Notes under the pieces: model-generated | Told to the model about the DNA's origin: nothing | Seen by the model: the letters and a program-made list of their open reading frames with translations, nothing else | Databases searched by the model: none | NCBI GenBank assembly: GCA_964470125.1 | Contig: CAYYBO010000002.1 | Location: 1 to 51,812, forward strand | Direction: 5' to 3' | Source of the DNA: an uncultured Planctomycetaceae bacterium | GTDB taxonomy: Bacteria > Planctomycetota > Phycisphaerae > UBA1845 > UTPLA1 | Length of the DNA stretch: 51,812 nucleotides | Shown: positions 1-51,812 of the stretch, piece after piece | How the letters are laid out: each line of letters begins with the position of its first letter | How positions within the stretch are numbered: position 1 is the stretch's first letter | Made by a program: the position numbers and the translations under genes

Positions 1-55
1 CGCCGGCATGGACACCGGCCAGGGCACTGTTCCTTATCGACCCCTAGCTTAGGAG
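1..55. repeat. 55-bp terminal overlap identical to 51758..51812 (signature of a circularly closed contig)
   Basis: Read directly: cgccggcatggacaccggccagggcactgttccttatcgacccctagcttaggag occurs at both window ends. Bases 1-52 repeat the 3' end of the 49713..51809 ORF. Confidence 0.95.
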
Positions 56-62
56 GTAACCA

Positions 63-1025
63 ATGTCCGACGAACTCAATCCCATCGAAGCCACCGCAGA
101 ATTGACCACCCAGGACCTGGAGCGCCTCGTCCCTGAATTCAAGGCCGCCGGAGCCCAGCGCTCCCTCACCCTGAAGGAAGTGATCGAGTACGCGAAGAAG
201 GGCCTGGGTGCGGACGCCGCCATGCGCGAAGCAGCCGAGCGCCGCAAGACCGCCGACGCCGAACTCCAGCGCGCTCAGTCGGCCCTGGGGGTGACGAGCG
301 CCATCGACAAGCTGCGTGACCCGGACGCCAGCGACCAGGATCGGGTGGACGCGTTCGCGCGTGTCGCCCAGGGCCTCGGCATCACGGACATGGCGGGCGC
401 GCAGAGGCTGTGGAATTCGTTCTTCCCCGAGGATGCGACCGCCACCTCCTCCCCCGACACGCCCGCCCCCGCCAAAACGGGCGGCAAGCTGCGGCTGGAG
501 GACCTGCCTGACCAGGTGCTGGAGCTGCTTGCTCCGCTGGCCAAGGTGAAGGCAGCGGGGATCGACCTGCCGGGGGTCTTGACAACTTCCCAAAATGCGG
601 TAGAATATACTGCCCGGGAGAGAGCTGTCCGCGAAGTGCAGGCAGCCCTCAAACGCGACCCGGAAATCAGACGCGCTCTCAGGGGGCGCGCGCCGGGTGC
701 CGAAGCTGAACTGGTCAAACGGACTATGTCAGCGCTAGAAAACCGAGTCGCCAGCGGGAAGCCAGTGGCCGACGCGCTCGCCGAGGCTGTCGCGGATACG
801 CGCACCCTCGTAGCGACCCTCGCGCCTCCCGCCGCCGAGCCCGATCCGACCGCCCTTCTCGGGGTGGGTGTCGGGCCTGGTGCCGCCGGGCGATTCCAAG
901 TGGACAAGCCGCCGACCCTGAAACCGGACGACTACGGTAAGTCTGAGGCGATGTCGAATTATTTCGCGTCGCTGCTTGCACGTGGTGACGCGGCTAACGC
1001 CGAGGCCGACGAGCACTCCGCCTAA
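63..1025 (+). CDS. putative scaffolding protein
   Basis: 320-aa ORF with ATG at 63 and AGGAGG RBS at 51-56. A/E/R/L-rich and helical-looking. Lies between the portal-like and capsid-like genes. Assignment by position and composition only. Confidence 0.5.
   Translation: MSDELNPIEATAELTTQDLERLVPEFKAAGAQRSLTLKEVIEYAKKGLGADAAMREAAERRKTADAELQRAQSALGVTSAIDKLRDPDASDQDRVDAFARVAQGLGITDMAGAQRLWNSFFPEDATATSSPDTPAPAKTGGKLRLEDLPDQVLELLAPLAKVKAAGIDLPGVLTTSQNAVEYTARERAVREVQAALKRDPEIRRALRGRAPGAEAELVKRTMSALENRVASGKPVADALAEAVADTRTLVATLAPPAAEPDPTALLGVGVGPGAAGRFQVDKPPTLKPDDYGKSEAMSNYFASLLARGDAANAEADEHSA
579..606 (+). promoter_or_regulatory. sigma70-like promoter embedded in the scaffold gene, upstream of the capsid gene
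   Basis: TTGACA (579-584), 16-nt spacer, TAGAAT (601-606). It forms an AT-rich island inside GC-rich coding DNA. Confidence 0.45.
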
Positions 1026-1062
1026 TCGGAGACACTGCTGACGGCTCCGGCTGGAGTCCACA

Positions 1063-2574
1063 ATGGCTAACACTGCTGACATTCTCGGCTTGGGTATGCA
1101 GCAAACGCTGTCTCCCACGACCGACTGGTTCCTGCCTCAGGTGAGCGAGTCGTGGAAGGATATTGCCACGCAGGGCACTCGCGTGGCCCAGCTCGACAAC
1201 CTCGGCAAAGACTGGAAGGTGATCTGGCCGTTCCAGTGCGGCATGGCTGGCGCCATCGAGCCCAGCACGCTGACTGGGCCGGCGATCGCCACCGACCCTA
1301 CGACCCCCAACCCCGTCGACCTCAACGTCCTCCAGGACTATGAGACGTGGCCTGGCATCACCGAGTCTGTGCTGCCGGCCGTGAACATCAAGACCATCAC
1401 CCTCAAGCGCATCAAGGGCAACCTCTACTTCCCCTCGGAGGTCATGCAGCTGGCGCAGCTCAAAGCCTGGAAGATGGCTTCGGATATCTTCTCCGGCTAC
1501 CTCAAGGGCTTCGCTCGCAACATCGCCTTCATGATGTGCAACTACTGGTTCGCGCAGCCGGGCAACGGCATCATCAACGCCCTGGGTAGCTTCACCACGG
1601 GCGGCGCCGCCGCTGGCACCTACACGGGGACAACCGGCCTCGACGTCACCCTCGACGTTGCCGGCACGTCCAACGCCGTCCCGAACAGCTTCGCGAAGTG
1701 GTCCTCGGGCATGCGCGTGGACATCTTCAACCACAACGGGACTACCCGCCTGAACAGCGGCCCGGTCTTCGTCTCGAAGGTGAAGGGCCTGAACCGCACT
1801 GCCACGTATCCGGGCCACGTCACCCTGTATTGCCCGAACGGCTCGTTTACCGTCGCGAACACGACGCTCTACCACATCGTTCCCCGTAACTCGGGGCGCG
1901 AGACGAGCGGCGCCAACTACCTCCCGACGCGGCTCGAAGACTTCTTCGCGTCGAGCGGTGCGCCGACCTCGATCTTCGGCCTCAACACCACCAGCTACCC
2001 CGAGCTGCAGCAGGTAGTGGTCACGACCAGCATGGCCGCGACCGAATCCCGCCTGCAGCAGTACCTGGCGGAGCGTGAGATGTACGTTGGGAACACCGAC
2101 ATGGGGTCGCAGCCCGACACGTGGCTCATGTCCCCGGGCATCATGGCCCGGTTCTTCATGGACTACGAGATCGTCAAGCACAGCAACGCCGGTGCGGCCG
2201 TCGACCTGAGTGGCGGCGTCAAGAAAGAGATCACCTACACGTTGTTCGGCCGGGACTACACGTTCCGCAGCGAGCGGTGGGTGCCGCAGAAGCACGCCTA
2301 CCTCCTGCAGATGAAGAACAACTGGCAGGTCGTGCGTCCGCCCCGCAGCAAGGGCACCAGCACGTCGCCCGGCTTCGACCAGGGTCTTGAGTTCCTGGCC
2401 TCGCTGGACGGCTCCAGCGGCATCTTCCTGCATGCGAATGCGGTGGGCGGCTCCACGGCGGGCGCCTTCACCTCGATGTTGCACTGCCCGTGCCGGATGA
2501 TCTACGACGTGATTCCGGAGAAGTTCGGCGGCTGGTTCAAGTTCACCAACCTGACTGAGTCTTACGCGTCCTAG
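1063..2574 (+). CDS. putative major capsid protein
   Basis: 503-aa ORF with GGAG RBS at 1053-1056. Directly follows the scaffold-like gene and is followed by a stem-loop. Size and position are typical of a major capsid protein. No motif-level identification by eye. Confidence 0.6.
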   Translation: MANTADILGLGMQQTLSPTTDWFLPQVSESWKDIATQGTRVAQLDNLGKDWKVIWPFQCGMAGAIEPSTLTGPAIATDPTTPNPVDLNVLQDYETWPGITESVLPAVNIKTITLKRIKGNLYFPSEVMQLAQLKAWKMASDIFSGYLKGFARNIAFMMCNYWFAQPGNGIINALGSFTTGGAAAGTYTGTTGLDVTLDVAGTSNAVPNSFAKWSSGMRVDIFNHNGTTRLNSGPVFVSKVKGLNRTATYPGHVTLYCPNGSFTVANTTLYHIVPRNSGRETSGANYLPTRLEDFFASSGAPTSIFGLNTTSYPELQQVVVTTSMAATESRLQQYLAEREMYVGNTDMGSQPDTWLMSPGIMARFFMDYEIVKHSNAGAAVDLSGGVKKEITYTLFGRDYTFRSERWVPQKHAYLLQMKNNWQVVRPPRSKGTSTSPGFDQGLEFLASLDGSSGIFLHANAVGGSTAGAFTSMLHCPCRMIYDVIPEKFGGWFKFTNLTESYAS

Positions 2575-2586
2575 TGACGCACCCGT

Positions 2587-2615
2587 GGAGCCCGGTGCGC
2601 CTCCCGCCGGGCTCC
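2587..2615 (+). terminator. stem-loop after the capsid gene (possible leaky intrinsic terminator)
   Basis: GGAGCCCGG (2587-2595) pairs with CCGGGCTCC (2607-2615): 9-bp stem, 11-nt loop. Followed by T/C-rich tcctccttctt. Confidence 0.35.
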
Positions 2616-2655
2616 TCCTCCTTCTTCCGGGGGAGGCCCAACTGAGGTAACGAAC

Positions 2656-3147
2656 ATGCCTATTCAATCTTTCGGTCGCAGCAACTTCCAGTGCGCTACG
2701 ATCGGCCTTCGTGGCGCAAGCACCAACTACCGCCTCAATGGCGGCTCGACGGCCGTGGTCTCTTTCAAGGCCGCGTCGTGCAACGGCGGGAACTACGTCC
2801 AGATCGGCAGTGCGCTGACGGCGGACTACAACAACGCCACCAGTTCGCGCATTACCGTGAACCAGCCCGGGTACTACCGTGTCTCCGCGCACGGGTCGTA
2901 CAACGGAGCCGTCAAGACGAAGAACACAGGGTTCGAGATTTACCGGAACGGCGCGGCGTTGAGCGTGCCGTGCGCGGTGAACATGATCGTGACGGATACT
3001 GGCGACAGCACCGACACGAACGGCTTCCACCTGGAGCGAACGATGTGGCTCGAACCGGGCGACTACATCCAGCTGTATGCACTGCTGGTCGCGTCCGGCG
3101 ACGGCTACCTCACCGAGTGTGAGCTGTCGGTTCATTCGGTCGGCTAA
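2656..3147 (+). CDS. C1q/TNF-like jelly-roll domain protein (capsid decoration or fibre candidate)
   Basis: 163 aa. Contains ITVNQPGYYRVSAHGSY, FEIYRNGAAL, MWLEPGDYIQLYAL and LSVHSV. These match the C1q-domain pattern (G-Y-Y-hydrophobic strand, N-G strand, L-x-x-GD-x-V/I-x-L, C-terminal hydrophobic strand). Confidence 0.5.
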   Translation: MPIQSFGRSNFQCATIGLRGASTNYRLNGGSTAVVSFKAASCNGGNYVQIGSALTADYNNATSSRITVNQPGYYRVSAHGSYNGAVKTKNTGFEIYRNGAALSVPCAVNMIVTDTGDSTDTNGFHLERTMWLEPGDYIQLYALLVASGDGYLTECELSVHSVG

Positions 3148-3161
3148 TCGCGATTTGTGGT

Positions 3162-3197
3162 GGGCTCCCTCCGGGTGTCACAGCTTGGAGGGAGCCC
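3162..3197 (+). other. perfect 11-bp stem-loop after the C1q-like gene (attenuator or RNA-stability element?)
   Basis: GGGCTCCCTCC (3162-3172) pairs with GGAGGGAGCCC (3187-3197), with a 14-nt loop. No clean U-tract follows. Confidence 0.5.
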
Positions 3198-3224
3198 GCC
3201 TCAGCTTTAGCTTAGGAGTATCCC

Positions 3225-3590
3225 ATGGCCGTAACGCAAGCCGCCGCCTCATCGTTGACGGACGTGGTCGGCACCGCAGTCTATGACTCGGCGCTGGGTG
3301 CCACGGCCGTCTGCGACACAACGCAGGACGTCGTGCTCCGCCAGATTGTCATCAACAACGCAGCGGTCGCTGGCGCGGCCTGGCTGCAAATCTTCGCGAA
3401 GTTCGCGCCGACCCTCGGCACCGACTGGGCCGATCACGGAATTCCAGTGCCTGCGTCGAAGATCGTCCTGGTGACCCTCAATGGCGACTGCATGGAGTTC
3501 GATGACGGTTACTCGTACGCCTTGACGGATGCGGCGCACGGCTCCTCCCTGACGGGAGCGGCTCGTGGCCTCGCCGTAGGCCGAGATTAG
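3225..3590 (+). CDS. hypothetical small structural-module protein (paralog of 3600..3992)
   Basis: 121 aa with AGGAG RBS. Shares the pattern L-x-x-I-hydrophobic-I-N/D-N-x-A ... LGT ... V-x-A-x-K with the next ORF. Confidence 0.6.
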   Translation: MAVTQAAASSLTDVVGTAVYDSALGATAVCDTTQDVVLRQIVINNAAVAGAAWLQIFAKFAPTLGTDWADHGIPVPASKIVLVTLNGDCMEFDDGYSYALTDAAHGSSLTGAARGLAVGRD

Positions 3591-3599
3591 GAGCTGCCC

Positions 3600-3992
3600 A
3601 TGCCTGCTGCAACAACGTCAATCCAATCCGTAGCGAGTGCCGTCGCCGCCTACGTCGCAAGAGACAGCGCCGCCGACGAAACCGTCGTCCAGCTGAAGGC
3701 TTCAGCGGCGACGGTGCATAAGCTGCTCATCGACAACCGGGCTTCGGGCGCTGTAGACATCGTGATCGAGCTGTTCGACGAGGTCGCCGCTTCGGTCACG
3801 CTCGGAACGACCGCGCCGTGGCTGTGGCTGACGGTCAAGGCCGGGAAAACTGCTTCGATGGACCTTCGCAACGTCACCGACGGGACCGGCCTCGCCACCA
3901 GCACAGCGCTGAGCATCGCGGTCGTGACCGCCGTGAACGGAGTCGCCGGCCCCGCTGTGTCGCCGGTGAGTGTCGAAGTTCAATTTACCTAA
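3600..3992 (+). CDS. hypothetical small structural-module protein (paralog of 3225..3590)
   Basis: 130 aa with AGGAG RBS at 3588-3592. Collinear similarity by eye to the preceding ORF. Confidence 0.6.
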   Translation: MPAATTSIQSVASAVAAYVARDSAADETVVQLKASAATVHKLLIDNRASGAVDIVIELFDEVAASVTLGTTAPWLWLTVKAGKTASMDLRNVTDGTGLATSTALSIAVVTAVNGVAGPAVSPVSVEVQFT

Positions 3993-4011
3993 GCAATGAC
4001 GGAGGCACGTC

Positions 4012-4422
4012 ATGACGCAACTGACCCGCCGTGAGCCGGTGGTTGAGACCGAGTTTATCCGCTTTCTGCGGAGGGAAATCCCCACCCACGCCCACGAACT
4101 CATGTTGTTTGTGGTGCCACGCAATGGGGTCTTCGTTGTGGGCACTTGGATTAATCGGGGGCAAGGGCTCGTGCGCGAGCTTGCTCCGTATCCGATCGAG
4201 TCGGGGCCGACCCGCGCCACCGTCGTCCGGGTGAAGCACCGGCTGTGTCTCGACCTGGAAGTGGCCGCTCGGCGCCACGCCATCGAGCAGCTGCATCGAA
4301 CCGAGTGGAACGCCCTGGACGAGTCCGAACAGTGGGAGGAAGAGAGAATCCGCCGCCTCCGCGACTCGATGCCGCGCCGGCACCTCGACGCCTCCAACCC
4401 CTACCTGAACCTCCTGTCTTAG
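4012..4422 (+). CDS. hypothetical protein
   Basis: 136 aa with GGAGG RBS at 4001-4005. High GC3 in this frame. Confidence 0.6.
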   Translation: MTQLTRREPVVETEFIRFLRREIPTHAHELMLFVVPRNGVFVVGTWINRGQGLVRELAPYPIESGPTRATVVRVKHRLCLDLEVAARRHAIEQLHRTEWNALDESEQWEEERIRRLRDSMPRRHLDASNPYLNLLS

Positions 4423-4495
4423 TTGGAGCCGACAATGCCCTCACCGAAACGCACCATGCAGCTGCTCTACGGCATGAACACATAGGAGCCATAGC

Positions 4496-5560
4496 ATGGC
4501 CACGACTGACGCCCCCTACCACGAACAAGGCTTCATCGCCCGCGCGCTCAAGTGGCTGCGCGTCTATGCGGACGAGCCGGCCGACGTGGACCGCCGCTTC
4601 ACCGACGCGGAGCTGTGCCTCGCGTGGGGCGAATCCACTGCCGCCCTCATGACCGAGCTGTACGCTGCGGCGGACTACCCTCCTAAAGCGGTGCATAGCT
4701 TCACGACCGTCGCCTCGCAGCAGCACTACAAACTGCCGCCCAACGTCCAGGAGATCACACGCATCGCGTGCCTCGACTCGACCACCGGACTGCCCAACTG
4801 GGTAGTGGTGCCGGACAGTCCGCGCGCCCCGTGGGGACCCAACTTCCTTCTGGATGGGCTGCAGGACTTCCAGCTATTGCCCATCCCGCAGGACGGCGGC
4901 GACACCATCACCATCGAGTACGTGCCGGGCGGGCCGGTTCTCTTCCACCAGCAGGCCACGCCGATCTACGAGGGGCCTGGCGACACCGGCACTTTGCGCC
5001 ACACCAGCACCACGTTCAAGCTGTGGCATCGAACGGACACCGGCTGGCTAGTCGGCGGCTTCGACAAGCGCCCCAACGCCTTCGTGGGCTCGCGGTTGCG
5101 GCTCCTTGGTTCCATTACTGACGGCAAGCCAGCGACAATGCTCTCTCCGTGGATTCCAGTACAGGAGCGGCGCATTGAATCCTACAGCATGGATGACGGC
5201 CTTAAGCTCACGGTGGCTCCGGCGTTCGACTCCTCGTGGCTCAACACCAGCTCGACCTGGGCCGCGTGGCTCAACGCCGCGAAGACCACGCTGCCGGGCG
5301 ACTCTGAGGCGCGCTCTTACGTGGTGTATGAGGTATTGCCTGATCTGGACCCGGCGCTTGTTGGGCTGGGGGCGATCGCTGCGGCGCTCGACCTGTGCAC
5401 CGCCGGAACCAAAGGCAAGAAGATCGTGGCGTTGTCCAATCTGTTCCAGCGACGGAAGCGAGCACTGCTTATGAAGTGGTCTCAGCCGCAGACGATCGCG
5501 TCGATCCACATGGACACGACCCAGTCTTCGGCTGATGCTTGGTCTGGAGTGCAGTTCTAA
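4496..5560 (+). CDS. putative head-tail adaptor/connector-like structural protein
   Basis: 354 aa with AGGAG RBS at 4484-4488. Position after the head genes. The N-terminal F-T-D-A-E-L...TEL helix and Y-K-L-P-P-N-V-x-E-I-x-R-I segment resemble phage adaptor proteins. Weak, by eye. Confidence 0.35.
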   Translation: MATTDAPYHEQGFIARALKWLRVYADEPADVDRRFTDAELCLAWGESTAALMTELYAAADYPPKAVHSFTTVASQQHYKLPPNVQEITRIACLDSTTGLPNWVVVPDSPRAPWGPNFLLDGLQDFQLLPIPQDGGDTITIEYVPGGPVLFHQQATPIYEGPGDTGTLRHTSTTFKLWHRTDTGWLVGGFDKRPNAFVGSRLRLLGSITDGKPATMLSPWIPVQERRIESYSMDDGLKLTVAPAFDSSWLNTSSTWAAWLNAAKTTLPGDSEARSYVVYEVLPDLDPALVGLGAIAAALDLCTAGTKGKKIVALSNLFQRRKRALLMKWSQPQTIASIHMDTTQSSADAWSGVQF

Positions 5561-5895
5561 TGCGTGCATCACTCGCAGCGCAACGCCTGGCTCGTCGAGC
5601 GTGGAAGCGCACCGCCTCCGCGCCGGGCCGGATGCTGGGGCAGCGTCCTCCGGCCGAACCGGAGCGCACCCTCCTTCTGCGCGACCGGGCCAAGGAGGAC
5701 GCTGCCACCACCGACAAGGAGGAAGCTGCCGCCAGTCGGCTGCTCGACCTCGTACAGAAGCGACGCGCCGCTCAACTGGCCGCAACCCGGCGTTCGACTC
5801 CTGAAGAGGGGCCGGTCGCGGGTGGCGCTGTCCCCGAGCTGAGCGACACGACCATCGCCAACCTGCGCGCTAACTTGCGTGCTATTCGGAGCTGA
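5560..5895 (+). CDS. hypothetical basic protein
   Basis: ATG at 5560 overlaps the upstream stop (TAATG). The track ORF extends back to 5539. About 111 aa, R/A-rich. Confidence 0.5.
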   Translation: MRASLAAQRLARRAWKRTASAPGRMLGQRPPAEPERTLLLRDRAKEDAATTDKEEAAASRLLDLVQKRRAAQLAATRRSTPEEGPVAGGAVPELSDTTIANLRANLRAIRS

Positions 5896-5897
5896 CC

Positions 5898-8800
5898 ATG
5901 TCGATCCTGATGGAGTCGCCGGACGCCCGCGTTGAGCAGGACCTGACGTGGACTGTCCCCCTCAGCAACTGGAATCTCGACTACGTTTCGGAGCCGGAGG
6001 AACTCTTGTCGGACGCGTGTTGCCGCGTCGTGGGGATGGACGGCAACGACACGCGGGGCATGACCCGCTCGCGCGGCTTCAAGCTGTGGATGGACCCAAC
6101 CCAGGCGACGCTCTTCAAGACGTATCTAACGGGAACCTCCACGTCGCTGCCCTTCAACTGCCGCCAGGTCCTGGAGGCTGTGCCCTTCTGCTTGGCAAAG
6201 TGCGACACGACCGGCTACGTTTATGGCAGCGTCTACCAGGTGCTGGTCCGCGCCGACACGGACGCGTGGGCTATCGAATCCTACGTCATCTGGCACAACA
6301 ACACGAAGCAGCGCCTGTGGAATCCGATCGTCTCTGCTGACTCGTGCTTCAAGTTGAGGTCGATGGGCACGTTCACCGACGCCACCATCGCGCGGGACGG
6401 GGGCCTCCTGCACGGGACGTCGTTCGGGCGGTTTCTCTACCTGTTCCGGCCGAATTTCTCCTTCTACAGCTCGGCACCGAGCGACGCCTTCCAGCAGCAT
6501 ACGGTGCTGTGGGCCGGGGACAGCTGCCCGGCTCGCTACCCCGCAGATCGTGGCACCGACGTTGACGGGACGCGCTGGTTCATGGACTGGTTTGGTGTGC
6601 CGGCGGGACAGGCCACGTGGGCTGACGGGTTCAACGTGCCGATCGACACGACCGCCGACAAGGTCAACGGCCGCGCCACGGCGGGCATCTACAAGTCGGG
6701 GTTCCGGCTGGTCGACTCGGAGCGGGGCCGCTACTCGAACGCCTCCTTCCGCCTCATCACGTACGACCAGTATCTCGAACAAACGCAATCACCCGACGCC
6801 GCCAACGAATTCGTCGCGACGATGTCCGGCTCTACCCGCAGCGCTCTCTTGCTGTACGGCGGCATCATGCAGAACACGCCCTCCAAGACGTTTCCGTATC
6901 TGGCCAGCGACAACGCCACCGGCATCTTCATGTGGGATAAGTGGCATCCCTTGTGCAGCCTGTCTTCGCAGTCCACGACCGAGCCGGCGGCTGGCGTTTT
7001 CTACGTGGTGGACGAGCTGCCCACCCATGCGGACTTCCGCGCCTTCGACCTGACCGGCGACTGGGCGTCGATGTGGGGGACGTACACGGCGGGCGGCACC
7101 TACCCGAATAAACTGGGCAACTGGCTGTTCGCAGGGATCACGCTCTCCCACGTGTTCAACGTGGAAACGGACGGAGCAGGCACCGCCGACCCGGTCTCCC
7201 GCAACGAGAACTACACACTGGTGGATTTCTACGGTGCCATCGGAACGGCGGCCGACGGCAATGGTCAGCGAGAAGTCCAATACAGCCCGATGACGGACGA
7301 AGTGCTGGCTGCGTTGCCGCGCTACGATCCCGTCATGGACACGTTCTTCACCTACAGCGAGCTGGGCCAGCCGTACGCTTCGACGATGTTCATGGGCAGC
7401 ATGTTCCTGTTGACGCGGCCACGGCCTAACGTCACCGACGAAGTTGAGGTAAACGACCAGCTCTATATCATGTGGAGCGATCCTCGAAGGGTGGCGCCGG
7501 AGAACTTCAGCGCCGCGTGCTTCTTCCCTACGGAGTTCCGGCTGACGGCTGCTCCGGCTCTTGGGCAGACCAATCTCGTCGACGTCGACATCACGCAACT
7601 GGTGCCGCCGAAGGCCGCGTTCGTCGCCGCCGCAGGCAACCTCTACGCGCTGGGAGACGGCCCGGTCTACAAAATCAGCTATGATCCCGCGTCGGAGCTG
7701 GGCTTCTACGTCGGGCAGATCGACGACGGCCGGGTCCTTTGCTCGAAGCATTCCTGCGTGAGCTTCGGCGCTGCCGCCCTCATCGTAACGGAGAAGGGCG
7801 TCTTCGTGTTGGACGGAGGGACGGACACCTTCTACGAAGTGCTGGAGCTGCAGCGCCTGCTGACGAAGCGCTGGACCACCGAGGCTTTGCGGGGGTCGAT
7901 CTCCTGCGCCTACGATTCCCTCGATCAAACCGTGTCGATCTTGTGCGGGAGAACCGGCGAACTCGTGCGCATCTGGTTGAAGACGAACCGCGTCACGATG
8001 GACGAGTACACCAACTTCACCATGGTGCGCGAGGGCATCATCTCCGTTGACGGGATCAGTAATAGGCGCCGCGCGCTCTACTACACGCAGCACGGTCGCT
8101 GCTACTATTCGTCGGATGACCCGGGCGAGGGCGACGGCCGCCTCACTCAACACACGCTGGCGGTGCCGGCCCCCTCCACCCAAATCAAGCCGGACGTAGC
8201 GGGGCTGGCGGCACCGTGGCTCTACGTGGCGGACACGCACCTCGCCGCCGAATCCTACGTGAACGGGCATGGCCGCTGCATCGGACTCGATCTGAGGGAC
8301 GCGCCCGAGGGCGAGGACCCCCCTGCGCCGCGCACGGCGACACCGCCCGGGGCCTCCCAGGGCACCTCCGCCCCCGTTCTACTCAACCCGGCGCTGGCCC
8401 GTGACATGGTCATCGAAATACTGGACGGCCCGAAGGCCGGCTACGTCTTCACCAGCACGCCGCTGGCACCGTCAGAGTACCCCGACGTCGACGGAACAAT
8501 AGCCATCCAGGCTGAGGCGGAGGACCTCCTGCCCAGTGACGTCGAGGGCCACTGGATTCAACTCAGCCCGCTGCACAGCTACGTGGTGGGGGGTCCGCTG
8601 CCCGGGGCCACGGCCACGCGCCTGCTCGAACGAATCCACGCCAAGGCCGTGCTCCCCGGAGCTGTCCGCCTCTCGGCGTCGTACGTCGAGATGGTGTCGA
8701 CCGTCAGCTCGATCCAAGTAGGGATGGTGCGCCCGGCCGCGCTGATCGCCACTGAAACCAAACCGGACACGCGGGACATCCGTGGGCAGTACGCGCGGCC

Positions 8801-9038
8801 ACTGGACGGCTGGCTGGACTTCCACAGCACGACCATCACCATGAGTGACTGCCCCGCTGCCGGCGTCATGTGGGACGACGACCGCCCCTACAAGCAGTTC
8901 GCGTGGCTGGCCGCGCCCTACAACGTCACCGGACACACGCTGCTGCCGGTGTTCTACGCACGGACGGGCGGCTGGGACTTCCACTTGTTTTGGTTGATGG
9001 TTTGTGGTACAATAGCACCGACGATGACGGTTAAGTAA
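5898..9038 (+). CDS. large structural protein (tail tube/nozzle or tailspike candidate)
   Basis: 1046 aa, W/Y/G/T/D-rich and beta-looking. Follows the adaptor-like gene. Call rests on position and size only. Confidence 0.4.
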   Translation: MSILMESPDARVEQDLTWTVPLSNWNLDYVSEPEELLSDACCRVVGMDGNDTRGMTRSRGFKLWMDPTQATLFKTYLTGTSTSLPFNCRQVLEAVPFCLAKCDTTGYVYGSVYQVLVRADTDAWAIESYVIWHNNTKQRLWNPIVSADSCFKLRSMGTFTDATIARDGGLLHGTSFGRFLYLFRPNFSFYSSAPSDAFQQHTVLWAGDSCPARYPADRGTDVDGTRWFMDWFGVPAGQATWADGFNVPIDTTADKVNGRATAGIYKSGFRLVDSERGRYSNASFRLITYDQYLEQTQSPDAANEFVATMSGSTRSALLLYGGIMQNTPSKTFPYLASDNATGIFMWDKWHPLCSLSSQSTTEPAAGVFYVVDELPTHADFRAFDLTGDWASMWGTYTAGGTYPNKLGNWLFAGITLSHVFNVETDGAGTADPVSRNENYTLVDFYGAIGTAADGNGQREVQYSPMTDEVLAALPRYDPVMDTFFTYSELGQPYASTMFMGSMFLLTRPRPNVTDEVEVNDQLYIMWSDPRRVAPENFSAACFFPTEFRLTAAPALGQTNLVDVDITQLVPPKAAFVAAAGNLYALGDGPVYKISYDPASELGFYVGQIDDGRVLCSKHSCVSFGAAALIVTEKGVFVLDGGTDTFYEVLELQRLLTKRWTTEALRGSISCAYDSLDQTVSILCGRTGELVRIWLKTNRVTMDEYTNFTMVREGIISVDGISNRRRALYYTQHGRCYYSSDDPGEGDGRLTQHTLAVPAPSTQIKPDVAGLAAPWLYVADTHLAAESYVNGHGRCIGLDLRDAPEGEDPPAPRTATPPGASQGTSAPVLLNPALARDMVIEILDGPKAGYVFTSTPLAPSEYPDVDGTIAIQAEAEDLLPSDVEGHWIQLSPLHSYVVGGPLPGATATRLLERIHAKAVLPGAVRLSASYVEMVSTVSSIQVGMVRPAALIATETKPDTRDIRGQYARPLDGWLDFHSTTITMSDCPAAGVMWDDDRPYKQFAWLAAPYNVTGHTLLPVFYARTGGWDFHLFWLMVCGTIAPTMTVK
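8985..9013 (+). promoter_or_regulatory. possible extended -10 promoter at the 3' end of the 1046-aa gene
   Basis: TTGTTT (8985-8990), 17-nt spacer, TGgTACAAT (9005-9013). Lies in an AT-rich patch. Confidence 0.3.
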
Positions 9039-9051
9039 CAAGGAACGCATC

Positions 9052-10749
9052 ATGAGTATGCCGAATTTTGGTCGCTGGGCACAGTACCTGGGCGGTGGGC
9101 TGGGCTTCGCCGGTGAGCTGGCGAATCTCGTCCAGGGCATCCAGAATACCGAGTACGAGAACGAACAGAAGAAGCAGGGCCTCGCCACGCTGACGGGGCT
9201 TGCGCCGGACGTCGCGGCTGCACAGATCGGGCAGAGCATCTTCCAGCGCGAGCAGAACCGCCTGGACCAGGAAGCGGGGATCGGCCGCCGTTCCGCGAAC
9301 CTCTCCGCCTTCGCCGGGAACTACTTCGGCACGGGAACGACTGGCCGCTCTGGCTCTTACACCCCACAGAACCAGGAGCTGTCTCCGCTGTATCGCCGCG
9401 CCTCGAACCTCGCCGAAGACGCGCAGCAGCAGATCGAGCGCGGCGAAGCCATCAACACCGGCCAGCTGACTCCGGCCAACCTGGAGGCCGACGTGCGCTT
9501 CGAGTCGGGGAACACCGACGCGGCACTTGACCAGCTGCGGCAGGACCTCGCCAAGATCAAGCTGGGGGAGGGCGGGCTGAGCGAAGCCACAGGCAAGCTG
9601 ACCAGCGAGTCGCTCGCCGCGCTCAAGGCGGACGAGGCGGCTAGGCTCGGCGACATCAGTGCTCGCCTGGAGAAAACTCGTGGCGAGATCACCGCCGAAC
9701 ACGACCAGGTCGTGGGGAAGGCCGAGCAGAACTACAAAGACATCGTCGGCGACATCAAGAAGACGTTCGGCGAGTTCACCGGGATGGTGAAGGAAGGCCT
9801 GGCTTTCACCCGCCAGAACTTCACCGACGCCATCGCGAGCATCCGCGACACGGCCGCGCAGAACGTGGCGTCCGCAGCGGGCAATCTGGCGGTCAAAGCA
9901 CGCGAAGTGATTGGGGCGCTTGAGAAGCAACTCACCGGCGACCCCACCAAAGACCAGATGGTCCAGCGCCAGATCGCTGCCGCTAAAGCGAAGCTCAGCA
10001 CTGAAACGGGCGAGCTGGTTGGCGCGGCACGCAAGGAAGCCTCGAACTTCGTGACGACCGCGCGGCTCACCGCTAACGCCACGGCCCAAAATTCCATCGA
10101 CGCCCTGACGTCGTCCTACGGCACGGTCTCTGGAGTCTATGGCAACAACCTCAACAACGCCGAGGCCACCCGCGCCCAGGCCGTCCAGAACGCCTACGCC
10201 ACACTGACGACCGGCCGCATCACTCTCGACGAAACGTACGCCACGGCATCGAATGCCTCGGGGCAGTACCTGGCGCAGGCGGGCATCGCCGCCATGTCGC
10301 TGCGGGGTGCGGCGCTGATCTACGATGCCGACAAGCTCACGCAGTGCTACGACGGCCTCGACGCACTGACGGGCCAGGCTACGGCCGACGCCGTGGACCG
10401 CAACAACGCGCTGGGCGCCGGGGTGGCCAGTGCCATCGCGAACTTCGGCGAAATCACCAGCGCCGCCGCGCTTGCCCAAATGGGCGTCGATCTCTCGCAG
10501 GTTGACTTCTCCGCGCCGGGTGACTTCCTCACCTCGTGGGGCGTGACCGAGCGTGAACAGAACCGAGCGGACTTTGAAACGCGGCTGCTGGGCCGGCAGA
10601 TCGACCAGCAGGCGTGGCAAGGCCCTCTCAACTCGCTGCTGAGTGGCGGCATGAACATCACGACCCCCACCAAAACTGCGTCGAGCGCCAAGCCGACCAA
10701 CCCCTGGGGAGAGTGGACTCCGCAGGCGCCGTTTGGATTGCCTGTTTAA
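9052..10749 (+). CDS. hypothetical virion protein, coiled-coil rich (internal/ejection protein candidate)
   Basis: 565 aa, A/Q/E/L/T-rich with long helical stretches. Sits in the block preceding a >1100-aa protein, as in podovirus internal-core modules. Confidence 0.5.
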   Translation: MSMPNFGRWAQYLGGGLGFAGELANLVQGIQNTEYENEQKKQGLATLTGLAPDVAAAQIGQSIFQREQNRLDQEAGIGRRSANLSAFAGNYFGTGTTGRSGSYTPQNQELSPLYRRASNLAEDAQQQIERGEAINTGQLTPANLEADVRFESGNTDAALDQLRQDLAKIKLGEGGLSEATGKLTSESLAALKADEAARLGDISARLEKTRGEITAEHDQVVGKAEQNYKDIVGDIKKTFGEFTGMVKEGLAFTRQNFTDAIASIRDTAAQNVASAAGNLAVKAREVIGALEKQLTGDPTKDQMVQRQIAAAKAKLSTETGELVGAARKEASNFVTTARLTANATAQNSIDALTSSYGTVSGVYGNNLNNAEATRAQAVQNAYATLTTGRITLDETYATASNASGQYLAQAGIAAMSLRGAALIYDADKLTQCYDGLDALTGQATADAVDRNNALGAGVASAIANFGEITSAAALAQMGVDLSQVDFSAPGDFLTSWGVTEREQNRADFETRLLGRQIDQQAWQGPLNSLLSGGMNITTPTKTASSAKPTNPWGEWTPQAPFGLPV

Positions 10750-10767
10750 CCTTCACCGGAGCGTACC

Positions 10768-13371
10768 ATGAGTCGATTTCAGGTTGGACCGTTTTCCATC
10801 GGGCCGGACCCCAACGCGGAGCTGCAGCGGCAGCGCTACGAGCAGGACCGCGCCCTGGCCGAACTCGGCCTGCAGCTTCAACAGAAGGCCATGCGCGAGC
10901 AGGTCGCCCTCCAAGCCAAGACGGCGGCGGACGCTCGTGCCGACCAGAACCGGCTGGCCATCGAGCTGCAGCGGCAGTTGGCTGACCTCGATACGGAGCT
11001 GCGGACGAAGGCGTACGAGCGCTTCCAGCAGGAGTTCCCGTCGCGGCTGAACAACTTCGAGCGTGCGCAACTGGCAACGCAATACAAGGAAGCCGCCGAG
11101 AACATTCGTGCCACCTACGGGACGGCGCTCTCGGCTAGCCTCACCGCCGCCAACGAGAAGCAGCGCAACACTGCAGCCCAGGCCAAGCTCACCATCATGC
11201 AGGAGCTGGCGCGCCAACGCATCCAGAAGGAACAGCTCTACACCAACGTGCTGTCGACGGTGCTCGCCCGGGCACAGGCTGCCCCGACGCGTCTCCTGCA
11301 GGACCCGGATTTGCGCGCTGCCTGGGGAGGCACGGCTCGCTCGTTCGGGATCGACGTAGCCGAGCCTGCACAGACCGGATGGGCAGGCGGCTTGACGCAC
11401 GGCAGCGAGCAGCGCAAGAGGTTCGAGAAGGGCGTCGACGAAGCGATCGAGTCCGCAGCGTATGGCGCAGGCACGGTGGCTGGCTTCGTTGGCAACCCGT
11501 ACACTAAGGGTGTGGCTACCGCGAAGGCAGCGGCCGCCGCCCCGCCCGCACCAGCCGCCCAACCGAGTGCTCGGCCGGTGCCGCCGCAGCCCGAGTCTGT
11601 GCAGACCCCAGGGGGCCTTCTGCCTCCGGGGGGCCTCACCAGCGACGTCGTAGCCCAGGCGGCCACGCAGCCGACCGCTCCGTCAACTCAGCAAACCGCC
11701 ATCCAAATGAACGAACGCCGCTTGCTGCAGTATTTCATACCGGCCGCGTTTGACGCTCCGGCCTTCCGTCCGGCCACCGAAGCCCTGCTGAGCGGCGACA
11801 AAGACGCGCTGGCAAAGGTCTACGATACGATGGGCGAAGACGCCCGCGACGTATACGCACGGCTGATGAGCGACACGGCCAGTCAGCTGCTGGTCCTCGC
11901 GCAGTACGATCCGGTCACGGTGCGGAAGCTCGTCGCGGAAGTCGACGCCGGGATTGACCCCTTCGACCACAAAACCAAACTCGACGAGGACCGCCAGAAG
12001 GACCTGCGTTCCCAGCTGCTCGGCGCACTCGACCCCGACTACCAGAAGATTCGCCCCGTGCTGGGGAAGCTGGCCGATCGGGTTGCCGGTTACCAGGCAG
12101 CCATGACTTACCCCACGCGAACCGGCGCCAAGCAGAAGCTCTACGGGTCGATGACTGCGGAGGCTCCTCGCATTCTCTTCGGGCTGCACTCCATGCTGGA
12201 AATGAACGCCACGGAAGACGTCCCGCTGGCGGAGAACACGGCGCGGTTGCTGTCCCGCTCGGTGCTGGCACTGGCGGACCTTGGCCTCACCTACGACGAA
12301 GTAATGCAGTCGTCGGCGGTGCGCCAGGTACTCGACGCCAACCCCTACCTGAAGCAGCGGACGGGGCAGTTCTTCGGTTCCGAGCTGGCGTTGAGCGTCC
12401 TCAGCATCAGCAAGAACCGGCCCGACAAGGCTGCCATGTTGGCGGGAAACGGCTGGGACGCCAAGCGCATCGAACGCGAAACCCAAATGTACGCGGACGC
12501 TATGGGCTTGGAGCGCGACGAGGCGTCGTACGTCGCCGCCGGCCTGAACAGTGTGGGCGAAGCGCTAGCCAAGCGGCAGATCACGCCCGAGCAGGTACTG
12601 GCGCAGTTAATGGACCAGGAGACCGGGCAGTTCTACTTCGTCACCACCAACACGCTGCCCGACGGCGGCAAGGAAGTCGCCCGCATCATGTCGGTGAACG
12701 AGGCGTCGTTCCTCGACGATCGCGAGCGCAGCTACGGCGAGGCCCTGGCCAAGGAAGTTCCTTCTCTGTTGGATGAGCAGCTGTTGGCGATGAACGCGCC
12801 GCCCGCGTCCGCGTCGCCGGCAGCGACCGAAGGGGCCGTCGCCGCGACTGCTGCGGCCATCGCCACGAAGACCGCCCCGCCACTTCCGTCGACCCAGCCG
12901 CTCCCGGTGGAGGCGGAGCCGGCCGGTCCCGTCGACTACTACACTCAGCTTATGGAGCGGACCCTGCAGGAGGCGGGCTTGCCTCCACAGGCCGCGACGA
13001 ACGCCGCTGGCTCGACGGCTCCCACGCTGGCTGATGACCCCTCCGCGCTCGGCGGGGAGTATCTCGGCTTCAACCTCGACCAGTACTACCAGCGCCTGAT
13101 CGACTCGGCGAACGGGAAGGAGGCTCCGCCGCCTCAGGGTGCCAGCCTCCGCATCGGCGGTGGCGGGCGTGGCCTGACGGCCCAGGGTGGCCAGCCGTCT
13201 ATGTTGAAGACGACTCCTCCCAACCCCTCGCCGATCAAGCCGTCGCCCGGCCCCGAAGCCGAACAGACTACCGCCGCGCCGTCGGTGCCCTTGCCGACAC
13301 TGGAGACGCCGCCTGCCCCTCAGCCGGCACGTCGACCCGCCCCGACCCTTGGCTCGGCCATGTACCACTAA
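10768..13371 (+). CDS. hypothetical virion protein, coiled-coil N-terminus and P/A-rich linkers (internal/ejection protein candidate)
   Basis: 867 aa with GGAG RBS at 10758-10761. Confidence 0.5.
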   Translation: MSRFQVGPFSIGPDPNAELQRQRYEQDRALAELGLQLQQKAMREQVALQAKTAADARADQNRLAIELQRQLADLDTELRTKAYERFQQEFPSRLNNFERAQLATQYKEAAENIRATYGTALSASLTAANEKQRNTAAQAKLTIMQELARQRIQKEQLYTNVLSTVLARAQAAPTRLLQDPDLRAAWGGTARSFGIDVAEPAQTGWAGGLTHGSEQRKRFEKGVDEAIESAAYGAGTVAGFVGNPYTKGVATAKAAAAAPPAPAAQPSARPVPPQPESVQTPGGLLPPGGLTSDVVAQAATQPTAPSTQQTAIQMNERRLLQYFIPAAFDAPAFRPATEALLSGDKDALAKVYDTMGEDARDVYARLMSDTASQLLVLAQYDPVTVRKLVAEVDAGIDPFDHKTKLDEDRQKDLRSQLLGALDPDYQKIRPVLGKLADRVAGYQAAMTYPTRTGAKQKLYGSMTAEAPRILFGLHSMLEMNATEDVPLAENTARLLSRSVLALADLGLTYDEVMQSSAVRQVLDANPYLKQRTGQFFGSELALSVLSISKNRPDKAAMLAGNGWDAKRIERETQMYADAMGLERDEASYVAAGLNSVGEALAKRQITPEQVLAQLMDQETGQFYFVTTNTLPDGGKEVARIMSVNEASFLDDRERSYGEALAKEVPSLLDEQLLAMNAPPASASPAATEGAVAATAAAIATKTAPPLPSTQPLPVEAEPAGPVDYYTQLMERTLQEAGLPPQAATNAAGSTAPTLADDPSALGGEYLGFNLDQYYQRLIDSANGKEAPPPQGASLRIGGGGRGLTAQGGQPSMLKTTPPNPSPIKPSPGPEAEQTTAAPSVPLPTLETPPAPQPARRPAPTLGSAMYH

Positions 13372-13383
13372 CAGGAGCAACCA

Positions 13384-13902
13384 ATGCCTATCCAGATTCC
13401 AGGTATCGACGCCCCCATCCCCAACCTGCCGACGCCGCCGTCCGGACTGACCGGAAAGCTGCTCTCGGCCGCGCCGTGGCTCAGCAAGCTGGGCTTCATC
13501 GGACGGATCGCCGCCAACCCCATTGGGGGCATCGCGCTGTGGCTCCTCGCAGACAAGCTGCTGTTTGGACGCGGCGGCAGCCACCCCGACGAAAAGCTCC
13601 TGCGGGAGCAGCAGCAGAACGCCGCCGTCGCCAACGCTATGTTGATGGCGGACGAGAGCGAGCAGCGCCGGATGCAGGGCTTGTCCGAGATCGGCGCGCT
13701 GGGGGCAGCCCGTTCGGGCGCGGCCACAGCTTCCACGATGGGGCAGCTGGGACAGGCGTCCGCCATCGGGAACTCGGCCCCGGAAATCGGAGACGCCCGC
13801 GCCCGGGCCGACCTCGCCTACCAACTGATGATGTCTATGCCGCCGGACAGTTCCCCTGGCGTGGACGTGTCTCCTGTTCTCGCACAGAAGTTCTTCACGT
13901 AG
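13384..13902 (+). CDS. hypothetical membrane-associated virion protein
   Basis: 172 aa with AGGAG RBS. Hydrophobic segment IAANPIGGIALWLLADKLLF. Confidence 0.5.
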   Translation: MPIQIPGIDAPIPNLPTPPSGLTGKLLSAAPWLSKLGFIGRIAANPIGGIALWLLADKLLFGRGGSHPDEKLLREQQQNAAVANAMLMADESEQRRMQGLSEIGALGAARSGAATASTMGQLGQASAIGNSAPEIGDARARADLAYQLMMSMPPDSSPGVDVSPVLAQKFFT

Positions 13903-13911
13903 GAGCTGAAC

Positions 13912-15528
13912 GTGCCTCGCAAAGCCAAAGCCAAACCCACCGCCGCCAATAAGTCCGACGCGCTGGCTGAGTTCTCTCGCCAGATGAACACGCTGGAGAA
14001 GACGGCTCGTCAGTTGAACGACCGGGAGCAGCGCGACAACATCAAGCGCCTCCGCAAGGCCATCCTCGACAACTACAAGCGAGTGGTCGAAGGTCAGGGG
14101 GCCGCTGCTGGCGACGCTCTGCTGGTCTCCGCCACCAAGCTAGTGAAGGAGAACGCGCCGATCGACCGGCCCGAAGCCTCTTCCGCCGTGCCCGACACCC
14201 AGGCTATGCGCACGGCCGCCAACGCCGCGCCGACGACCACCACCGTCGCCAGCTTCAATGAGAAGACGCCGCTTCCCGACGACATGACCTCCGCCGATCC
14301 GGCAGCGGCGATGGAGGCCGCCGAGGGCGAACTCGCCCCCAAAACGAAAGCCAGCGAGAGACTCGCCGTCGCCGAATCTGCCAAGGCTGCCAGGGAAGCC
14401 TTCAGCAAGCTGCCGCCCGACCAGCAGTCAACGGTGAAGAAGGTGCGGGCGTTCTTCGTGGGCCGCACGTCCACGGGGAAAGGCCCGGCTCTGCCGTTCG
14501 CGGCCGCCCTCACGAAGATCGACGACGCGCAAGTGGCGCCGTGGCTGCTCCGCGCGGCCGAGTACGGTGCAACGCACCCCGGCGAAGTCTCCGCCGCCCA
14601 AACCAACGCACTGCGGGCGCTGGCGGAGGAGCTGGCGGGCGGAGCACTGACCACGCCGAACGCGGCTGCCAGGGAAGAGCGAGTCGTCAAGCTGCTGGCA
14701 CAGCTCGGCCGCCTGGACCACCCCGGCCTCGGTAACGCCCTGGCACAGAACGCCTTTCCCGAGAAGGGTCCTGGCGTCACGCGCCGGGGGACCCCTGCCA
14801 AACGTGCCGTTGCGGATGCCGCCGCCGAAGCCAAAGCTGCGGCCGTAGCTGCCGGCGCAACCGGAGCGGATGTCGCGGCCGTGGGCGCCACTCCCGTCGG
14901 CACAGACCCGACCGGCCGTCCCGAGTACTCCGCGAAGACCGTGGAGGGCGCCCCGGCTCGTGTTCAACCTGAAGCGGTGACGCCTCCCGCCCGCCCGGCT
15001 GCCGAAGAAGCAGCGAAGGTGGCGGAGGAGAAACTTCGTTCGCGCCAGACGCTCCCGAAACCGGAGCGGCTCCCGCCCGGCCCTACAGGGACCGGCCCCA
15101 TGGTCGAGAACACGCCGGGCTCCTGGGAGAAGTTCAAGGGCCTGGTGAAGAAGCACCCCGTGCTGTCGGTGCTGGCGCTGATCCTCGGCTCGAAGCTCCT
15201 CATGGGAGGCAACGACGCTTCCTCGAACCAACTGGCCATGCAGCTCGCGACTCAGCAGGCGGCTCAGCAGCCGCAGGACCTTCCCCCTCAACTCAAGCGC
15301 CTGCTGCTGGAGAAGCTCGCTGCGCGCCAGGCCCAGGCTGGCCCCGTAACCAGCGCTGCCTACAACATGCGGATGGCCGCGCTACAACAGGCTGCAGCCT
15401 ATGCACAAGGGGCGGTGCCCGGCCGCGTGGTGCACGGCCCGCCTGATCCTAGCCTGCTCGACGTCGTGTCTCAGCGGGCAGCCGCAACACAAATGCCGCC
15501 GTGGCTGATGCTGCCGGGCGGCGGCTAA
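13912..15528 (+). CDS. hypothetical Ala-rich protein with C-terminal transmembrane segment
   Basis: 538 aa with GTG start at 13912 after AGGAG. Hydrophobic HPVLSVLALILGSKLLMGG near the C-terminus. Confidence 0.5.
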   Translation: MPRKAKAKPTAANKSDALAEFSRQMNTLEKTARQLNDREQRDNIKRLRKAILDNYKRVVEGQGAAAGDALLVSATKLVKENAPIDRPEASSAVPDTQAMRTAANAAPTTTTVASFNEKTPLPDDMTSADPAAAMEAAEGELAPKTKASERLAVAESAKAAREAFSKLPPDQQSTVKKVRAFFVGRTSTGKGPALPFAAALTKIDDAQVAPWLLRAAEYGATHPGEVSAAQTNALRALAEELAGGALTTPNAAAREERVVKLLAQLGRLDHPGLGNALAQNAFPEKGPGVTRRGTPAKRAVADAAAEAKAAAVAAGATGADVAAVGATPVGTDPTGRPEYSAKTVEGAPARVQPEAVTPPARPAAEEAAKVAEEKLRSRQTLPKPERLPPGPTGTGPMVENTPGSWEKFKGLVKKHPVLSVLALILGSKLLMGGNDASSNQLAMQLATQQAAQQPQDLPPQLKRLLLEKLAARQAQAGPVTSAAYNMRMAALQQAAAYAQGAVPGRVVHGPPDPSLLDVVSQRAAATQMPPWLMLPGGG

Positions 15529-15540
15529 TCGGAGGCTTCC

Positions 15541-18500
15541 ATGTCAGACGCCATACTGCTCACGCCCGATGTGGTGCTGGGCACGAACATGCTGTTGGAT
15601 AGGCCCGGCCTCTCCCTGATGAACCTGCTGGAGGGGAACGTCGGCGCGGCCGCCGAATCGCTCTACGACCCGGACGCGCTGTCGCCGGAGCAGCGCCAGT
15701 CGATGGCCGCGCGCCTCGGCTTAACCGGCTCTATCCTGGAGCCCCTGGTGAACATCGTCTCGAATCCGATGGTCATCGCCGGGCTCGTCGGTACGCTCAT
15801 GACCCGGAACCCCGGTGCCGTAGCCCGCACCTTGATGAAGGAGGGCGGCGCCAAGGCCAGTAAGCTCGCCAGAAGCATCGCCCCCATGCCGGAGATCGTC
15901 GCCGACACTCCGCTGGCTCGCCTGCTGATGGCCGCGCCCGCCCACGCCATGAAGGAATTGCTCCCGCACATCGAGCGCTACAACCGCATGTTCGACAGGT
16001 TCGAGCGGGCGGCGGGGCGTTATCCCACCGAGGCGGAGCTACGCACGCTCTTCGAGTACCGAGAACATACGTTCAGCCGTTCGGCTAAGCCCTGGCAGAG
16101 CATGGCCGAACGCGCCGCCGACGACGGCTTCGAGAACGTAGCGGAGGGCATCCTCGCCAAGGTCGAAGCCCGTAACCAGCAGGTTCGCGCCGACTGGGCG
16201 GCACTCACCGAGGCACAGCCGGCCTTCAAGGGACTGCTGCGGGACACGGCCGCCTGGACGCACAACTTCGCTCGCACGATCCTCGACCCCGAACGGGCGC
16301 CTTACTTCTACCGCATGCTCAAGAACAGCGGAGACATTGCCCACCTGCCGCGCGACGTCGCCCGCACGCTCGAAGATTACCTGCCACACCTGGCCGAGCG
16401 GACCTACGAAACGGAAGCGGCGGACCTGGCTGCGGCCGCGCGTCAGTTCGTCAGTGGAACGCGCGAGATCAGCCAGGGCGCCACGTCCGCAACGCACCGA
16501 CGCAACGTCATGCTGCCGAGTCGCCAGCGCCTGTCCGAATTCCTCGACGCGGACGAGCTGGCGTTCCTCGACCAGTACACCGCACAAGGCCCGGCAGGTC
16601 CCATGTACTACTCAACGGACCTGGGCCGGGTGCTGCGTCAGTACTTCCACCGCGCCTACAACACCCTCCAGTTCTCGGTGCCGATGAGGAAGACGCCGCT
16701 CTACGACCTGCCGAAGGTCGCATTGCCTCCAGCCAATGAGTTCGCCGGACTGGAGTGGAAGCGAGAGGCTCTGGCTGACGTGCTGGGGCCGTACGCGGAT
16801 CGGCCCGAGGCCGCGTGGGTGGCCGGCTACACCGCTCCGACACAGCGCGGCAACAACATCCGTCGCGCCCTGGCGGAGGCGGAGGTCGACCCGCTGCCCG
16901 AGCAACTCATCGCCAAGGCGGCGGCGCGGTTCGCATCGCGCAACCCGAAGCAGGCCGTCGAAGCGCACCGACTCATGCGGCAGGCGATCACCACCTATGA
17001 GGGGCGCGGGCAGACCGAGCTGGCGGCGAGGGCGCATGCCGTTTACGCGAGGCAGTACCCGCGCGCGGCCGCTGGGATCGTCCACGAGGCGGCGCTCGGC
17101 GAGCAAATCCACGCCCAACTCGGCCAACTGGAGCGCAGCGTCGAGGACCCCGCCTACTGGAAAGGGGTCGTCCGTGATATTCGGGAGGTCACCCTCCCCC
17201 AAATGATGGGCGCGTTTACTCCGAAGCAGCTGCGGTCGATGCAGAGCTTCGCCGGCTTGAAGGAGTGGTCGGCCAAGCAGCTCCGCCGGCTGAAGGAGTG
17301 GGGGCCGGTCAAGCAATACGCCGGAGCGCTGGAGCGAGCAGCCGAGCGGATCGAGCGCTCTCCCTACAGCTACGCAGCCATGGGCCACGACATCACGTCC
17401 TACCTGACGATGACGACCCTGGGCGCGCCGAACTTCCTCGCGCCGCTCACCAACATGATGCAGGTCGTCTCCAACATGAGCGGGATGTTCGGTGCGAAGT
17501 ACGCCCGCGAATCCTGGACGTACACCATCGACCAGATGCGCAAGTACGTCGTGGCTCGCGCTCCGAAGGCACTGGGGGGCCAGGCCATGGAAGCCAACGA
17601 GGCGGCACGGAAGTACCTCGGCGACTTCGGCCGCAACGTCCTGCAACTGGACGCAACCCTCGGCAAGGCCACGGAGTCCACGCTGGAGAACCTCACGCGA
17701 CAGGCCGTCGGAGCCGGCAAGGGCACGCGCGCCATGGACCACCTGCGCAACACGCTGATGGCTCCGTTCCAGTTCAGTGAATTGTTCAACCGGATGTGGT
17801 CGTACAACTGGGCGCGGTTCCACCTGCAGGACGAGCTGCCGGGGAAGGTCGTCTACATGGCCTCGCGCGGCGCGAAGGTGCGGCTGCCTTATCGCGGCCA
17901 AGGCAAGTTGCGGTTGCTGCGCGAGGCGGTCGACGAGCACGCCGCCGAACTCATGTACGCAACGCAGTTTGGCACCGGCCCCCTCCAGAAGCCCTTCATG
18001 TTGACGGAGTGGTGGCAGCCCCTGCAACAGTACCTCGGCTACCCGATTCGACAGCTCAACCTCCTGCGCAACATCGTGAAGGACCCGGCCTACGCCGCGC
18101 GCACCGCGCTGGTCGTGGGTGGCCTCTACGCAACAGTGCGGGAATCCCTCGGCGTAGACTACACGCGCGGCCTGGCGACCGGCGGTATCCCTCAAATCAC
18201 GGAAGACTCGCCGTTCGCTCCGCTGCAGGTGCCGCCATTCGTGGGCCTTGTCGGTGCTGGGATGCAAGCCGTGGGCGGAGACAGCGAGGCCCTGCGCAAG
18301 GCGCTGCCCACGCTGGTGCCGGGCGGCGTCGGCTTGGCTCGACTGGCCACGGCACTGCCGGGGGTCGAGGGAGTACAGCGGTTCACGCGCCGGCAGTACG
18401 CCGACTACAACGCGCAGACCCCGGACGGCCGCGTCCCTCTCTATTCGGCGGACGGAGCGCTGATCGGCTACTTCTCGAAGGGCCAGCTGTTCGCGCGGGC

Positions 18501-19068
18501 GCTGGGCGTCGGCGACGTGGGTGTCGAGCAAGAGCACGCGCTGACGAGCTTCGCCCTGCGGCAGCGAGACGAGGTCCGTCAACTCAAGCGCGAGTACCTG
18601 GAGGCGCTGTCGTCGGGCGACTCTCTCTCCGTCAAGCGCATCGACGAGCTGTGGCGCCACAAGTACCCGGGGCTGGGGCCGATCCCCGTGCGCAAGCAGG
18701 ACATGCGCTCGCTGCACTTGCGCCAAGACGTGACGCGGTTGGAGCGCGTGCTGGAGACGCTGCCTCCGGAGCTGCGCCCCCATTTCACTACAGCTATAGC
18801 TACGTCGTTCGGCGCTGAGTACCCGGACATCCTCGGCCTCGCAGAACCCGGCCTCTCAGCGGGAACGACGATTCAACTACGGGAACCGTACAGGGCACGC
18901 CGGATGAGCAGCCCCGGCGGCGGTCGGCAGCCCCTGGGGTTGGAGTCCCGACACGGCTTGAAGCTGCGGGATCGCCTGCTCAGCGAGGCCGACACTACCG
19001 CCCAAAATGTGGAGTTGCCGGGGATGTTCCCCGCAACGGACACTGACTCTTTGCTTGGAGGCTTTTGA
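15541..19068 (+). CDS. very large virion protein (T7 gp16-like position; internal core/ejection candidate)
   Basis: 1175 aa with GGAGG RBS at 15531-15535. Largest ORF and the last of the structural block. Confidence 0.5.
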   Translation: MSDAILLTPDVVLGTNMLLDRPGLSLMNLLEGNVGAAAESLYDPDALSPEQRQSMAARLGLTGSILEPLVNIVSNPMVIAGLVGTLMTRNPGAVARTLMKEGGAKASKLARSIAPMPEIVADTPLARLLMAAPAHAMKELLPHIERYNRMFDRFERAAGRYPTEAELRTLFEYREHTFSRSAKPWQSMAERAADDGFENVAEGILAKVEARNQQVRADWAALTEAQPAFKGLLRDTAAWTHNFARTILDPERAPYFYRMLKNSGDIAHLPRDVARTLEDYLPHLAERTYETEAADLAAAARQFVSGTREISQGATSATHRRNVMLPSRQRLSEFLDADELAFLDQYTAQGPAGPMYYSTDLGRVLRQYFHRAYNTLQFSVPMRKTPLYDLPKVALPPANEFAGLEWKREALADVLGPYADRPEAAWVAGYTAPTQRGNNIRRALAEAEVDPLPEQLIAKAAARFASRNPKQAVEAHRLMRQAITTYEGRGQTELAARAHAVYARQYPRAAAGIVHEAALGEQIHAQLGQLERSVEDPAYWKGVVRDIREVTLPQMMGAFTPKQLRSMQSFAGLKEWSAKQLRRLKEWGPVKQYAGALERAAERIERSPYSYAAMGHDITSYLTMTTLGAPNFLAPLTNMMQVVSNMSGMFGAKYARESWTYTIDQMRKYVVARAPKALGGQAMEANEAARKYLGDFGRNVLQLDATLGKATESTLENLTRQAVGAGKGTRAMDHLRNTLMAPFQFSELFNRMWSYNWARFHLQDELPGKVVYMASRGAKVRLPYRGQGKLRLLREAVDEHAAELMYATQFGTGPLQKPFMLTEWWQPLQQYLGYPIRQLNLLRNIVKDPAYAARTALVVGGLYATVRESLGVDYTRGLATGGIPQITEDSPFAPLQVPPFVGLVGAGMQAVGGDSEALRKALPTLVPGGVGLARLATALPGVEGVQRFTRRQYADYNAQTPDGRVPLYSADGALIGYFSKGQLFARALGVGDVGVEQEHALTSFALRQRDEVRQLKREYLEALSSGDSLSVKRIDELWRHKYPGLGPIPVRKQDMRSLHLRQDVTRLERVLETLPPELRPHFTTAIATSFGAEYPDILGLAEPGLSAGTTIQLREPYRARRMSSPGGGRQPLGLESRHGLKLRDRLLSEADTTAQNVELPGMFPATDTDSLLGGF

Positions 19069-19069
19069 G

Positions 19070-19594
19070 ATGTTGTCTGACAATTTCCCACAGTACATCA
19101 CGCGGGTGTTGCGTCGCCACCTGGAGGGCTATTCCTTCCTCCTCACGCAGACGATGATTACCGGGCAGGCGGGCCTGGCGATCGCTGATCCGAAGCCGGG
19201 TTCTCCTGGCGCCGACATGGGACCGGCGATGATCGTGCCGCTGGCCATCACGCACCCTCGCTTCGGCAACAGAGTGTTGTTCGGGTCGATCCCTGTGCCG
19301 GTGGCTCTCCTTCTTCGTGCGAATACGACCAACCAGTGGGGCCGAGTCGAGGAGGTGTTGAAGGCCTTCTGCGACTTCGTGACGAAGCAGCCGGACGAGC
19401 CGCCTGTGTCGGACGAGAAGGCTGATCCGGAGACGTGCCAGCACGAGGCAGAGTACACCGACCCCGAGGGCCACTGCATGGCCTGCGGCATGTCCGCCGC
19501 CGACCGTGAGTCTCAGAAGGCCCGCCGCCTGGCCGACGCCGCGATGGACGCGGCCCGTGGCGACAACCCCGATCTGCGCGTGGTGGTCCCGTGA
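19070..19594 (+). CDS. hypothetical protein
   Basis: ATG at 19070, 2 nt after the upstream TGA. 174 aa. The track ORF from 19007 overlaps the previous gene. Confidence 0.5.
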   Translation: MLSDNFPQYITRVLRRHLEGYSFLLTQTMITGQAGLAIADPKPGSPGADMGPAMIVPLAITHPRFGNRVLFGSIPVPVALLLRANTTNQWGRVEEVLKAFCDFVTKQPDEPPVSDEKADPETCQHEAEYTDPEGHCMACGMSAADRESQKARRLADAAMDAARGDNPDLRVVVP

Positions 19595-19860
19595 CGCCGC
19601 AACCGCCGGAAGGGTACGCGACGTGGCTGGACTACGTTCTCGACCCGGGTGACCCATACAAGAGCTTCGCGGGAGAATGGGCCGCTGCCGAACTCGCCGC
19701 GCTGCGCGCCGAGCGGGACGCTTGGAAAGCATTGTCAACACGGACACAGGCGGCGCTGGCCGAATTAGTGCTCGCCGTACGATTGCATCCGGCCGACGTG
19801 GGCCACGACGCTGCATTGCGTTCCGCCATTGCCACCCTGCGCCCGGAGGACAAGCCATGA
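19591..19860 (+). CDS. hypothetical protein
   Basis: 89 aa with GTG start overlapping the upstream stop (GTGA). Contains ELAALRAERD, encoded by a 30-bp exact repeat. Confidence 0.5.
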   Translation: MTPQPPEGYATWLDYVLDPGDPYKSFAGEWAAAELAALRAERDAWKALSTRTQAALAELVLAVRLHPADVGHDAALRSAIATLRPEDKP

Positions 19861-20360
19861 GCGAGACGCCGAAGCCGCCGCCGCTAGACCAATGGTTGGT
19901 GTTCGAGTTGAGGTGTGGGACTGGTCCGTATTGGGCGGTCTACTGGAACACGACGGACGAAAACTCGGCTCACCTACATCTGCCGGAAGGATGGGACGGT
20001 AGGCCGAGAAAGATGTTGCACGTCTCTGAAACGGACGCCGCAGAACTCGCCGACGCCAGAACTTACCGCGATGCCGTGCGAGCCGCACACAACGGCTACT
20101 GCGCAGAGATGCGCGACGCCATGCCGGAGTTACGCGAACCAGAGTCGCCAGCGGCGGCGATTTCCGACCTGGTGCAGACGGCCGAAGAAGATGGCGCAAT
20201 GCAGGAACGATTACGTTGGGAGCCAGAACTCGCCGCGCTGCGCGCCGAGCGGGACCGGCTGCGGGAACTGCTCACGCGAACACTTGTGATCGTAGGCGCC
20301 AACCGCAACACATGGACTGCCGACTTGATTGACGAATGTAAGAAGGAGCTTGCGAAATGA
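19857..20360 (+). CDS. hypothetical protein
   Basis: ATG at 19857 overlaps the upstream stop (ATGA). 167 aa. Carries the second copy of the ELAALRAERD repeat. Confidence 0.5.
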   Translation: MSETPKPPPLDQWLVFELRCGTGPYWAVYWNTTDENSAHLHLPEGWDGRPRKMLHVSETDAAELADARTYRDAVRAAHNGYCAEMRDAMPELREPESPAAAISDLVQTAEEDGAMQERLRWEPELAALRAERDRLRELLTRTLVIVGANRNTWTADLIDECKKELAK

Positions 20361-20572
20361 GCGAGAACATTAGAATCAGCCCGCGCCTGGGGTGTACGGT
20401 CGTCGAGCTGCTCGTCAAACTGACGGGGTTCCCCGACGACTACCAGGTGATGATCGGACACCAACCCGAAGGAGAGGACGGCCCGATCGTCTACTCGCCA
20501 GTCTCCCTTCGGCAGGTCTACGTGTACCACAACGACCGGACAGTCAACCTCGACCTCGCAGCGGAGGCATAG
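20357..20572 (+). CDS. hypothetical protein
   Basis: 71 aa with GAAGGAG RBS at 20342-20348 and an ATGA overlap. Confidence 0.5.
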   Translation: MSENIRISPRLGCTVVELLVKLTGFPDDYQVMIGHQPEGEDGPIVYSPVSLRQVYVYHNDRTVNLDLAAEA

Positions 20573-23233
20573 ATGGAGCTGCCGCTCTTCCAACATCACG
20601 GCGACTGCAGAGCCTGCCCGTTGGCGGAGCGGGCTAAGAGGCGGGGGCTGCGTACACGCGCTGCCTCGGGACTTACTGCTCCGCAACACAGTAAAGCCCT
20701 GGTATTCGTGGGTGCCGCCCCCGCCGCCGACGAGGAACGCACGGGCGTTGTCTACTGCGGCCCCGCCGGCACCCACCTCAACGGCACCTACATCCGTGGG
20801 CACAGCCTCAACAAGCTGGCTGATTGCTACCTGACGAATGCGTGCCGGTGCTTCCCCCGGGGACGGTCGGGCGTCGACCCCGTCGAAATCATGGCCTGTC
20901 GGCAATGGCTGCTCGAAGACCTGGAGCTGCTGCGCGCGCAGTACGAGGAGGTTGTGCTCGTCGCTTGCGGCTCCGAAGGCATTCACGCACTGCTGGGCCG
21001 AAACTGCTCTATCGGGACGTTTCCCCAGGGCCACCCGCAGCAACTCGGCGACCACCAGTACACGTGCTTCGCCACGTACCAGCCGGCGATCCTGCTGCCG
21101 AACCGCGACCCGGCGAAGTTGCCCGCCATCAAAGACCACCTGATGCTGGTGCGGCGGTGGCTGCGGACCGGCCGACTCCACGATCCGGTGGAGCTGCCCC
21201 GGCAACTCTATGGCCCGTCGGTGCCGGACCCGCCCGCGAACTGCGGCATCATCTCGCTGGACATCGAGACGTACGGGTGCGTCGAGAGGCAGCCGGTGCA
21301 GCGCTGCTTCCAGCCGACACACTCCGTTGCACTCGACGGCGTAAAGCCTTCGCAGCTGGTTCAGACAGTGGGCTTAGCCTGGAAGCAGAACGGCGTCGTT
21401 CGCACGAAACTCTACCGCATGTGCATCGCGGACGACCGGCGGCGGCTCCTTGCCGCACTGAAGAGGCAGCGAAAACTGCGACTGCTCTCCAACAATGTGC
21501 AGTTCGACGTGGTGAACCTGCGCTACTTCGACGAGGAGTTCCGCCGGGTTATCTCCCGCGAGGCCGGCTGCGAGCTGATCGACCTGATGGTCTATTCGTT
21601 CCTGGAGAACGACGCTCGCCCCGAGCGCAGCCTGAAGAGCTTCGTGGTGCTGTTCGGCATTGCCGACTACTACGACGAGCCCGTCGACCTGCGGAAGGGC
21701 CAGCGCTACCGCTCGGTTTATGACGGGCGGCTCCACCTCTACAACTGCAAGGACGCTGTCTGCACGCTGCTGTGCCTGGACGCCGTGCTCGACGGGATCG
21801 CCGACCGCTACGGTGCGGGCTCGCCGAAACTCTCCGCCGAAACGCGGACCTGGTACTCCGAGGCGCTGTGGCTGGCCGTCACCATGAGCGAGCAAGGTGT
21901 CATGTACGACATACCGGCTCTGGAGATGATCCGCGAGCGTCTGCAGCGCACTCTCGACCGGCTGTGGCAGTGGGGCGCCCCTCGCGACTTGCTAATGTGC
22001 AACGTCGGCAAAACAACCGGCAGCAAGACCTCGCAGCAGAAGCTCGTCGATGAGCTGGTGCGGAAGTACGCGCCGAAGACCGGCCCCGCCAAGCGGAACT
22101 TCGATCAGCAGCTGCTCCTAACCGAAAAGAAGGGAGACGTCTCCACCAAAGACGTGAACCTCACACTGCTCCGCGCCCAGGTTCCGAGAGGGACCGCGGC
22201 ACGGGCCGTCGACAACGAGTACTTCGAGAAGGTCGTGCGGCTGCAGCGCTTCCGCCGGCTCTTCAAACTGCAGACGAGCTACGTGCATCCGCTGCTCGGG
22301 CTGTCCCCCGACAACATCGAGTCCCAGCACATCAACGGAGTGGTGCACCCACGGTGGCACATCATCCCCAGCCGCTGGGCGGAGAACACCCCGGAGACTG
22401 GCCGGCAGCGCGAAGGCGGGCAGCGGCAAGCTCGCTTCTCGGCGCAGGACCCTCCCATCGCCACGCAGCCCGACTTCATCAGCGCGTGTCAGCGCAGCCG
22501 CTTCAAGGACGGCGCGACGCTGTCGTGCGACCTCTCTCAAATCGAGCTGAGGGTGCCGGTGATCTACAGTGGCGACCCGGTGATGCTGGCCTTGTTCGTG
22601 CAGGGCGTCTCGCTGCACGCGAAAACGGCGACGGAGCTGTGCGGTCGACCCATCGACAAGAAGAAGGACCCCGTCTGGTACGACGCCGGCAAGCACGCGA
22701 ACTTCCTGCGGGTTTACGGCGGCGGTGCGCCCAAGCTCCAGCAGACAATCCTGCTGCTGACGCACCAGAACATCCCGCTGGGCGAACTCGAAGCGTGGAT
22801 CGACGCCGACCGCCAACGCTACCCGGTGTTCTACGCGTGGCAGGAGTCCCTCTACGTGGAGGCGCAGACGAAGCATCGACTCAGCCTCCCGCTCACGGGG
22901 CTGCACCGGACGTTCCTGGGCGACGTGCGCAAGACCTACCGCTCCGAGATACTCAACTTCCCGGTGCAGGGCCTGGCTGCCATGCTCGCCCAATCAGCGC
23001 AGTTCGCCGTGGACCGGGAGCTGCGGCGGCACCGCGCGCGGACAGTCACCTACTCCAACGTGTACGATGCGGGCTACTACGACTGTCCTGCTGACGAGGT
23101 CGCCGAAGTGGAGAAACTCGTCCTGAAGTGGTTTAAGAAACCTCCGCTGTACGACTGGCTACTGGAGCACGGGTACGCCGCGTGTCCCCTTGACGCGGAG
23201 GTCAAAATCAGGTATAATACCTTGGCCGCATAG
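20573..23233 (+). CDS. family A DNA polymerase with 3'-5' exonuclease and an N-terminal family-4 UDG-like domain
   Basis: 886 aa.
- N-terminus: GDCRACPLAE and LVFVGAAPAADEERTGVVYCGPAGTHL, which match the UDG family 4 layout.
- Exonuclease motifs: SLDIETYG, NNVQFDVVNL, LYNCKDAV.
- Polymerase motif A: DLSQIELRV.
- Polymerase motif B: GKHANFLRVYGGG.
- Polymerase motif C-like: NVYDAGYY. Confidence 0.85.
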   Translation: MELPLFQHHGDCRACPLAERAKRRGLRTRAASGLTAPQHSKALVFVGAAPAADEERTGVVYCGPAGTHLNGTYIRGHSLNKLADCYLTNACRCFPRGRSGVDPVEIMACRQWLLEDLELLRAQYEEVVLVACGSEGIHALLGRNCSIGTFPQGHPQQLGDHQYTCFATYQPAILLPNRDPAKLPAIKDHLMLVRRWLRTGRLHDPVELPRQLYGPSVPDPPANCGIISLDIETYGCVERQPVQRCFQPTHSVALDGVKPSQLVQTVGLAWKQNGVVRTKLYRMCIADDRRRLLAALKRQRKLRLLSNNVQFDVVNLRYFDEEFRRVISREAGCELIDLMVYSFLENDARPERSLKSFVVLFGIADYYDEPVDLRKGQRYRSVYDGRLHLYNCKDAVCTLLCLDAVLDGIADRYGAGSPKLSAETRTWYSEALWLAVTMSEQGVMYDIPALEMIRERLQRTLDRLWQWGAPRDLLMCNVGKTTGSKTSQQKLVDELVRKYAPKTGPAKRNFDQQLLLTEKKGDVSTKDVNLTLLRAQVPRGTAARAVDNEYFEKVVRLQRFRRLFKLQTSYVHPLLGLSPDNIESQHINGVVHPRWHIIPSRWAENTPETGRQREGGQRQARFSAQDPPIATQPDFISACQRSRFKDGATLSCDLSQIELRVPVIYSGDPVMLALFVQGVSLHAKTATELCGRPIDKKKDPVWYDAGKHANFLRVYGGGAPKLQQTILLLTHQNIPLGELEAWIDADRQRYPVFYAWQESLYVEAQTKHRLSLPLTGLHRTFLGDVRKTYRSEILNFPVQGLAAMLAQSAQFAVDRELRRHRARTVTYSNVYDAGYYDCPADEVAEVEKLVLKWFKKPPLYDWLLEHGYAACPLDAEVKIRYNTLAA
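23190..23218 (+). promoter_or_regulatory. near-perfect sigma70 promoter at the 3' end of the polymerase gene
   Basis: TTGACG (23190-23195), 17-nt spacer, TATAAT (23213-23218). About 25 nt upstream of the next gene. Confidence 0.6.
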
Positions 23234-23253
23234 AACTTAACATGGAGCATCAA

Positions 23254-23514
23254 ATGGCGCCACCCCCTGGATGTGACCTGGTCCAACGTCTTGCAAAGTT
23301 TGCATGGGGCGACGGCGAACCGGACGGCAACTCAGCCGTCGAGCGCTTCGCCCGAATCGAGACTGACGTCGGTCACTTGAAGCAAGTGAGCTACTGGCTC
23401 GCGGGCCTGGTCGGTGTGGCCGTCGTAGAGATGTCCGTAGGCATCGGCTTGCTACTGTGGGAGTGGTCGAAAAACGCCCACACAGGCGGCGGGATGGCCT
23501 CGTTCTTTCACTAA
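23254..23514 (+). CDS. small membrane protein (holin-like candidate)
   Basis: ATG at 23254 lies 6 nt after GGAG; the in-frame ATG at 23242 has no RBS. C-terminal hydrophobic segment YWLAGLVGVAVVEMSVGIGLLLWEW. Confidence 0.45.
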   Translation: MAPPPGCDLVQRLAKFAWGDGEPDGNSAVERFARIETDVGHLKQVSYWLAGLVGVAVVEMSVGIGLLLWEWSKNAHTGGGMASFFH

Positions 23515-23535
23515 CCCCCCAAACAGGAGTCCAAC

Positions 23536-23868
23536 ATGCTCAATCAGGAATTGGCTACCCCGGGGATGCAGTGGAGCACCGGCGGCAACATCGGCGCCGG
23601 CAGCTACACTGCGTTCATTTGGGCGAAGTTCGGCCGCGAACTCGTCATCGAGAACAAAACTGGCGGCGACATGTACGTTGCTTTGGGGCGGACGACGGCG
23701 ACAGCGCCGACCGAGTTCGACGTGTTCACGATCCCTGCCGGCGAGACGCGCACGTACAGCGGGTACGGCGGCATGCTGATCGACCGGGCGACGATCTTCT
23801 CGACGGTTGCCGCAGTCCCGTCGGGCGTCGGCAAGAACTGCACTATCGTTCTGTTTGGCGGAGAGTAA
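23536..23868 (+). CDS. hypothetical beta-rich protein
   Basis: 110 aa with AGGAG RBS at 23525-23529. Confidence 0.55.
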   Translation: MLNQELATPGMQWSTGGNIGAGSYTAFIWAKFGRELVIENKTGGDMYVALGRTTATAPTEFDVFTIPAGETRTYSGYGGMLIDRATIFSTVAAVPSGVGKNCTIVLFGGE

Positions 23869-23871
23869 ATC

Positions 23872-25374
23872 ATGGCCTACCCGAAGCTCGTCGTCACCCG
23901 AGACTCCAGCCAGACGTGGCAGTTCCCGGTGTGGATTCCCTGCTCAGCCGACAACTACGGCTACTGGATCAGGACTGAGATCGGCATTCCGCTGATCGAC
24001 AACGCCAACATGGCTTCGCTCACGTCGCCGAACGTCCGCGCACTTCGACAGATCGTCATAGGCCGCGTCCACAAGGGCCTCTTCCACTCCTGGAACAACG
24101 GCCGCATCACCAGCGAGGCCGGCACGGTCTGGTCAGCACTGACGGCGGACGCCTCCCGTGGAACGTACGCGGGCGCCTACGCCAAGAGCACGACTTCCAC
24201 GTCGAAGAACGTCTTCATTGGGAAGCTGCCCGCCGGTTGCGACGTCATCATCCTGCGCATCGGTGGAACTACGACGGGGTGGACGGCGCTCGAAGTGTAC
24301 GGCGACACGACCTTGCTGACAACGGTCGATGTGCACGGCACGGCCACCGCGAAAGTGCTGTCGAAGTACCTGACGGTGACGCCCTCGGCCTCTGACCGCA
24401 CCCTCTACCTGAAGACGCCTGCCTCGGCCGGTAACCTCGTGCTGTATAGTGTGCACTGCTTCTCGTCGACGGAACTGGCGATGCCCGGCGAAGTCGATAC
24501 CGCCTACTTCGCCGACGGCAAGTGGCAGGGCAACGACGTCATCGGCTACATTGCAACGGAGTACTTGTTCGGGAGTGGCGGCGGCAAGAAACCTCACTGC
24601 TGCGACACCTGGGTTGATGGCGGCATCCTTGCGTCGCCCAACACGCTCGAACCCAACGTCAACTTCAAGCCGGACATTGATGGCGGGGCCGCTGGCTGGT
24701 GCACGCTAGGCTACCACAATGCCTCGTCCGACCCGAATCGCTTCGTGCCAGACGCGGCCTACCTGCCGACGCTGTGGGTGGACGGCGTGGCGACCTACGA
24801 CCTGACCGTAGTGTCGGGTGGTGGCGGCACGCTCGACTGGGACGTGGTCGTCGAAGCCGACAAGCTGATGATGTGGACTGCCGGCACGAACGCCTCCGCT
24901 ACCGGCAACTGGTTTGCCTTCAAAGACGAGCTAGACCACAGCGGCATCACAACGCAGATGGACGTGCGGTGGGGTTCCGAGCACTCGTTCCCTAACGCGA
25001 ACGCCAGGCTCTACGGCATGTGCCTGTCGTGCAGCGCGCCGGGGGGCGGCTCGGCCGTCGTGCAGCGCATCCGGCAATTCGGCGACACTAGCGAGTACCT
25101 CAACACCGGCACGACTCTGGTCGAAGGCTCCGAGTGGTTCATCTACGTGGACGGCACGCCGGGCTATGCTCGCGTCGTGACGCAAGGGCCGAACGCCGCC
25201 CTACGCACCGCCGGGAACAACAAGTTCTACTCTGATCTCGACTTCACGCTGTACCCGACGATCGCTCTGGCGACGGCCTCGACGCTGACGTGGTCCGTCG
25301 CGTCACACTTGTCGGTGCACCCTTACGCAGACCATCTGAAGCATCCGCGTGCCAGCGTGGCACAGCGCATCTAA
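23872..25374 (+). CDS. hypothetical 500-aa beta-rich protein (tail fibre/receptor-binding or glycan-acting candidate)
   Basis: G/T/S/W/Y-rich with no helical regions apparent. GGAGAG RBS. Function unknown. Confidence 0.5.
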   Translation: MAYPKLVVTRDSSQTWQFPVWIPCSADNYGYWIRTEIGIPLIDNANMASLTSPNVRALRQIVIGRVHKGLFHSWNNGRITSEAGTVWSALTADASRGTYAGAYAKSTTSTSKNVFIGKLPAGCDVIILRIGGTTTGWTALEVYGDTTLLTTVDVHGTATAKVLSKYLTVTPSASDRTLYLKTPASAGNLVLYSVHCFSSTELAMPGEVDTAYFADGKWQGNDVIGYIATEYLFGSGGGKKPHCCDTWVDGGILASPNTLEPNVNFKPDIDGGAAGWCTLGYHNASSDPNRFVPDAAYLPTLWVDGVATYDLTVVSGGGGTLDWDVVVEADKLMMWTAGTNASATGNWFAFKDELDHSGITTQMDVRWGSEHSFPNANARLYGMCLSCSAPGGGSAVVQRIRQFGDTSEYLNTGTTLVEGSEWFIYVDGTPGYARVVTQGPNAALRTAGNNKFYSDLDFTLYPTIALATASTLTWSVASHLSVHPYADHLKHPRASVAQRI

Positions 25375-25400
25375 CCCCCATAGCCTCGAAGGAGGACCTC

Positions 25401-26066
25401 ATGTTGAAGTACGCAGTATTGGTTTTCGTGGCGTTGGCGCTGAGCGGCTGTGCTCAGAACACCGAAGCCCCTGTCGCCCAGCCGACCCGCCAGGTTCAGG
25501 CGGAGAAGGCGACCCAACAGGAACAGGGTGCGATGGCCAGCATCGACATCAACATTCTGAACGCTCCGGACGGGCAGGGCGTCCCCGACGAGACAAGCAT
25601 CATGGGGCCGCTGGTGTACGGCCCTTTGGCGGACAAGAACCTGGCCCGCATCATGGATGGTGGCAGTGGTCCTGCGGGTTCCACCGTGCGGGACACGCGT
25701 GCCGGCTACGTGCAGAACGTCTACCTGACGCTGCAAACGGGCGGCTCGGCCACTGGCGCCCAAACGACGGGCGGTGCGACCGGCCAGAGTTCGACGCCGG
25801 GCACGACCATTACGCAGTACCCCGTGCAGGAACCGAAGGCCTCGGTGACGACGCCGGTGGCGGTTGGTTTGCCGGGCTCTGCGCCGCAGGCTACTGGTAC
25901 TGGCACCGTCGAAGGTAACGCCAGCACGACGGCCGATCTCCAGGCGGACCTGAAGACCCAGCTACTGGACCTCGCCGCGAAGGACCCCGCCGCGTTCCAG
26001 TCGATCCTCGCTGAGCTTGCGAAGTTCTTCCCGGTCGCGACGACGCAGCCCGCGGTGCCGCAATGA
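25401..26066 (+). CDS. lipoprotein
   Basis: ATG at 25401 follows GAAGGAGGA. Signal peptide MLKYAVLVFVALALSGC has a canonical lipobox (L-S-G-C). 221 aa, with a T/G/Q/S-rich middle. Confidence 0.7.
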   Translation: MLKYAVLVFVALALSGCAQNTEAPVAQPTRQVQAEKATQQEQGAMASIDINILNAPDGQGVPDETSIMGPLVYGPLADKNLARIMDGGSGPAGSTVRDTRAGYVQNVYLTLQTGGSATGAQTTGGATGQSSTPGTTITQYPVQEPKASVTTPVAVGLPGSAPQATGTGTVEGNASTTADLQADLKTQLLDLAAKDPAAFQSILAELAKFFPVATTQPAVPQ

Positions 26067-26323
26067 CCCCGGCTGAGCTGGCTGGTTTCGTTGGGAAGGT
26101 GTGCGTGTGCCCGACGGGCCGTGTCGGACTGGCCGTGCGTGTTCGTGAAATCACGATGTCCGACGGCTTCACCGGGACGTTCCTCGCAGGCATCGGCCTG
26201 GACGGCCAGGCGCTGTGGTGCACCCGGAACCCGATCATGCTCCACCCCTCGATCGAGGCGTACATGGACCGGCTCGCCCTGGTGCTGACACAGCCAGGCG
26301 CGATCTACCTGCCGCTCGGGTGA
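26063..26323 (+). CDS. hypothetical protein
   Basis: 86 aa with an ATGA overlap to the lipoprotein gene. Confidence 0.5.
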   Translation: MTPAELAGFVGKVCVCPTGRVGLAVRVREITMSDGFTGTFLAGIGLDGQALWCTRNPIMLHPSIEAYMDRLALVLTQPGAIYLPLG

Positions 26324-26327
26324 CGCC

Positions 26328-26516
26328 ATGGCGATAATGAACATCGACCGACCAATCATCGTCGGCACGCAGGAACAAGTCCTGGCTGTGCTCGCTGCGT
26401 TGGCGGCGAGTGGCACCATGAACATCATCCGGCCACGGATAGTGGTGCTCGACGAAGCGGTGACGGGGGCCACGGCCGGGCCTCTCATTCATAACACAGG
26501 AGCCCCTCATGCGTAG
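26328..26516 (+). CDS. hypothetical protein
   Basis: 62 aa, beginning 5 nt after the upstream stop. Confidence 0.4.
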   Translation: MAIMNIDRPIIVGTQEQVLAVLAALAASGTMNIIRPRIVVLDEAVTGATAGPLIHNTGAPHA

Positions 26517-26637
26517 ACTGATGGCACAGGTGCTGCCGTGGCTTTGCGGCGGCGTCCTCCTGAGTATCTGGTTCATGTGGTGGTTCGCGTTCCGTTCACT
26601 TGTAGCCCGACTGGAGACCATTGGGGTCGAAGGTTAG
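26509..26637 (+). CDS. 42-aa single-pass membrane mini-protein (not in the ORF track)
   Basis: AGGAG at 26497-26501, then ATG at 26509. Product: MRRLMAQVLPWLCGGVLLSIWFMWWFAFRSLVARLETIGVEG. Confidence 0.35.
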   Translation: MRRLMAQVLPWLCGGVLLSIWFMWWFAFRSLVARLETIGVEG

Positions 26638-26896
26638 GGCCGGCCTATACATCGTGGAGACGAAGAACCACGACGAGGCAGGAGGCCCCTGGGCCTACGA
26701 GTATTGTGACTAGAGTTGACGTTCCGTTGCGACACGGCCAATTCGGTTAGCCGTTTCGCGTGACATGAGAGTGGGCCTCGTTCGTCTAAGGCACTAGGAC
26801 CCGCCGATCGTACGGCGGAGATGGGGAGTTGACGCCCCCACGAGGCCCCGTTTTTCTTTCCCGCCTTTTGACTCGAACACTAGGAGGCAAGTTTCC

Positions 26897-27838
26897 ATGC
26901 AAGAAAAGATGACATTCCCCAGCGGCGCTGTCCGCGAGAAGAAGCACGGCAAGGGTCGGTTCGATCTGCTGAGTCCGTTCGCGGCGATGCGGCGCGCCCT
27001 CGTCGCCGAGCACGGAGCTAAGGTCTACGGCGACCGCAACCACGAGAAGGGCCTGCCGTTCTCCAGCCGAGTCGACTCGATCAAGCGGCACCTGGATGAG
27101 TACGTGGCTGGCCGGCTCAACGAGGACCACCTCGCGCAGGCGTCGTTCTGGCTCGACTCCCTGATGCACGACGAAGTGATGATCGGTGCCGGGTTCAAGC
27201 CGACGGCTCTGGTGGACATTGGCCCCAACGCCGGGTGTCCCTGCGAGCATCTCGTTATCCCGGCTCCGTCGGGCGACCCCGACTTCCGAACGTGGTACGG
27301 GTCGCAGTTCTACAAGTCCGGATGCGCGGCCCCACGCAACCAGAGCATCGACACCGAGCCCGTCGTGCGGCTGGGTGAAGTGCCGGAGAAGGCAGCGCGT
27401 TCCTCTATCCGGCGGATTTACGTCAGCGGACCGCTTACCGACAGCGACCCGAAGGTTCGTCGCCTGAATATCGCGCGAGCTTCGGCCATCGCGAAAGCTC
27501 TGATCTTTGAGGGATTCGAGGTCATTTGTCCCCACACCATGACCGACGACTGGGAAGACCTGGGGCGCGACCGGCTGCTGCAGAACGACTTCGCGTTGAT
27601 TCGCGACTGGGCGGACGCGATCGTAGTCGTCGGTACGAACATCGACATCGCGAAGTCCACCGGAACGCACGCAGAAGTCGCCGTCGCGCGTGCCGCATCG
27701 AAGCCGGTGTTCCGCTTGCACGTGTGGCTTGGCGAGACCCAGCTTGCCAACTACGTGAAGGAGTTTGCCGAGGCGCTGCGCAGCCCGAACCCGTCGGCGC
27801 ACGACGCTTTCCGGCCTGGCCACGAACTGGAGTCCTGA
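26897..27838 (+). CDS. fusion protein: dATP/dGTP pyrophosphohydrolase N-terminal-type (MazZ/DUF5664-like) domain plus DUF4406/nucleoside 2-deoxyribosyltransferase-like domain
   Basis: 313 aa with AGGAGG RBS.
- N-terminal: FPSGAVREKKHGKGRFDLLSP...HGAKVYGDRNHEKGLPFS...HL...EDHLAQASF
- C-terminal: IYVSGPLTDSD...FEVICPH...NDFALIRDWADAIVVVG...STGTHAEVAVARAASKPVF. Confidence 0.6.
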   Translation: MQEKMTFPSGAVREKKHGKGRFDLLSPFAAMRRALVAEHGAKVYGDRNHEKGLPFSSRVDSIKRHLDEYVAGRLNEDHLAQASFWLDSLMHDEVMIGAGFKPTALVDIGPNAGCPCEHLVIPAPSGDPDFRTWYGSQFYKSGCAAPRNQSIDTEPVVRLGEVPEKAARSSIRRIYVSGPLTDSDPKVRRLNIARASAIAKALIFEGFEVICPHTMTDDWEDLGRDRLLQNDFALIRDWADAIVVVGTNIDIAKSTGTHAEVAVARAASKPVFRLHVWLGETQLANYVKEFAEALRSPNPSAHDAFRPGHELES

Positions 27839-27840
27839 CC

Positions 27841-28458
27841 ATGAGGTATACGTTGTTCAACCGAACGGATGTTTGGGCAGCCGCGGTGGCCGCGCTGTGG
27901 GTGCTGGCATTGACGTGCCTGCCCTACACCGCGTGCACCGTGGCTCCCTCCGCCAAGCAGAGTCAGCCGGCCCCCCAACAGGTCGGCGTCGACCCGAACG
28001 CGGCTCCGGCCTCGCAGCCGGTGCAGCAGGTGCAGCAGCAGCAGCAAGGTGGCGTCAACACGGCCACGAACCTACAGACCTACCTGCCCTACGGCCTAGT
28101 GGCCATCGTAGGAATGGTGACGGCGGCACTGTGGCGTGCGTCTCTCAGCAAAGACAAGCTGCTCAGCGACGCTCTCCGAACAACCGCAGACGACGAGACG
28201 ATTCTCGCCGTCCTGGAAATCCTGACCCGTAAGCAAGGAGCCCTGGATGCCACGGAAGAAGCCCGCCCCGTCAGACGCCGCCTCCGAGACTTCGTCGATG
28301 ACTACCACTCGCCGACAGTCGACCGAACTGCGGAGCCTCCGCAAGCAGGTACGCGACCTGACGGATGCGCTGATCCACAGCGAAGACCGCAATGCCCTGC
28401 TGCTGGAGGCGGTGCCGGCGATCCAACCTGCAGCCCCTGCGAAGGTAACCTCGACTAA
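27841..28458 (+). CDS. membrane protein; the 3' third overlaps the next gene out of frame
   Basis: ATG at 27841, 2 nt after the upstream stop. N-terminal hydrophobic WAAAVAALWVLALTCLPYTAC, Q-rich linker, and a second TM LPYGLVAIVGMVTAALW. No stop codon until 28458. The tail after about 28330 looks non-protein-like. Confidence 0.45.
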   Translation: MRYTLFNRTDVWAAAVAALWVLALTCLPYTACTVAPSAKQSQPAPQQVGVDPNAAPASQPVQQVQQQQQGGVNTATNLQTYLPYGLVAIVGMVTAALWRASLSKDKLLSDALRTTADDETILAVLEILTRKQGALDATEEARPVRRRLRDFVDDYHSPTVDRTAEPPQAGTRPDGCADPQRRPQCPAAGGGAGDPTCSPCEGNLD

Positions 28459-29305
28459 GGCGCCCTCGAAGACTCCGGTTGTGGCTGTTGGCTTATGGAG
28501 CGACATCCACTGGGGACAGAAGGTACAGCCCGACGAAGTCCAGAACTACGGCAGTTACAGCTGCTCCATCGCCGAGCGGCGCCTTCGTGCCTGGACCGAG
28601 ACGTTCCTTCGGTGGGTCGACGTGCAGCGCCACGCCTACCCGATCGACGAGTGCCGCATCGTGGCCCTTGGCGACCTGGTGCACGGGCTGATCCACTTGG
28701 ACAACCTCATCTACAACGAGCGGCAACCGTTGCCGTCGGCGGTGGAGGTCGGCACCTGCATGGCCGAGTGCGTGGCGATGCTGGCTCCGCGCTTCCGCCG
28801 AGTCGTGGTAGATTCTCTGGCGCCTGACAACCACGGCCGGCTCACTACCAAAGTGCTGAGCCAGGGTCGAGGCGAGTGGTCGCTGGGTTACGTGGCCAAC
28901 GAGATCGCCCGTGGGATGCTCCGGAGCCACTCGAACGTGACATTCACCAACCACCTCGAACTCAAGATGGAACTGGAGATCAACGGCAAGCTGTTCCTGT
29001 GCGAGCACGGCAACGACATCCGCTGCTGGATGGGCGTGCCCTACTACGGGATCGAGCGACTTGTCCAGCGGGAGTACCGTCGGCGTGCCAATGCTGGGAA
29101 GCCTCCCTTCCACTACCTATTGATGGGGCACTTCCACGTGCCGGCTGTTCTCCCCAACGTGGTGTTGAACGGCGCGCTCTGTGGGACGACCCCCTACGAC
29201 CACGCCAATGCGCGGTACGCCGAACCTGCGCAATACGCGTTTCTTGTCCACCCGAAGCACGGCCTTTTCAACTACGTGCCGGTGGCGCTTGGAGGCATCA
29301 AATGA
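28247..29305 (+). CDS. calcineurin-like metallophosphoesterase (Mre11/SbcD-type fold)
   Basis: 352 aa with AAGGAG RBS at 28235-28240. Motifs in order: GLWSDIHWG, GDLVHG, DNHGR, GHFH. Confidence 0.7.
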   Translation: MPRKKPAPSDAASETSSMTTTRRQSTELRSLRKQVRDLTDALIHSEDRNALLLEAVPAIQPAAPAKVTSTKAPSKTPVVAVGLWSDIHWGQKVQPDEVQNYGSYSCSIAERRLRAWTETFLRWVDVQRHAYPIDECRIVALGDLVHGLIHLDNLIYNERQPLPSAVEVGTCMAECVAMLAPRFRRVVVDSLAPDNHGRLTTKVLSQGRGEWSLGYVANEIARGMLRSHSNVTFTNHLELKMELEINGKLFLCEHGNDIRCWMGVPYYGIERLVQREYRRRANAGKPPFHYLLMGHFHVPAVLPNVVLNGALCGTTPYDHANARYAEPAQYAFLVHPKHGLFNYVPVALGGIK

Positions 29306-30099
29306 CGTTCGACTTCTGCTACATGTACTCTGGCTTGGCCAACCCACCCGGCGGTGCGCCGTACCTGTGGCCCATGCCGAAGGAAATGCTGGCGATCGCC
29401 GGGAACTTTCCCGCCAGCGTGTGGATGCACCACGGCCTGTACGAGACGGGCAAGCCCTACCCGCCGTACATCGTCCCGGCTTACGCCCTGGAGCTTCTGC
29501 GCTACACCATAGCAGGGGCGCGAGCCGTCGGACACGTCGTCTGTCCGTACACAAGCTGGTTCTACGCGGCCGAAAAGGGCCTCAACCCATCGCAGTACCT
29601 CAATGCTGTTCGTGCGTTGAAGGCGGAGACCGGCTGTACCGGCATCTATGTTGACGGCCTCACGTTCCCGTACCACGGAAGAGCGTGGTCGCAGGAGGAC
29701 AACCGCTACGTCGCGAGGACGCTACGCCGCAACATCTTCGGGCAGAGCGGAAGGCTGATCCTGCATGCAACACATCCGCTGGGCGACGGTAAGTTCCAGC
29801 CGCCCGACCTGGTTGCCGAACAGTACTTCGACTGCGTGGTGATCGGAGAAGGCTGCCCGGATTTCGACGCCTTCGCCGCTCAGGCGTACACGACCCAACA
29901 GATCGAACCGCGTATCGAAGCGGGCATACCGTGGGCCATGCTGCGGCAAAACTGGCTGGCGGGCTGGCTGGTGGAGCATGGTGCGTCGGCCATCGGACAC
30001 GTCGGCATGAAGCTGGCGGATGACGGATCGACGAGCTACGACGACGGCACCCGCACGCAGTATTACCAGCGGCTGGTTGCCGCCCGTGCTGCCTTATGA
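29302..30099 (+). CDS. hypothetical protein (possible TIM-barrel glycosidase-like; very tentative)
   Basis: ATG at 29302 overlaps the upstream stop (ATGA). 265 aa. TGIYVDGL and LILHATHP segments are reminiscent of beta-strand-end catalytic motifs. Confidence 0.45.
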   Translation: MTFDFCYMYSGLANPPGGAPYLWPMPKEMLAIAGNFPASVWMHHGLYETGKPYPPYIVPAYALELLRYTIAGARAVGHVVCPYTSWFYAAEKGLNPSQYLNAVRALKAETGCTGIYVDGLTFPYHGRAWSQEDNRYVARTLRRNIFGQSGRLILHATHPLGDGKFQPPDLVAEQYFDCVVIGEGCPDFDAFAAQAYTTQQIEPRIEAGIPWAMLRQNWLAGWLVEHGASAIGHVGMKLADDGSTSYDDGTRTQYYQRLVAARAAL

Positions 30100-30302
30100 C
30101 CGAAACCTGTGACGCCTGCAAACGCAACAGCGTGGCGCTGTCGTACCATCGTGTCAACCTGTGTGACCAGTGCTGGCGCTTGCTCGACGAGTGGTTGAGC
30201 CGGTGTGAAGCCAGCACAAAACTGGGGTCGTCGAGGCCGCCGTTGCCTGCTCGGCTGCGGACGCTGCCGTGGACCCCCCCGCTACCCTGGAGGCCCAAAT
30301 GA
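30096..30302 (+). CDS. small zinc-ribbon-like protein
   Basis: 68 aa with CDAC...CDQC (two CxxC pairs) and an ATGA overlap. Confidence 0.5.
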   Translation: MTETCDACKRNSVALSYHRVNLCDQCWRLLDEWLSRCEASTKLGSSRPPLPARLRTLPWTPPLPWRPK

Positions 30303-30538
30303 ACATCCAATACAAAGACACCAACACAGTCCCTCTCTCCAAAGTGGACGTAGGCGGAGTCTTCGAGTCCTGTGGCACTCTCTACTTGCGGCTGCGGCCG
30401 GGCGATCCTCAGCTGCGTCCGGAGATACGCGATGCCAACCCGGCCCTGAATCTCTCCACCAACTCGCTTGCGTTCTTCGGCGTGAGCTGGGACGGCGACG
30501 TCCAGCTGTGTAACCACACCCTCATCGTGGAGCATTAG
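30299..30538 (+). CDS. hypothetical protein
   Basis: ATG at 30299 overlaps the upstream stop. 79 aa. Confidence 0.45.
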   Translation: MNIQYKDTNTVPLSKVDVGGVFESCGTLYLRLRPGDPQLRPEIRDANPALNLSTNSLAFFGVSWDGDVQLCNHTLIVEH

Positions 30539-30539
30539 G

Positions 30540-30869
30540 ATGTCCCTCATTCAAACCACCAACCCCATTGATGGCGTCGTCGACGACGCTACCGGCGAGT
30601 ACTACTGCTGGAAACACCACGAGTTCTGCAAGGGCACCAGCAGCATCGTCACGGAAAAGACTCGGCCACCGGACGCTCGGTGTGCACACTGCGTCACCGG
30701 CGATGGCACGACGCACTACCGCTGCTGCTGGCGGGATCACCCGGCCTGCGCCAAGGCCGCTCTGGAGCGCGTGATCGAAGCGTGCGACCAGGCGCTCCTG
30801 CCGGACGGCTCTTACACGGACGCCGTAGCTTTAGAGCGGATCGAGGCGATCCTTGCAGGCGCAGCATGA
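30540..30869 (+). CDS. Cys/His-rich small protein
   Basis: 109 aa with CWKHHEFC, CAHC, YRCCWRDHPAC. Confidence 0.5.
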   Translation: MSLIQTTNPIDGVVDDATGEYYCWKHHEFCKGTSSIVTEKTRPPDARCAHCVTGDGTTHYRCCWRDHPACAKAALERVIEACDQALLPDGSYTDAVALERIEAILAGAA

Positions 30870-31426
30870 CGAGGCTGCCGCCCCGTACACTCACGGTGCG
30901 CGTAGACTACCGGGAGAAACTCCGCTACCGCATCCGGTTCCCGACGAACGTGCGGTGGTGGTTCAACGGCGCGTCGTGCCTCGTAGCGGTGAAGGTCGCC
31001 ATCGCGCAGCTTGACACTGGCGACTACGCCGTGTATGATAGGAAGGGGCGCTGCGTAGCGTGCATCGAGAAGAAGGGCTCCATGTCGGAGCTGCGTACCA
31101 ACCTGTTGACCGCCGACCACCGCCGGCTCGTGGCGGAGTGGCGCCGCCTGCAACTGATCCCCTACCGTGGGGTGCTGCTGACGTTCCCGTGGCGCGACTT
31201 CTTCCACGCTACCATGTACGTGCCGGAGCCTGTCCGCATCCTGGATCGGCTGCAACGGGACTGTGCACGATTCGGCTTGGACCTGCTGATTTGTCCGCCT
31301 GGGAAGGACAATCGAGCAGTCGGAACCTTCCTGTGCCACTGGTTCCTGGCTCGTCTACAGCAGCACCAGGAGACTATCGACCAAAAGTGGCACGGAGGTA
31401 ACCATGGCAAAACCCGTTCCCCCTAA
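30866..31426 (+). CDS. ERCC4/XPF-Mus81-type nuclease domain protein (structure-specific endonuclease/resolvase candidate)
   Basis: ATG at 30866 (ATGA overlap). 186 aa. VRVDYRE...LDTGDYAVYD...CIEKKGSMSELRTNL...RRL fits the D-x-R-E ... GDY ... ERK-x-x-x-DL pattern. Confidence 0.5.
   Translation: MTRLPPRTLTVRVDYREKLRYRIRFPTNVRWWFNGASCLVAVKVAIAQLDTGDYAVYDRKGRCVACIEKKGSMSELRTNLLTADHRRLVAEWRRLQLIPYRGVLLTFPWRDFFHATMYVPEPVRILDRLQRDCARFGLDLLICPPGKDNRAVGTFLCHWFLARLQQHQETIDQKWHGGNHGKTRSP
31011..31039 (+). promoter_or_regulatory. near-consensus sigma70 promoter embedded in the ERCC4-like gene
   Basis: TTGACA (31011-31016), 17-nt spacer, TATGAT (31034-31039). Confidence 0.4.
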
Positions 31427-32630
31427 AACCAAAGCGCTGCCGGTCAAGCCGGCCAGTGCAGTCCACCGCAAGGGCGCGCCGGCGGAGAAGCCCCCCGCCA
31501 CGCGTTGGCGCCGAGGTCCCCGTCGAGGGCGTGGCGAAGTCCGTGGCACCTATGCTGCAGACGACGTGCGTGTGATCGCCCCTGCCGCCAAAGTGTTCGA
31601 CGCGTCGCTGTCGCATTCGGCCATCGGCTGCTACATGACGTGCCCTCGCATGTTCCTCTACGAGTATCGGCTGCGCCTCAAAGACAAAGGCTACGCGTCG
31701 GCACCGAACATCGGGCAGCTGTTCCACCTGGCGGTGGGGCTGCGCTACCGTGGCTTCCAGCCGAACGCCATCAGCACGCAGGTGTCTGCCTGGCTCGACA
31801 AGCAGATCGCCCAAATCACGCTCACCTATGAGGAAGGACCCGGCGCGGTGATCTTCGGCGGCCAGTCCCTCGAAGACGTGGTCGAGCAGTGCGAACAGGA
31901 TGCTTCCATCGCACAGGCTATGGCCTCCGCCTTCTGGCAGCGGTACTCCCCTCGCCTGCCCAAGTACGACACCTGCAACGTGGAGTGCCGAGTCGAGTTC
32001 CGTGATCCCTTTTCCAAAGCTCAGCTCGTGGCGGTGATCGACCTGTTGCTGTTCGACCCGAAGTCGAAGCGCTACTACATCGTCGACAACAAGACGACGA
32101 GCAGCCGCGTGGATGAGTATGCTACGGCCCTGGAGTTCGACCCGCAAGCCAGGCTCTACGCGTACGTCGTGAGGCTGGCCCTGGAAATGGGGCTCCTCGG
32201 GCTGGAGCCGTACCCCGTGGCGGGCTTCATCCACAACGTCGTGCAGAAGCCGACGATCCGCCTCAAGCAGGGGCAGGACATCGCCGACTACATCGACGAG
32301 GTCGCCGAGTGGTACTCCGGGACGGGCCGCTGGACCAAACGAGCGGACATCGTAACGGAGCAGCCGCCCTTTGCGTCGTACCTGACGCCGGCGACAGGCC
32401 AGCTCGACGCTGAGCTTCAGCTGGTGTTGAGAGAGGTTGCCACGGCGACGTCGTGTGCTCCGACGCTGACGAACTTCCCTCGGCTGGGAGCGTTCCGTGG
32501 CGTCTGTAAGAACCACTTCAACCGGAAGTGCCGCCACGTGGAGATGTGCACCAGGAGTACCAGCGACTGGGCAGAGCTGCTTCAGAACAACTACCTGGTG
32601 CGTTCACCCTCAACTGGAGGCTCTGCATGA
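31404..32630 (+). CDS. PD-(D/E)xK exonuclease of the Cas4/RecB (AddB-type Fe-S) family
   Basis: 408 aa with GGAGG RBS. N-terminal SHSAIGCYMTCPRMFLYEY. Core VIDLLLFD...YYIVDNKTT. QxxxY (QARLYAY). C-terminal Cys cluster CKNHFNRKCRHVEMC. Confidence 0.7.
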   Translation: MAKPVPPKTKALPVKPASAVHRKGAPAEKPPATRWRRGPRRGRGEVRGTYAADDVRVIAPAAKVFDASLSHSAIGCYMTCPRMFLYEYRLRLKDKGYASAPNIGQLFHLAVGLRYRGFQPNAISTQVSAWLDKQIAQITLTYEEGPGAVIFGGQSLEDVVEQCEQDASIAQAMASAFWQRYSPRLPKYDTCNVECRVEFRDPFSKAQLVAVIDLLLFDPKSKRYYIVDNKTTSSRVDEYATALEFDPQARLYAYVVRLALEMGLLGLEPYPVAGFIHNVVQKPTIRLKQGQDIADYIDEVAEWYSGTGRWTKRADIVTEQPPFASYLTPATGQLDAELQLVLREVATATSCAPTLTNFPRLGAFRGVCKNHFNRKCRHVEMCTRSTSDWAELLQNNYLVRSPSTGGSA

Positions 32631-33505
32631 TTCCACTGCAAAAGAAACCCCTCAAAACCGTACAGGTGGCTGCCGACTTCAGCGACATCGAAGCGAAGCT
32701 GGGCATCCAGTGCGGGTTCAATCCGCCCCCACTGGAGCGCATGCGGTTCGTGGTCTCCGGGCTGAAGGGCACGGGGAAGACGTCGCTCGCCGCCAACCGT
32801 GGGCCGCGCACGCTCATCCTTGACCTGGAAGACACGGCCGGCAAATGCCAGTTCGGTACGGCGAAGTACGTCTACGTGCCGACACCGGCGGACCTGCTGA
32901 AGAAGCTGTCGTGGCTTGAGGAGTGCGCCATGCGTGGCAAGCGCCTCTATGACCACGTCGTCTTCGACACGGGCGACGCCCTGCAGGACATGGCTGCCGA
33001 CGTCCTCACCGAGGACAAAGGCAAGTGCATCTACGACTACGGCACCAAAGGCAAAGGCTGGGACCTCATCCGCATGAAGGTGGCGGGTTGGGTCAAGCCA
33101 CTGTATCGGCTCGGCTACGGCTGGACCATCAATGCCCACGTCCAGTGGACCAACGTCACTGACGAGCGGGGCAACGAAGTCGAGCGCCTCAAGAGCACGA
33201 TGGCCGCTTCGGTGCTGCGGACCCTGCGGCACGACGCCGACTATCTCTGCCAGCTGGAGTGGAAGCTGAACAAGCCGGCCCCGCAGCCGGTCGTTAAGGG
33301 AAAGCCCGTCATCGCAAAGATGGCGCCGGAACGAGTGCTCGTCATGCAGACGAGACTGGCTCCCCGCAACAAGAAAGACGCGGAGTTGTCCGCGCGGATC
33401 GCCCTGCCTGATGCTCTGGTGCTGCCGTACTCGGCACCGTGGGCGGCAGTCGACGCCGCCTATACGGAGGCTGTCGAATTGGCACGAAAGGCTGCCGGGA
33501 AGTGA
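32627..33505 (+). CDS. Sak4-like RecA-fold ATPase (AAA_24-type)
   Basis: ATG at 32627 (ATGA overlap). 292 aa. Walker A GLKGTGKTS, Walker B HVVFDTGD. Confidence 0.65.
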   Translation: MIPLQKKPLKTVQVAADFSDIEAKLGIQCGFNPPPLERMRFVVSGLKGTGKTSLAANRGPRTLILDLEDTAGKCQFGTAKYVYVPTPADLLKKLSWLEECAMRGKRLYDHVVFDTGDALQDMAADVLTEDKGKCIYDYGTKGKGWDLIRMKVAGWVKPLYRLGYGWTINAHVQWTNVTDERGNEVERLKSTMAASVLRTLRHDADYLCQLEWKLNKPAPQPVVKGKPVIAKMAPERVLVMQTRLAPRNKKDAELSARIALPDALVLPYSAPWAAVDAAYTEAVELARKAAGK

Positions 33506-33614
33506 GGCACCGCTTGAGCGTCGGCTATGCTTTGATGGTGGCGTTCTTCGTGATCGTCGTGGCGGCAACGAACCGCCGCCTCCGTCCACACTGAACCTGT
33601 TGAAAGGAGTCTTG

Positions 33615-33791
33615 ATGCCACCCGAACTGACAACTGGACCACCCGAACGACAACCGGCTCCGCCACCGCCCCAACCGGCGGAGCCGCCCCCCATACTCAC
33701 TGGTGAGGCTGCGGCTGTGTTGGCTGCAGCGAACCCCCAACCCGTGGCGGATGATCCATATGAGACATCCCCACAAGAAGGAGGCCATTAA
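33615..33791 (+). CDS. small Pro-rich hypothetical protein
   Basis: AAAGGAG RBS, then ATG at 33615. 58 aa. Coding status uncertain. Confidence 0.3.
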   Translation: MPPELTTGPPERQPAPPPPQPAEPPPILTGEAAAVLAAANPQPVADDPYETSPQEGGH

Positions 33792-34432
33792 TGGCTGCGA
33801 AGAAGAACACTGTGAAGAACACCGCGAAGAACACGAAGCAGGCTCGGCCGGCCCCGGTCGAGGAGCCCCAGCAGGAAGACGCGCTCGAGGAAGAACTCGA
33901 CCTCGACGGGCAGATCGAGTCGGTGTTCGGAGAATCCGACGAGCGCATCCAGGAAGGCTACCAGAACACGGAGCAGCGTGGCGAGCGGTTCGCCCCGCCG
34001 GACGGCACCTACACCATGACCCTCACGGACGACGAGAGCGGCGCCTGTGGGCAGGTGCGGCTGATCTCGCCCAAGGACGAGAACGACGAGACGCCTCCGT
34101 ATCCGCTGGTTGCGCTCTCGATGACGATTGATGCGGCCCCGGACCCGGACCTGGTCGGGACGCTGTTCGACATCCCCATCTTCCTCAAGCCGTACGAGGA
34201 CAAGCGCACCGGCACCACGAAGACCGCCGGCAGCGGGACCATCAAGGCCATCTGCGAGATGGCGTTCGGGTCCGAGATCGACGACCTGAAGGTCGCGGCT
34301 AAGAAGATTCTGGCCGAGGCCGGCAACACCACCTGGAAGGTGAAGGTCAAGCGGAAGGACGACCCCAAGCGGAAGATCGCGAAGGATGACGCCCTCCCCA
34401 ACTACACCTTCCTGGAGATGGTGCAGTCCTAG
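33791..34432 (+). CDS. putative ssDNA-binding protein (DUF669-like, by position next to the Sak4-like ATPase)
   Basis: 213 aa with AGGAGG RBS and a TAATG overlap. Basic N-terminus, acidic linker, then a beta-rich core (FAPPDGTYTMTL...). Confidence 0.45.
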   Translation: MAAKKNTVKNTAKNTKQARPAPVEEPQQEDALEEELDLDGQIESVFGESDERIQEGYQNTEQRGERFAPPDGTYTMTLTDDESGACGQVRLISPKDENDETPPYPLVALSMTIDAAPDPDLVGTLFDIPIFLKPYEDKRTGTTKTAGSGTIKAICEMAFGSEIDDLKVAAKKILAEAGNTTWKVKVKRKDDPKRKIAKDDALPNYTFLEMVQS

Positions 34433-34508
34433 CCTTGTTCGCCGGGAGGAGTGCTCGCTCTGCTCTGCCACGGAGCGGGGCGGGCCTCCTCCTTTGTGGA
34501 GTCTTCCC

Positions 34509-34763
34509 ATGAGCACGTGTACTGAATGCGGTTGCGAGATGGACCGCTTCGACGCACAGGAGAGCGAAGCCTGCCGCCGTTGCCGCAAGATCGAGCTGCA
34601 GGCGGATGGCTTGCCGGCCTCGACGTTCGAGGTTCGACAGTTCTATCCGCCGGCCCACCTGGCACCCGGAGCCCGCAAGGACCTCCAGGAGATTCTGTCT
34701 CTGCTGGCTGATCCCGAAGAGTCCGACGAGGACGATAGCGTACCGAATTACTTCCCGCACTAA
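34509..34763 (+). CDS. zinc-ribbon protein with acidic tail
   Basis: ATG at 34509. 84 aa. CTECGC...CRRC. Confidence 0.45.
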   Translation: MSTCTECGCEMDRFDAQESEACRRCRKIELQADGLPASTFEVRQFYPPAHLAPGARKDLQEILSLLADPEESDEDDSVPNYFPH

Positions 34764-34779
34764 CCGGAGACCGAGGACA

Positions 34780-36126
34780 ATGCCCGACGAAGATGACGCT
34801 CTAAGTAACGCGCGCCTGGCTCGGAGCTACCTGGCGTCGAGCCGCTACCTCGGCACCCAAGCCTTATGGTGGTGGAACGGATCGTTCTGGCGGTGGCGCC
34901 CGGAGCACCCGGTGTATCAGCAACTGGGGTTCGACGAACAGGCGCATGAAGTTCTCAACTGGCTGATCCGTCAGGAAATCTCCGCTTCCTACCGCACCGC
35001 CGAAGCCGTCACGCACTGCGTGTCCGCACTTGCGACGCTGCCTCGGCACATCAAGCAACCCAGCTGGATCGGCGGTGCTCGCTCACGGCACGAGTGGTAC
35101 ATCGCCATGAAGAATCGGCTGGTTGATCCACTGGGGCTGGTGGCTGGTGACGCTCGCATGGTTCAGAAGCACACGCCCCAGTGGTTTTCTCAAACGATCC
35201 TGCCGTACCCCTACGACCGCAAGGCTCTCTGCCCGCACTTCCAGGAGTGGCTCCTCCAGATGATGGACGGGCACACCGATCGCTGTGACGTGGTGCAGGA
35301 GTTCTTTGGGTACTGGCTGATCCCGGACACGTCTCGCCAGCTGAGCCTGTTCCTGGTGGGGCCGAGCGGCACGGGCAAGTCAACCCTCCTCAACGTAGCG
35401 AAGAACCTCATCGGCGTAACCAACTGCAGTTTCATCGGGCTGAGCGACCTGGGGAAGCGGTTCTCCCTGTCTCCGATGGTCGGCAAGCTGCTCAACATCT
35501 CTGATGAGGCACGCGACGGCAAGCTCGGACGCGACGCCGAGGCTGTGTTCAAGTGGTTGGTTGGCGGCGCTGAGATGTCGCTCGAAGACAAGAACATCAG
35601 GTACTGGACACAGAAGCTGCAGACTCGACAGGTGGTCGCGCTCAACGCCTGGCCTGAGTTCACGGACACGGCCGGAGCGACATACCGCCGTATCCGCGTG
35701 GTGCCCATGCAGCACAAGATCGGCGACTACAAGTACGACCCCGGGGTCGAGACGCGGCTCCTTGAGGAACTGCCCGGCATCTTCAACTGGGCGATCCTCG
35801 GACTGAAGCGCGTCCTGGCGACGGGGATGAGCAGATGTCGCGCCGGAGAGCTGGTGCTGGAGCAGTGTCGTCAGCGGAACCAGCCGACCATAGAATTCAC
35901 CAAAGATCGAATCGAACCTGACGAGACCGGCTTCGTCTCGAACGCCACGCTGGTGCAGTCGTACCGAAGCTGGCTCGAAGACCAGGGCCAACGAGGCACC
36001 GCCGACGCAACGGAGCTTTTCTCGGCGATTCAGCAACGCGTACCCGGAGCAAGAGCAGGCCGCCCTCGCACCGCCAACAAGGCAGGCGAGCGGCCGCGTG
36101 GAGTGTTCGGCATCAAGTTGGTGTGA
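34780..36126 (+). CDS. D5/P4-family SF3 helicase (primase C-terminal-type NTPase)
   Basis: ATG at 34780. 448 aa. Walker A LVGPSGTGKST, Walker B LLNISDEA, motif C VVALNAWPEF, then YRRIRVVPM. Confidence 0.75.
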   Translation: MPDEDDALSNARLARSYLASSRYLGTQALWWWNGSFWRWRPEHPVYQQLGFDEQAHEVLNWLIRQEISASYRTAEAVTHCVSALATLPRHIKQPSWIGGARSRHEWYIAMKNRLVDPLGLVAGDARMVQKHTPQWFSQTILPYPYDRKALCPHFQEWLLQMMDGHTDRCDVVQEFFGYWLIPDTSRQLSLFLVGPSGTGKSTLLNVAKNLIGVTNCSFIGLSDLGKRFSLSPMVGKLLNISDEARDGKLGRDAEAVFKWLVGGAEMSLEDKNIRYWTQKLQTRQVVALNAWPEFTDTAGATYRRIRVVPMQHKIGDYKYDPGVETRLLEELPGIFNWAILGLKRVLATGMSRCRAGELVLEQCRQRNQPTIEFTKDRIEPDETGFVSNATLVQSYRSWLEDQGQRGTADATELFSAIQQRVPGARAGRPRTANKAGERPRGVFGIKLV

Positions 36127-36159
36127 TCGCAGTGCGCCTCTACTGAGAAGGAACCCGCC

Positions 36160-36456
36160 ATGACACAGACGCTCGACGACAAAGGCATCCCGCAACCGGG
36201 ACAGGTCATCATGCTCACGCGCCGACTGGCCCGCCCTCCCGCCGGAGCGGCAGCCGAGCTTGACGAGCCGCTCGAAGACAAGTCGCTGTACGGCGTGCCC
36301 CTGCTGGTGAAGGCCGTGCAGCTGCCGTTCCTGGTGGTCGAAGTGCCATCCGGCAGCGGCCTTCCGGGGCAACGCCTCATCGTAGATTGGCGCCCCGAGA
36401 CAACGTGGACCCCGGTGGCTCCACAGTATCTCGCTGCGTTCTGCCGTTCTCACTGA
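36160..36456 (+). CDS. hypothetical protein
   Basis: 98 aa with GAAGGA RBS. Confidence 0.5.
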   Translation: MTQTLDDKGIPQPGQVIMLTRRLARPPAGAAAELDEPLEDKSLYGVPLLVKAVQLPFLVVEVPSGSGLPGQRLIVDWRPETTWTPVAPQYLAAFCRSH

Positions 36457-36479
36457 CCCCTACTTAGGAGACGCCTCAC

Positions 36480-36833
36480 ATGAAAGCTGCACGACTGACT
36501 GTGTATTGCCCACGACGTCCGCAAGGCGCCATGCCTCTCCATGAGCAAGTGCGGTACGAGTTCTCGCGAGCCTTTGGTGGATGCACTCTGCTGCTGGGCG
36601 AGGGCGAGTGGGTTGATCCCCGCAACGAACATGTAGTAGAGCCGGTCGCTGTAGTCCAGGTCATGCTGGAGCCGGAGATCGTGCCGTCTGCCGTGGCGTT
36701 GGCGCAGGCAATCCTGGCGAAGGCGGACGAGCAGGTCATGTGCTATACGGTGGAGGAAACGGATGTCGAATTTGTCCAGCTCCAGGCGGACGAGCCACCG
36801 GCCGGTAAGTCGGATTCTCCAGAGCTACCTTGA
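36480..36833 (+). CDS. hypothetical protein
   Basis: 117 aa with AGGAG RBS at 36466-36470. Confidence 0.5.
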   Translation: MKAARLTVYCPRRPQGAMPLHEQVRYEFSRAFGGCTLLLGEGEWVDPRNEHVVEPVAVVQVMLEPEIVPSAVALAQAILAKADEQVMCYTVEETDVEFVQLQADEPPAGKSDSPELP

Positions 36834-37356
36834 GGCGTGGGAGCGAGCGCCGGAGTGGGTGCGGGACGAGGGGCGTCGGTGGTACATCAATGCGCAGAAG
36901 CACGCTGACTACATCGCCTTTGCCACTGGCCTGAGTCGCACACAGGCAGCAGGCGTAGTCGCAGCGCTGTCCCCACAGAAATCCTGGACCGAGAACGTGC
37001 GCATCGCTCGGCTCGTCGCTCAGCATAAGTGGGGACACCACACTCGTGCGCAGGAATGGGCGGCGTGTCGCATCATGCTGGGTGAGGACCCCACGCTGGT
37101 GCTCCGTGGCGCGAAGACCCGGGCGTTCTACTGGTCGATCATCGCTCCGCATCACACGCATCGTGAGTGGGGCTGCGTCGACCGCCACATGCTGAAGCTG
37201 GCGGGGCTGGAGCCGTCGCCCAGGGCAACGCAGGTTTGCCAGCGGGCGCTGACGATCCTGGCCCGCATGAGCAACGAAAGTATACCTACCGTACAAGCTG
37301 CGCTGTGGTTGGTTCAGCGGTTCGCTGGTCGGCATCAGCGACTCCTTCCCCTGTAA
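36763..37356 (+). CDS. hypothetical conserved-looking phage protein
   Basis: 197 aa with GGAGGA RBS at 36752-36757. Overlaps the previous ORF by 71 nt. Segments WYINAQKHADYIA...ALSPQKSW...GAKTRAFYW...VDRHM look like a conserved family that I cannot name. Confidence 0.5.
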   Translation: MSNLSSSRRTSHRPVSRILQSYLEAWERAPEWVRDEGRRWYINAQKHADYIAFATGLSRTQAAGVVAALSPQKSWTENVRIARLVAQHKWGHHTRAQEWAACRIMLGEDPTLVLRGAKTRAFYWSIIAPHHTHREWGCVDRHMLKLAGLEPSPRATQVCQRALTILARMSNESIPTVQAALWLVQRFAGRHQRLLPL

Positions 37357-37368
37357 CAGGAGGCCTCT

Positions 37369-37818
37369 ATGAATGACTTTGTGTTATCACAGGAGTGGGC
37401 AGCACTCCCCCGGCGGATGTGGATGCTGCGCTTCAAGGACGGCGCGTTCACTCTTTGCTACACGGAGGCGGTAGCGAAGGAAGAGTTCCAGCGCCTGCCG
37501 CCGGGATACGCCGCCCCGCCGCTGGAAGTCTCCACCACGTGCTTCGCCAAGACCGAATCTCGCCCCACCCGAATCGTGTGCTGCGCTGTGCCTACGCCGC
37601 CGCCCCTAATACGGCCACGGCAGACTGGCGAGTACTCTGTCATGTTGGAGCGTAGTGACGGCACGCTGGTGCCCGTCGAAGGCAACCTGACGGGGCTGTC
37701 GGGACCGGCGTGTAACCGCTGCCTGGCGGACGCCGTGGACTTGTGTGCGGAGATCGACCCGTCGCATAAGCCGTGCATCGTGCGGCGGGTGCCTCTTCAG
37801 AAGGAGGATCGAAAGTGA
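37369..37818 (+). CDS. hypothetical protein
   Basis: 149 aa with AGGAGG RBS at 37358-37363. Confidence 0.55.
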   Translation: MNDFVLSQEWAALPRRMWMLRFKDGAFTLCYTEAVAKEEFQRLPPGYAAPPLEVSTTCFAKTESRPTRIVCCAVPTPPPLIRPRQTGEYSVMLERSDGTLVPVEGNLTGLSGPACNRCLADAVDLCAEIDPSHKPCIVRRVPLQKEDRK

Positions 37819-38027
37819 AGTGGCCCCTGATGTGGAGAAGCACCCACCTAAAAGCGATGGCGGTCGAAAAGCAGGCCTGCAGTGAGCTGCTGCATCGAGC
37901 GACGCTGCTCGCGCACGAGCTGGAACATCTGTCGAGGCAGTACAACATGGTTGTCGCCGAGCTGAACCAGCGCAAGCAGCAGCGGTCCGAGCTGGCCCGA
38001 GCGAAGAGAGCAAGGTTCCGATGCTAG
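37815..38027 (+). CDS. hypothetical coiled-coil protein
   Basis: GTG at 37815 follows AAGGAGGA and overlaps the upstream stop (GTGA). 70 aa. Confidence 0.4.
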   Translation: MKWPLMWRSTHLKAMAVEKQACSELLHRATLLAHELEHLSRQYNMVVAELNQRKQQRSELARAKRARFRC

Positions 38028-38111
38028 TGTCGCTGGTGATCGTGTTGTCTGCGATAGTCGTCGCTTGTGTTCTGTCCCGTGATCGTCAACCCCCACACGA
38101 AGGAGGACCTC

Positions 38112-38636
38112 ATGGCCCATACTGGTAAACTCACCGAAAAGCAGCGGGCTGTATTCACGCGTGTCATCAAGGCCAGGTACGCGGCGCTCTTGTCGTCGCT
38201 ACAGGCGGCGGAGCAGGCATGCATTGGAGCTGGCAACGTGATGAACCCGGCCCGCCCGTTCTATTCCCTCCCTGATTTGCAGCACCCCGAGAGTGTGCAA
38301 CAGTGGGTAGCGGAGTTCCCGCCGGAGATTCAGCCGGCGGTCTCGGCGTACCTGGCTGCCTACTTGAAGCTGGATGCACTGGTCGACGCCGAGAATGACC
38401 GACGGAATGCGGCGAGAGTCGCCAGCCACAAGAAGATTGAAGCGCTGCGGCTCCGGTTGATGGCGGAGCGCGACGAGAAGCTGGTGAACGTCGCATTCGA
38501 TGCCGTCGATGGGGACGCCGTCGGCCAGCTGGCGAAGTACCTGCCTACGATGGACGACCTGCGCCGCATGGTGCAGGAGGCCGGGTTGCCGCTGCAGATC
38601 GCAGCGCCGGCAACGTTGCCGCTGCTCGGTGAGTAG
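38112..38636 (+). CDS. hypothetical protein
   Basis: ATG at 38112 follows GAAGGAGGA. 174 aa. Confidence 0.55.
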   Translation: MAHTGKLTEKQRAVFTRVIKARYAALLSSLQAAEQACIGAGNVMNPARPFYSLPDLQHPESVQQWVAEFPPEIQPAVSAYLAAYLKLDALVDAENDRRNAARVASHKKIEALRLRLMAERDEKLVNVAFDAVDGDAVGQLAKYLPTMDDLRRMVQEAGLPLQIAAPATLPLLGE

Positions 38637-38676
38637 CCGGGTGGCGTTTCTCTTTCACTTCAACCGGAGGCACAGC

Positions 38677-38919
38677 ATGCGCATCAAGAAGATCAACCCG
38701 AAGTTTCTCGGCGTCAAATCGACGGAAGCGCGGCTCAGGATGATGAGCGCGGCTCTGCAGGAGGCCGGGTATGACCGGGCGTGCTACGTCCGGCAGCATC
38801 ACAACCGACAGTGGCACGTCCATCCGCTCGCCGGGGTCGGCAAGCCTGCGGACATCCAAGCGGCCGTAACTCTGCTGAGCGCTTCGGCGGAGCCGGCCAT
38901 GTCGGGCAGCCCGGCCTAG
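38677..38919 (+). CDS. hypothetical protein
   Basis: ATG at 38677 follows GGAGG. 80 aa. Confidence 0.5.
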   Translation: MRIKKINPKFLGVKSTEARLRMMSAALQEAGYDRACYVRQHHNRQWHVHPLAGVGKPADIQAAVTLLSASAEPAMSGSPA

Positions 38920-39000
38920 CCGGCGCCTGACACGCCTTCCATCGGCGAATGATGGGGTCTCGTGCGGCAAGGCCACAGCCCCCTAGGGGGCAGCCGCGCC

Positions 39001-39060
39001 GTGGGTACAGTGTTTCAGACTGGCAGCGACGCTGCGGGGGTTCGACTCCCCCTGCCCACT
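39001..39060 (+). ncRNA. non-canonical 60-nt tRNA-like element (perfect acceptor and T arms, no 7-nt anticodon loop in the central arm)
   Basis: Hand fold: GTGGGTA / CAGT-GTTTCAG-ACTG / GCAGC-GAC-GCTGC / GGGGG-TTCGACT-CCCCC / TGCCCAC + T. The T-loop matches the GGTTCGAnTCC tRNA hallmark. It lies in a 157-bp intergenic gap. Confidence 0.4.
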
Positions 39061-39076
39061 TAGAAAGGAGACACCG

Positions 39077-39514
39077 ATGATCTACGTTACGCTTGTGCGG
39101 ACTGATCGAGTAGGGTTCTCGGCCATCGCGGCGGTGAGTTGGAAGGACGAGCAGGACATAGAGCCGCTGAGTGTGGGCTACGACGGCGTGCAGCGCAAGC
39201 GCTCCAAGCGAGAGACGGCCAGCGAGTACGTGGCCTACCAAGCATCTCACGGCAAGTCGGTTCGGATGGTGCCTGCGTGGTGTGTCGACCGATTGCTGCA
39301 GGCGAACGGCGGGCTCCTCGGTGACGATGCCCGCCGACTGGTCGCGGAGCTGGCAATCCCTCAGCCAGTAGACGCCGCGAAGTCTGCAGCCCGTAGCGGG
39401 GCCGCCCCCAAACCAGTCGAATTCCAAGCGGAAGTGGACTCCACCCGGATGACTCCGGCGGAGTTCGAGCAGCACATGAAGCGCAAGTTCCAGAAAGCGT
39501 GGGACACGTGGTGA
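39077..39514 (+). CDS. hypothetical protein
   Basis: 145 aa with AAAGGAG RBS at 39064-39070. Confidence 0.55.
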   Translation: MIYVTLVRTDRVGFSAIAAVSWKDEQDIEPLSVGYDGVQRKRSKRETASEYVAYQASHGKSVRMVPAWCVDRLLQANGGLLGDDARRLVAELAIPQPVDAAKSAARSGAAPKPVEFQAEVDSTRMTPAEFEQHMKRKFQKAWDTW

Positions 39515-39537
39515 CCACCACAGAAAGGACGACTACC

Positions 39538-39786
39538 ATGCGCATGAAGGGACCGTGTTACCAAGTGATCGTCCTGATGGACGACGGCGAAGACTTGCCT
39601 TTCGGATTGTACCGGGATGAGGCGGCTGCGGCGGAGGCGGCCGGGGCGCTCCGTCGGGGCGACGTGCTGGGAGCGCCGGTGAAGACGATGCTTGCCGCTG
39701 ACTCCGACGAGCCGACGGGCGTCGGCATCTACGAGTACCAGGACGGGGCCTTCGTCGGCCGCAGAATGGTGAAGACCTTCCCATGA
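39538..39786 (+). CDS. hypothetical protein
   Basis: ATG at 39538 follows GAAAGGA. 82 aa. Confidence 0.45.
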   Translation: MRMKGPCYQVIVLMDDGEDLPFGLYRDEAAAAEAAGALRRGDVLGAPVKTMLAADSDEPTGVGIYEYQDGAFVGRRMVKTFP

Positions 39787-39832
39787 GCGTTCAGCGGGTA
39801 CACTACGGTGCGGTCTTTCTAGGAGGCTCCGC

Positions 39833-40285
39833 ATGGTCGTCAACTGTGCGTCGTACTTGAGAGTCTTGATTGACACTGAGACCCGGGAGCAACATCAGCG
39901 GAAGGTGGCTGCGCGGGTGCGTCGGAGGTTCCCGAGAGCGGCCAGCATCGTGTGCACGGGAGTGAGCGGGCTGTTGATTGGACCCGCCGTGGCGACGCTG
40001 CTGAAGCTGCCACTCGTGGTGGTCCGTCGAAAAGGCGACCCGTCTCACTCTAGTCGGCCCTGCGAAGGAGATCGCGTCGACCCGTATGTGATTGTTGACG
40101 ACCTGACGGCTTCGGGGGCTACCATAGCTCGTATCTGCGACGCGCTCGGTGATCCGACGGGGCGCCACTGCGTGGGCGTGGTGACGCTGGGAAACGGGAA
40201 CTCAAACGGCTGGGACTACCTAACAGCCCTGCCGAAGCGGTTCGCGAAGCGGAAGCTGGTTTCCTGCGAAGTTCCTCTTATCTGA
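39833..40285 (+). CDS. small type I phosphoribosyltransferase (Gpt/Apt-like size and layout)
   Basis: 150 aa with AGGAGG RBS. IVCTGVSGLLIGPAVATLLKLPLVVVRRKG, plus the PRPP-binding loop YVIVDDLTASGATI. Confidence 0.65.
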   Translation: MVVNCASYLRVLIDTETREQHQRKVAARVRRRFPRAASIVCTGVSGLLIGPAVATLLKLPLVVVRRKGDPSHSSRPCEGDRVDPYVIVDDLTASGATIARICDALGDPTGRHCVGVVTLGNGNSNGWDYLTALPKRFAKRKLVSCEVPLI

Positions 40286-40297
40286 AAGGCGACTGAC

Positions 40298-40573
40298 ATG
40301 GAGATTGGTAATATTGTTGACCCACGGCTGGAGAGGGGCTCACAGAAGTACATTGATCGGCTGCGGACGCGTCCCGGTAGTCTGGAGGCTCTTCAGGCGG
40401 CGGCCGATCTGGCGTGTCTCCTGTACCAGACGAACCGGCCGATCCCTGTGGAGATCATGAAGGCGGTGGTGTACGCGGCGTGGTCGCTGGTCCAGGTCGT
40501 CCGGGCGAACCAATCGGTGGACCCACCGAAAACCGCAGCCCCGGCGCCGGGCGAAGGCGGGGGTGCCGTATGA
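40298..40573 (+). CDS. hypothetical 91-aa protein translationally coupled to the radical-SAM gene
   Basis: Its stop overlaps the radical-SAM start (ATGA at 40570). Helical N-terminus and a P/A/G-rich C-terminal tail. Confidence 0.5.
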   Translation: MEIGNIVDPRLERGSQKYIDRLRTRPGSLEALQAAADLACLLYQTNRPIPVEIMKAVVYAAWSLVQVVRANQSVDPPKTAAPAPGEGGGAV

Positions 40574-41754
40574 TTCACCTGATTGATTGCGTCGAACCGA
40601 ATCGCTTCGAGCTGTTCCTGCGGAAGCACGTCTACCCCAAGATACCCGGCTACCAGCTGCCGACGGGGCCGATGGAGCTGCCGGTGTGGGCGGCTCGCCT
40701 GCTGAGTCTGCCGCGGTTGATGGAGTATCGCTGCATCCACCATGCCCGCGACCTGTTCCCGGTGTTCAGTGAGCGACGACTCGACCTGGACGTGTACGTG
40801 TTCGCGATCAGCTCGGATAACGCCGCGCTGGTGCTCCAGTGCCTGAAGGAGTGCTCGGAGATCGGGTGCCAGGCGTACGTCGGCGGCTCGTTTGGGGCGT
40901 TCGAGTCGCTCGGGGCTGCCGCGGCCGGGACAGGAGCGGTGTGGTGCAACTCCCTGGAGCAGCTAGCGGAGAAGCTGGTAGACCGGCCAGCCCGTCTGTA
41001 TGAGGAGTGGGGCCGGCTACCCAGCGGGACGGTCATGCGGCTGCGAGTGGACGGTGCGTGCCCGTGGGGCAGCTGCATCTTCTGCTATGGAATTCCGCAG
41101 CAGGCGAACTCGTCGATGGACGCGACGGCCGTGCGGCGGCGGGCGGCGGCGTTGGGAGCGGTGCGGCCGAGCTACGTCTATTGGGACGAGAAGATGTTCC
41201 CGTGGACCGAAGACCGCTCGCAGCTCATGGAGAGCCTCTTAAGCCACGAGCTTCGCGGGGCTCGCGGCTTCGTGGTCCAGACGAACCCCCGGTGGCTACC
41301 GGACCCACGGACAGGAACGTATGCGTGGACGGCGGTGCGGGTTGTGGAACTCGGGCTGGAGGCATTCAACGAGTCGGCGCTCGTCTTCCTGAACAAGCCG
41401 CACGCCCTCATGTCGGACAAAGACTACTCGGAGCGGCTGCAGTGGGTGGGGCTGGCGCTCGGTGCTTATGTGCTGCCGTACATCCTGCTGGGCGTGCCGA
41501 AGCAGCCGCCGGGCGAAGTCGTCGAGGAACTCACCTGGATGAAGCGGATGTTCGGGGATAGGCTGCCGGGCGTCCAGTTGAACTGGTTGGCGGCGTATCC
41601 GGGCACCCGGCTGGAGAGCTGGTGCGAGAGGCGCTTCGGCCACGTCACCGCCGCCGACCGTAGCCAGCTCACTCACGACAAGACCTGGCTCACCGAAGAC
41701 GAGCAACAGGCCTGGCTCACGGCAGAGCGTGACATCATGGGGATGTTCGCCTGA
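40570..41754 (+). CDS. radical SAM enzyme with N-terminal B12-binding-like domain and a variant Cx4Cx2C cluster motif
   Basis: 394 aa.
- Rossmann-like N-terminal region: DVYVFAISSDNAALVLQCLKE...AYVGGSFGA.
- Cluster motif: DGACPWGSCIFCYG (41059-41085).
- VELGLEAFNESAL, YILLGVPKQPPGE and AAYPGTRL match the class B radical-SAM layout. Confidence 0.6.
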   Translation: MIHLIDCVEPNRFELFLRKHVYPKIPGYQLPTGPMELPVWAARLLSLPRLMEYRCIHHARDLFPVFSERRLDLDVYVFAISSDNAALVLQCLKECSEIGCQAYVGGSFGAFESLGAAAAGTGAVWCNSLEQLAEKLVDRPARLYEEWGRLPSGTVMRLRVDGACPWGSCIFCYGIPQQANSSMDATAVRRRAAALGAVRPSYVYWDEKMFPWTEDRSQLMESLLSHELRGARGFVVQTNPRWLPDPRTGTYAWTAVRVVELGLEAFNESALVFLNKPHALMSDKDYSERLQWVGLALGAYVLPYILLGVPKQPPGEVVEELTWMKRMFGDRLPGVQLNWLAAYPGTRLESWCERRFGHVTAADRSQLTHDKTWLTEDEQQAWLTAERDIMGMFA

Positions 41755-41785
41755 AACGGCAAGGGCGTCTCTTAGGAGTGCAGCG

Positions 41786-42250
41786 ATGTGTTTAAGCACC
41801 GCAACCAAAATCGCCAAGCCGCATAGCGGCTACGGCTACAAGGTCGTGCGAGTTTGCGTCGGCCCGAGGGGAAAACTCAGGTGGCGCTCGCTCTACTTCG
41901 GCAGGACGTGGAGGCCCGTCAAGAAGTGGTGCAGGGCGCGCCGAGTGCACCTCTGTCCCGAGTCGATGTGGGGTAAGTTTTACTTGTCGGGCTTTCATAT
42001 GCTGAAGCAGCTGGCGGACGTCGAGAAGTACGTCGGACTCGCCGATCGGGGTTGGTGGCCGCGGCGCGGGTCGGAGCGCTGGTGGAAGATGATCGCCGCG
42101 AAGGTATGTCGCCACCACGCTGTGGTGCGCGTCAAGTTCGAGGGCGCGGACTGGTGGGGGTTGGACGACACCGGACAGAAGGACGGCGCGAGAGCGGTAG
42201 TTGCTCCACGCATGATGGTCGAGAAAATCCTGTGTGAAGGGACACGGTAG
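41786..42250 (+). CDS. hypothetical W/R-rich protein starting Met-Cys
   Basis: ATG at 41786 follows AGGAG. 154 aa. GYGYKVVRV...LSGFHMLKQLADVEKYV resembles widespread uncharacterised phage proteins with a G-Y-K-V...G-F-H pattern. Confidence 0.5.
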   Translation: MCLSTATKIAKPHSGYGYKVVRVCVGPRGKLRWRSLYFGRTWRPVKKWCRARRVHLCPESMWGKFYLSGFHMLKQLADVEKYVGLADRGWWPRRGSERWWKMIAAKVCRHHAVVRVKFEGADWWGLDDTGQKDGARAVVAPRMMVEKILCEGTR

Positions 42251-42362
42251 TAAAGAGACCAGAGCAACGAAGGTTTCCGTAGGCCGGGCCGATTGCGGAG
42301 TGAGGATGCTCGACGGAGCCGCAGCGTAGCGGCGACAATCCAACCCCGACAGGGAGAACCCC

Positions 42363-42560
42363 ATGAAAACCCGGCTGAAGTGGAGAGTTGTTGGTCACGA
42401 TGAGGACACCCAGTGCTATCACTGTGGTCGCGAGCTGATGTGGGGCGATACGGTCCTCAAGGACACGAATGGCCTGGACGGACCGGAACGCGTCTTCTGC
42501 AACCGCTACTGTGCCGACGCGTCCGAACGCGACCCCGAGAGAGAGGCGGTGCTCGATTGA
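42363..42560 (+). CDS. small zinc-binding protein
   Basis: 65 aa with CYHC...CNRYC. Confidence 0.5.
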   Translation: MKTRLKWRVVGHDEDTQCYHCGRELMWGDTVLKDTNGLDGPERVFCNRYCADASERDPEREAVLD

Positions 42561-42814
42561 TCCGCACGCGTGCAAGACTGACGTACGACGTTACGGTCGT
42601 GCTGAGCGGTGGCCGGACAGCGACGTGGCCTATCCGGGCGATGGATTGGCAGGCCGCACAGCGGCAGGCGATCCGGCTTGCCCGCCGTCGCGGTAGCACG
42701 GTGCACGTCACGAAGATCGTGGTGGAGCGAGACAGCTTGGGGCCGCTGGGCCGCAAGGCAACCGGGGTGCCGGTGGTGCCGTCACCACTCGGACCCGGAT
42801 TCGTCGTGGCATAG
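42557..42814 (+). CDS. hypothetical protein (start uncertain; possible TTG at 42557)
   Basis: The open frame continues from the upstream stop overlap (TTGA). The first ATG (MDWQAAQ) lies further in. About 85 aa. Confidence 0.3.
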   Translation: MIRTRARLTYDVTVVLSGGRTATWPIRAMDWQAAQRQAIRLARRRGSTVHVTKIVVERDSLGPLGRKATGVPVVPSPLGPGFVVA

Positions 42815-42850
42815 CGTTGTGGCATAGCGGCCACAGAAAGGCAGGACAAC

Positions 42851-43114
42851 ATGGCATGGGACAAGTGGGTTGTGACCGTGGCTTTGCCGTTCAATCAGCG
42901 GGAGCCTCGGCTGCGGCAAGTGCACGTCCGAACGGAGTATCGAGCGTTCGCGATGCCCCTGGCCGTTACGAAGCTCGCATGGGAGGAGGGCGAGTACGGC
43001 TGGAGCGTCGGCGTGGTGCCGGACGTGGAGGAACGGGGCGGCCGCTACCCCTATCCGAATGGCCGCTACCCGCTGCCGCAGAGCACGGACGGACGCGGAC
43101 GGCTGCCCAACTGA
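42851..43114 (+). CDS. hypothetical protein
   Basis: 87 aa with an AAAGG-type RBS. Confidence 0.45.
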   Translation: MAWDKWVVTVALPFNQREPRLRQVHVRTEYRAFAMPLAVTKLAWEEGEYGWSVGVVPDVEERGGRYPYPNGRYPLPQSTDGRGRLPN

Positions 43115-43349
43115 GCTACGAGGAGCGTAGTAACGCTACTACGTTCATAGTAGTTCGGCTCGTAAAGCTCCGGCCCATAAGAGGTTAGGGCAGGTAGTAG
43201 TTGTAGCGGCAACGCCAGTTTAGAAGGCCTGGGCCGTCCGGCGGCGGAGAATGCGTGCGGGCGGGAAGGTCTGTGACAAGTCCATCGGGTTCAAGCGTCT
43301 TGCGGCGGTACGCGTAAACCGCCGCTGTTCCCCAACCATAAGGTGCAAA

Positions 43350-43823
43350 ATGTCCAGTAAGGCAAAAGTCGTATCAACGTCAGTCGCCCCCGAACACGTG
43401 GTAGTTGACACTTCCGGCATTCCGCTAATCCGCAAGGCGGCTGCCGCGAAAGCTGCCGACAATCAGAGGGTCCTGCGGACCGTCTTTGGGGGACTGTTCA
43501 ACGTGGTCCTCTACTCACGGACCAAAGGCCGGGACAAGGGTATCGACCAGCCTTATCTGAAACCCGCCGACGATGCTGGCGGTTTCGGCCCGATGACCCG
43601 GCTCGACGTTGCGGTGCCGCTGTTCGCAGCATTCCAGCAGTACCCGGATGACGCCGCATTTCTGGTGTCGCTGTTCAGGCAGTACTACAACCAGAATCCG
43701 GGACACTCGGCGACCCCGCAGGAAGTTGAATTGCTCCAACACAACGCCAAGCTGGAGCGTGAGCTTCAGGAGCTTAAGGCCATGGTCAAGGCAGCTTTCG
43801 CTAAGGGCAAGGCCAGCGAGTAA
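43350..43823 (+). CDS. hypothetical protein, last gene before the terminator
   Basis: ATG at 43350 follows AAGGTG. 157 aa with a C-terminal coiled coil. Preceded by a 235-bp repeat-containing gap. Confidence 0.55.
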   Translation: MSSKAKVVSTSVAPEHVVVDTSGIPLIRKAAAAKAADNQRVLRTVFGGLFNVVLYSRTKGRDKGIDQPYLKPADDAGGFGPMTRLDVAVPLFAAFQQYPDDAAFLVSLFRQYYNQNPGHSATPQEVELLQHNAKLERELQELKAMVKAAFAKGKASE

Positions 43824-43844
43824 CCCCCCCCGGCTCACGCAACG

Positions 43845-43888
43845 CCCCCCTGTCTGCGGGTTCATCCTGCGGGCAGGGGGGTTTTTTT
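43845..43888 (+). terminator. strong rho-independent terminator
   Basis: CCCCCCTGTCTGCGGG (43845-43860) pairs with CCTGCGGGCAGGGGGG (43866-43881). 16-bp stem with 3 G-U pairs and a 5-nt loop. Followed by T7 (43882-43888). Confidence 0.85.
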
Positions 43889-43942
43889 ATGTCTTGGCGG
43901 AAGTCCGCAGACAAGAGGGGGGCAGGGGGCGGGGGGTTCCTA

Positions 43943-44013
43943 CCCTAACATTAACCTAACGCCCGTACGCGGCGCCCTAACGCCAACCTAACGCGGTAAA
44001 TCGTACCCTAACG
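43943..44013 (+). repeat. array of five direct (C/A)CCTAAC(G) iteron-like repeats with helical phasing
   Basis: CCTAAC starts at 43944, 43955, 43976, 43987 and 44007, giving spacings of 11, 21, 11 and 20 bp. An inverted pair CCCTAAC-aggc-GTTAGGG lies at 44605-44622. Confidence 0.8.
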
Positions 44014-44327
44014 ATGCTAATAGTAACGCCCGGAGGTTTGGTTCCGCCCCCGCGACGCCTGCAGGCCGGGGGGTAAGGCCAAGTTTTTCCACGGCAATCC
44101 CCCCGCGATCCGCTGCCCCCTCGCGCCCTGCCACCACAAAGCCTGCAGCCCCCCTCACTTACCTCCAATTTGTGGGTGGTCCCGCCTCTAAGTGTTGTGG
44201 TGGCCGCCACTTACCGCTGCGGCTCCCTCAGCTTTCCCCTAATTAGGGACACCCAGCACTTTTTCCCGTTTCCGGAAGAAGCCCCTGGCGCGCTGGAAAC
44301 GCCTCTGGACAAAAGGATATTTAGAGG

Positions 44328-44358
44328 TGGTCCATATCATGTGGACCATGTCCGATTT
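44328..44358. promoter_or_regulatory. left 31-bp composite operator: TGGTCCA-N7-TGGACCA palindrome plus TGTCCGATTT
   Basis: Read directly. The 17-nt tggaccatgtccgattt (44342-44358) is the exact reverse complement of 44756-44772. Confidence 0.6.
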
Positions 44359-44755
44359 GTAAGTCCTTGTCAATAAAGGACGCAATTTCGGACCTCCAGG
44401 TCCTGGTCCACTCGGGAGCGGTTCTGGTCCACATCAGGACATCTTTGTCTGGACCAGGTTTATTAATGTAACCCACGCAGCCACCGCCACTTACGAGAGC
44501 CCCTCCTTCAAAAACACCTCTTGGTCCATCGAAAAGGTGTATACTATGGGTATAGGGGTTTTCTCTGGTGTGAGGAATAGTAATAGGGTTTTGGATGGAC
44601 CACACCCTAACAGGCGTTAGGGTCGCGCCGCAACCTGCGCTGCAGCCACGACTTGCGTAAACAAGCTGGTCCAGACACGTTTATCCGAATGTGGACCACT
44701 CCGTCAACCGACCACCCTATCCGAAATGTAACTCCAGTGGCCGCCGCAACTTCGA

Positions 44756-44786
44756 AAATCGGACATGGTCCATATTAAGTGGACCA
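44756..44786. promoter_or_regulatory. right 31-bp composite operator (inverted copy of 44328..44358)
   Basis: AAATCGGACA, then TGGTCCA-N7-TGGACCA. Mirror arrangement of the left element, about 400 bp away. Confidence 0.6.
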
Positions 44787-44851
44787 GACAAAGATATCCG
44801 TTGAGTTTTATGGGACGTGCTGCCGGCCGCCCCCCGGGCCGCCCCCCGGAC

Positions 44852-44880
44852 TTGACGCCGCCGGCCTTTCGTGGTATACT
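44852..44880 (+). promoter_or_regulatory. sigma70-like promoter with extended -10, heading the + strand gene train
   Basis: TTGACG (44852-44857), 17-nt spacer, TGgTATACT (44872-44880). Lies in intergenic DNA, about 25 nt upstream of the RBS of the first gene. Confidence 0.6.
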
Positions 44881-44904
44881 ATACAAGTAGTAAGTTGACT
44901 GGAG

Positions 44905-45090
44905 ATGACAGTGCCGCTCGCAGAAGGTTCGTCGAAGAAGGTGATTTCCAGGAACATCGCTGAGCTGGTCGCGTCGACCACCCAGGCGGGGCGGGCTCGC
45001 CGTCACCACGGTCGGAAGAAGGCTCGCGAGATTGCCGTTGCCATCGCCCTTGACAAAGCCCGTCGCTCGGCCAAGCGGAGTCACAAGTGA
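44905..45090 (+). CDS. small basic protein
   Basis: 61 aa from ATG at 44905. The in-frame GTG at 44911 has better spacing from GGAG (44901-44904). The K/R-rich REIAVAIALDKARRS segment resembles small bacterial/phage proteins with a KQAIAIxLSEAR-type motif. Confidence 0.55.
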   Translation: MTVPLAEGSSKKVISRNIAELVASTTQAGRARRHHGRKKAREIAVAIALDKARRSAKRSHK

Positions 45091-46277
45091 ATGCTAAGAA
45101 ACGAGGAAAACCCACCCGCCGACCTCATCCTGCTGGGACCGCTGGCGCTGATGTCCCTGCGCCTGCTGGCCAGGGAGCTGCCCCAGGAGCCACGCGCCCT
45201 GCTCCAGCAGGTCAACCAGGAGATGCAGGCGACGCACCCCGAACTGCCGACGCCGGCCGTGCCCGTGCTGGAGATGCCCGACGCCGCCTACATCGACCTG
45301 CACGCTCTGATACGGGCGCTGCACCTGCTGTACGATCCGCTGACGCCACTGGACGACCTGCGCCTCATCGAGGAAGAGTTCCGGCGGCTCCGCTCGGTGG
45401 CGCTGAAGGATTGGTTGAAGCGGCTCCTCCCTCTCGAAACACCCCCGGCCGCCGCTCCCCCGACGCACCCTCGGCGGGCAGCCCCTCGCGTGGAACGCCT
45501 GCCGCTGCCGGCCGAGGGCCAGACCCGTCGCCCCCGTCGCCCCAGGCGCCCTCCGCCGAAGCCCCCAACCCGGAGGCGACGCCGCCCGCTCCCGCCGGAG
45601 CACCCTCTGCATCGAGCGAAGTCGCCGGAGCACCGCCGCAACATCTCAGCGGGAATGACCCGGCGCTGGGAGCAGCGGCGCCAGTTGCAGGAACAGCAAC
45701 CGCCACCCAGCTAGCCGCTCCACTGGAGACGCTCCTGCGGTTCTTCACCCCCGAGGGCTGGGGCACCGCCGTTCAGTTGAGTGGACTCACGGCGGAGACC
45801 ATCGCCCGCGAACTCGCCAAGCTGGTGATGGACGAGGGCGTCGACCCGAAGGTCCGCCTCAACGCCATCCGCGTGCACATGCAGCACAGCCGGGACGTCC
45901 TGCGGTATGCGGCGATCCTCGGCGGAGACCGCATCGTCCGTACCGTCGAACTCGGCTCCGGTGCGGATCGCATCAAACTCACTCAAATCGAGCGCCAGTT
46001 GAAGATGGCTCGTGCCACCAACTTGCAGGCGCAGTCTCTGTTGTCGGCAGCGAACGACTTCGTTGCCGGTGAGCACGAGCGCATCGCCGCGCTACCTCAC
46101 CCTACCCTTCAGAAGGAGGCTCAACCTCATGGCTCCGAAACCGACGAAGAAATCACCGTCGAGCCCCTCGCTGTTGAAGCAGCAGGCCGACCCGCCGCTA
46201 CCCGGCCCGACGACTTCCCCACAGCCCCCGCCTCCGCCCGCGAGCAGCTCGACGACGAAGACGACGACCTCGACTAA
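45087..46277 (+). CDS. ORF whose C-terminal ~260 aa look coding (P/A/S linker, helical domain, acidic tail); true start or frame entry unresolved; weak small-terminase-like hint
   Basis: The GTG-initiated N-terminal ~110 aa are A/G/P/R-rich and look off-frame. From about 45440 onward: ...APSAEAPNPEATPP...LETLLRFFTPEGWG...VDPKVRLNAIRVHMQ...EQLDDEDDDLD. There is no ATG/GTG in frame between 45087 and about 45830 except TTG at 45411. Confidence 0.45.
   Translation: MNAKKRGKPTRRPHPAGTAGADVPAPAGQGAAPGATRPAPAGQPGDAGDAPRTADAGRARAGDARRRLHRPARSDTGAAPAVRSADATGRPAPHRGRVPAAPLGGAEGLVEAAPPSRNTPGRRSPDAPSAGSPSRGTPAAAGRGPDPSPPSPQAPSAEAPNPEATPPAPAGAPSASSEVAGAPPQHLSGNDPALGAAAPVAGTATATQLAAPLETLLRFFTPEGWGTAVQLSGLTAETIARELAKLVMDEGVDPKVRLNAIRVHMQHSRDVLRYAAILGGDRIVRTVELGSGADRIKLTQIERQLKMARATNLQAQSLLSAANDFVAGEHERIAALPHPTLQKEAQPHGSETDEEITVEPLAVEAAGRPAATRPDDFPTAPASAREQLDDEDDDLD
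45091..45714 (+). CDS. hypothetical protein; only the first ~115 aa look protein-like in this frame
   Basis: ATG immediately follows the upstream TGA. The N-terminal LLGPLALMSLRLLARELPQ...LIEEEFRRLRSVALKDWLKRLL looks real. After about 45440 the translation becomes R/P-rich, while the -1 frame becomes protein-like. Confidence 0.45.
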   Translation: MLRNEENPPADLILLGPLALMSLRLLARELPQEPRALLQQVNQEMQATHPELPTPAVPVLEMPDAAYIDLHALIRALHLLYDPLTPLDDLRLIEEEFRRLRSVALKDWLKRLLPLETPPAAAPPTHPRRAAPRVERLPLPAEGQTRRPRRPRRPPPKPPTRRRRRPLPPEHPLHRAKSPEHRRNISAGMTRRWEQRRQLQEQQPPPS

Positions 46278-46296
46278 ACCCGGGGACCGCTGTCAC

Positions 46297-46668
46297 ATGG
46301 AGGCGCTGTCTGTGGAGGACTTCGCCGAGGCTGCGCTGCGTGGCCGCGACAACATGACGCTCGCGGACTACTACGCCATGCTGGCGGCGTGGCTCAACGA
46401 GATCGACCGCGCCTGGACCCTCGGCTTCCGGGTGGCGTTGCCCTCTGCAGGGCTGCTGCCCCGCATCAGCGAGTGGCACCCGGACTTCCGCGCCCACGTG
46501 GAGTCTGAGGTTTACGCCGCGCTGCACGATCAGGCGCGGGTGGTGCGGCTGCTGGTGGCGCTGGTCACCGGGGCCTTCCGGCCGTGGACCGAGTCGAGCC
46601 TGTCGAAGGCCGTGTCTGCGGCGTTCGCGTTGGAGGCGGTGTGCCGCTGGGAGGCGAGCCATGAGTGA
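46297..46668 (+). CDS. hypothetical protein
   Basis: ATG at 46297. 123 aa. An upstream in-frame ATG at 46129 with an AGGAGG RBS is an alternative start. Confidence 0.5.
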   Translation: MEALSVEDFAEAALRGRDNMTLADYYAMLAAWLNEIDRAWTLGFRVALPSAGLLPRISEWHPDFRAHVESEVYAALHDQARVVRLLVALVTGAFRPWTESSLSKAVSAAFALEAVCRWEASHE

Positions 46669-47224
46669 TCTCGCACCCTCTGCCGCCAACGGCGACGGAC
46701 ACGACCTGCCTGGCGCTCAGCCCGGCGCTCAGCCTGGCGCTCAGCCTGGCGACCTGCCGGACGACCTGATCTCTGCGGTGTTCGGCCCGAACGGCCCCAA
46801 GCCGGCAGCCGCCAGCCCCGCGACCCAGGTTGAAGCGTCGCTCGCCCCGATGCTGGCGGCGGGCGTCCACCCCGTTGTCGTCGTAATCTGGTTGGATGCG
46901 TGCTGTCCACACGAATCCACCGACGACTTGCGCAACCCGCCCTCCGATCCGGTGCTGCAGGTTAGCGCGGGCTGGCTGCTGGCCGTGACCGAGGCTACGG
47001 TCACCATCGCTCAGAGCATCAGCGCCTGGCCGCACTCCCCCGACAAGGAAGCGTCGGAGATGCTCGTGGTGCCTCGCTGCCTCATCCAGAAGTTCCAGGT
47101 GATGCCGGGCGTCGTCACCGAGACGGCCGTCGACCCGGCTACGGCGCGGTCCTTCCTCGAACAGGCGGGCCTCAGCATCGACGACGCCCCCGCCGACGAG
47201 GAGGAGGAGGACCCCGATGTTTGA
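46661..47224 (+). CDS. strongly acidic hypothetical protein with a PGAQ x3 repeat
   Basis: 187 aa. By hand count about 28 D/E versus 6 K/R. C-terminal DDAPADEEEEDPDV. Confidence 0.6.
   Translation: MSDLAPSAANGDGHDLPGAQPGAQPGAQPGDLPDDLISAVFGPNGPKPAAASPATQVEASLAPMLAAGVHPVVVVIWLDACCPHESTDDLRNPPSDPVLQVSAGWLLAVTEATVTIAQSISAWPHSPDKEASEMLVVPRCLIQKFQVMPGVVTETAVDPATARSFLEQAGLSIDDAPADEEEEDPDV
46709..46753 (+). repeat. 12-bp tandem repeat (cc[t/c]ggcgctcag), about 3.7 copies, in frame (PGAQ)
   Basis: Units read directly at 46709-46720, 46721-46732 and 46733-44, plus a partial fourth. Confidence 0.9.
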
Positions 47225-47348
47225 GACGCTGCTGTTTGTGTGTGCTGGGGTGCTGCTGACCGTGACGCTGTGTCTGGTGGTCGCTCTTGGCGCCGTGGCC
47301 CTGGTTCGTGATGTCATCAACGAATGGAGCCGCAAACCCAAATGCTAA
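47217..47348 (+). CDS. 43-aa single-pass membrane mini-protein (not in the ORF track)
   Basis: A GAGGAGGAGGAGGA run lies 5 nt upstream of ATG at 47217. Product: MFETLLFVCAGVLLTVTLCLVVALGAVALVRDVINEWSRKPKC. Confidence 0.4.
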   Translation: MFETLLFVCAGVLLTVTLCLVVALGAVALVRDVINEWSRKPKC

Positions 47349-49288
47349 GGTGGAAGTGGGTACCGGTTGAGCGCGAGGGCAACGCGGCGTGGCCGCTCCC
47401 CCCCGACTACGTTGACCTCACCGACGAAGGCCAGCGCCTGGCTCGCGTCAACGCCACGTTGATGCAGCACGACCCGGGCCTGGCCACTGAGTCGTGGCTG
47501 TGGTTCTGCCGCTGCTACCTGATGCCCGATCCAGCCGCCGACTTCAACCCCGGGTTCTACGCACCGCCGATCCGCGAGTTCGGCTTCGTGCATCCGATGG
47601 TGATCCGGGGGATCGAAGCGAACCGGCGCTGCGTCATTTCGTTGCCGCGAGGTTCCGCCAAGACCACCACCCTCCAATCCTACATGCTGTTCAAAACCTG
47701 CACCCACACGCAGTACCGCATCAGGTTCTACAAGTCGACCCGTGCCTACGTCGAAGAGGACATCACCGCCATCCGCGACCAGCTGGAGCGCAACCAGCGG
47801 CTGATCGACGACTTCGGCGACATCGTCCCCGGCCGCCGGGAAGGGGTCTGGTCGCACGAGAAGCTGCGCACCGCCACCCTCGTGCGCATTGTGGGGCAGT
47901 CGGTGGGTGCGCGCAAGCTGAGGGGCGGCCGCGCTGAGCTGATCGTCCTCGACGACCCGGAGTACGATCCGGACAACCCTCTTCAATCCGACGTTGAGGT
48001 TGATCGGCTGGCCCGCAAGATCACTCGCGTCCTGCTGCCGATGCTCGATCGCGACGAGGACACGCCCTCGCAGTCGGGGCGCTTCGTCTATCTCGGGACG
48101 CCGATCCACAAGCGCTCGCTGCACTACACCCTGATCGCTCCCGACGTGCTGCTGCCAGACCGGCCCGCCCAGTTCCGCGACGCCCTTTGGTATAAGATTA
48201 ACGTGCCGGCCAAGCTGGTGCAAACGCAGCCGGACGGCTCAAGCAAGGTCGTCCGCGCCTGGTCGAAGTTCAGCGACGCGTTCCTCGACGAGCAGCGGGA
48301 GTTGCTGACAGACGCCGGTTACGGCAGCGAGTACGGCGGCGACCCCGTCAGCAGCGACAAGTGCATCTTCGAGTTGAGGCCGAGCCTCCACGAATATCAC
48401 CTGGAGGCAGCGGACCTGGGCGCGGTCTACGAGCAGCCCTTCGACACGCCGTGCACCGTCCACTGGCATGAGTGCTACGGAGTCGAGCCGGTGAAGACGA
48501 CCCCCCGCTCCGCCGCGTTCTCCGACCACATTCGAGCTATGTATAGGTTCGTGACCGTGGACTACGCCTACACCGCCAAAACCACCTCCGACTGGTCTGT
48601 GGTGCACGTGATGGGCGTCGATCGGAGGAACGACCTGTGGTCGCTGGACATGTGGAGGGGCCGCGTGAAGTTCCCGTTCCTCGTTGGCCAGATTTGGCGT
48701 CTCGCCCTCAAGTGGCACGTCATGGCCGTGGGCGTCGAGGCCTACCCCGTGCAGGAGGAGTACTACCAACAGGCAGCGGCGTACGCCGAGCACATCTACG
48801 AGCAGTACGGGTTCTGTCCGCCGTGCATCCCCATCAAGCCGCCCATCGACAAGGGGCAGCGCATCATGCGGTTGGCCTTCCGCGTTGAGCGAGGCAAGCT
48901 GAAGCTACCCGCGCACCGTCGGTATCAGCCGCCCTACTACCAACTCTACCAGCAGATCAGGGACTTCACCGAGGACCTGGCGAATCTGCCCCACGACGAC
49001 GAACTCGACACGCTCAGCATGTCGGCGGACATCCTGCGGGGTCGCTCCAAAGCTACGCCAGCCGGCCCTACGCCCGCCACGCCCCTGGAACAGATCAACC
49101 AGGGCCAGCTCATCGACGACTCGACCGGCATCAGCTGGTTGAGGGGCTTGTCTTTTGACCGGATTCCTGCTATAATACTCAATCGACTTATGGACGATCA
49201 AGTTGCCAGCAAAGCCGAGCAGTATCGACGCGCTGCGGAGGACCCCGCCACGGCAGCGCTCCATATGCTCGGCTACGCGGAGGATTAA
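47324..49288 (+). CDS. terL: terminase large subunit
   Basis: 654 aa (alternative start ATG at 47342).
- Walker A-like: ISLPRGSAKTTT.
- Walker B: AELIVLDDPE.
- YLGTPIH.
- Nuclease motifs: FVTVDYAYTAKTTSDWS and HDDELDTLSM. Confidence 0.85.
   Translation: MEPQTQMLRWKWVPVEREGNAAWPLPPDYVDLTDEGQRLARVNATLMQHDPGLATESWLWFCRCYLMPDPAADFNPGFYAPPIREFGFVHPMVIRGIEANRRCVISLPRGSAKTTTLQSYMLFKTCTHTQYRIRFYKSTRAYVEEDITAIRDQLERNQRLIDDFGDIVPGRREGVWSHEKLRTATLVRIVGQSVGARKLRGGRAELIVLDDPEYDPDNPLQSDVEVDRLARKITRVLLPMLDRDEDTPSQSGRFVYLGTPIHKRSLHYTLIAPDVLLPDRPAQFRDALWYKINVPAKLVQTQPDGSSKVVRAWSKFSDAFLDEQRELLTDAGYGSEYGGDPVSSDKCIFELRPSLHEYHLEAADLGAVYEQPFDTPCTVHWHECYGVEPVKTTPRSAAFSDHIRAMYRFVTVDYAYTAKTTSDWSVVHVMGVDRRNDLWSLDMWRGRVKFPFLVGQIWRLALKWHVMAVGVEAYPVQEEYYQQAAAYAEHIYEQYGFCPPCIPIKPPIDKGQRIMRLAFRVERGKLKLPAHRRYQPPYYQLYQQIRDFTEDLANLPHDDELDTLSMSADILRGRSKATPAGPTPATPLEQINQGQLIDDSTGISWLRGLSFDRIPAIILNRLMDDQVASKAEQYRRAAEDPATAALHMLGYAED
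49148..49176 (+). promoter_or_regulatory. extended -10 sigma70-like promoter embedded near the 3' end of terL
   Basis: TTGTCT (49148-49153), 17-nt spacer, TGcTATAAT (49168-49176). Confidence 0.45.
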
Positions 49289-49290
49289 CC

Positions 49291-49716
49291 ATGCTGCCTC
49301 AACTCGAAGCGTACGTCGCCGTGGGGGCGATGCTCTCCGTCTGGACGCTGCTCTGCGCGGTGGCCGGCTACGTGGCCGGTGTCGCCCGCGCCCGGCCCAA
49401 CTCCGACCTCTACGCGCTGGCCCTGGCCGCGCTGCGTGACCGAACCGCCGTGGCGTTCTCGGCACCGGACCCCCTGGCCCGCCGTGCCTACGCCCAGGCT
49501 GTGGGCCTTGAGGCGGTGGAGCGCGCGCAGCACTTCGCTCCGCTGCCGGCGCCACCCGCTGCGGACGGCGACGGCCTCGCCGAGGAAGGGCTGGACGACC
49601 CCGCCGCCACGCAACCCGCCACGATGACCGGCCCCCCGGCCGACGCCATGATTCACAGTGATGCTCTGGCCGAGGTTCTCCAGGGCATCGCCCTTCAAAC
49701 TGGAGCCGACCAATGA
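49291..49716 (+). CDS. hypothetical membrane protein
   Basis: 141 aa with GGAGGA RBS. N-terminal hydrophobic VAVGAMLSVWTLLCAVAGYVAGV. Confidence 0.55.
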   Translation: MLPQLEAYVAVGAMLSVWTLLCAVAGYVAGVARARPNSDLYALALAALRDRTAVAFSAPDPLARRAYAQAVGLEAVERAQHFAPLPAPPAADGDGLAEEGLDDPAATQPATMTGPPADAMIHSDALAEVLQGIALQTGADQ

Positions 49717-51809
49717 GCAGGTTCTATCTGCCGCCAAAATCGAAGAACAGTGACGACGTCCGCGAGGCCCTGCGCAATGCGTACGACGACGCCGAAGCCG
49801 AGTACGTGCACAAGTCGATCGCGTGGGCGTTCGCTCACTGGTACATAGCGGGCGTGCGCGACTTCCGCGCGGGCTCCTTCATAAAGGGGATGCCCTCGGT
49901 TCCAACCAGGGACACGCGGCAGCGCCGGCGCGTTCGTTGCGAGAACTCCCTCGTTCAAGCGCAGACGGAGATGGGCCGCCTCATCGGCATCGACCTTGGT
50001 CCCAGCGTGAAGCGCCGGCCCGGGCTCGGCCTCGACAATATTCGGGAGGACGCGCTCTCCCAGGCCGTGCTGGACGACTGCGAGCCGTCGATGCTCACCT
50101 CCCAAACCAAAGTCGCCCAGGCCTACCACCTTGTGACCTACGGAACCGTTGGGATCATCACGGAGCCGCCGGACCCCGCCCTCCGCACGTGGAAGCCGCG
50201 TGCCTCGCTAGTGCCGGCGTGGGAGCTGCGGCCACTCCCCGGCCAGGTCTCCTCCCCCGAGCAGGCGGGCGGGCTTAGCTGGTGCCGCTGGGTTAATTTA
50301 GACTGGTTCAAGAACAAGTTCCGCAACGTGGTGAAGGTGCCGAGGGACATCGACGACCAGACCACCCAGGTCGAGTCGACGGAGTATGGCCGGGGACGCG
50401 ACGAAGCGGGCGCCCCTAACGTCGTGCTGCCTATCCTCGGGGGCATCGGCGCCTACAGCACGATGGGGTTCACGCGCTACCAGTCGCTCAACGAGGAGCC
50501 CTCCGACGCGCAGAAGACCCGTCTGTGTCAGTTGAGGGAGCACTGGCTGACCAGCGGCGACGGTCGCGTCACCCGCTATGTCCTGCAGATCGGCGACACC
50601 AAGCCGCTGCTCGATCTTGACTACACCAGCGACGAGTGGCTCACGAAGCTCGGGGGCGTGCTGCCGTGTCTGCCGCTCAACATCGCTCGCTACTACTACG
50701 TCGGCAGCTGGTGGGCTCGGTCTTTCGTGGACAAGCAAATCCCGCTCAACCGCGAGATGGAGACGCTGCTCGGCGAGTGGCTCGACTACCTCCTTACGCT
50801 ATCGCAGCTGACAGCCCTGTGCATGCCGAGTACCATGGGCATCGGCAAGCGGCAGCTCGACGAAATCCGCAAGAACAAAGCGCTGTTCTACACGCCGGAC
50901 GGGGCCGCCCCCAACCTCGAACCCAAGGTTATCTCGCCGCCGAACGTCGGCGACGCGATGGGCCGCACCGTCGGCATGCTGAATCAACTGCAGAAGGAGC
51001 AGTCGGCGCAGGGCGAGCTGATTTATGGCGGGGTACCTGGCCGCTTGGAGTCGGCGCGGGCGACGGCGATGGTCGGTCAGTTCCAGAACGTCCCGATCGC
51101 CGGCCCTGCCGAGTCGCTGGCCGGCGCCTGGGTTGATACGTGGCGCGCCGCCCTCGGGTTCGTCCGCTACCAGAGCGACGTCCTCGCCTCCCAAATCAAC
51201 GTGGAGGTCCGGCGCATCGACGAGATGTCCGTTGGACTCAAGTTCGACCCGAAGAGTGGCCGCGTCGCTCTCGGCGAGTTCGCCTTCCCCGATCCGTACG
51301 CGGTGCAGCTGAGCATCCGATCGAAGGAGCCGCGCGACCCTCGCACCTCCAAGGAGGAAATCCTCCAGTACCGACAGGTCGGTCTGATGACTGCCAACGA
51401 GTGCCTCATCCAGTTGGTCCGGGAGGGGATCGACTCGCCACGGCTGGACCGCACCCCCTACAACAACTACGTCTGCGCCTGGACGGAGAACGCCACGTTC
51501 TTCCAGGGTGGCACGGTCGTCGGCAACGAGCACGCCGAGAACCACACCATCCACCTGCTGGTGCACCTCGAATTCGCACAGAGCCTCACCTTCAAAGCTA
51601 TGAAGGACCAGGAGCAGAGAGTCGTCCTGCAGCACATCGACTGGCACAAATCGCAACTTGCGTCGCTGCCCGACCCCGTCCCGGGGATGGACAACGCAGA
51701 CAACTGGGGCTCCGGTGGACCGCCGGGGCTCCGCGCTCAGATGGGCGCACCCCCTGGCGCCGGCATGGACACCGGCCAGGGCACTGTTCCTTATCGACCC
51801 CTAGCTTAG
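49713..51809 (+). CDS. putative portal protein
   Basis: 698 aa with an ATGA overlap. Located between terL and the scaffold/capsid genes. Call rests on size and position only. Confidence 0.6.
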   Translation: MSRFYLPPKSKNSDDVREALRNAYDDAEAEYVHKSIAWAFAHWYIAGVRDFRAGSFIKGMPSVPTRDTRQRRRVRCENSLVQAQTEMGRLIGIDLGPSVKRRPGLGLDNIREDALSQAVLDDCEPSMLTSQTKVAQAYHLVTYGTVGIITEPPDPALRTWKPRASLVPAWELRPLPGQVSSPEQAGGLSWCRWVNLDWFKNKFRNVVKVPRDIDDQTTQVESTEYGRGRDEAGAPNVVLPILGGIGAYSTMGFTRYQSLNEEPSDAQKTRLCQLREHWLTSGDGRVTRYVLQIGDTKPLLDLDYTSDEWLTKLGGVLPCLPLNIARYYYVGSWWARSFVDKQIPLNREMETLLGEWLDYLLTLSQLTALCMPSTMGIGKRQLDEIRKNKALFYTPDGAAPNLEPKVISPPNVGDAMGRTVGMLNQLQKEQSAQGELIYGGVPGRLESARATAMVGQFQNVPIAGPAESLAGAWVDTWRAALGFVRYQSDVLASQINVEVRRIDEMSVGLKFDPKSGRVALGEFAFPDPYAVQLSIRSKEPRDPRTSKEEILQYRQVGLMTANECLIQLVREGIDSPRLDRTPYNNYVCAWTENATFFQGGTVVGNEHAENHTIHLLVHLEFAQSLTFKAMKDQEQRVVLQHIDWHKSQLASLPDPVPGMDNADNWGSGGPPGLRAQMGAPPGAGMDTGQGTVPYRPLA

Positions 51810-51812
51810 GAG
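51758..51812. repeat. 55-bp terminal overlap identical to 1..55
   Basis: Read directly. See the feature at 1..55. Confidence 0.95.

Follow-up and report, generated by a model that had tools for sequence, protein, structure and literature searches.

Phage tRNA genes are usually seen as helpers of codon usage and, of late, as substitutes for tRNAs that host defences have cleaved. Portions of the tRNA fold also occur outside decoding tRNAs: mascRNA, from vertebrate nuclear lncRNAs, is released from a long precursor through cleavage by RNase P and RNase Z, and tmRNA, which is chargeable, is processed by RNase P. Plant mitochondrial t-elements, found via the GGTTCRANYCC motif, define mRNA ends; RNase P and RNase Z produce their termini, to which a CCA-type tail is sometimes added (Forner et al. 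2007, PMC1920247). YrlA-type Y RNAs, some of them phage-encoded, mimic tRNA and carry a T arm; in M. smegmatis, YrlA undergoes RNase P cleavage and CCA tailing. YrlA RNAs are circular permutations of tRNA in which one stem binds Ro60 and the D arm is conserved, and a Ro60 (TROVE) gene lies alongside (Chen et al. 2014, PMC4201824). Departures from canonical geometry, in phages too in some cases, are also seen in armless mitochondrial tRNAs and in 8/4 or 9/3 allo-tRNAs, yet these RNAs do decode and retain an anticodon arm (Mukai et al. 2017, PMC5389517).

Here we analyze a tRNA-like element of a phage, found in a 51,812-nt window (the whole stretch of DNA analysed), together with its counterparts in two diverged relatives, L007 and L008. 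Like t-elements, it combines a GGTTCRANYCC T arm with an acceptor-like stem in a non-canonical cloverleaf, is apparently non-decoding, and would lie within an mRNA precursor beside coding regions (PMC1920247). It differs from them in belonging to a phage rather than an organelle, in its smaller size (51-60 nt), in its glycine-type acceptor and in sharing no sequence homology; moreover, cleavage is known for t-elements, whereas here it is predicted from sequence. With mascRNA/menRNA (RF01684) the element has in common its length (about 56-61 nt), an acceptor of 7 bp, a T arm and the reduction of an inner arm. This model is the second-best Rfam hit of the window (20.3 bits) and the best of L008 (19.8 bits), in both cases far below its gathering score of 42.5, and the likeness is one of architecture, not ancestry. 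The tRNA-like domain of tmRNA likewise has acceptor and T arm without an anticodon arm, but the element lacks G3.U70 alanine identity, tag ORF and pseudoknots, ARAGORN reported no tmRNA, and the Rfam tmRNA models align to a 15-17-nt T arm only; assignment to tmRNA was consequently rejected. YrlA/Y RNA was discarded too, with no Rfam match, no TROVE domain in the scanned ORFs, and permutation, Ro stem and D arm all absent. Unlike armless and allo-tRNAs, the family formed by the window, L007 and L008 copies conserves no anticodon arm (PMC5389517). For the L008 copy, a drawing with 8 bp in the acceptor and 4 bp in the T stem is also possible.

Position and fold of the element

The window holds the complete, circularly assembled genome (51.76 kb; positions 1-55 equal 51758-51812) of an uncharacterised phage of lytic type, with all genes on the + strand. 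Genes 38677-38919 and 39077-39514 are separated by 157 nt, and the element lies in this gap. A four-helix fold of 60 nt had been proposed for 39001-39060 (+) in the initial annotation, and both its coordinates and its letters were verified exactly (Table 1). This fold is the MFE and the centroid structure of the 60-mer in RNAfold (-31 kcal/mol, z = -3.1), an equal folding energy being reached by one of 200 shuffles. It survives when the entire gap is folded, and in a 261-nt context all four helices pair at probability 0.80-1.00. The stem lengths (7/4/5/5) are those of canonical tRNAs. The 7-bp acceptor, one pair of which is U.G, closes the molecule and is followed by a discriminator base, whereas the T arm consists of a 5-bp stem and a 7-nt loop with U54-U55-C56-R57-A58 and the G53-C61 pair. 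This T arm, GGTTCGANTCC, occurs exactly once in the whole genome, with its loop motif in sense orientation. A 5-bp T stem with TTCRANY loop and adjoining 7-bp acceptor closure was recovered in 12 of 300 dinucleotide-shuffled genomes (mean 0.05), corresponding to p of about 0.04 from genome shuffles alone.

The remainder of the molecule departs from the tRNA plan. Zero junction nucleotides separate the helices; the loop of arm 1 has no GG, and a D arm with G18/G19, the connectors U8, N9 and N26, and a variable loop are all missing. The central arm has a 3-nt loop and the 7-nt loop of arm 1 sits on 4 bp, neither being an anticodon arm.

Table 1 Features of the element and its surroundings (window coordinates).
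Feature	Position	Strand	Remarks
Acceptor stem, 5' strand GUGGGUA (G1, U2, G3)	39001..39007	+	partner 39053-39059; pair probability 0.80-1.00
Inner arm 1, 4-bp stem CAGU/ACUG, 7-nt loop GUUUCAG	39008..39022	+	pair probability 0.99-1.00
Inner arm 2, 5-bp stem GCAGC/GCUGC, 3-nt loop GAC	39023..39035	+	pair probability 0.98-1.00
T arm GGGGG-UUCGACU-CCCCC	39036..39052	+	G53-C61, U54, U55, C56 and A58 all present
Acceptor stem, 3' strand UGCCCAC	39053..39059	+	sequence, RNAfold, pair probabilities
Discriminator-position U (U73)	39060..39060	+	CCA not encoded
RBS AAAGGAG and ATG of downstream 145-aa gene	39064..39079	+	RBS starts 4 nt past the element
Upstream co-oriented 80-aa gene	38677..38919	+	presumed co-transcription with the element
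Alternative 5' acceptor strand farther upstream (76-nt fold resembling tRNA-Sec)	38985..38993	+	rejected

Gene calls on identical Logan contigs match the placement of the RBS/ATG and of the flanking genes. Neither a promoter nor a terminator of its own was found beside the element, and in L008 there is no room for a separate promoter, since 11 nt separate the stop codon from the element. Anti-RBS pairing of GUCUC with GAGAC, seen in the MFE structure of the window, was dropped because L008 does not conserve it; the three lineages have no anti-RBS or other regulatory pairing in common. Pfam searches at E up to 5 and PDB sequence searches yielded nothing credible for the neighbouring proteins, and no gene in the vicinity was recognised as coding for a tRNA-related enzyme, an aminoacyl-transferase or a known anti-defence function. 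An ATE_N hit at 41786-42250 (E = 0.09, 13 bits) is noise. The structure predicted for the downstream 145-aa protein has a pLDDT of 55.6 and was set aside. Concerning the labels previously given to neighbours, "radical SAM" is unsupported because the 394-aa protein matched nothing in Pfam or the PDB and offers only a CX4CX2C motif; "PRTase" is weakly supported, by phrog_2068 (E = 1.5e-12), but with a Pfam score (22.7 bits) under the cut-off.

Copies in related phages

L008 and L007 bear the element at the same site, upstream of a homologous gene whose product is 81% (L008) and 51% (L007) identical to that of the window at the amino acid level. The copy in L008 is complete and fits an acceptor of 7 bp, a T arm and just one inner hairpin into 51 nt; that in L007 is partial, contig SRR29243427_28630 ending inside the T loop with the 5' half missing. 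Identity to L007 drops to 42% in gene 39538-39786, compared with 91% in the adjacent PRTase. Spacers have been rebuilt, the upstream one measuring 81 nt in the window versus 11 nt in L008 and the downstream one 16, 36 and 47 nt across the three lineages. The interior of the L008 element cannot be aligned to that of the window: neither inner arm is conserved, and there is no 7-nt inner loop whatever.

In the alignment of homologous regions, suggested at the outset as a search for compensatory changes, acceptor changes preserve pairing, covariation is weak and the interior is unalignable. MAFFT misaligned the two full elements, and stems were therefore compared on a concatenated acceptor and T alignment, where 23 of the 24 cells of window and L008 are paired. 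The outer T-stem pair of L008 is a C.A mismatch. Five of the 14 acceptor positions differ, in each case by a transition, and pairing is kept throughout: the changes at 2:71 and 7:66 are double-compensatory, and one U.G pair has become U-A; in the 3' strand of L008, CACCCGC, each of the 3 positions that differ from the window is matched by a pairing-preserving 5' state. The probability that all acceptor pairs survive by chance is 0.02-0.13, and five acceptor changes exceed the expectation from the 85-89% flank identity (p = 0.015-0.05). Between L008 and the window, the T arm is unchanged in its loop and four inner pairs, a conservation expected anyway given the similarity of these flanks, and L007 matches the window in T-arm loop and 3' strand. 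All three lineages have the same T loop (7/7) and keep the U discriminator; the bases after U73 differ among them. Covariation statistics are weak (shuffle control 117/500). Collectively, the structure recurs in synteny and with pairing-preserving changes; the evidence for selection, drawn from three lineages only, is modest. Between the two types of explanation offered in the initial annotation, a decayed tRNA gene on the one hand and a mimic or processing signal on the other, the comparison tilts towards an acceptor/T-arm module that has been maintained; two complete copies and a partial one fall short of proof.

Searches for further copies covered several collections. Exact and degenerate T-arm/acceptor patterns gave 0 and 0 matches in viral_contigs and again 0 and 0 in genome_contigs, INPHARED phages showed no DNA similarity, and the downstream 145-aa and 394-aa proteins had no relatives in viral_contigs. 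Within a set of 5.8 billion proteins, the PRTase and the 80-aa protein retrieved only themselves or near-identical sequences; contigs with identical proteins were uninformative because their intergenic region is identical as well. The element was absent from the fetched stretches of the terminase relatives L009-L016 (26-32% identity). A metagenome pattern scan returned 120 matches, none with tblastn kinship to the phage save L138, which has a weak partial match to its DNA polymerase. Among 162 T-arm-pattern matches, two further anticodon-less acceptor/T-arm forms (L140/L083 and L086) were found in unrelated contexts, that of L140 (3119-3167) being an internally deleted tRNA-Gly-like element in an AT-rich phage contig. 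As internally deleted tRNA-Gly-like sequences occur in such unrelated contigs (L140, L086), these forms may be ordinary decay products.

tRNA-Gly ancestry and loss of the anticodon arm

A tRNA-Gly covariance model (R1) scores 35.9 bits at the element, its sole match in the genome, and 32.2 bits at 103-153 of L008, bearing out the earlier proposal that the element is tRNA-derived. The model aligns 39001-39007 to its positions 1-7, assigns arm 1 to the D arm with low posterior, and assigns arm 2 to the anticodon stem with a loop shortened from 7 to 3 nt. By eye, arm 1 also resembles the anticodon arm of tRNA-Gly (11 of 17 bases). When the T arm was combined with CCC at 68-70 and U73, 109 of the 120 metagenome matches were canonical tRNA-Gly. 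Shared with tRNA-Gly are the T arm GGGG-UUCGACU-CCCC, the pairs G1-C72, G3-C70, G4-C69 and G5-C68, and U73, with C2-G71 in L008 only. U73 is the discriminator of bacterial tRNA-Gly, whose acceptor identity set comprises U73, G1-C72, C2-G71 and G3-C70 (PMC9976931, Table 1); all four are present in L008 and three in the window and L007, which have U2-A71. In contrast to tRNA-Gly (71-74 nt), the element spans 51-60 nt, lacks the D loop, connectors and variable loop as well as a 7-nt anticodon loop on a 5-bp stem, and is rejected by ARAGORN and Rfam. Also missing are C35 and C36, strong determinants for GlyRS: no anticodon loop is conserved, and arm 1 of the window reads UUC.

Judged from these sequence features, tRNA-Gly ancestry is well founded, and the element appears as an anticodon-less "mini tRNA". 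What is retained, namely acceptor stem, discriminator U and canonical T arm, is the 12-bp coaxial "top half" of a tRNA. The D-loop/anticodon machinery is gone, and short lineage-specific hairpins stand in its place.

That the element decodes, as a tRNA of odd shape, is very improbable. Such a tRNA could be D-armless, reading through a UUC anticodon and having a long variable arm; alternatively, it could be a tRNA-Sec-like molecule of 76 nt formed with the strand at 38985-38993. The 7-nt loop of arm 1 does place UUC between a U at position 33 and an A at position 37, ARAGORN at an 80% threshold reports a 76-nt tRNA-Glu(ttc), and the Rfam tRNA-Sec model (RF01852) scores 28.5 bits. However, ARAGORN made no call in default mode, on the window and 12 loci, or in its -ps, -mt, -mtmam, intron and tmRNA modes, and the poor -ps80 call was set aside since it depends on an upstream strand of zero pairing probability. 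Rfam yielded 0 matches at gathering scores over the whole window. tRNA-Sec is defined by at least 47 bits (the gathering score), 13 bp stacked across acceptor and T stem, a D stem of 6 bp and a UCA-bearing anticodon arm; here the anticodon stem is deleted in the alignment and the upstream strand is again required, leading to its rejection. This strand pairs at probability 0.00 in the 261-nt context and has no counterpart in L008, which also disposes of the 75-nt form considered previously. L008 has no anticodon-like loop, and the 8/9/26 and variable-loop connectors needed for an L-shape are lacking. The decoding interpretation, including the D-armless tRNA with UUC anticodon put forward in the initial annotation, is thus largely refuted here.

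Possible functions of the element

Our best reading, held tentatively, is a t-element- or mascRNA-like signal that would be excised by RNase P and RNase Z from a polycistronic transcript. The element would be transcribed within the mRNA of its two co-oriented flanking genes and its acceptor/T-arm module recognised by host tRNA-maturation enzymes, with RNase P cutting at 39000/39001 and RNase Z, or an equivalent 3' pathway, after U39060. The transcript would be split just upstream of the RBS of gene 39077-39514, releasing a stable RNA of about 60 nt able to receive CCA, possibly to the benefit of flanking-gene expression. The t-element-like T arm and acceptor, and the sense orientation between presumably co-transcribed genes, 11 nt past the upstream stop codon in L008, are consistent with this proposal. 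Counted against it are the varying distance to the start codon among lineages, the base at -1 (C in the window, A in L008, where U is preferred), and the recovery of all copies, two complete and one partial, from closely related phages. The element further has neither a D loop with which to form the tRNA elbow nor an encoded CCA, and each of these deficits lowers the affinity of bacterial RNase P.

It is possible, though rather unlikely, that the element is instead a neutral relic: an ancestral phage tRNA-Gly gene that lost its D/anticodon region through internal deletions and is decaying with no selected function, any RNase P cleavage being incidental. The clear tRNA-Gly ancestry, the interior indels between lineages that decay predicts, the C.A mismatch of L008, the similar deleted element in the unrelated contig L140 and a sample too small for robust covariation all agree with this, as does the pervasiveness of tRNA gene fragments in prokaryotes according to a preprint (bioRxiv 10.1101/2022.07.05.498093). 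Yet indels around and inside the element have spared the acceptor strands and T arm in every copy, and the five acceptor substitutions left all pairs intact. Replaced interiors are hairpinned again, in the window without unpaired junction bases; the discriminator U is retained, and three lineages keep the element although identity in adjacent genes has fallen to 51% at the amino acid level. An attP remnant or recombination scar copying the 3' part of a host tRNA is hardly credible. Phage att sites often duplicate tRNA 3' ends, and several non-tRNA matches of the pattern scan are tRNA 3' fragments running from anticodon loop to 3' end. Here, however, both acceptor strands are present, about 47 ORFs of the complete genome proved free of integrase and recombinase domains, and neither the exact 24-mer nor the looser GGGGTTCGACTCCCCNNNCCCACT occurs in genome_contigs, which covers the genomes of 185,579 species, or in viral_contigs, so that the attachment-site explanation, raised initially as a way to overturn the tRNA-like interpretation, fails.

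A trans-acting tRNA mimic is unlikely as well. The excised, CCA-tailed mini-tRNA would then be the functional product, either a non-decoding glycine acceptor serving as decoy or sponge against tRNA-targeting toxins or defences of the host that recognise the acceptor/T-arm or CCA end, or an aminoacyl carrier for non-ribosomal transfer. The glycine acceptor identity set, full in L008 and three-quarters complete elsewhere, would suit such a role, as would an acceptor stem that evolves faster than the flanking genes yet stays paired, as if its specificity were retuned, a site within a hypervariable accessory stretch, and an anticodon region that L008 dispenses with. Against it stand the missing C35/C36, U2-A71 in place of C2-G71 in the window, a downstream protein that cannot be modelled, and a neighbourhood without a detected tRNA-related enzyme, aminoacyl-transferase or known anti-defence gene. 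It is improbable that the element is a dedicated non-decoding mini-tRNA of glycine-type identity that would be excised, CCA-tailed and aminoacylated, and would act in trans as sponge/decoy or aminoacyl donor. Equally improbable are the details of such a role, in which the sponge would shield host tRNAs from acceptor-end-directed toxins or the donor would serve an enzyme of the adjacent accessory block, and an arms race would have retuned the acceptor stem between phage lineages.

Elements of this type may be under-counted, because ARAGORN and Rfam miss them, yet more turned up in our scans. If this one were merely a decaying tRNA gene, the finding would be ordinary. A conserved phage element with only the enzyme-recognition half of a tRNA would differ from the phage tRNA genes usually discussed. 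As a processing signal it would be a bacterial-virus counterpart of organellar "tRNA punctuation", setting the sites at which a transcript is cut; alternatively, it would be a small tRNA mimic that engages host tRNA-binding proteins.

Fold and tRNA-Gly ancestry of the element

The tRNA-like element reported in the initial annotation is real: its sequence matches the window exactly, and the four-helix fold claimed for it is both the minimum free energy and the centroid structure of the 60-mer (RNAfold, -31 kcal/mol, z = -3.1). The element lies in a 157-nt gap between co-oriented genes and retains this fold when the whole gap is folded. In a 261-nt context, the pair probability is 0.80-1.00 for each of its helices and 0.00 for the upstream 5' strand that had been proposed as an alternative. 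Stem lengths of 7, 4, 5, and 5 bp equal canonical tRNA values, combined with zero junction nucleotides and a 3-nt loop on the central arm. GGTTCGANTCC is present as a single copy in the genome. As 12 of 300 dinucleotide shuffles contain a T arm with adjoining 7-bp closure, one such occurrence by chance is only mildly improbable (about 0.04), and the case for the element therefore rests on ancestry and comparative evidence. The 81-nt spacer 5' of the element holds a 12-nt perfect palindrome, CCCCCTAGGGGG, within a larger hairpin; this spacer is missing from L008, a contig of a diverged relative.

Scanning metagenomes with GGGGTTCGACTCCCCNNNCCCNCT, a pattern comprising the T arm, C68-C70, and U73, returned mostly canonical tRNA-Gly (109 of 120 matches; UCC 66, GCC 27, CCC 16), which also made up 31/42 matches in IMG/VR. 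A covariance model built from 29 tRNA-Gly genes among the pattern matches (Gly model) identified the element as its sole match in the window (35.9 bits, rough E about 5e-7) and scored 32.2 bits in L008. These scans bear out the earlier view that the element is tRNA-derived. Homology of its interior is ambiguous because arm 1, the inner 4-bp stem with a 7-nt loop, has two alternative placements: the model aligns it, with low posterior, to the D arm and arm 2 to the anticodon stem with the loop reduced from 7 to 3 nt, and by eye it is equally readable as a tRNA-Gly(UCC) anticodon arm altered by mutation (11/17 bases). In bacteria, the acceptor branch of the glycine identity set consists of U73, G1-C72, C2-G71, and G3-C70 (PMC9976931, Table 1); L008 carries 4/4, and U2-A71 replaces C2-G71 in the window and in L007, the contig of a second relative. 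We conclude that three related phage lineages share this element, a mini tRNA-like structure that derives from tRNA-Gly and lacks an anticodon.

A D-armless or otherwise unusual decoding tRNA, as initially considered, is essentially excluded. ARAGORN was silent in default, lowered-threshold (-ps), intron, and mitochondrial (armless) modes; the threshold had to be relaxed to 80% to obtain even a poor 76-nt tRNA-Glu(ttc), which has two acceptor mismatches and relies on the upstream strand. No Rfam family reached its gathering score on the whole window; the best match of a local scan was tRNA-Sec (28.5 vs 47 bits), in an alignment deleting the anticodon stem, and mascRNA scored 20.3 vs 42.5 bits. 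An attachment-site remnant is likewise essentially excluded, with two acceptor strands present, integrase absent, and 0 matches to the 24-mer GGGGGTTCGACTCCCCCTGCCCAC or the looser GGGGTTCGACTCCCCNNNCCCACT in 185,579 species (one genome each) and in IMG/VR. tmRNA was rejected, the element having neither tag ORF nor G3.U70, as was YrlA, given the lack of a Ro60 neighbour and of a permuted layout (PMC4201824).

Pattern scans also returned elements on unrelated contigs. An AT-rich phage contig (L140 = L083, IMGVR_UViG_3300025087_000237) contains a tRNA-Gly-like element of about 49 nt, composed of acceptor, 5' D-arm remnant, and T arm without an anticodon arm, which ends about 35 nt 5' of an ORF start (3202) among small hypothetical proteins. 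An apparently bacterial metagenome contig (L086, Ga0209797_10016049) harbors a 42-nt acceptor/T-arm minihelix, GUGG(U)GCG-GAAAUCCGU-GGGGG-UUCGACU-CCCCC-CGCCCAC-U, which agrees with the phage element at 24 of its final 25 nt. A strong intrinsic terminator comes after it, and another tRNA 3' fragment adjoins it on the opposite strand; it matches no Rfam family and scores 26.5 bits with the Gly model. This minihelix may be either a bacterial counterpart that stands on its own or a scar left by integration. IMG/VR phage contigs, one of 171 kb, further contain tRNA-Gly(UCC)-like genes uncalled by ARAGORN (L141, L145, L157; L147, L150, L171, L172, L173), some with compact or odd D arms and others with an odd anticodon loop (ACACCAG); the 3'-terminal 24 nt are identical between the L173 and L008 elements.

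Genome setting

Because its terminal 55 nt are identical, the window is a complete genome, closed as a circle in assembly, of about 51.76 kb (about 51,757 bp), the repeat being a k-mer overlap artefact. The genome has 64% G+C and all large ORFs taken as genes on the + strand, encoding a terminase, a D5-type primase-helicase, PolA fused to a UDG-like domain, a PD-(D/E)XK nuclease, and an SU10-type adaptor. Neither integrase nor recombinase was detected among about 47 ORFs, ARAGORN found no tRNA genes in the window, and no DNA-level match exists among 50,697 GenBank phages; the terminase resembles those of Bacillus/Clostridium phages at only 25-30% identity, in alignments covering 25-45% of its length.

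The 145-aa and 82-aa genes downstream of the element are 51% and 42% identical to L007, whereas the next gene, the PRTase, reaches 91%, and the stretch beginning at the element is a hypervariable or mosaic accessory region. The PRTase assignment itself gained weak support. The "radical SAM" label of the 394-aa neighbour was not upheld, as this protein has a CX4CX2C motif (CPWGSCIFC) only and no Pfam or PDB sequence match; an 89%-identical variant occurs in contig SRR15237810_4090 (L017), surrounded by genes 96-100% identical. Immediately 5' of the 80-aa gene, an intrinsic-terminator-like hairpin of 11 pairs precedes TTTCTCTTTC; were it functional, this hairpin might set off the 80-aa gene, the element, and the downstream block as a transcription unit of their own. 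Elsewhere, one ORF matches the dATP/dGTP diphosphohydrolase N-terminal domain (PF18909, E = 3e-10) and DNA polymerase A carries a UDG-superfamily domain as fusion partner; enzymes of these kinds are linked to phages that use 2-aminoadenine instead of adenine (Z genomes). The window gave no PurZ-like match, leaving a genome with modified bases as no more than a lead. Another ORF contains a perfect 30-nt direct repeat with a spacing of 536 nt.

Coordinates of features (window unless a contig is named)
Feature	Contig	Position	Strand
tRNA-like element		39001-39060	+
80-aa gene		38677-38919	
145-aa gene		39077-39514	
145-aa and 82-aa genes		39077-39786	
L007 segment matching these two genes	L007	68-756	
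394-aa gene		40570-41754	
Alternative 5' strand		38985-38993	
Palindrome		38980-38991	
Larger hairpin		about 38963-38997	
Terminator-like hairpin		38620-38656	
Diphosphohydrolase-like ORF		26897-27838	
DNA polymerase A fusion		20573-23233	
ORF with direct repeat		19677-20360	
Direct repeat copies		19690-19719, 20226-20255	
Identical ends		1-55, 51758-51812	
Gly model match	L008	103-153	
tRNA-Gly-like element	L140	3119-3167	
Minihelix	L086	2767-2808	-
tRNA-Gly(UCC)-like gene	L141	27-103	
tRNA-Gly(UCC)-like gene	L147	506-576	
tRNA-Gly(UCC)-like gene	L173	3269-3338	

Comparison of three phage lineages

Six contigs of the Logan assembly collection encoding an identical downstream protein also have an identical intergenic region and are hence uninformative; among 5.8 billion proteins, the downstream gene has just two diverged relatives, L007 and L008. 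In L008 (81% aa, 89% nt identity in this gene) the element, GCGGGUG-G-[GCC-A-GGCU-GGGU-GGCC-GGC]-GGGG-UUCGACU-CCCC-A-CACCCGC-U, begins 11 nt past the upstream stop codon and, folded alone, forms a 7-bp acceptor, a single inner hairpin, and the T arm (acceptor pair probability 0.57 in a 221-nt context). The L007 contig starts within the T loop (UUCGACU-CCCCG-CGCCCAC-U). Across the three lineages the spacers are rebuilt (upstream 81 vs 11 nt; downstream 16, 36, and 47 nt) and the interior is rebuilt or unalignable, with zero indels in either acceptor strand, T arm, or U discriminator (L007 partial).

The acceptors of window and L008 differ at 5/14 positions, by transitions only, comprising two doubly compensated pairs (2:71 U-A/C-G; 7:66 A-U/G-C) and one U.G/U-A. 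In both sequences together 23/24 cells are paired, the exception being a C.A at the outer T-stem pair of L008. Simulations gave a probability of 0.02-0.13 that five random substitutions keep all pairs, and of 0.015-0.05 for at least five acceptor changes at flanking divergence, which is suggestive, not conclusive, of selection on acceptor pairing. The covariation tool's own shuffle control, limited to two complete sequences, was unimpressive (117/500), and T-arm identity between window and L008 is expected anyway at 88% background identity.

A candidate processing signal and competing explanations

The conserved part is precisely the acceptor/T-arm coaxial module of 12 bp, with a canonical T loop marked by U54, U55, C56, A58, and G53-C61, plus the discriminator. 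Such a module is read by RNase P, RNase Z, the CCA-adding enzyme, TrmA/TruB, and EF-Tu. The decoding portion is dispensable and lineage-specific. The element is sense-oriented relative to the flanking genes, the L008 spacing is too tight to hold a separate promoter, and predictions place neither promoter nor terminator next to it. Together, these features make an RNase P/3'-processing signal cut out of a polycistronic mRNA the best-supported reading, which we hold tentatively, at slightly less than even confidence. RNase P would cleave before G39001 and a 3' tRNA-processing activity after U39060. The cuts would part the 80-aa cistron from its 145-aa neighbour, which has a ribosome-binding site starting 4 nt 3' of the element, and would free a tRNA-like RNA of about 60 nt. 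However, the element has no D loop, encoded CCA, or U at -1, and conserved regulatory pairing is absent.

Neutral decay of a former phage tRNA-Gly gene would account for the glycine ancestry, the indel-filled interior, and the C.A mismatch of L008, and has a parallel in the internally deleted L140 element (35.6 bits). Yet the T arm and both acceptor strands are spared, substitutions preserve pairing, and interiors are hairpinned anew; these points count against simple decay, which we rate as somewhat less likely than a processing signal. A trans-acting mimic, with the glycine-type acceptor serving as decoy or carrier, would suit the identity set of L008, an acceptor stem evolving unusually fast yet paired, and the hypervariable neighbourhood; neither a partner enzyme nor a defence link was detected, and we regard it as improbable.

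No phage element of this anticodon-less kind was found described in the literature searched, and any function assigned to it is provisional. For a processing signal, mascRNA, excised in the manner proposed here, and plant mitochondrial t-elements offer precedents. An identical T-arm motif led to the discovery of the t-elements, which were shown to set the ends of mRNAs (PMC1920247), and in M. smegmatis the 7-bp acceptor stem of YrlA was held responsible for its cleavage by RNase P and its CCA tailing (PMC4201824). Although the phage element stands outside every curated family, t-elements and mascRNA would be its functional kin.

Follow-up and report, generated by a model that had tools for sequence, protein, structure and literature searches.

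The window, that is, the whole stretch of 51,812 nucleotides that was analysed, belongs to an uncultured phage and contains a block of four open reading frames near the end of a co-directional array of replication and accessory genes. The DNA polymerase (with an N-terminal UDG-superfamily domain), a primase-helicase and a DUF7178 gene lie upstream of the block, and a strong terminator downstream closes the array. The features are:

36763..37356, plus strand: DUF7178 protein (PF23802, E 1.9e-27)
39833..40285, plus strand: predicted minimal type I phosphoribosyltransferase (PRTase), 150 aa (phrog_2068, PF00156 and PDB matches, PRPP loop)
40298..40573, plus strand: orphan protein, 91 aa (sole homolog in phage L003)
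40570..41754, plus strand: predicted radical-SAM enzyme, 394 aa (family profile search, AlphaFold, Foldseek)
41059..41085, plus strand: predicted [4Fe-4S] ligand motif C164-PWGS-C169-IF-C172 (CX4CX2C; CPWGSCIFC), from the translation
41786..42250, plus strand: orphan protein, basic and Trp-rich, 154 aa, starting MC (present/absent insertion relative to L003)
42363..42560, plus strand: zinc-ribbon-like protein, CxxC...CxxxC, 65 aa (ORF list)
43844..43892, plus strand: strong intrinsic terminator, 17-bp stem and T7 run, closing the co-directional array

The four ORFs, the PRPP loop VIVDDLTASGATI (encoded at 40088-40126), the ATGA overlap formed by the stop of the 91-aa gene and the start of the radical-SAM gene, and the C-PWGS-C-IF-C motif were all found at the positions given in an earlier note on this DNA. 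The exact sequences of all four ORFs are present as called genes in public collections, and GC3 is high in each of them (0.72-0.81). Shine-Dalgarno-like sequences precede the starts of the PRTase (TAGGAGG), the radical-SAM gene (GAAGG..GGGGG) and the 154-aa gene (AGGAG). The true start of the 394-aa gene is the ATG at 40570, with the upstream GTG at 40414 excluded, because the N-terminus MIHL[IM]DCV is conserved in three lineages and because the ORF of the related phage L004 begins exactly there, 27 nt past the PRTase stop. The adjacent tRNA-like RNA mentioned in the note was not detected: ARAGORN found no tRNA in the window, and Rfam gave zero matches at gathering score, its sole match at a relaxed threshold being an 18-nt piece of tmRNA that carries no meaning.

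The 150-aa protein is predicted to be a minimal type I PRTase, like those that invasive elements carry. The earlier assignment to this class agrees with the matches to phrog_2068 'phosphoribosyl transferase' (E 1.5e-12), to PF00156 (E 7e-5; 22.7 bits, under the gathering cut-off of 26.3) and, weakly, to OPRTases and APRTases in the PDB (E 5e-4 to 1e-2); the scores against the NCBIfam Apt and PyrE models were far under the cut-offs. The PRPP-loop pattern (four hydrophobic residues, two acidic, x-x-[ST]-G-x-T) is satisfied by YVIVDDLTASGAT at 40085-40123, with the counterparts YLIVDDCVASGCT in the L004 PRTase and LFLDDLIASGRT in Timshel, and the flexible loop, VRRKGDPSHSSRPCEG, is OPRTase-like. 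The core comprises residues ~35-125 of only 150 aa. It is 36-43% identical to the PRTases of cluster-A mycobacteriophages, e.g. Timshel gp66, and shares with these and with phrog_2068 the motifs G-x-S-G, [AV]R[RK], HS..R..EG and DDL.ASG.T. Both are solo PRTases within non-structural gene arrays, whereas Timshel gp66 has 225 aa, a long N-terminal extension and no radical-SAM neighbour. A word-indexed homolog search with the PRTase returned the query alone. Since the Pfam score is under the gathering threshold and there is no hood domain, the protein could instead be a ligand-binding or regulatory protein.

As a single sequence the 394-aa protein gave nothing usable in Pfam, PHROGs, NCBIfam, PADLOC, the PDB sequences or the phage database, the best matches being TIGR01212 (E 0.013) and PbeC (E 0.026). 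A profile of its three close homologs found 273 distant relatives at E<=1e-3; a word-indexed search with the 46-sequence family alignment found four proteins only. PF04055 is matched above the Pfam threshold by 43 of 46 stand-alone relatives and PF02310 by eight of them (best E 1.7e-4), and the model for spore photoproduct lyase is weakly matched by two family members. As the window protein itself gets no Pfam match, its membership of PF04055 rests on transitive homology and fold. An AlphaFold model built with the 46 distant homologs had a pLDDT of 92.5 and a pTM of 0.89 (a three-sequence alignment gave a pLDDT of 37.5). The model has a beta-alpha Rossmann pattern at residues 2-137 and a radical-SAM partial barrel at ~150-394, ending in a single helix (376-393). 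Its Foldseek matches include AprD4, CysS and TsrM, all three aligned over the full length, as well as MtaB, MiaB and RimO; the top 27 PDB matches with E <1e-3 are all radical-SAM enzymes, or complexes or models containing one. Among PDB sequences the family profile matched 9ccb, RimO, AprD4, Elp3, CysS and OxsB. The profile and the model support a radical-SAM enzyme with a Rossmann B12-binding-like N-terminal domain (residues 1 to ~140); it would cleave SAM and may bind cobalamin. The B12-type layout read earlier from the letters alone thus gained its support once the family profile had been built, and AlphaFold and Foldseek agree with it.

The earlier note had also made the assignment depend on conservation of the Cys motif in homologs. 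C164, C169 and C172 are invariant across the 46 family members, with no other invariant Cys among them, and the window protein keeps all of the family-invariant residues (R157, the three cysteines, Q237, E260-G262-E264, K276-P277 and G308), with DEK where the family has DDK. Two clades only, that of the window and P0010, have the CX4CX2C spacing; with few exceptions the remaining relatives have CX3CX2C. The spacing of the window protein is one residue longer than usual, as the note had it, and is conserved in the clade, but it has precedents: the archaeal Elp3 loop CPHGKCIFC is almost identical to CPWGSCIFC of the window, and OxsB, a cobalamin-dependent radical-SAM enzyme, has the same spacing (PMC9204698).

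The B12-domain radical-SAM enzymes (AprD4, CysS, TsrM and OxsB; PF02310 and PF04055) resemble the 394-aa protein in having a Rossmann N-domain followed by the barrel, and the motifs GxE...L..KP and G-x-P-x-x-x-x-E of this branch are found in it. AprD4 is the best Foldseek match (E 2.8e-11, TM 0.62); it has the same N-domain but is not known to use cobalamin. These enzymes differ from the window protein in sequence (10-14% identity), in size (450-740 aa rather than 394, the window protein having no C-terminal extra domain) and in setting, which is antibiotic biosynthesis rather than phages and polyvalent proteins, and the N-domain motif FWE-x-P-x-W is specific to the window family. The methylthiotransferases MiaB, RimO and MtaB together with Elp3 gave the best profile matches among solved structures (RimO 3e-10, Elp3 1e-6). 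Unlike them, the 394-aa protein has neither the UPF0004-type three-Cys auxiliary cluster and C-terminal TRAM domain of the methylthiotransferases nor the acetyltransferase domain of Elp3. A methylthiotransferase identity was considered and rejected, there being no invariant Cys beyond the radical-SAM loop and only a single helix at the C-terminus.

The gene block is conserved in part only. Beyond near-identical phages, the sole independent relative is L004, where the PRTase (40% identity) and the radical-SAM gene (53%) stay adjacent with a 27-nt gap; the window PRTase has an intact PRPP loop and an intact RK...H...EG loop, and both are kept in L004. The conserved unit is thus a two-gene module, PRTase then radical-SAM gene, in place of the operon of four genes proposed earlier, and the 91-aa and 154-aa genes are accessory and outside the conserved core. 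Compared with the near-identical phage L003, the 154-aa gene is a clean insertion of ~500 bp between flanks of 97-100% identity; it is absent from L004 and has no homologs outside window-type contigs. In L003 the gene directly 3' of the radical-SAM gene is the 65-aa zinc-ribbon-like gene. L008 has a 75-aa ORF overlapping the radical-SAM start, possibly related to the 65-aa protein (two-sequence alignment only). The radical-SAM gene itself has a mosaic structure, produced by recombination among near-identical phages, a pattern often seen in arms-race genes. Scans of IMG/VR and JGI metagenomes with A1 gave no further member of the CX4CX2C/PRTase clade, and all 42 matches of a degenerate PGVQLNWL DNA pattern on metagenomes were due to chance.

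The 91-aa protein has no family matches and a single homolog, in L003, from which its gene differs by 13 nonsynonymous and six synonymous codon changes while the C-terminal 45 residues are identical. This identity and the ATGA start/stop coupling would suit the proposal of the earlier note that the radical-SAM enzyme modifies the 91-aa protein as a RiPP-like substrate. The identity lies, however, in a stretch where the DNA of both phages agrees at ~97-100% and is attributed to recent shared ancestry; the supposed substrate gene is dispensable, being absent from L004 and from the neighbourhoods of all other family members, and the enzyme has no RRE or SPASM features and no conserved Cys for SPASM/twitch clusters. 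A RiPP-like system is therefore extremely improbable.

The relatives of the radical-SAM domain are mostly internal domains of phage polyvalent proteins of 1,100-5,500 aa. In about 38 of 52 IMG/VR loci the domain lies within ORFs of 1,100-5,000 aa, and ART-PolyVal, LPD23, NUDIX, GNAT, DUF3990 and DUF7178 are found in the same giant polypeptides, together with a weak RelA_SpoT match. The 394-aa protein accordingly represents, as a gene product of its own, a domain that is restricted to phages and in most cases forms part of giant polyvalent proteins, an association that is new here and was missed by the earlier note. What had looked like a further domain upstream in the giants proved to be a short peptide of conserved sequence, T.P..TY..A...N.WVR, that immediately precedes the radical-SAM domain. 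The window resembles described polyvalent proteins (PMC5512222) in that the relatives of its enzyme sit in giants with the hallmark ART-PolyVal and LPD domains, and differs in having separate small genes in a replication/accessory array rather than one giant polypeptide. Solo and fused PRTases of invasive elements belong to the polyvalent-protein network, and a role in nucleotide production or sensing at DNA entry has been proposed for them, that of the solo PRTases being called "somewhat enigmatic" (Iyer et al. 2017, PMC5512222). That survey mentions no radical-SAM, Fe-S or AdoMet-radical domain. The literature search, which extended to polyvalent proteins, anti-defence and DUF7178, found no paper on this radical-SAM family or on its pairing with a PRTase, in agreement with the earlier statement that no described phage pathway pairs a PRTase with a class B radical-SAM enzyme.

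Neither a regular expression for the PRPP loop nor an HMM of four sequences detected a PRTase with the radical-SAM domain in the 52 IMG/VR loci, eight genome loci and ~75 giant proteins. The PRTase pairing is peculiar to the small window clade, and the ancestral job of the family therefore needs no PRTase. This is one argument for two independent effectors side by side, the radical-SAM enzyme modifying a macromolecule (DNA of host or phage, tRNA/rRNA or protein), as the relatives in polyvalent proteins would, and the PRTase manipulating or sensing nucleotide pools. RimO/MiaB and Elp3, the closest characterised relatives in sequence, modify protein and tRNA, not free nucleotides; the family is repeatedly fused or adjacent to DUF7178, with its Ogg2-like fold, and to protein-modifying ART and GNAT domains; the spore photoproduct lyase matches and the mycobacteriophage solo PRTases without a radical-SAM gene nearby point the same way. 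Against independence, the adjacency in L004 is kept at 27 nt despite 40-53% identity, the window genes are translationally packed, and the 394-aa protein is without the auxiliary-cluster Cys, TRAM or acetyltransferase domain of those relatives. Independent effectors are given a fair chance, though less than an even one.

DUF7178 is the most frequent partner of the radical-SAM family elsewhere (adjacent, near or fused in ~25 loci). A profile of DUF7178 matched archaeal Ogg2 glycosylases in the PDB with marginal significance (E 4.6e-4), and the invariant Lys and Asp map to the GyKea...iDRHilR stretch of MjOgg; Pfam gave no link to the HhH-GPD families, which were reached by the PDB profile search only. 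DUF7178 probably has an Ogg2-like HhH-GPD glycosylase/lyase fold. In the window its gene shares one co-directional array with the PRTase and radical-SAM genes, beside the replication genes, and the UDG-superfamily domain of the DNA polymerase could fit a pathway of DNA modification or base exchange in which DUF7178 takes a base out of the DNA or swaps it for another, the PRTase serves to salvage or activate the base and the radical-SAM enzyme builds or alters a modified base. Such a pathway is quite improbable. The DUF7178 gene is 2.5 kb away from the pair (3.2 kb upstream of the radical-SAM gene), with five unrelated ORFs in between, and its resemblance to glycosylases is of marginal significance (E ~5e-4). 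No TGT/DpdA-type transglycosylase was found, nor any deazapurine gene or hydroxymethylase, and the L003 and L004 sequences do not reach far enough to tell whether DUF7178 travels with the pair.

The explanation tentatively preferred, its chance being put a little short of even, is that the pair acts as an effector on nucleotides or nucleic acids and is transcribed together with the replication genes in early or mid infection. The PRTase would combine PRPP and a nucleobase-like acceptor into a ribonucleoside 5'-monophosphate, or would bind such a ligand. The radical-SAM enzyme would reductively cleave SAM to a 5'-deoxyadenosyl radical, which would abstract hydrogen from this nucleotide or from a nucleic-acid sugar or base closely related to it; its N-domain would either hold cobalamin or do no more than shape the substrate pocket. 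Enzymes of this kind depend on a reductant and on an iron-sulfur cluster that is sensitive to oxygen. The pair would yield a changed nucleotide of benefit to the phage, either a precursor of modified nucleic acid or a compound that acts on a host defence pathway by blocking or depleting it, and the 91-aa and 154-aa genes would be lineage-specific passengers.

Counted in favour of the pair as an effector are the adjacency, which outlasts the divergence (53% and 40% identity) while the 91-aa gene comes and goes, the intact radical-SAM residues and PRTase loops, the conflict-system domains in the giants, the solo PRTases in the same network and the mosaic radical-SAM gene. OxsB, with the same CX4CX2C and 2'-deoxyadenosine phosphates as substrate, and AprD4, acting on a sugar diol, serve as nucleotide- and sugar-directed precedents. 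Counted against it, the pairing is seen independently only twice (the window/L003 lineage and L004), no PRTase was found with the other family members scanned, and no kinase, transglycosylase or other nucleotide-pathway gene lies near the pair; the nearest characterised sequence relatives act on macromolecules, the PRTase is hoodless and under the Pfam gathering threshold, and the top structural match is AprD4, which is not known to use cobalamin.

As a member of a family found mostly inside polyvalent proteins, the radical-SAM enzyme is probably a host-takeover or counter-defence tool. Polyvalent proteins are assigned a role at the onset of infection, and a radical-SAM enzyme as a recurrent domain of them is therefore unexpected; the 2017 catalogue of these proteins lacks it. 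A substrate for the family would add new chemistry to the phage-host arms race, and both DUF7178 and the solo PRTases of invasive elements would gain a function by it. As a test system the window is the simplest, with two small separate genes in place of a 3,000-aa protein. OxsB is the source of the nucleoside analogue oxetanocin, and if the pair makes a modified nucleotide it may be a source of new nucleoside analogues. In a wider and rather unlikely reading, the radical-SAM domain would be a widespread, undescribed catalytic module of giant phage polyvalent proteins, functionally tied to DUF7178, and would here have been split off and coupled to a PRTase as a radical-based means of producing, changing or destroying nucleobases or nucleotides, for example in a new DNA base modification or exchange or to inactivate a nucleotide signal of host immunity. 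If true, phages would have a counter-defence chemistry of a new class.

The window (51.8 kb, 64% GC) has the layout of a tailed phage very distant from cultured phages, and its convincing genes are all on the + strand. No match to the 39-43 kb region was found among 50,697 phage records with megablast. The four ORFs under study and the features around them are:

20573-23233, + strand: family A DNA polymerase fused to a UDG-superfamily domain (PF03167, E 4e-14, N-terminal in the same ORF)
34606-36126, + strand: D5_N/DUF5906 primase-helicase
36763-37356, + strand: DUF7178 gene, 3.2 kb upstream of the block
39833-40285, + strand: 150-aa phosphoribosyltransferase (PRTase)
40298-40573, + strand: 91-aa protein
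40570-41754, + strand: 394-aa radical-SAM protein
40700-41160 and 41290-41640: diverged blocks inside the radical-SAM gene, from comparison with the contig L003 and the related protein P0004
41786-42250, + strand: 154-aa Trp-rich protein
42363-42560: 65-aa CxxC...CxxxC zinc-ribbon-like protein, downstream of the radical-SAM gene (immediately so in L003)
43844-43892, + strand: very strong intrinsic terminator (17-bp stem and T7 tail) that ends the co-directional array with the block
44852-44880: sigma-70-like promoter, TTGACG-17-TATACT with TG upstream, just before the next gene set
47324-49288, + strand: distant terminase large subunit

The four ORFs lie exactly at the coordinates of the earlier note, the ATGA stop/start overlap between the 91-aa gene and the radical-SAM gene is genuine, and the motifs quoted there agree with the translation. 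All four have high GC3 and plausible ribosome-binding sites, and public collections contain all four exact protein sequences as called genes, the contigs reaching 52 kb. The block lies in a long co-directional array, which extends between the replication genes and the terminator, and the promoter is the only good sigma-70-like one within 36-45.2 kb. The block genes are grouped with replication and accessory genes, not with structural genes.

The sites TGGTCCA/TGGACCA occur 24 times in the window, with about 6 expected by chance in the entire 51.8 kb, and 11 of the 24 fall within 460 bp (44328-44786) of a gene-free stretch (43893-44904). Several are inverted pairs, e.g. TGGTCCATATCATGTGGACCA, and CCTAAC repeats are found at 43943-44025. 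The grouping resembles an iteron or operator cluster; it may serve as an origin, or regulate a switch between the accessory gene array and the late one. In L008, a locus with a relative of the radical-SAM protein, a 75-aa ORF (1051-1278) overlaps the radical-SAM start and has a C..CG..W...LDGP...C pattern similar to that of the 65-aa protein, a likeness between two sequences.

The close relatives of the block come from three contig sets, of which the first (L001 and L002) is essentially the same phage as the window. L003 (JGI 3300010429) has flanking DNA 97-100% identical to the window on both sides, a clean gap of ~500 bp in place of the 154-aa gene, and a radical-SAM gene with an internal segment strongly diverged from that of the window. 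The only truly independent relative is L004 (SRR15435039), with a radical-SAM identity of 53%; its PRTase, of 157 aa and 40% identical to that of the window, ends 27 nt upstream of the radical-SAM start, and the 91-aa gene is missing. Because L003 is without the 154-aa gene and L004 without the 91-aa gene, the conserved core is reduced to the pair of PRTase and radical-SAM gene, observed, in effect, twice independently. The four genes had been read as one accessory operon, which does not hold for the 91-aa and 154-aa genes. These two encode orphans for which homologs elsewhere were not found. The unusual pairing of a PRTase with a radical-SAM enzyme is borne out, the two genes being adjacent and co-directional in two independent lineages. 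A tRNA-like RNA said to adjoin the block was not confirmed. Further scans of IMG/VR and JGI metagenomes yielded no more members of the window clade.

A second phage lineage syntenic with the window was found in L005 (Logan SRR35384393, a 49.9-kb contig) and L006, with the gene order AAA_24, primase-helicase, DUF7178, radical-SAM gene and terminase. Its radical-SAM protein (P0010) has CX4CX2C and a divergent N-domain. This lineage is without the PRTase, in place of which a Trp-rich 187-aa repeat protein overlaps the radical-SAM start.

The radical-SAM gene is a recombination mosaic: it differs in patches between phages that are nearly identical elsewhere. The differences between P0004 and the window protein are almost confined to aa 240-355, with an identity of 57-75% per 20-aa block in that stretch, and those of a second related protein, P0002, lie mainly at aa 40-200, with 20-aa blocks down to 20-25% identity. 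The flanks of these mosaic blocks are 97-100% identical. In the 91-aa gene and the C-terminus of the PRTase, nonsynonymous changes relative to L003 exceed synonymous ones, although the counts are small. The divergence fits an accessory gene that may be under frequent recombination or diversifying pressure.

As a single-sequence query the 394-aa protein gave no useful match, and only two non-identical close relatives (72% and 53% identity) were found among 5.8 billion clustered proteins; C-PW[GS]x-C-[IV]F-C is kept in all three. A profile of the three sequences matched 273 of 1.84 billion representatives at E<=1e-3, and the best of these have significant PF04055 Radical_SAM domains. Among 46 stand-alone relatives, PF04055 was matched by 43 and PF02310 B12-binding by 8. 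The AlphaFold model, with these 46 as alignment input (pLDDT 92.5, pTM 0.89), begins with a Rossmann-type beta/alpha domain (aa 2-137) and continues as a beta/alpha barrel. Foldseek gave AprD4 (E 2.8e-11, TM 0.62), CysS and TsrM for the full-length model, next MtaB, MiaB and RimO, and Elp3, viperin, HemN and MoaA for the barrel alone. The best matches among predicted viral structures were uncharacterised 'COG1032 Fe-S oxidoreductase / B12-binding_like' proteins of uncultured phages. In the PDB the family sequence profile matched 9ccb, RimO, AprD4, Elp3, CysS and OxsB. The radical-SAM identity read from the sequence is thereby supported, and the class B layout is correct at fold level.

The three cysteines and P38, W40, G106, R157, Q237, E260, G262, E264 and L271 are family-invariant, and all are retained in the window protein. 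No second set of conserved cysteines was found in the family; an auxiliary cluster of the methylthiotransferase or SPASM type is therefore ruled out. That the enzyme acts on the 91-aa protein as a RiPP substrate, as had been suggested, is highly improbable, with the 91-aa gene missing from L004 and no SPASM-type conserved cysteines. In distant relatives the loop is almost always the canonical CX3CX2C (typically CLHKCAFC), and the one-residue insertion is limited to the window clade and the neighbouring P0010 clade (CKYGRCVFC). The CX4CX2C loop is real and conserved in the clade, but the novelty ascribed to its spacing is not upheld. OxsB has the same motif according to a review of cobalamin-dependent radical-SAM enzymes (PMC9204698), a megacluster with this spacing is listed by RadicalSAM.org (PMC9477430), and in archaeal Elp3 structures CPHGKCIFC is aligned against CPWG-CVFC.

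The 150-aa protein is a PRTase, as proposed, with matches in three independent resources: phrog_2068 'phosphoribosyl transferase' (E 1.5e-12), PF00156 (E 7e-5, slightly below the gathering score) and OPRTase and APRTase structures (E 5e-4 to 1e-2). The alignments span the G-x-S-G loop, the VRRK strand, the OPRTase-like RK...H...EG flexible loop and the PRPP loop. The closest database relatives are solo PRTases of cluster-A mycobacteriophages (e.g. Timshel gp66) which, unlike that of the window, have no radical-SAM neighbour. The window PRTase is a bare core without a hood domain, so the acceptor base is not predictable.

In about half of the best 150 of the 273 profile matches the domain is internal to a protein of 1,100-5,500 aa, and in IMG/VR viral loci with a relative the domain lies in such giant ORFs in about 38 of 52. 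Pfam places ART-PolyVal (up to three copies), LPD23 ('large polyvalent protein associated domain'), NUDIX, GNAT, DUF3990 and DUF7178 in the same polypeptides, with weak matches to GemA and RelA_SpoT. The giant proteins belong to the polyvalent proteins described by Iyer et al. 2017, proposed to enter with the DNA and to act in the first phase of infection (PMC5512222). The 131 domains listed there include PRTase, with a role called 'somewhat enigmatic', and radical, Fe-S, 4Fe-4S, iron-sulfur, AdoMet and adenosylmethionine have zero occurrences in the text. The radical-SAM domain belongs to the phage conflict-protein repertoire. In cultured phages the family is all but missing, with one weak match, in an unannotated faecal contig. 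Members were found in one Aliirhizobium isolate and in metagenome-assembled genomes with the labels Polyangiaceae, Dehalococcoidia, Elusimicrobia, Saccharimonadales and Neptuniibacter. A short peptide, approximately T-x-P-x-x-T-Y-x-x-A...N-x-W-V-R-x-x-x-x-x-x-N, directly precedes the domain in 60 of 101 giant proteins, in a comparison of giant ORFs from loci L015-L062 and proteins P0013-P0157; possible explanations are a linker, a site of processing or an extension of the domain at its N-terminus.

DUF7178 is the commonest partner of the family, in three arrangements elsewhere: adjoining stand-alone radical-SAM genes or no more than ~2 kb from them (L009, L014, L033, L048, L055, L063 and L110), a few kb away (L005 and L006), and in one polypeptide with the radical-SAM domain (at least 14 loci). 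The top PDB matches of DUF7178 profiles (8 and 20 sequences) are archaeal and bacterial Ogg2-type 8-oxoguanine DNA glycosylase/AP-lyases (E 4.6e-4 to 9e-2). The sole family-invariant Lys and Asp align within the GyKea...iDRHilR stretch of MjOgg, which in HhH-GPD enzymes contains the catalytic pair. DUF7178 may be an HhH-GPD glycosylase-like domain, a lead rather than a result because the statistics are marginal and Pfam gives no link to Ogg2/HhH-GPD. The lead does direct the family context toward DNA and nucleobases. A DNA-modification pathway involving DUF7178 is unlikely.

The predicted catalytic signatures are intact in both the PRTase and the radical-SAM enzyme. In the reading that we tentatively favour, with less than even confidence, the two are coupled: the PRTase would make or bind a 5-phosphoribosyl compound, and the radical-SAM enzyme would then use a 5'-deoxyadenosyl radical to act on that nucleotide, or on a sugar or base of nucleic acid. 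The phage would benefit from modification of nucleic acid, or from interfering with a nucleotide that the host uses in defence or signalling. Ranking second, and a serious possibility, is that the two are independent effectors and that the radical-SAM enzyme acts on a macromolecule; in its favour are the lack of PRTases in the rest of the family, in the viral and genome loci and the giant proteins compared, and the company of DUF7178, ART and GNAT.

The fold and superfamily of the 394-aa protein are already known. Literature searches found no description of the family that contains it, of its place in polyvalent proteins, of the coupling to a PRTase or of DUF7178. The function of the pair, seen in two lineages, is still putative, and it is surprising, in a way that can be tested, to see polyvalent proteins linked with radical-SAM chemistry.
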